Under the pieces are notes generated by a model. The model did no database searches and was not told where the DNA came from. It saw only the letters and a program-made list of their open reading frames with translations. This document shows positions 1 through 13,145 of a DNA stretch of 13,145 nucleotides, piece after piece (within the stretch, counting starts at the first letter, position 1; every line of letters begins with the position of its first letter). Source of the DNA: Sulfurimonadaceae bacterium (lineage in GTDB: Bacteria; Campylobacterota; Campylobacteria; Campylobacterales; Sulfurimonadaceae); the NCBI GenBank assembly GCA_041562555.1, contig JBFEXS010000064.1:1-13145 (forward strand), in the 5' to 3' direction. The position numbers and the translations under genes are program-made.

Positions 1-507
1 CAAAATGGTGAGCATGTCATGATTGTTGGTGGTGGTGACACCGCTGGTGAGTATGCTTACGGTCTAGTTGAGATGGAAGGTATGGAAGATTGTGTAGTTA
101 CACTTAACTACCGCCAAGCAGAGATCAAAAGAATGAACCCGATCAACACTGAGATGTGTTACAAATACCTAGACAACGGTAAAATTTGCAACAAAATGGG
201 TGTAGACGTTGAGAGCCTTGAAGTATCTCCGGCTGGCAAAATCCAAGTTAACTTTACTGACGGAACTTCAGGTGAATATGACAGAGCTGTTTATGCACTT
301 GGTGGTACAACTCCAAAAGATATCCTTGTTAACTCTGGTGTTCAAACAGGTGAATGGGATGTTCCTGTGTATAATGAAGCAACATTTGAAACAAATGTTG
401 AAGGTCTGTACACTATCGGTGACGTTGTAACAGATCAAGGTTCGATCGCTCTAGCATTCAACCACGCTTCTGACGCTGTTAAAAACATCGCTAAAAACCT
501 AAAATAA
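1..507 (+). CDS. NAD(P)/FAD-dependent oxidoreductase, TrxB-like fold, FqrB-like (flavodoxin/ferredoxin:NADP(H) reductase); 5'-partial
   Basis: Frame is open from base 1 (QNGEHVMIVGGGDTAGEYA...), so the ATG at 19 is internal. Contains the NAD(P)H-binding motif GGGDTA, basic YR..KR residues and a C-terminal FAD motif TNVEGLYTIGD. Motifs TLNYR, MGVDVESLE, VNFTD, YALGGTTP and SIALAFNH resemble Helicobacter/Campylobacter FqrB as I recall it. Confidence 0.8.
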   Translation, partial: QNGEHVMIVGGGDTAGEYAYGLVEMEGMEDCVVTLNYRQAEIKRMNPINTEMCYKYLDNGKICNKMGVDVESLEVSPAGKIQVNFTDGTSGEYDRAVYALGGTTPKDILVNSGVQTGEWDVPVYNEATFETNVEGLYTIGDVVTDQGSIALAFNHASDAVKNIAKNLK

Positions 508-514
508 CTCTTTT

Positions 515-541
515 ATATCATGCTCATTTCGAGCATGATGT
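515..541. terminator. Hairpin between convergent genes, possible terminator
   Basis: ATCATGCTC(517-525)-ATTTC-GAGCATGAT(531-539) is a perfect 9-bp stem, extendable by a G-U and an A-U pair. It lies between the stops at 507(+) and 592(-). There is no classical U-tract on either strand. Confidence 0.55.
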
Positions 542-591
542 CCCCTAAATCTTTCTCACTTTACATTTACTTTATACTGCAAAGCCGGAGA

Positions 592-2889
592 TTAGCCAAT
601 CATCTCTTTTTGATGTATCTTCTTGAGATAAAAAGCCTGTTCTTGCTCTTGATGTTCAATCAGTCCCGCGATCTCTTTTTCACTTAACTTCAGACCGTCG
701 GGAACTTTTTCAGAATGCAGCTGAATCGCTGTTTGCTTATAGTTTGGTTCCCCTGATTTCGGACAGAAGGTCGAAGAGGTCAAGGTGTTGATCAGTTGTT
801 CACTAAAATGAAAAGGTACGAAGACATTTCCCGGTGCTACGCTCTGTGTCACCCGTACAACAACATCTTCTATACGTCCCCGTACTGAGGAGAGAGCGAT
901 CCGGTCACCCGAATTCACTTTCAGGCGTTGGGCATCGCTTGGGTTGATATCTACCCAAGCCTCGGGAGCAAGATCATTCAAGATATCGATGCTTTTTGTC
1001 TTGGTTCGTGTATGCCACTGTTCAACCGTACGCCCGGTATTCAAGATAACAGGAAACTCTGCTACTAAAGGCTCTTGTAATGGAACCCACTCTACCGGTA
1101 GAAGATTGGCTTTGGCATCCTTGGTTCGAAAAGGGATCTCTTCCGTATAGAGTCTAGGACTGCCTTCCGGATATTCCTCATTACATGGCCACTGTACGCC
1201 CCCTTTTTCTTCAAGCATCGCATACGTGATACCCGAATAGTCGCAGAACTGTCCCTTCGAGACCTTTTTCCATTCATTGAACGCATCTTCGGGTTTTTTC
1301 CAATTGGGAAAGAGGTTTTCCTGAATATTTTGGAAATACCCCGAGAACTCCACCACGATATCAAAATCACTCTTTGCCTCACCTGCCGGTTCTACAGCTT
1401 TATTCGCCCGGTTACAACGGCGTTCGGAGTTGGTATACACCCCCTCTTTCTCACCCCAGGTTCCCGCTGCAAAGACAACATCTGCCATCTCGGCTGTATC
1501 TGAATAAAAGGCATCCTGAACAACCAGCAGATCCAGTTTATCCAAGGCTGAACGCAACTTTTTCTGATTGACAAAACTGACCAAAGGATTGGTTGCGACG
1601 ATCCAAAGGGCTTTGATCTCTCCCCTGTCAATCGCATCAATGATCTCCGCATATTTGTACCCGCGTTCACGGGGTATCCATTCATAAGGAACCCTGACAA
1701 GATCAGCATACTCTTTGGCTGCTGCCTCATCCCCAAAGTTTCTGTACCCCGGTAAAGACGAAGTAAACCCTGTCTCACGAGTTCCCATAGCATTACATTG
1801 TCCAGTGATCGAGAAAGGTGCTGCACCCGGTCTACCGATTTGACCCGTGATCAGATGAAGATTATTGATGGCAGATACCGTATCTGTCCCCATGTAGGAT
1901 TGATTGACCCCCATTGTCCATGCCGTTAAAGCTGCATCCGCACCGGCAATGGAACGTGCGATCTCATACAGGTCTTTCACTTCAATGCCCGTGATATTTG
2001 CAACCTCCTGAGGAGGATAATCCTGTAGATGTCTTTGCAGTTCAGCAAAACCGTTACAATGCTTTGCAATATACTCAGCATTCTCCCATCCCTGCTCAAG
2101 GATGATATAACACAATCCATTGATCAGTGCCAGATCCGTTCTAGCTTTCACGGGAACATACATATCTGCCATCTGCGCCGTCTTAGACACACGCGGATCG
2201 ATCACGATGATCTTCGGATTTTTCTTGTTTTTGGCCAGATGCAGTTTTAATATCGGATGGTTGTCTGCAATATTTGCCCCGATCAAAGTGATCACATCTG
2301 CCTGCTCAAAGTCCTCATAACATCCCACCGGACCGTCCGATCCTAAGGACTGTTTATATCCCATAACGGCAGATGCCATACAGAGTGTTGTATTCCCGTC
2401 ATAATTGTTGGTGCGTAATCCAAGTTGTACAAACTTGCCCAGAGTATAGAACTCCTCTGTCAGTAATTGACCGGTGGAGATGACCCCGATAGCTTTTGGG
2501 CCATGTTCTTTCGTAATACGTTTGAACTCATTGCTTACCTTTCGGTAAGCTTCATCCCAGGATGCAGATCGGTGTTTCCCCTCATCTTTGATCAGTGGGG
2601 TCAAAATACGGTTGTCTGCGTTAATCATCTGATGCTCGCTCAATCCTTTTGGACAAAGAGTACCGATATTAACATCATGTTTCGGATTTCCTTTGGTGTA
2701 GACAGCTTTGCCATCTTTCACACCGATATACAGGCCACAGCCGACACCGCAATAACCACAGGTGGAAAAGACCCATTTATCCGGTTTTTTCTCATCCGAG
2801 ATGCGGCCAAAGACGGGATCATCTGAAAGCTTGTATTTTGCTTCTTTAATATCTACTCCGAGAAAATCTTTTATCTTATTAATCATCAT
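592..2889 (-). CDS. narB: Mo-bisPGD nitrate reductase catalytic subunit, NarB/NasA (assimilatory-type), cytoplasmic
   Basis: N-terminal [4Fe-4S] motif C44-x2-C47-x3-C51...C79-P-K81; STGQLLTEE; Mo-ligand segment GNTTLC170MASA; WTMGVNQS; GQCNAMGTRE; TNSERR; C-terminal LNTGR..QWHTRT. No twin-arginine leader. RBS AAGGAG lies just upstream, and the start is 2889 or 2886. Confidence 0.88.
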   Translation of the reverse strand: MMINKIKDFLGVDIKEAKYKLSDDPVFGRISDEKKPDKWVFSTCGYCGVGCGLYIGVKDGKAVYTKGNPKHDVNIGTLCPKGLSEHQMINADNRILTPLIKDEGKHRSASWDEAYRKVSNEFKRITKEHGPKAIGVISTGQLLTEEFYTLGKFVQLGLRTNNYDGNTTLCMASAVMGYKQSLGSDGPVGCYEDFEQADVITLIGANIADNHPILKLHLAKNKKNPKIIVIDPRVSKTAQMADMYVPVKARTDLALINGLCYIILEQGWENAEYIAKHCNGFAELQRHLQDYPPQEVANITGIEVKDLYEIARSIAGADAALTAWTMGVNQSYMGTDTVSAINNLHLITGQIGRPGAAPFSITGQCNAMGTRETGFTSSLPGYRNFGDEAAAKEYADLVRVPYEWIPRERGYKYAEIIDAIDRGEIKALWIVATNPLVSFVNQKKLRSALDKLDLLVVQDAFYSDTAEMADVVFAAGTWGEKEGVYTNSERRCNRANKAVEPAGEAKSDFDIVVEFSGYFQNIQENLFPNWKKPEDAFNEWKKVSKGQFCDYSGITYAMLEEKGGVQWPCNEEYPEGSPRLYTEEIPFRTKDAKANLLPVEWVPLQEPLVAEFPVILNTGRTVEQWHTRTKTKSIDILNDLAPEAWVDINPSDAQRLKVNSGDRIALSSVRGRIEDVVVRVTQSVAPGNVFVPFHFSEQLINTLTSSTFCPKSGEPNYKQTAIQLHSEKVPDGLKLSEKEIAGLIEHQEQEQAFYLKKIHQKEMIG

Positions 2890-2895
2890 CTCTCC

Positions 2896-4464
2896 TTAAT
2901 GTCTCTGTGAACCGACAAAAAATCCACCTGCCATATTCAGGGGAACGACTGTCGCATAAAACAGGAATCTGTCCATAAACTCTGACAGACTCATCATAAG
3001 CAAGGCCACTGCCAATAGTGGAATAGCCAAGGGACTAGAAATCATAACAGTGACGAGTAAAGGAAGCAACAGTGCTCCAAACACAAAACTTCCTATTCGA
3101 AGTTTTTGGTGTACGCCAAAGAAAGTTTCATAGATCTCCTCTGTCTTTGTCAACTGGGCAGTGTACACCCCACTTGTACCTAATCCTTTCTTATCCTCAT
3201 AACTAAAAAACCCCTGTGTCAGTGCAAAAAGCAGCGCCAGACTCATCAATGGCGACGCAGCCTCATATTCACCCTGCAGTAAAAGGACAAAGGACAACAG
3301 AAACAATCCGATATACGAGACCCCGAAAAACTTCAATAATGTCGTCTTGCGATTCCATGACGGACGTGCTTCGATCTGATAGATCATCCCCTGTGCATAG
3401 ATGCCGTAAGCACCTACGCCCAAAGTCAATGCTTCAAAAAAGACCCGTCCATACACGGTGAACTCAAACAGGTATAAAAGGATATTCAAAGACATAAGTC
3501 CGGTGAAGAGACCAAGAGCCAGGGCTTCACGACTTAACCATGAGGTCTTGATGTTCTTCATTGCCGTCATCGCCTTTAGGGGACGGCCCAAGTGTAATGC
3601 GGAGAGCGGAAGTCCAAGTGCTGCCGGTAACATTGCTATCAACGCCATGATCCATGTAGGTTCGTTGCGGCCACTGATGCTCAGTAGGTCTCCCAAAAAG
3701 AGTGCCAAAAATGCCCCTAGCGATATCTGGGTAAGAACGGTCATAAAGACAAGAGGCATCTCGGAGTGAGCCGGTTTCAAATGATGCGCATCTGCTGCTA
3801 TCATCTCTTCAGGCAACTTGTCAGGAAGCGTATATCGGGTAGTCGCATTCGTGACTCTTGCATCGACCAGATGAGGCATATTTCCCTGTTCGTCGATCGC
3901 ACCCTCTAACCACTCTTTTGGCTTGAACACCTCGATCTCAATCGCACCCGACGGACAGGCCTGGACGCAGGCCGGGGACTGTCCGATATCTAGACGTTCA
4001 TGACACATATGACACTTGGTAACAATATGCCTTTCCTCATGGAAGGTAGGAACCCCGTATGGACAGTTCCATGTACAATACTGACATCCGATACATGAGA
4101 GATCATCATGTATGACGATCCCGGTCTCTTCGATCTTGATATAGGAGTTTGTCGGACAACCGATCAGACAAGCCGGATCAATACAGTGGTTGCACGACAT
4201 CGAATTAAAGAGTTGACTGACCTGGGGAAAGACACCTCCCTCACTCTCTCCTACACGTCGCCATTTAATATCCAAAGGATTATTGTTTTGCTCGTTACAG
4301 GCAACTTCACAACAACGACATCCGACACAGGCAGTCGCATCAAAGTGGAAACGATAGTTCTCATCCTCCTGCAGTTCAGGTAAATCGATGCTGTAATTTC
4401 CACACTGCATTCCCGTCTGTGCTTTATAGTCGATAAATTGTTCCAATGGGGTTGCCGTGCTCAT
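2896..4464 (-). CDS. Fusion of DmsB/NrfC-type four-cluster Fe-S protein and DmsC/YnfH-type membrane anchor
   Basis: Four Cys groups (C46/49/52/56, C91/94/99/103, C124/127/130/134, C151/154/166/170). From about aa 233 it is DmsC-like: HSEMPLVFMTVLTQ, SALH291LGRP, SWLSRE313, terminal E..DRFLFY, about 8 hydrophobic helices. RBS AAGGAG at 4474-4469. Its stop TAA overlaps the narB RBS (TAAGGAG). Confidence 0.88.
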   Translation of the reverse strand: MSTATPLEQFIDYKAQTGMQCGNYSIDLPELQEDENYRFHFDATACVGCRCCEVACNEQNNNPLDIKWRRVGESEGGVFPQVSQLFNSMSCNHCIDPACLIGCPTNSYIKIEETGIVIHDDLSCIGCQYCTWNCPYGVPTFHEERHIVTKCHMCHERLDIGQSPACVQACPSGAIEIEVFKPKEWLEGAIDEQGNMPHLVDARVTNATTRYTLPDKLPEEMIAADAHHLKPAHSEMPLVFMTVLTQISLGAFLALFLGDLLSISGRNEPTWIMALIAMLPAALGLPLSALHLGRPLKAMTAMKNIKTSWLSREALALGLFTGLMSLNILLYLFEFTVYGRVFFEALTLGVGAYGIYAQGMIYQIEARPSWNRKTTLLKFFGVSYIGLFLLSFVLLLQGEYEAASPLMSLALLFALTQGFFSYEDKKGLGTSGVYTAQLTKTEEIYETFFGVHQKLRIGSFVFGALLLPLLVTVMISSPLAIPLLAVALLMMSLSEFMDRFLFYATVVPLNMAGGFFVGSQRH

Positions 4465-4495
4465 GACACTCCTTATAATTCTTAAACTATTATTA

Positions 4496-4506
4496 GCGAA
4501 ATTATA
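4496..4506 (-). promoter_or_regulatory. Putative sigma70 -10 element for the FeS/anchor-narB operon
   Basis: Minus strand reads TATAAT-TTCGC, with a perfect -10 hexamer at 4506-4501, 36 nt upstream of the start codon. The same 11-mer occurs at the narK promoter. Confidence 0.65.
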
Positions 4507-4532
4507 TCCGAATAGAAAAAAAGCAGAAAAAA

Positions 4533-4557
4533 GAAATGATTACTTTTTAATCATTTC
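4533..4557. promoter_or_regulatory. Palindromic operator, core TGATT-N7-AATCA
   Basis: GAAATGATTA-CTTTT-TAATCATTTC is a perfect 10-bp inverted repeat. The core (4537-4553) lies 30 nt upstream of the minus-strand -10. Confidence 0.65.
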
Positions 4558-4646
4558 ATATAAGTCATGATATTCCTCTTGTTATATAACTAAATTCATT
4601 TATCTTCCTAAATAAAATCATCACTTGGAGTGACAAGATGGGGTGT

Positions 4647-4663
4647 TGGTTGTTTTTTAATCA
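4647..4663. promoter_or_regulatory. Second copy of the operator, TGGTT-N7-AATCA
   Basis: TGGTTGTTTTTTAATCA matches TGATTACTTTTTAATCA at 14 of 17 positions and lies 31 nt upstream of the narK -10. Confidence 0.6.
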
Positions 4664-4694
4664 CAATACTGTCTACTATCTGTTTTTCATACCC

Positions 4695-4705
4695 TATAAT
4701 TTCGC
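4695..4705 (+). promoter_or_regulatory. Putative sigma70 -10 element of narK
   Basis: TATAAT(4695-4700)-TTCGC, followed by RBS AGGAG (4719-4723) and ATG at 4730. Confidence 0.65.
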
Positions 4706-4729
4706 CAACAAACTGTTTAGGAGAACACA

Positions 4730-6010
4730 ATGGCAGGTTTGAAAGCATTAAAAGGTGAAGGTCATTGGCCGACACTGTTAGCAGCTTTTTTATATTTCGA
4801 TTTTAGTTTTATGGTGTGGACCATGTTGGGACCACTTTCTACAGAGATCTCTGAGTCGCTCGCAGCAACAGGTTTTATCATTTCTGCAGGGCAAAAAGCG
4901 ACCCTGCTCTCATTACCGATTCTAGCTGGAGCATTGCTAAGAATCTTACTTGGATTTGGTGTCGATAAGTTTGGTGCGAAGAAGACGGCACTTATATCCC
5001 AGGCGGTTGTTATTTCCGCACTTTTTTTTGCCTACTTTCAGGGTGAGCATATCACCTATTCACAACTACTGGTAGTAGCCCTTGGTCTTGGATTTGCAGG
5101 TGCTTCATTCGCAGTTGCCCTTCCACAGGCCGGTCAATGGTATCCGCCAAAGCTTCAAGGTGTCGTCTTGGGAATTGCAGGTGCCGGTAATATTGGTGTC
5201 GTGATCGACTTTTTGTTCGCTCCGAAGATTGCTGAGCATTGGGGATGGCAATCAGTCTTCCTGGTTGGTGCGGTGCTTTCTACTATCATTTTCGTGACCT
5301 ATATTTTCATGGCAAAAGATGCCCCGGAGAGCGTTTATAAATCAAACCCGAAATCTTTGAAGGATTACGCTAAATTGCTTAAAGACAAAGATACGTGGTG
5401 GTTCAACCTCTTTTATGCGATCAGCTTCGGCGGGTTTGTCGGTTTTGCAGGATATATGAAAGTGTACCTGATGAACACCTATGCACCAGAAATGGCAGAG
5501 TATGGTCTGTCATGGCTAGCCGAAGAGAATGTTAAGGTCATGGCAGGATATTTTGGCGCGCTCTGTATCTTTGCCGGTGCAGTACTCCGTCCGGTTGGCG
5601 GTGCGATCGCGGATAAGATGGGTGGTGTAAAATCTCTCTATATCTTTTTTGGAATGGTAGCGACCCTGGCTGTGATCAACGCACTGGTTGAACTTCCGTT
5701 TGCAGCAGCTATCCTCGTGCTTTTCCTGATCATGGCAAACCTTGGTATGGCAAATGGTGCAGTATTCCAACTTGTACCACAGCGTTTTGGAAAAGACATC
5801 GGTATCATGACCGGTATCATCGGTGCAGCAGGCGGTCTTGGCGGTACGGCACTGATCAAGACACTGGGTTGGTCAAAAGGTGCCTTTGACGGATATACAG
5901 CAGGTTTCCTGATTTTTGCCGGTGTCGTTTTTGTGGCGATCGCAGGGATCTCATTTGTCAAAACACGTTGGAGAACAACATGGGGTGCAGCAGCGGGTGG
6001 ACGTATCTAG
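4730..6010 (+). CDS. narK: MFS nitrate/nitrite transporter, NarK/NasA (NNP) family
   Basis: About 12 hydrophobic segments; conserved substrate Arg in ALLRILLG and AVLRPVGG; nitrate-signature segments GFAGASFAVALPQAGQWYP...GIAGAGN and GMANGAVFQLVPQRF...GIIGAAGGLGG. Divergent from narB. Confidence 0.92.
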   Translation: MAGLKALKGEGHWPTLLAAFLYFDFSFMVWTMLGPLSTEISESLAATGFIISAGQKATLLSLPILAGALLRILLGFGVDKFGAKKTALISQAVVISALFFAYFQGEHITYSQLLVVALGLGFAGASFAVALPQAGQWYPPKLQGVVLGIAGAGNIGVVIDFLFAPKIAEHWGWQSVFLVGAVLSTIIFVTYIFMAKDAPESVYKSNPKSLKDYAKLLKDKDTWWFNLFYAISFGGFVGFAGYMKVYLMNTYAPEMAEYGLSWLAEENVKVMAGYFGALCIFAGAVLRPVGGAIADKMGGVKSLYIFFGMVATLAVINALVELPFAAAILVLFLIMANLGMANGAVFQLVPQRFGKDIGIMTGIIGAAGGLGGTALIKTLGWSKGAFDGYTAGFLIFAGVVFVAIAGISFVKTRWRTTWGAAAGGRI

Positions 6011-6087
6011 TCCACCACTCCACCCATGGTATTGAGCCTATCTTCGAACATCTTCTTTCCTTTTAGTCATCGATTCAACATAAGTAT

Positions 6088-6115
6088 TGTGATTAGATCA
6101 CATTTAAGCTAGAAT
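6088..6115 (+). promoter_or_regulatory. Putative promoter of the diguanylate cyclase with an adjacent palindrome
   Basis: gcTAGAAT -10 at 6110-6115, preceded by TTTAA. Inverted repeat TGTGAT-TAG-ATCACA at 6088-6102. RBS GGAG at 6141-6144. Confidence 0.45.
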
Positions 6116-6150
6116 GACTGTATAGAACTATATTTACTCTGGAGTTTTCC

Positions 6151-7413
6151 ATGAAAAAACTACTTATCGTCGATGATAGTGAAACAGTACTGAATATTTT
6201 CAAAGATGCACTCAAAAACGCTCCTGAGATTGAGGCACTGTATGCTGAAAGTTACAATGAGGCGATGCGTATCATACGTTTAAACCCCGATCAGATTCAT
6301 GCGGCCATTCTTGATTACAATCTTCCCGATGCCCCAAAAGGGGAGGTCATCGCACTGGCAAATTCCAATAACATCCCTACCGTCGTTTTGACCGGCAGCC
6401 TGAACAAAGACACCCGGAACATCATCTTAAAAAAGAATGTCATTGATTTTATCCTTAAAAATGATCCGAACAGCATCCGTTCTGCGCTGGATTCAGCCAA
6501 TAAAGCACTTAAAAACTATGATACCACCGTTCTTATTGCCGATGACTCCAAACTGTCGCGTGAACTGATCAAGATGAGTCTGGAAACCATTCATCTCAAC
6601 ATCATGGAAGCCACCAACGGACAAGAAGCACTGGACCTCGTATTAAGCGATGAACATAATATCTCTTTACTCATCACCGATTATGAGATGCCCGAGATAG
6701 ACGGTTTGGACCTTACCTTCACACTTCGGGAGAAGTTTTCAAAAGCCCAGCTTGGTATCATCGCCATGAGCGGTGCTGAGGACGAAGAGACCATCTCTAA
6801 ATTTCTCAAACTCGGGGCGAATGATTTTGTTCATAAACCTCCCGTTCCCAATGAGATTATTACGACGGTCAATGCGAATCTGGAGCTTCTAAGTCTTTTT
6901 GAACAAGTTCAGGAGCTGGCAAACAAGGACTTTTTGACAGGAGCCTATAATCGACGCCATTTCTTTGACACCGGTGAAGCCATATTTTTGAAAGCGAAAC
7001 GTAAAGACCTTCCTTTATCCGTGGCAATGCTGGATATTGATAAATTTAAAATCATCAATGATACCTATGGACATGACGTGGGAGATATAGCGATCAAGGA
7101 GGTAAAGACGATTTTGGAGACAACCCTCAGACGTTCTGACCTGTTTGCACGTTTCGGAGGAGAAGAGTTCTGTATCCTGCTGGAGGGGGTCTCTCTTGAA
7201 GACGTTCAAATGCTCTTCGAAAAGATACGCACCAAGTTTGAAAAGAACACAATCCATACGAAGGACACATCTGTCTCCTATACTGTTTCTATAGGTGTCG
7301 TCTATGGTATGGCAGACTCTCTCGAGGCTTTGGTTAATTTATCCGATGAAGCACTCTATTTTGCAAAAGAACATGGTCGAAACCAGGTCAAGATCAATAC
7401 CCATACTATTTAA
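6151..7413 (+). CDS. Response-regulator diguanylate cyclase (REC-REC-GGDEF, PleD-like architecture)
   Basis: REC1: IVDD, D55, T81, K103. REC2: IADD, D177, S207, K229-P. GGDEF domain: DFLTGAYNRR, DIDKFKIINDTYGHDVGD, I-site RRSD five residues before GGEEF, and ALYFAKEHGRN. Confidence 0.93.
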   Translation: MKKLLIVDDSETVLNIFKDALKNAPEIEALYAESYNEAMRIIRLNPDQIHAAILDYNLPDAPKGEVIALANSNNIPTVVLTGSLNKDTRNIILKKNVIDFILKNDPNSIRSALDSANKALKNYDTTVLIADDSKLSRELIKMSLETIHLNIMEATNGQEALDLVLSDEHNISLLITDYEMPEIDGLDLTFTLREKFSKAQLGIIAMSGAEDEETISKFLKLGANDFVHKPPVPNEIITTVNANLELLSLFEQVQELANKDFLTGAYNRRHFFDTGEAIFLKAKRKDLPLSVAMLDIDKFKIINDTYGHDVGDIAIKEVKTILETTLRRSDLFARFGGEEFCILLEGVSLEDVQMLFEKIRTKFEKNTIHTKDTSVSYTVSIGVVYGMADSLEALVNLSDEALYFAKEHGRNQVKINTHTI

Positions 7414-7428
7414 TAAACAAGGAAAAAT

Positions 7429-9075
7429 GTGTTAAAAGTCCAGTCATCCCAATATATACTCCCAAAGGCGGAAGGTATCCAAGGCGATGATGCCTGCGAT
7501 TTTGCCATTTTAGAAAAATCACTGCTTGTCGCTGTCCTGTGCGACGGTGTCGGCTCTGCTAAGAAGGGAGGTGCTGCAGCCCGTCAAAGTGTCAAGTTCT
7601 TCATTGATCATTTTAAAACCCGGCCAAAAAACTGGGACATCACGCAAAGCCTCACACTCTTTACCCAGCATATCAACCGTCTGCTTTTCAAGGAGTCTAT
7701 GACCCAGTATGAACGTATTGAACTCTTGACGACACTCTGTGTTGCCGTCATCGAAGGAGAAACGCTCTATACGATGAACCTTGGTGATTCGCGTATCTAC
7801 CTCCTGGATAAAGATCAGAACCTTCGTCAACTGAGTGAAGATCATATCATGGATGAAGAGCACCTCTCCCACGTTTTGGTACAAGCCTGCGGACTAAGTG
7901 AACATGTTGAACCGGTCATCACTGCAACAAGTATCGCAAAAGGAGACACGCTTATCCTATGCAGTGATGGTCTGACATCTTTGATCAGTGATGAGGAGAT
8001 CAAAACCGAGATCCTCAAGGGACTCGGAGCAACGACCCTGGTACAAAGTGCCGCCAAAGACCATAAGGACAATGAACGTGATGATATCTCACTGCAGATC
8101 TTTCGTATAGAAGAACTCGATCAGCGACATGCCCTGATGAAACAGGATCTTCTTATCCCTCAAACCCTGAAGAAGGGAGATATCTATGATGAATATGAGC
8201 TTGTCTCATCCATAGTGGAACATGGACGTATCTGGAAGGTACAAAAAGAGGACAAAACCTATGTGATGAAGTTTCCTATGGTACAAGCCATTGATGACCC
8301 CATGGCACTCGAAGAGTTCGTCAAAGAAGCCTGGTATGCCAAACAGATCCACCATAAAGCCTTTGGAGAGGCCTGGGTACCTGAAAATCGTTCCGCACGT
8401 TATTATCTCATGGAACTTGTCGAAGGAATCAACCTTGCCGAATATGTTAAAAACCGCCCTATTACGATCGATTCAGCTATTGCCTTGGCCAAATTCTTGC
8501 ACAAGGCCGAAGCACATCTTTTACATTTTGGGCTGGTACACGGGGATATCAAGCCTGAGAATATCATTGTCTATAAGAAAGAGGGAGAAGTCGGTGTCGA
8601 TTTCAAGATGGTCGATTTTGGATCGGTCGTAGAGGTATTCGAAGTCAATTCCAGAGCAGGTACACCCTCTTTTCTCGCTCCGGAACGTTTCAATGGCAAT
8701 GCCATCAATGAATCGACCGAAATCTTCTCTATCGGAGTCACACTCTATTGGGCCTTGACCGGTAAATACCCCTATGGGGAGATCGAGCCCTTTCAGACCC
8801 CAAGCTTTAAGACGGCAAAACGACCCAGCCTGTATAATAAAAACATCCCTCATTGGTTTGAATCAATCATCATGCGATCCATAGAAATCGATGTAGAACA
8901 CCGCTATAGCCACTATTCTGAATTCTTTTATGAGCTGAAATCACCAGAGAAGGTCAAACCCTATTATGAGAAAGACTCCTCTTTCATCGAGCGCGAACCT
9001 CTGTTGTTTTATAAGGCCGGTTTTTTCATCATGCTGATCATCAATGTTGTCGGCTTTATCTACTACAATGCCTAA
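7429..9075 (+). CDS. Bifunctional PP2C protein phosphatase / Ser-Thr protein kinase with C-terminal membrane helix
   Basis: PP2C motifs GDDA, LCDGVG, NLGDSR, LSEDH, LCSDGL and DDIS. Kinase motifs VMK, E.F.KE, HGDIKPEN, DFG, GTPSFLAPE and EIFSIG. Hydrophobic C-terminus AGFFIMLIINVVGFIYY. GTG start after AAGGA. Confidence 0.9.
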   Translation: MLKVQSSQYILPKAEGIQGDDACDFAILEKSLLVAVLCDGVGSAKKGGAAARQSVKFFIDHFKTRPKNWDITQSLTLFTQHINRLLFKESMTQYERIELLTTLCVAVIEGETLYTMNLGDSRIYLLDKDQNLRQLSEDHIMDEEHLSHVLVQACGLSEHVEPVITATSIAKGDTLILCSDGLTSLISDEEIKTEILKGLGATTLVQSAAKDHKDNERDDISLQIFRIEELDQRHALMKQDLLIPQTLKKGDIYDEYELVSSIVEHGRIWKVQKEDKTYVMKFPMVQAIDDPMALEEFVKEAWYAKQIHHKAFGEAWVPENRSARYYLMELVEGINLAEYVKNRPITIDSAIALAKFLHKAEAHLLHFGLVHGDIKPENIIVYKKEGEVGVDFKMVDFGSVVEVFEVNSRAGTPSFLAPERFNGNAINESTEIFSIGVTLYWALTGKYPYGEIEPFQTPSFKTAKRPSLYNKNIPHWFESIIMRSIEIDVEHRYSHYSEFFYELKSPEKVKPYYEKDSSFIEREPLLFYKAGFFIMLIINVVGFIYYNA

Positions 9076-9119
9076 GGACGTCGGCGTACAGGCTCCATAA
9101 GGCAGATGACACGACATTA

Positions 9120-9128
9120 TGCTACAAT
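9120..9128 (+). promoter_or_regulatory. Putative extended -10 promoter for the hypothetical-protease-trxC unit
   Basis: TGcTACAAT in the 101-nt intergenic gap, about 48 nt before the ATG at 9177. Confidence 0.5.
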
Positions 9129-9176
9129 AATCAAACAGAACCTTCGGGTTATAAGTTCCTATCGCAAGGCGTATGT

Positions 9177-10490
9177 ATGTTTTCTTGGTTTACCTCTTTG
9201 TTCCATGTATCACCTCAGCCTACATATTCTTTTGGACGTTTCATCTCCTATAAAAAGACTCCTCAACAGCAAGACTCCTATCAAGCTTCTAAAAAAGCAT
9301 TCTCTCAGCAGCGTTATCTGGAGGGCTACGAATATTATTTTGAGTATCTTAAGTTTTATGAAGATGGTGAAGAGAGCGGGAACATCTCCTATGAGAAGAA
9401 GCATGACACCTTATATTTCAAGATCATTCAGGGCTCGGCTATTATCCAGGGGAACATCACACAAAGGCGTCTGAGTGCGACCGCCAATATCGCACATACC
9501 GTCAATGATAATATCGCCGTGATGCGACGGCTCCTGGAAAAGAACTATATGTATACCTATACCAGTTTTTACCTGGAGAAAGAGACCCTTAAAGCCAAGA
9601 TATTTTTCGACAATATTGCCCTCTCACCACAGAAAGTCTTTTTTCCCCTGCGCGAACTCACCATCAATGCAGATAAAGAAAAAGAGCTCTTATTGGACGA
9701 ATTCAACGACCTTGATCCCATCGAGTTGGATCATATCGAAGCCATGAACCCTCATCTAAAAGAGACTAAACTTCGTTTTTATCGCGAATGGATCGATAAG
9801 ACGGAACAGAAGGTCTCCCTTCTTCCCAGCCGGGAGCAATCCGGGGCGATCGCTTTTGTCTGGCTTACCCTGCTGCTTAAAATCGACTACTTCGTCACGC
9901 CCAGGGGGAAACTGGGATATGACATCTATGAAGCCATTCAGGAATACTATATTGATGACAACAAGCTGATCGAAGAGAAAAACGATGCCCTCCAAAAAGC
10001 AACGATTAAATTCAAAGAGATTGATTCCCAGCAGCTTGCTAAGAGTCTTTACAGTGTCAAGCAGACCTTTGATATCTTCAGTGCGAATAACCTGGATGAG
10101 ATACGTGCCTTTATCGAAGAGACTCTGGGAAAGATCATCTGGTACAAGGAACACCGATATGAAGAGATCATTCTGACGATTTATGAATATCTCGGACTCT
10201 ACATGCTCTATAACTTTGGAATGAATGACTGTCTTAAAGAGTTTGTTCAGCTTAATGTACGTCTTCACAATACCGATTTCCACTCTGCTCTGGGAATGGA
10301 CAGTCTCTATAAAGGAGATAAGATCAACAGTTCGAAAGTATCCAAAAAGATATCTCAGACTATTGCATTCTATGCCAAGACCTACCCGCATCTGCATGAT
10401 TTTTCGGCTCAACTCAATTATGAGTCCCTGGAGAAATTCCATCACTCCTATTTCAATGCCTTGAGAACCCTGAATTTTAGTGAGCTATAA
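9177..10490 (+). CDS. Uncharacterised 437-aa protein with a probable YbjN/CesT-like domain (aa ~81-176) and a helical C-terminal region
   Basis: Long ORF filling the gap between recognised genes. AAGG lies upstream and the stop abuts the next start. aa 81-176 align by eye with the C-terminal domain of the downstream protease. The fold name is inferred. Confidence 0.8.
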   Translation: MFSWFTSLFHVSPQPTYSFGRFISYKKTPQQQDSYQASKKAFSQQRYLEGYEYYFEYLKFYEDGEESGNISYEKKHDTLYFKIIQGSAIIQGNITQRRLSATANIAHTVNDNIAVMRRLLEKNYMYTYTSFYLEKETLKAKIFFDNIALSPQKVFFPLRELTINADKEKELLLDEFNDLDPIELDHIEAMNPHLKETKLRFYREWIDKTEQKVSLLPSREQSGAIAFVWLTLLLKIDYFVTPRGKLGYDIYEAIQEYYIDDNKLIEEKNDALQKATIKFKEIDSQQLAKSLYSVKQTFDIFSANNLDEIRAFIEETLGKIIWYKEHRYEEIILTIYEYLGLYMLYNFGMNDCLKEFVQLNVRLHNTDFHSALGMDSLYKGDKINSSKVSKKISQTIAFYAKTYPHLHDFSAQLNYESLEKFHHSYFNALRTLNFSEL

Positions 10491-10491
10491 C

Positions 10492-11583
10492 ATGAATACG
10501 CAAGAGATATTAGACACCTACCAAGAGAGTATCATCCAGATCGAGACACCTTTGGCTTCCGGTTCGGGATTTTACCTTCAAAAACACGAACTGATTATCA
10601 CCAACTCACATGTAGTTGCCGGGCTCAAAGAGGTCGTCATCTCTTCCAAAGACATCAAACGGCGTGAAGCAACCGTCATTTACGATGATCCCAAATATGA
10701 CCTTGCCTTTATACGGACAGAAGTCTCGTTAAAAGTCAAAAACCCTCTTCATCTTTCTCAAGAGAGTGTCCATGACGGAGACAGAGTCGTCGCTATCGGC
10801 CATCCCTATGGTCTTAATTATACCGCGACGGAAGGAATCGTCTCTAAGGCCGCACGCCTCCAAGGCGAATTGGAATATATTCAGATCGATGCTGCGATCA
10901 ACCCGGGGAACAGTGGAGGACCGTTACTCAACGTCAACGGCGAGGTAATAGGTGTCAACACCTTTATAATCCAAAACTCCAACAATTTGGGATTCGCTCT
11001 GCCTTTCTCCTACGTCCAAGAAGCCCTTGACGCCTTTAAAGCCTTGGATAAACACGGGGTCATACGCTGTTCGTCCTGTCTCAACCTTGTACAAGAAGTA
11101 GATATCAAAGATGACTACTGCCCGGAATGTGGAGTCAAGATCGATATCGCCAAAAAACGACGCGAAGGATATACCCCTGTCGGGACCATCAAGACAGTTG
11201 AGAATATTTTAAGGGATATGGGTAAGGATGTTGCTCTCTCCCGCAGAGGACAACGTATGTGGCAGATCGACATCGGGTCTGCCCGTGTCGAAATATCCTA
11301 TTATGACAACGGTATCATCGTGGCCGATGCTTCCTTATGCCGTCTTCCCCATGAGAACATCGAAAAAATCTATCATTTCATGTTGGAAGAAAACACCAAG
11401 ATGGATTATCTCCAGTTTGCCATAAACGACAACACGATATTACTCTCATATATCATCGTGGACAGCTCTTTGGAAGAAAAAAATGGGAGTATCGCCTTGG
11501 GAAGACTCTTCAACAAGGCAGATATCTATGATGACATCCTGATCAACACCTATGGTGCACTTGTCATCAAACGCGATGATTAA
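10492..11583 (+). CDS. Cytoplasmic trypsin-like (S1C/HtrA-type) serine protease with Zn ribbon and YbjN-like C-terminal domain, no PDZ
   Basis: Numbering follows the 367-aa track ORF: SGSGF, TNSH44VV, D74LA, IQIDAAINPGNS145GGPL, then C197xxC200...C214xxC217. No signal peptide. The ATG at 10492 (1 nt after the upstream stop) is preferred over the GTG at 10480. Confidence 0.9.
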   Translation: MNTQEILDTYQESIIQIETPLASGSGFYLQKHELIITNSHVVAGLKEVVISSKDIKRREATVIYDDPKYDLAFIRTEVSLKVKNPLHLSQESVHDGDRVVAIGHPYGLNYTATEGIVSKAARLQGELEYIQIDAAINPGNSGGPLLNVNGEVIGVNTFIIQNSNNLGFALPFSYVQEALDAFKALDKHGVIRCSSCLNLVQEVDIKDDYCPECGVKIDIAKKRREGYTPVGTIKTVENILRDMGKDVALSRRGQRMWQIDIGSARVEISYYDNGIIVADASLCRLPHENIEKIYHFMLEENTKMDYLQFAINDNTILLSYIIVDSSLEEKNGSIALGRLFNKADIYDDILINTYGALVIKRDD

Positions 11584-11604
11584 TTACATTAAAGGAGAAC
11601 TATT

Positions 11605-12039
11605 ATGAGTGAAACGATTCATATTGTCTGTCCCTACTGTAACGGGACAAATCGGGTTGCATCTGAAAACATCACAAAAGAAGTGAAATGCGGCCGATGC
11701 AAAGAAAATATTTTTGACACCAGACCCATCGAACTGACGACCGAGAATATCGCTCAGCATCTGGAAAAAAACGATATTCCTGTGATCATAGACTTTTGGG
11801 CTCCCTGGTGTGGACCGTGTAAGATAATGGGACCCAACTTTGAGCAGGCTGCTCAAGGATTTAGGACAAAAGTACGTTTTGCCAAAGTTAATACCGAAGC
11901 GCAGCAAAGCCTTGGAGGACATTTTAATATCCGTTCTATTCCCACACTTATACTGTTTAAAAAGGGCAAAGAGGTAGATCGGGTATCTGGGGCCTTAGAT
12001 GCTTCAGCACTCCACAACTGGATTAACAGCAAACTTTGA
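11605..12039 (+). CDS. trxC: Thioredoxin 2 (Zn-finger thioredoxin)
   Basis: N-terminal CPYC...CGRC zinc finger, DFWAPWCGPC active site and IRSIPTL cis-Pro motif. RBS AAGGAG. Confidence 0.93.
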   Translation: MSETIHIVCPYCNGTNRVASENITKEVKCGRCKENIFDTRPIELTTENIAQHLEKNDIPVIIDFWAPWCGPCKIMGPNFEQAAQGFRTKVRFAKVNTEAQQSLGGHFNIRSIPTLILFKKGKEVDRVSGALDASALHNWINSKL

Positions 12040-12128
12040 TTATAATATTTTCTAATTTCATGAGGTAACAGTTTAGGCAATTCTTTGACTTTCACTGACA
12101 AAGCATATCATACCACCATGTTTTATTG

Positions 12129-12134
12129 TAAAAT
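12129..12134 (+). promoter_or_regulatory. Possible -10 element for the downstream kinase gene
   Basis: TAAAAT 31 nt upstream of the ATG at 12166. The context is AT-rich, so this is weak evidence. Confidence 0.3.
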
Positions 12135-12165
12135 AATCTAACCTGTGTTGAAAGGGATTTGTTCT

Positions 12166-13145
12166 ATGCCATTAAGCAATTTTAAGATTCTGCTTACCCT
12201 TCATGAAAACAGCACGACGAAAGTCTACAGGGCGATCCGTAAATCGTATCACAAAAAGGTCATTATCAAAGAGCTTAAATATGCTGCCAGAACAGCACAT
12301 ATGATGAGCACCTTTATTAACGAGCAAAAAATACTCGATAAACTAAAACATAAAAACATAATCCACCTTATAGATGTGCTCTATACTCCGACTGAGTACC
12401 TTCACATCTTTGAAGACATCGAAGCAGATTCTCTCTTTGATCTTGTATCTATACACCCTTTTTCCCTTAAAGAGGCCCTGAAGATCTCCCTTGACCTGGC
12501 CAAAGTCCTTCAACTCCTTCATAATAACCAGATCCTTCATTCGGACATTAACCCAAAAAACATCATCTATAATCCGAATACTTCACAATTGCAATTGATC
12601 GACTTCGGAAATGCCTTACATTATGCGAATAAAACCCTTTTGGAAAAACCAAACGATACAACATCGGCAAACCTTTTTTATATCTCTCCGGAACAGACCG
12701 GTCTGACAACGTATACGATTGACGAGCGAAGTGACCTTTATAGCTTTGGGATGACTCTGTATCACCTCTTTTTGGGTCATTCTCCCTTTGAAGCGATTGA
12801 TCGATATGAGCTTTTTCATAAACAGATTGCTCTGCGTCCCAAGCCTTTACATGAACGCAGGTCTAATTTCCCCCCTGTCTTGTCATATATCATCTCAAAA
12901 CTGATTGAAAAGAACCCCTTTGATCGATATCAAAATGATGAAAGCCTAATCCACGATCTGCAATCGTGTTTGGCAGGACTAAGCCCACTGGATACAATCG
13001 AAGCATTTCCTATCGCCCGGTATGACCACCCCCCTATTGAGATCGGTGAACATCTGTATGGACGGGAAACTGAGCTCAAACAACTCAAAAAGATCTTATC
13101 AGAGGCACTTCTTTTGGATCCCGTTCGCCTGTTCATCTCCGGTGA
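12166..13145 (+). CDS. Ser/Thr kinase - AAA/STAND ATPase multidomain signalling protein (HstK-like 'trifunctional' family); 3'-partial
   Basis: Absent from the ORF track because it has no stop in the window. Manual translation from ATG 12166 (RBS AAGGGA) is open for 326 codons: MPLSNFKILLTLHENSTTKVYRA...VIIKEL...FINEQ...LHSDINPKNII...LIDFG...YISPEQTG...DERSDLYSFG...EKNPFDRYQ...HLYGRETELKQL...RLFISG. The last segment is the typical lead-in to a Walker A motif. Confidence 0.9.
   Translation, partial: MPLSNFKILLTLHENSTTKVYRAIRKSYHKKVIIKELKYAARTAHMMSTFINEQKILDKLKHKNIIHLIDVLYTPTEYLHIFEDIEADSLFDLVSIHPFSLKEALKISLDLAKVLQLLHNNQILHSDINPKNIIYNPNTSQLQLIDFGNALHYANKTLLEKPNDTTSANLFYISPEQTGLTTYTIDERSDLYSFGMTLYHLFLGHSPFEAIDRYELFHKQIALRPKPLHERRSNFPPVLSYIISKLIEKNPFDRYQNDESLIHDLQSCLAGLSPLDTIEAFPIARYDHPPIEIGEHLYGRETELKQLKKILSEALLLDPVRLFISG

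What the first reader, a model, noticed from the sequence alone, without database searches (positions are those of the whole stretch)
592..4464. NarB-type nitrate reductase coupled to a fused Fe-S/DmsC anchor: candidate quinol-fed cytoplasmic nitrate reductase
Seen: the catalytic subunit has assimilatory NarB/NasA motifs, no Tat leader and no C-terminal Cys-rich [2Fe-2S] domain. It is tightly coupled (stop overlaps RBS) to a single polypeptide with four Fe-S clusters and a DmsC-like anchor that keeps the HLGxP His and the SxE Glu. A NarK importer is transcribed divergently. Established: Nas enzymes normally use ferredoxin/flavodoxin or an NADH diaphorase, NarGHI uses a di-haem b anchor, Nap is periplasmic, and the His of DmsC HLGxP is part of the menaquinol site. 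Inference: this two-subunit enzyme fits none of these classes and may draw electrons for cytoplasmic nitrate reduction from the quinol pool, sparing ferredoxin/NAD(P)H in a chemolithotroph. Similar gene pairs may already be annotated in other genomes, but I know of no biochemical characterisation.
Basis: partly seen in the sequence, partly recalled or inferred. Interest (0 to 1): 0.82.

Follow-up and report, generated by a model that had tools for sequence, protein, structure and literature searches.

The report
Membrane-anchored cytoplasmic nitrate reductase, probably quinol-fed
A sulfur-oxidising bacterium carries a nitrate-assimilation enzyme whose catalytic subunit is paired with a fused iron-sulfur and membrane-anchor protein that faces the cell interior, which suggests that it takes its electrons from membrane quinol rather than from ferredoxin or NADH.

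Summary
On the minus strand, 2896-4464 encodes a 522-aa protein with four complete [4Fe-4S] Cys groups fused to an 8-helix DmsC-family anchor. After 6 nt, with the stop inside the RBS, 592-2889 encodes a 765-aa Mo-bisPGD subunit with a Cys-Met active-site motif, no Tat leader and no C-terminal Cys domain. narK is divergent.

The anchor keeps the equivalents of E. coli DmsC His65 and Glu87 (H291, E313) in 72 of 72 homologues. Its Lys+Arg loop bias is the reverse of DmsC, so the Fe-S domain and the quinol-site loop face the cytoplasm.

Of 80 related Campylobacterota loci, 50 have the Mo gene adjacent, 9 have it further downstream, 8 lack it within reach and 13 are too short. NirA-like, NarK, NrtABC and siroheme genes surround the pair, which points to assimilation.

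The catalytic subunit is not in the classical NasA/NarB, NapA or NasC clades. Its sister clade is Acidobacteriota "nitrate reductase".

Papers I read state that Nas/Nap-clade enzymes lack such partners, and I found none describing this one. Automatic annotation already hints at it. Quinol dependence is inferred, not shown. I rate it a new variant of a known kind, of moderate to high interest.

The parts
592..2889 (-). Catalytic Mo-bisPGD subunit, 765 aa. FS0 Cys are C44, C47, C51 and C79. The Mo ligand is Cys170, followed by Met171 (codons 2380-2382 and 2377-2379). It has a conserved, non-Tat 37-aa N-terminal extension.
2890..2898 (-). Junction TAA GGAGAG before the ATG. The stop codon of the fusion gene overlaps the Shine-Dalgarno sequence of the Mo gene, and the gap is 6 nt.
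2896..4464 (-). Fused Fe-S and membrane-anchor protein, 522 aa.
3931..4356 (-). Four-cluster ferredoxin domain (residues 37-178) of DmsB/PsrB/FdnH type, predicted to be cytoplasmic.
2956..3765 (-). DmsC-family anchor domain (residues 234-503), with 8 helices and N-in/C-in topology.
3526..3594 (-). Loop between TM2 and TM3 that carries H291 (3592-3594) and E313 (3526-3528), the equivalents of DmsC His65 and Glu87. It is predicted to lie on the cytoplasmic side.
4465..4729 (.). Divergent intergenic region between the fusion gene and narK, presumably holding both promoters. I did not analyse it.
4730..6010 (+). NarK-family MFS nitrate/nitrite transporter, 426 aa.

Best explanation
This is a membrane-bound, cytoplasm-facing assimilatory nitrate reductase built from three modules on two polypeptides.

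1. Nitrate enters through NarK (through NrtABC in some relatives).
2. Menaquinol is oxidised at a site formed by the TM2-TM3 loop of the DmsC-like domain (H291, E313), near the cytoplasmic face.
3. Electrons pass along four [4Fe-4S] clusters of the N-terminal domain of the same polypeptide.
4. They reach the [4Fe-4S] FS0 cluster and then the Mo-bisPGD centre (Cys170) of the catalytic subunit, which reduces nitrate to nitrite in the cytoplasm.
5. A linked NirA-like sirohaem enzyme takes nitrite on to ammonium.

Quinol protons would be released, and substrate protons consumed, on the same side of the membrane. The step should therefore be non-electrogenic: a cheap way to assimilate nitrate without low-potential ferredoxin or NAD(P)H.

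**Shown:** the architecture, the motifs, the orientation bias, the gene linkage and the context.
**Inferred:** physical contact of the two proteins, quinol as donor, and nitrate as substrate.
For: - **Active site:** the motif NTTLCMASAV is of the Cys-Met kind. 81 of the 143 sequences examined have it, against 42 with the Cys-His motif of formate dehydrogenases. The best solved relative is D. desulfuricans NapA, E 1e-131.
- **Fe-S wire:** four complete Cys groups are invariant in 42 sequences.
- **Anchor:** the DmsC Pfam match is above its cut-off. H65 and E87 equivalents are kept in 72 of 72. Both residues are reported as needed for quinol oxidation by DmsC (PMC8076601, passages). The modelled TM domain has pLDDT about 80-98, and its best fold matches are ActC and PsrC.
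- **Orientation:** in 72 fusions the Fe-S-side loops carry on average 19.5 Lys+Arg against 1.3 on the other side. DmsC of E. coli and Proteus shows the reverse bias. Neither protein has a signal peptide.
- **Linkage:** the Mo gene is adjacent in 50 of 80 loci and downstream on the same strand in 9 more. Start and stop often overlap by 4 nt.
- **Same order far away:** a high-GC ORF reads FeS-DmsC and then a Mo part 50% identical to this one. A EukProt model strings MFS, NirA, FeS-DmsC and Mo together.
- **Context:** of 81 sources, a NirA-like gene is present in 35 and NarK in 44, with NrtABC and CysG-N also nearby. nirA is translationally coupled upstream of the fusion gene in 10 loci.
Against: - There is no biochemical or genetic evidence of any kind.
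- 8 of 80 loci have the fusion gene but no Mo gene within 3.1-8 kb. They are scattered in the fusion-protein tree, so the pairing is not obligate in gene order.
- The Fe-S domain was modelled poorly (pLDDT below 50), so the geometry between the quinol site and the clusters was not seen.
- Fold matches all have E above 0.001.
- The linked nitrite reductase is of the ferredoxin type, so ferredoxin is presumably available to the pathway anyway.
- The catalytic subunit is below every NCBIfam equivalog cut-off, so its substrate rests on one motif and on context.
Confidence: 0.6

Rival explanations
1. The catalytic subunit is an ordinary ferredoxin- or flavodoxin-dependent Nas. The Fe-S/DmsC protein only tethers it to the membrane, or relays electrons from a soluble donor through its Fe-S domain, and no quinol is oxidised.
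For: Characterised members of the wider Nas group use soluble donors (PMC7331816 and PMC10100899, passages). The linked NirA-like enzyme is of the ferredoxin type. 8 of 80 loci separate the two genes.
Against: H291 and E313 are invariant in 72 of 72, which a mere tether would not need. The NrfD/DmsC-type modules listed in the two reviews I read (passages only) are described as quinone-reactive.
Confidence: 0.15
2. It is a quinol:nitrate oxidoreductase used for electron disposal or respiration rather than for assimilation. NarK would act as a nitrate/nitrite antiporter that exports nitrite to the periplasmic denitrification enzymes.
For: NarK-family proteins include antiporters (recalled, from no call). 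Some loci carry a haem-copper-oxidase-like gene set directly upstream.
Against: The predicted topology gives no charge separation. NirA-like, CysG-N and NrtABC genes are the recurrent neighbours. Sulfurimonas genomes already carry Nap for respiration, and the cluster is read as assimilatory in PMC7952632 (passages).
Confidence: 0.12
3. The main partner of the Fe-S/DmsC protein is not the Mo subunit. It could be the NirA-like nitrite reductase or the upstream haem-copper-oxidase-like proteins, and adjacency to the Mo gene would reflect only a shared operon.
For: nirA overlaps or abuts the fusion gene in 10 loci. One ORF, P0274, fuses NirA to FeS-DmsC in frame. 4 loci keep the oxidase-like set and the fusion gene without a Mo gene.
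Against: The Mo gene is adjacent far more often, in 50 of 80 loci. Four-cluster proteins of this kind pair with Mo-bisPGD subunits in every solved relative found. P0274 is a single sequence from one contig.
Confidence: 0.08
4. The substrate is not nitrate, or the enzyme runs towards quinone reduction as SoeABC does.
For: The best NCBIfam score is to formate dehydrogenase alpha, 587 bits. SoeC shares His65 and Glu87 and belongs to a cytoplasm-facing enzyme (the orientation is recalled).
Against: The motif is Cys-Met, not Cys/Sec-His. The score is below the Fdh cut-off of 666. The context is nitrate and nitrite genes.
Confidence: 0.05

Closest known systems
DmsABC / PsrABC-type complex iron-sulfur molybdoenzymes (CISM)
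   Same: It has a Mo-bisPGD subunit, a four-cluster ferredoxin and a haem-free 8-helix DmsC/NrfD-type quinol anchor, in the same B-then-C order. The DmsC His65 and Glu87 equivalents are kept.
   Different: B and C are one polypeptide. There is no Tat signal and the membrane orientation is inverted. The catalytic subunit comes from the Nas/Nap/Fdh superclade, not from the DmsA/PsrA clades.
SoeABC sulfite:quinone oxidoreductase
   Same: It is a cytoplasm-facing three-module Mo enzyme with a DmsC-like anchor. SoeC is listed with His65 and Glu87 (PMC8076601).
   Different: Soe oxidises sulfite and reduces quinone, whereas here the flow is predicted from quinol to nitrate. Its subunits are separate and its catalytic family is different. 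I made no direct sequence comparison with Soe.
Assimilatory nitrate reductases NasA/NarB/NasC
   Same: The enzyme is cytoplasmic with an FS0 cluster and a Cys-Met active-site motif. It is embedded among nitrate transport and nitrite reductase genes.
   Different: Those enzymes use ferredoxin, flavodoxin or an NAD(P)H diaphorase and have no four-cluster or anchor partner (PMC7331816). This protein lies in a different clade and scores far below the NasC and NasA equivalog cut-offs.
NarGHI respiratory nitrate reductase
   Same: It oxidises quinol and reduces nitrate in the cytoplasm through a four-cluster subunit.
   Different: NarI is a di-haem b anchor with its quinol site on the outer side, so NarGHI is electrogenic. 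NarG is an Asp-ligated enzyme of another clade: TIGR01580 gives only 38.6 bits here.
ForCE menaquinone-linked formate dehydrogenase of B. subtilis
   Same: It is a cytoplasmic member of the same Fdh/Nas superclade wired to menaquinone by a non-canonical partner (PMC8808070, abstract).
   Different: The partner is a different small subunit, not a four-cluster/DmsC protein. The substrate is formate and the flow runs towards quinone.

Membership tests
Mo-bisPGD (DMSO reductase / MopB) superfamily, Nas/Nap/Fdh superclade | N-terminal four-Cys FS0 motif plus Molybdopterin and Molydop_binding domains | tested here: met
   Pfam matches of 61.2, 245.5 and 89 bits are all above their cut-offs. C44, C47, C51 and C79 are invariant in 42 sequences.
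Nitrate reductases of the Nas/Nap kind | Cys ligand to Mo followed by Met, in contrast to Cys/Sec-His in formate dehydrogenases | tested here: met
   The motif is LCMASAV, with C170 and M171 invariant. That this motif separates the two kinds rests on the tree clades and on the alignment to D. desulfuricans NapA.
Classical NasA/NarB (soluble, ferredoxin- or flavodoxin-dependent) | Membership of the NasA/NarB clade | tested here: not met
   In the IQ-TREE quick tree the query lies in another clade (SH-aLRT 99) than the group holding the Ensifer nirBD-linked nitrate reductase. No cyanobacterial NarB reference with a name was available, so its place is assumed.
Classical NasA/NarB (soluble, ferredoxin- or flavodoxin-dependent) | Stands alone, without a four-cluster or anchor partner | tested here: not met
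   The fusion gene is adjacent in the window and in 50 of 80 loci.
NasC (B. subtilis type) / haloarchaeal NasA equivalogs | NCBIfam curated score cut-off | tested here: not met
   It scores 496.8 against a cut-off of 1100, and 478.7 against 1000.
NapA periplasmic nitrate reductase | Twin-arginine signal and the NapA equivalog score | tested here: not met
   There is no hydrophobic signal core. It scores 407.8 against a cut-off of 904. It lies in a separate clade from E. coli NapA.
Formate dehydrogenase alpha (TIGR01591) | Curated cut-off and the Cys/Sec-His motif | tested here: not met
   It scores 587 against a cut-off of 666.25 and has the Cys-Met motif.
DmsC/YnfH anchor family (PF04976) | Pfam gathering score | tested here: met
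   It scores 78.6 bits against 22.3, over residues 234-503.
DmsC/YnfH anchor family (PF04976) | Quinol-site His65 and Glu87 | tested here: met
   H291 and E313 are aligned to them and kept in 72 of 72. Their role is taken from PMC8076601.
DmsC/YnfH anchor family (PF04976) | Fe-S partner and quinol site on the periplasmic side | tested here: not met
   The Lys+Arg bias is reversed relative to E. coli and Proteus DmsC, and there is no export signal. This is a prediction, not an experiment.
Four-cluster ferredoxin subunit (DmsB/PsrB/FdnH type) | Four Cys groups, each able to bind a [4Fe-4S] cluster | tested here: met
   All 16 Cys are invariant. It scores 151 bits on TIGR02951, below the 214 cut-off. 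The best PDB sequence matches are FdnH at 1.7e-24 and PsrB at 3.8e-22.
CISM holoenzyme | Physical complex of the A subunit with the B-C module | not testable with these tools
   Complex prediction was full and then unavailable. The only evidence is gene linkage.
NarGHI | NarG-type subunit and a di-haem NarI anchor | tested here: not met
   TIGR01580 gives 38.6 bits against a cut-off of 1084. No NarI-like ORF is present in the window.
NarK nitrate/nitrite transporters (TIGR00886) | Curated subfamily score | tested here: not met
   It scores 236.5 bits against 311.7, although this is by far its best family. The MFS_1 match is above its cut-off.

The most novel reading that the evidence does not exclude
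The Fe-S/DmsC protein is a cytoplasm-facing quinol dehydrogenase hub that feeds both the Mo nitrate reductase and the NirA-like sirohaem nitrite reductase. The whole eight-electron path from nitrate to ammonium would then run on menaquinol without ferredoxin.

The hub would have arisen by loss of Tat export and topological inversion of a periplasmic CISM ancestor. It would be shared by Campylobacterota and Acidobacteriota and so be common in vents, sediments and soils.
Probability: 0.15. Interest if true: 0.8.

Novelty: new variant of a known kind. Interest (0 to 1): 0.62.

Why it matters
Assimilatory nitrate reductases are taught as soluble enzymes fed by ferredoxin, flavodoxin or NAD(P)H. 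A quinol-fed, membrane-anchored, non-electrogenic form would be a third way of supplying electrons.

- It would explain how rTCA chemolithoautotrophs, for which reduced ferredoxin is costly, pay for nitrate assimilation.
- It would contradict the published generalisation that the Nas/Nap/Aio/Fdh clade never recruited the canonical four-cluster and anchor module.
- The closest relatives found are Acidobacteriota proteins that sources name nitrate reductase. Fused Fe-S/DmsC protein clusters are commonest in Acidobacteriota in the Atlas. The design may therefore matter for nitrogen budgets in soils as well as at vents.
- It is directly testable with standard membrane assays and point mutants.

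Tried and rejected
- **Structure of the fusion protein:** the TM domain is confident, but the Fe-S domain has pLDDT below 50. The distance from the quinol site to the clusters could not be read. The fold search gave no match with E at or below 0.001.
- **Plasmid tblastn with the fusion protein:** no record covers at least 80% of the query. The one long match, in Proteus, is separate dmsB and dmsC genes read through.
- **Plasmid hits of the Mo subunit:** the two regions I looked at for a partner (Curtobacterium and Deinococcus) have no Fe-S/DmsC gene beside the nitrate reductase. The Ensifer region, fetched later as a tree reference, has none either.
- **Rosetta-stone search among longer proteins:** P0275 looks like a frameshifted read-through, because similarity stops at residue 542 and the linker is Arg/Ser/Pro-rich. 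P0276 is probably an operon merged by a eukaryotic gene caller. I count both as evidence of gene order only. P0172 (1286 aa) has no Fe-S/DmsC domain.
- **Atlas search with the Mo subunit:** it gave only generic names.
- **A MoA-less paralogue clade:** rejected, because those loci are scattered in the fusion-protein tree.
- **A redox domain in the NirA C-terminal extension:** rejected, because it has no Cys.
- **Papers:** Sievert et al. 2008 (PMC2258580) is not held. I consulted no supplements.
- **Collections:** The single genome scan returned only the best 80 of 560 confirmed loci, all of them close relatives.


Full report
**What is in the window**

The window has about 44% G+C. Its closest relatives are Sulfurimonadaceae contigs.

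- On the minus strand, ORF 2896-4464 (522 aa, P0002) is followed after 6 nt by ORF 592-2889 (765 aa, P0001).
- The junction reads TAA GGAGAG ATG, so the stop codon lies inside the Shine-Dalgarno sequence of the second gene.
- Across a 265-bp spacer, a 426-aa MFS protein (4730-6010, plus strand) is transcribed divergently.

**The catalytic subunit (P0001)**

- It has the Molybdop_Fe4S4, Molybdopterin and Molydop_binding domains.
- The FS0 Cys residues (C44, C47, C51, C79) and C170-M171 are invariant in 42 orthologues.
- The first 37 residues are hydrophilic and carry no Tat signal. The 40-residue tail has no Cys.
- It is below every NCBIfam equivalog cut-off: Fdh-alpha 587 of 666, NasC 497 of 1100, haloarchaeal NasA 479 of 1000, NapA 408 of 904, NarG 39 of 1084.
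- The best solved relative is the monomeric NapA of D. desulfuricans (E 1e-131), closely followed by formate dehydrogenases.

To tell nitrate reductase from formate dehydrogenase, I aligned the query with the 142 of 150 library representatives that have at least 600 aa.

- 81 of the 143 sequences, the query among them, have Cys-Met after the Mo-ligand position. 42 have Cys-His, and 20 have something else.
- The two motifs fall into separate clades.

**Where the catalytic subunit sits in the family**

The exhaustive representative search found 24,968 relatives with E at or below 0.001. The nearest cluster outside the query's own is only 53% identical (P0123), and the next are 46% or less.

I built an IQ-TREE quick tree of 77 sequences, rooted on 11 Cys-His sequences.

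- The Campylobacterota enzymes form a clade with support 100.
- Its sister, with support 99, is P0123 and its relatives. Sources name these 'nitrate reductase' or 'assimilatory nitrate reductase catalytic subunit' from Acidobacteriota such as Bryobacterales, Solibacter and Terriglobia.
- This pair belongs to a larger clade that also holds a group of about 695-aa proteins, an 'NTRQCMA' group, several proteins with genuine Tat signals, and the Deinococcus and Curtobacterium plasmid 'nitrate reductases'.
- It is separate from three other groups: the one containing the Ensifer nirBD-linked nitrate reductase (classical NasA/NarB), the one containing E. coli NapA, and the group that NCBIfam scores as NasC.

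'NarB-type' is therefore a fair description of the domain layout but not of the lineage. One caveat applies: no named cyanobacterial NarB was available, so its place in the tree is assumed.

**The partner protein (P0002)**

- It matches Fer4_11 and the DmsC family, the latter at 78.6 bits against a cut-off of 22.3.
- All sixteen Cys of the four cluster-binding groups are invariant in 42 homologues.
- By sequence, the Fe-S domain is closest to FdnH, PsrB and ArrB among solved chains.
- P0002 is collinear with separate DmsB and DmsC of E. coli and Proteus. E. coli DmsC His65 and Glu87 align with H291 and E313, which are kept in 72 of 72 fusion homologues.
- A review reports that replacing His65 blocks quinol oxidation, that Glu87 is important for quinol binding, and that SoeC has the same two residues (PMC8076601, passages).
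- An AlphaFold model is confident for eight transmembrane helices but not for the Fe-S domain. Its best fold matches are ActC of alternative complex III and PsrC with bound menaquinone, though none reaches E 0.001.

**Orientation**

- Neither protein has an export signal.
- In P0002 the loops on the side of the Fe-S domain, including the H291-E313 loop, carry 16 Lys+Arg. The loops on the opposite side carry 2.
- Over 72 fusions the means are 19.5 and 1.3.
- The aligned loops of E. coli DmsC give 4 and 7, and those of Proteus DmsC give 2 and 11.

By the positive-inside rule, the module is inverted relative to DmsBC. The Fe-S domain and the quinol site face the cytoplasm, where the catalytic subunit must be.

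**Linkage and context**

The genome scan found 560 confirmed relatives and returned the best 80. All that carry a taxon name are Campylobacterota: Sulfurimonas, Sulfuricurvum, Sulfurovum and Aliarcobacter.

Position of the Mo gene relative to the fusion gene:

| Mo gene position | Loci (of 80) |
|---|---|
| Within 150 nt downstream | 50 |
| 0.3-6.3 kb downstream, same strand | 9 |
| Absent within 3.1-8 kb | 8 |
| Too little sequence to tell | 13 |

- In the 9 loci with a larger gap, unrelated cargo such as RND efflux or chemotaxis genes lies between the two genes.
- The 8 loci without a Mo gene are scattered in the fusion-protein tree, so they do not form a paralogue clade.

Recurrent neighbours:

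- a ferredoxin-type NirA-like sirohaem nitrite reductase, in 35 of 81 sources;
- NarK, in 44 of 81 sources;
- a nitrate ABC transporter;
- a sirohaem-synthase N-terminal domain protein.

In 10 loci nirA abuts or overlaps the start of the fusion gene, and in 17 loci it lies downstream on the same strand.

A search among longer proteins found three ORFs that run these genes together.

- P0274 is an in-frame NirA-FeS-DmsC fusion.
- P0275 is a high-GC FeS-DmsC-Mo ORF whose Mo part is 50% identical to P0001. It is probably a frameshift artefact.
- P0276 is a EukProt model reading MFS-NirA-FeS-DmsC-Mo. It is probably a merged operon.

I take the last two as evidence that the gene order extends to distant lineages, not as evidence of real fusions.

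**Mechanism**

The simplest reading is a cytoplasm-facing quinol:nitrate oxidoreductase used for assimilation.

- Menaquinol is oxidised at the H291/E313 site.
- Electrons pass along four [4Fe-4S] clusters to FS0 and then to Mo.
- Nitrite goes on to the NirA-like enzyme.
- Thermodynamically this is easy. Menaquinone lies near -70 mV (established knowledge, recalled). The nitrate/nitrite couple is given as 433 mV in PMC10100899.
- Both proton events occur on the cytoplasmic side, so no proton-motive force should be made. This is an inference.

What is shown is the architecture, the motif conservation, the orientation bias, the linkage and the context. Contact between the two proteins, the donor and the substrate are inferred.

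**Comparison with what is known**

- The enzyme works like a CISM (DmsABC or PsrABC). In orientation it is like SoeABC. Its catalytic subunit, however, comes from the clade of which Wells et al. [quoted passage not shown]
- The lists of NrfCD-type modules in Duarte 2018 (PMC6303296) and Calisto and Pereira 2021 include no nitrate-assimilation member. In the latter, 'nitrate reductase' occurs 0 times.
- A Sulfurimonas comparative paper calls the cluster an assimilatory pathway but does not mention the anchor (PMC7952632).
- A Thiovulum paper notes an nrfD-narB-ttrB operon but files it under sulfur metabolism (PMC9938260).
- Ten full-text searches found no paper describing a quinol-fed or membrane-anchored assimilatory nitrate reductase. 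The six exact phrases gave 0 papers.
- Most subscription papers are outside the searched library; Sievert 2008, which I asked for, is not held.
- Automatic annotation comes close to the idea. One Atlas cluster of fused Fer4 and DmsC proteins, commonest in Acidobacteriota, is auto-named 'Nitrate reductase (Quinol-dependent), transmembrane subunit'.

**Verdict**

I rate it a new variant of a known kind, with interest 0.62.

Noticed in passing
window 7429-9075 (+); also 6151-7413, 9177-10490, 10480-11583: A fused PP2C phosphatase and Ser/Thr kinase gene lies beside narK in 34 of 81 sources. This suggests phospho-regulation of nitrate uptake. In the window, a response-regulator-GGDEF gene sits between the two. 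A 437-aa ORF with no family match and a trypsin-like protease follow it in 9-13 sources.
   Followed up: partly
e.g. L043 about 4.1-7.8 kb; L021 4411-7827: In 13-14 loci a four-gene set lies directly upstream of the fusion gene on the same strand. It has three small proteins with no family match and a 562-aa COX1-family protein (PF00115 173 bits, but only 86 bits to CtaD). In 4 of these loci no Mo gene is nearby. It may be an unusual haem-copper oxidase or an NO-reductase-like enzyme.
   Followed up: partly
window 2779-2889 (-), residues 1-37 of the Mo subunit: The N-terminal extension is conserved: K7, F9, G11, D13, I14, D24, F27 and G28 are invariant in 42 sequences. 'KIKDFLG' resembles a decayed twin-arginine motif. 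Compare 'RRAFLK' in Tat-bearing relatives and 'SLRRRLGF' in the Acidobacteriota sister. It may be a remnant of a periplasmic ancestor, or a chaperone-binding site.
   Followed up: no
P0276 (EukProt g10243.t1, 2189 aa): One eukaryote-dataset gene model strings together MFS, NirA, four-cluster Fe-S, DmsC and a Mo subunit. It is probably a bacterial operon merged by a eukaryotic gene caller, or contamination. Its Mo part belongs to the 'NTRQCMA' group.
   Followed up: partly
L056 8204-10114 (NirA-like, 636 aa): The linked NirA-like nitrite reductase has a Cys-free C-terminal extension of about 120 aa that matches no family.
   Followed up: partly
L083 6004-8484; L084 5908-8355; P0135, P0142, P0146, P0171: A clade of annotated 'nitrate reductases', on Deinococcus and Curtobacterium plasmids, has Cys-Thr instead of Cys-Met after the Mo ligand. 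Each is followed by a small hypothetical gene and an HPP-family gene.
   Followed up: no
P0133 (929 aa): A relative in the neighbouring 'NTRQCMA' group carries an N-terminal SdhB/FrdB-like 2Fe-2S domain (PF13085) fused to the Mo subunit. This is another possible link of this clade to quinone-type electron modules.
   Followed up: no
window 1-507 (+): The 3' end of a pyridine-nucleotide-disulfide oxidoreductase gene converges on the Mo gene. It has a counterpart in only one blastp source, the window itself, so it is unlikely to be a dedicated diaphorase.
   Followed up: partly

Follow-up and report, generated by a model that had tools for sequence, protein, structure and literature searches.

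Two adjacent, tightly spaced genes within the analysed window (i.e., the whole stretch of 13,145 nt) encode a 437-aa protein (gene P0001; positions 9177..10490, + strand), henceforth referred to as the partner, and a 363-aa HtrA-type protease (gene P0071; 10492..11583, + strand). Both carry a domain with the fold of YbjN and the class I type III secretion system (T3SS) chaperones, flanked in the partner by an N-terminal tail and an all-alpha domain and preceded in the protease by the catalytic domain and a zinc ribbon, and the module is conserved as a pair across several bacterial phyla. The reading that we favour, with modest confidence, is that both proteins are subunits of a single, probably cytoplasmic protease complex, in which a heterodimer of YbjN-like domains would bind peptide and either deliver substrates or gate the protease, with the partner serving as adaptor or regulator.

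The start of the partner gene was confirmed by homologues that likewise begin with MFSW. Since MNTQ was the N-terminus of all 23 aligned protease homologues, the protease start was placed at ATG 10492, which leaves a gap of 1 nt between the partner stop codon and the protease start and bears out the spacing given in an earlier note on this DNA. That note had counted protease residues from a GTG at 10480, so that its protease residue numbers were 4 too high (its S145 is S141 here). A promoter and terminator scan of positions 6000–13145 found neither a terminator between genes on the + strand nor any signal delimiting the operon, and Rfam and tRNA scans of the 13,145-nt window returned no matches.

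The shared domain had earlier been noticed as a match between aa 81–176 of the partner (nt 9417–9704) and aa 261–358 of the protease (counted from GTG 10480; nt 11260–11553), and both sets of coordinates proved right. The motif pairs cited for it (i.e., FKIIQGSA/WQIDIGSA, SATANI/VADASL, DNI/ENI, and LLEKN/MLEEN) are all present in the translations, as is the ungapped run with identical Y5, F8, T14, L26, L35, L38, A42, and D43, and BLASTP printed the identical alignment. With 20 identities over 96 positions (13.9 bits, E = 11; sixth of seven segments), this pairwise match is by itself no better than chance. At the level of profiles, hhalign aligned the partner (A1) with the protease (A2) at 56% (E 1.1e-4) and with 90 diverse proteases (A3) at 95.6% (E 1.2e-8); A7 aligned with A3 at 97.3% (E 1.7e-11) over 128 columns, in the same register as the pairwise match, and domain against domain reached 98.5% (E 3.2e-15). 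None of the 24 controls exceeded 2.3%; these were the reversed C-terminal domain (CTD) of the protease (1.0%), the partner domain against the protease domain (0.2%), the C-terminal domain of the partner against the CTD (0.1%) or the protease domain (0.3%), and 20 column-shuffled CTDs (all at most 2.3%, with E of at least 0.02). By these profile comparisons, the two domains are homologous far beyond chance. The CTD nevertheless resembled stand-alone 2PLG-like YbjN proteins (hhalign 100%, E 1.7e-57) far more than it did the domain of the partner, so the term "paralogous" used for the two domains in the earlier note holds at the superfamily level and not beyond it.

Both domains have a YbjN / class I T3SS-chaperone-like fold, i.e., that of Pfam clan CL0097, named so in a 2026 review which also describes the YbjN sub-family as the best represented of the T3SS-chaperone clan and yet "surprisingly understudied" (PMC13466201). 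The domain of the partner was delimited to aa 60–180 (9354..9716, + strand) from hhalign, Foldseek, and the order of strands and helices in its AF2 model, and that of the protease, the CTD, spans aa 225–363 (11164..11580, + strand). Foldseek matched the partner model with 2PLG, ExsC, PA14_16140, SigE, AmyR, CesT, and YbjN, each at a probability of 1.00, and the CTD profile (A4) recovered 2PLG among PDB sequences (E 8.3e-8), making 2PLG the best match for both domains. The order helix, beta-meander, helix, two strands, helix was moreover found in both AF2 models (partner 47–175, protease 231–354). Against PDB sequences, the partner profile gave nothing significant (2PLG at E = 1.3), and Foldseek with the full protease model gave HtrA protease-domain matches only and is therefore silent on the fold of the CTD. 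The two YbjN-like segments of the pair itself matched no Pfam model at E ≤ 10; among the 90 members of the protease family, Pfam TY-Chap1 was matched by 19 (best E 4.2e-4) and Pfam YbjN by 14, and TY-Chap1 was matched by 2 of 24 partners (at 0.13). The Foldseek matches of the partner, the 2PLG match of the CTD, and the Pfam matches in relatives together support the YbjN/CesT-type fold that had been proposed earlier.

The protease (AF2 pLDDT 95.6, pTM 0.91) starts with an HtrA-type (S1C) domain (aa 1–185; 10492..11046, + strand) that matched Pfam Trypsin_2 (4.4e-29), TIGR02037 (1e-49, protease domain only), and PDB HtrA sequences (1e-34), and that superposed in Foldseek with the protease domains of HtrA1 and DegS (TMt 0.83–0.84). 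Its best sequence and fold matches were HtrA, HhoA, HtrA1/2, DegS, AlgW, and MucD, and, as in HtrA/DegP, a chymotrypsin-fold domain with a His-Asp-Ser triad is present. This triad is intact (H40, 10609–10611; D70, 10699–10701; S141, 10912–10914; all + strand). The protein as a whole scored below the NCBIfam cut-off of TIGR02037 (169.7 vs. 416.2 bits), and all 12 HtrA-type NCBIfam models fell below their own cut-offs. The catalytic domain is followed by a C4 zinc ribbon (aa 186–224, with C193, C196, C210, and C213; 11047..11163, + strand), of which all four cysteines are kept in 90 of 90 family representatives and which was weakly matched by Zn_ribbon_NOB1 (0.0088). The CTD then occupies the usual position of the HtrA PDZ domain, and no PDZ match was obtained either with the whole protein (E ≤ 0.01) or with its C-terminal 127 aa (E ≤ 10). 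Kyte-Doolittle hydropathy, which underlies the localisation call, revealed no hydrophobic N-terminus and no signal-like or transmembrane segment; the highest 19-residue mean was 1.16, and none of the top segments was N-terminal. The protease is thus probably cytoplasmic, and its earlier description as a PDZ-less cytoplasmic enzyme is upheld with that qualification. At least one triad residue is missing in 32 of the 90 family representatives, so proteolysis cannot be a function conserved family-wide; this triad-deficient third nonetheless retains both the zinc ribbon and the CTD.

The partner (AF2 pLDDT 87.6, pTM 0.85) matched no Pfam or NCBIfam family, and some of its Flavobacteriia homologues are labelled by NCBI as "YbjN domain-containing" or "type III secretion system chaperone family". 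Its YbjN-like domain is preceded by an N-terminal tail (aa 1–28; 9177..9260, + strand) that is described as conserved and disordered, with low model confidence (pLDDT below 50 for residues 1–15), an aromatic start, and an FGR(F)I motif of which F19, G20, and R21 show little or no variation in the partner alignment A1; Flavobacteriia partners have TYFPPI in place of this motif. C-terminally, an all-alpha domain that belongs to no known family (aa 186–437; 9732..10487, + strand) forms eleven helices in the AF2 model. It matched no PDB sequence, and against the Atlas it gave no named match, only sub-threshold ones (0.81 and 0.76) to unnamed clusters.

A complex prediction with both proteins at full length and uncut scored 0.78 (0.73, 0.78, and 0.79 in the individual runs), while the best control scored 0.00; in the benchmark for this score mark, 116 of 157 solved complexes and 2 of 215 mismatched pairs attained it. 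At least 95% of the contacts were common to the runs, with a partner pLDDT of at least 86. The predicted interface is formed by aa 111–156 of the partner (helix 113–125 and strands 130–145; 9507..9644, + strand) and aa 273–326 of the protease (helix 290–303 and strands 307–323; 11308..11469, + strand), as taken from the contact list and secondary structure. It coincides exactly with the two homologous domains, involving corresponding helix and strand elements in each. Contacts are reciprocal under the homology offset of +178, with protease residue 298 facing partner residues 132/133 and protease residues 310/311 facing partner residues 120/121. A YbjN-type dimer, built via the central helix and the strand next to it, fits this arrangement (protease 290–326 with partner 113–156), and the dimer interface described for AmyR uses the same elements (PMC5398634). 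Since dimers of YbjN proteins and T3SS chaperones are among the solved structures, the complex score may partly reflect likeness to known dimers. The prediction supports binding between partner and protease, and agrees with the heterodimer through the shared domain that had been suggested earlier.

Conservation of the pair was assessed by a profile search of genomes with the full-length protease alignment (A2), which returned at least 602 stretches, mostly generic HtrA genes; 80 loci were kept, of which three, none from Campylobacterota, have the full architecture. Among the matches listed, all three of these (from Ignavibacteriaceae, Chitinophaga, and Aquimarina) carry a partner homologue directly upstream of the protease (hmmsearch E 1e-26, 1e-28, and 1e-7), bringing the loci with observed direct adjacency to four including the window, and supporting the linkage in other genomes (here from other phyla) on which the earlier note had made its proposal depend. 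Within Campylobacterota, the pair is found on many closely related contigs (65–90% identity), a distribution that looks like vertical inheritance. Among protease clusters of at least 79% identity, 25 of 46 have a longest contig identical in size to that of a partner cluster, with some of these contigs measuring 2,989–3,685 nt; Campylobacterota protease clusters at 62–66% identity (P0119–P0190, among the matches listed) yielded 0 of 72 such size matches, so that the contig-size evidence for linkage covers the clusters of at least 79% identity. Across the 25 matched pairs, the distance matrices of protease and partner correlated with r = 0.81, a value reached in 0 of 1000 permutations, and mean distances were 0.272 for the partner vs. 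0.173 for the protease.

These data bear on whether the two proteins bind each other at all. Homodimers are the usual state of YbjN proteins and of class I chaperones (PMC5398634), and each protein of the pair might instead homodimerise without mutual binding, the adjacency of their genes reflecting only co-regulation in a shared pathway. The proximity of the CTD to stand-alone YbjN-like proteins rather than to the partner domain would fit such an arrangement, and the complex score could stem from solved dimers known to the predictor. However, the abutting pair is kept in at least three phyla although the surrounding genes differ, the two families diverge in a correlated manner, the predicted complex outscores its controls by 0.78 to 0.00, and a heterodimer of this fold has a precedent in SycN-YscB (1XKP, cited in PMC5398634), making separate homodimers quite improbable.

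The nature of the interaction is a second matter, as the partner might rather be a dedicated substrate or inhibitor that docks via the YbjN-like domains and holds the protease in a latent state until the partner itself is degraded or released, with its tail as the bound or cleaved segment. The predicted complex would be identical in that case, a conserved low-confidence tail is of the kind bound by chaperone folds and protease active sites, and the partner indeed diverges faster than the protease. Both the tail and the active site, however, lie outside the confident predicted contacts, and the loss of the triad in a third of the representatives that keep ribbon and CTD is a poor fit to a pure protease-inhibitor pair. 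Of the roles named in the earlier note (adaptor, inhibitor, sensor, or substrate), the data agree with a substrate or inhibitor as well as with an adaptor; we regard a substrate or inhibitor role as unlikely, and favour a putative adaptor or regulator.

The pair is flanked in the window by kinase, phosphatase, GGDEF, and thioredoxin genes. These were rejected as conserved parts of the system, since they are absent from the Ignavibacteriaceae, Chitinophaga, and Aquimarina loci, where the flanking genes differ from one locus to the next and encode AnmK, FabD-like proteins, SDRs, DnaN, a TPR histidine kinase, and LemA. The same neighbourhoods weigh on a possible anti-phage or conflict function, in which the YbjN-like domains would sense a phage protein and the protease would be the effector. 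The definition of TY-Chap1 comes from ADP-ribose-centred conflict systems (PMC9503650), the protease domain matches PADLOC RT-Protease_XI (2e-21), and the pair has Ser/Thr kinases resembling PD-T4-6 and mad6 as neighbours in the window. Nevertheless, the partner has no PADLOC match and the matches of the protease span the generic trypsin domain only, the flanks in the three other loci are housekeeping or unrelated genes, the kinases are not conserved beside the pair, and the apparently vertical distribution in Campylobacterota points the same way. A defence role, raised as one option in the earlier note, is not supported by these data; it was rejected on account of the partner's lack of a PADLOC match and the flanks of the other loci, and we consider it highly improbable.

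In the favoured reading of a protease complex with two kinds of subunits, the zinc ribbon and YbjN-like domain of the protease would replace the usual C-terminal PDZ domain of an HtrA protease, and the upstream gene would add a second, divergent YbjN-like copy, joined to the conserved N-terminal tail and the all-alpha domain. The two YbjN-like domains would pair via the helix and strand used in dimers of stand-alone YbjN proteins and class I chaperones, resulting in a pseudo-symmetric heterodimer. This composite module may bind an extended client or activator peptide, and could thereby deliver substrates to the protease or gate it. Peptide binding and gating are proposed by analogy, i.e., because chaperone dimers hold extended peptides and PDZ domains recruit or gate substrates in HtrA, and the suggested physiological role has the same basis. 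A bolder version, which we deem rather unlikely, holds that YbjN-like domains, as the commonest and least understood branch of the T3SS-chaperone fold, form a heterodimeric PDZ substitute in which the tail or all-alpha domain of the partner senses a signal (in Sulfurimonas perhaps its phosphorylation by the products of the neighbouring PP2C-kinase and Ser/Thr kinase genes), and, via the YbjN:YbjN pairing, switches the cytoplasmic HtrA on a specific client, with triad-less relatives acting as a non-catalytic holdase.

HtrA proteases are textbook examples of PDZ-gated, extracytoplasmic quality control. A PDZ-less, probably cytoplasmic HtrA that bears another peptide-binding fold and needs a separately encoded partner with that fold would represent a mode of regulation new to the family, and would assign a concrete, testable function to the YbjN fold. 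If the bolder version were true, a signal-switched pair would define a new kind of regulated proteolysis in the cytoplasm, and a mechanism beyond secretion would for the first time be assigned to the YbjN fold. The module comprises only two genes, is spread over several phyla, is found in bacteria of marine and sediment habitats that are not pathogens, and offers a precise predicted interface; a full-text literature search found no description of such a protease-partner module.

Compared with known systems, the protease resembles HtrA/DegP/DegS (MEROPS S1C) in having a chymotrypsin-fold His-Asp-Ser domain followed by a C-terminal regulatory module, which binds peptides in HtrA and may do so here by analogy. 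It differs from them in its zinc ribbon and YbjN-like C-terminus instead of a PDZ domain, in lacking a signal peptide or membrane anchor (as judged from hydropathy), in its separately encoded partner (in a predicted complex), and in that 32 of 90 relatives are without the full triad. A likeness to TY-Chap1 (Pfam PF22551) of the ARG-centred ADP-ribose systems lies in the 19 of 90 protease relatives that match this model; those systems are reported to centre on an ADP-ribosylglycohydrolase (PMC9503650). No ARG, Macro, or NADAR domains were found in the window or the three other loci.

Class I T3SS chaperones (CesT, SicP, SycH, and ExsC), which are dimers that hold extended peptides, share the fold by Foldseek. 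They differ in that the domains described here are embedded in larger proteins, and that the putative client would be a substrate or activator of the protease rather than a secreted effector; among the window genes and in the three other loci, no T3SS or effector families were found. SycN-YscB illustrates that two different chains of the chaperone fold can form a functional dimer (PMC5398634). Finally, the YbjN family (i.e., E. coli YbjN, Erwinia AmyR, Deinococcus DR1245, P. aeruginosa BacA/PA14_16140, and 2PLG) shares the fold and, by prediction, the helix-strand dimer interface, and in DR1245 it already has a member that partners with a different protein (PMC3575483). Known members are, however, stand-alone proteins of ~130–160 aa, whereas the domains described here are fused to a protease or an all-alpha domain, and their predicted dimer is a heterodimer of two fusion proteins.

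To judge from the sources of its nearest protein matches, the window belongs to a Sulfurimonas-like member of the Campylobacterota. The partner gene (gene A, 9177–10490, + strand) encodes a 437-aa protein (P0001) without any family match in Pfam or NCBIfam searches, while the co-directional protease gene (gene B, 10492–11583, + strand) encodes the 363-aa protein P0071. Since all of the aligned protease homologues (23/23) begin with MNTQ, the protease start was assigned to the ATG at 10492 instead of the GTG at 10480. Given this start, the gene A stop codon (10488–10490) lies 1 nt ahead of gene B, as the earlier note on this DNA had stated. The protease residue numbers in that note were counted from GTG 10480 and are four too high (its S145 therefore being S141), whereas its coordinates and motifs stand.

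The protease (AF2 model with pLDDT 95.6 and pTM 0.91) is composed of (i) an HtrA-type domain with triad H40, D70, and S141, (ii) a C4 zinc ribbon, and (iii) a YbjN-like C-terminal domain (CTD). Its first domain was matched by Pfam Trypsin_2 (4.4e-29) and by TIGR02037 (1e-49, yet at 169.7 bits vs. a cut-off of 416.2), found HtrA, HhoA, HtrA1/2, DegS, AlgW, and MucD among PDB sequences, and reached a Foldseek TMt of 0.83–0.84 against protease-only HtrA1 and DegS chains. Pfam searches revealed no PDZ domain and the N-terminus was not hydrophobic, so that the enzyme is probably cytoplasmic, in line with the PDZ-less cytoplasmic protease originally proposed. An exhaustive HMMER search for the region from the zinc ribbon to the C-terminus yielded 217 clusters at E ≤ 1e-3, from which 90 diverse full-length relatives were aligned (A3). 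All four zinc-ribbon cysteines were present in 90/90 of these representatives, and the full H-D-S triad in 58/90. The other 32 carry at least one triad substitution but kept the four cysteines and W257; these triad-deficient relatives may be pseudo-proteases, and either many family members bind without catalysing, or some residues are misaligned in A3. On both readings, proteolysis is not the function conserved family-wide. The protease in the window nevertheless looks catalytically active.

The partner (AF2 model with pLDDT 87.6 and pTM 0.85) starts with a low-confidence tail of ca. 28 aa, whose aromatic start is conserved and which carries the motif FGR(F)I (replaced by TYFPPI in Flavobacteriia partners). 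The tail is followed by two helices, a YbjN-like domain, and an all-alpha domain (aa 186–437) for which searches of PDB sequences and the Atlas revealed no recognisable relative.

The motif pairs on which the earlier note had based a domain shared by both proteins, as well as all eight identities of its 43-residue ungapped run, were present in the translations. BLASTP of partner against protease reproduced that alignment (20 identities over 96 columns) as the sixth of seven weak segments, but with only 13.9 bits and E = 11 the match, taken pairwise, is no better than chance. Comparison of 24 gene A relatives (A1) with 23 close protease relatives (A2) by hhalign yielded a single match, in the proposed register (56%, E 1.1e-4). 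This rose to 95.6% (E 1.2e-8) for A1 against A3, to 97.3% (E 1.7e-11, 128 columns) when the partner alignment was widened to 37 sequences (A7), and to 98.5% (E 3.2e-15) for the two YbjN-like domains alone, bearing out the expected mutual match. Controls remained low, i.e., 1.0% for the reversed CTD, 0.2% for the partner YbjN-like domain against the protease domain, 0.1% and 0.3% for the partner C-terminal domain against the CTD and the protease domain, respectively, and ≤2.3% with E ≥ 0.02 for column-shuffled CTDs (20/20). Moreover, within a small ORF set, the CTD HMM matched the partner ORFs of a Chitinophaga MAG (L002; 4.8e-6), Aquimarina megaterium (L003; 1.2e-5), an Ignavibacteriaceae MAG (L001; 5.5e-5), and the window (3.6e-3). 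Judged from these profiles, the common domain is real. Its description as paralogous holds for paralogues inside a superfamily but not for each other's nearest kin, since stand-alone 2PLG-type proteins of ca. 140 aa are far nearer to the CTD (100%, E 1.7e-57) than the partner's domain is; the latter itself matched the same proteins at 97.5% (E 7e-12). Six such stand-alone proteins of ca. 140 aa with a Met start (P0290, P0296, P0305, P0317, P0324, and P0336) are close CTD relatives.

The suspected YbjN/CesT-type fold was recovered from both sides. Foldseek of the partner N-terminal domain against the PDB gave 2PLG as best match (E 8.5e-4), with ExsC, PA14_16140, SigE, AmyR, CesT, E. coli YbjN, SycH, SicP, and others at probability 1.00, and a CTD profile (A4, 21 sequences) found 2PLG among PDB sequences over near its whole length (E 8.3e-8). 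PMC5398634 regards 2PLG as a YbjN protein, if a distant one. Helices and strands follow each other in identical order in both AF2 models, i.e., helix 47–58, four strands (70–108), helix 113–125, two strands (130–145), and helix 156–175 in the partner, and helix 231–242, four strands (251–284), helix 290–303, two strands (307–323), and helix 329–354 in the CTD. In Pfam searches, TY-Chap1 was matched by 19/90 protease relatives (best 4.2e-4) and YbjN by 14/90 (best 5.6e-5), while TY-Chap1 appeared in only 2/24 partner relatives (at 0.13) and the window's own two segments matched no model even at E ≤ 10. The partner profile reached 2PLG only at E = 1.3.

Complex prediction with both proteins full-length and uncut, with their own alignments and any interface allowed, supports the proposed heterodimer via the shared domain. 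Three runs scored 0.73, 0.78, and 0.79 (median 0.78) vs. 0.00 for the best of three controls; the score mark is reached by 116/157 solved complexes and 2/215 mismatched pairs, counts that are rough as own alignments were used. The runs had at least 95% of contacts in common, with partner pLDDT ≥ 86. Confident contacts joined protease 273–326 to partner 111–156. In both proteins, these segments cover helix two of the YbjN-like domain plus the pair of strands behind it, and they include the LLEKN/MLEEN motif of the earlier note. When homologous residues are paired at an offset of +178 (L120/L298, N123/N301), the closest contacts mirror each other (298 with 132/133; 310/311 with 120/121), so that the modelled dimer is pseudo-two-fold symmetric. 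The same elements form the AmyR dimer interface, given in PMC5398634 as "bent alpha-helix 67-82 and beta-strand 88-92". Since dimers of this fold have already been solved, part of the score may reflect likeness to them. That the two proteins do not interact directly seems quite unlikely.

A scan of genome contigs for relatives returned mostly generic HtrA genes, and 80 loci were kept from at least 602 stretches. No Campylobacterota were among them, although the patterns GHPYGLNY and DAAINPGN derived from this phylum. The full architecture (HtrA-type domain, zinc ribbon, and CTD) occurred in three of these loci (L001, L002, and L003, with L002 ending at a contig edge), each with an intact triad. 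In 3/3, from other phyla, a partner homologue was the ORF directly upstream and abutting the protease, and the anticipated linkage in other genomes thus holds. The partner N-domain HMM matched these ORFs at 1.1e-26, 1.3e-28, and 1.1e-7, respectively, and the C-domain HMM those of L001 (1.1e-49) and L002 (5.5e-56) but not that of L003. The flanks differed wholly (AnmK, SDRs, and a FabD-like acyltransferase; DnaN; a TPR histidine kinase, a cadherin-domain protein, and LemA), and the conserved unit consists of the two genes only. Downstream of the Aquimarina pair (L003, 9104–12539), two small family-less ORFs precede LemA, DUF1266, and DUF3137 on the same strand. That the pair is a defence system, as the earlier note had considered, is very improbable: the partner had no PADLOC match, those of the protease were confined to its generic trypsin part, and around the pair in other phyla lie housekeeping or unrelated genes.

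Within Campylobacterota, linkage is indicated indirectly by matching contig sizes. By-eye counting revealed that in 25/46 protease clusters of at least 79% identity the longest contig had the same size in nt as that of a partner cluster. Some of these contigs, of 2,989–3,685 nt, have room for little besides the pair. By contrast, none of the 72 listed clusters of 62–66% identity (P0119–P0190) showed such a match. Across 24 matched pairs plus the window's, the distance matrices of both proteins correlated (r = 0.81, reached by 0/1000 permutations), and the partner diverged faster (mean 0.272 vs. 0.173). Profile searches also retrieved 401-aa partner homologues from many Flavobacteriia, some named "YbjN domain-containing protein" or "type III secretion system chaperone family protein" by NCBI.

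In the window, a 548-aa ORF fusing a PP2C phosphatase (aa 15–227) to a Ser/Thr kinase (aa 272–494; 7429–9075, + strand) stops 101 nt short of the partner gene, and a second Ser/Thr kinase gene starts at 12145; neither adjoins the pair in L001–L003. A thioredoxin-2-type gene (11605–12039, + strand; N-terminal zinc ribbon plus thioredoxin domain) begins 21 nt past the protease stop codon, and has no counterpart on the downstream side of the pair in either L001 or L003. The gene for a 420-aa response regulator with receiver and GGDEF domains (6151–7413, + strand) ends 15 nt ahead of the PP2C-kinase gene; among NCBIfam models, its product comes closest to that of the bile-resistance regulator CbrR (233.7 bits vs. 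a cut-off of 600). Farther away (592–4464, − strand), a 765-aa molybdopterin oxidoreductase adjoins a 522-aa protein whose single ORF combines a 4Fe-4S dicluster domain with a membrane anchor of the DmsC type.

In HtrA proteases, PDZ domains take up peptides that recruit or activate. Dimers of class I chaperones wrap themselves around peptides in extended form (PMC5398634). By analogy, we lean towards a mechanism in which the YbjN-like domains of partner and protease would form a pseudo-symmetric heterodimer, this composite module would hold an extended client or activator peptide and thereby feed or gate the HtrA-type protease, and the partner would act as adaptor or regulator. It is rather unlikely that the partner is instead the protease's own inhibitor or substrate.

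No published description of a protease fused to a YbjN fold, or of the gene pair, was found in the full-text literature (with subscription journals largely outside), and the word "protease" is absent from the available part of a 2026 review on T3SS chaperones (PMC13466201). By fold, both domains fall into the YbjN/T3SS-chaperone class, yet neither is stand-alone, and unlike T3SS chaperones the pair lacks a secretion setting. ADP-ribose conflict systems are where TY-Chap1 was defined (PMC9503650); none of their components are present here. Finally, the protease departs from the HtrA family as usually defined in PDZ, export, and curated score, but it is an HtrA descendant and HtrA-like in its working.
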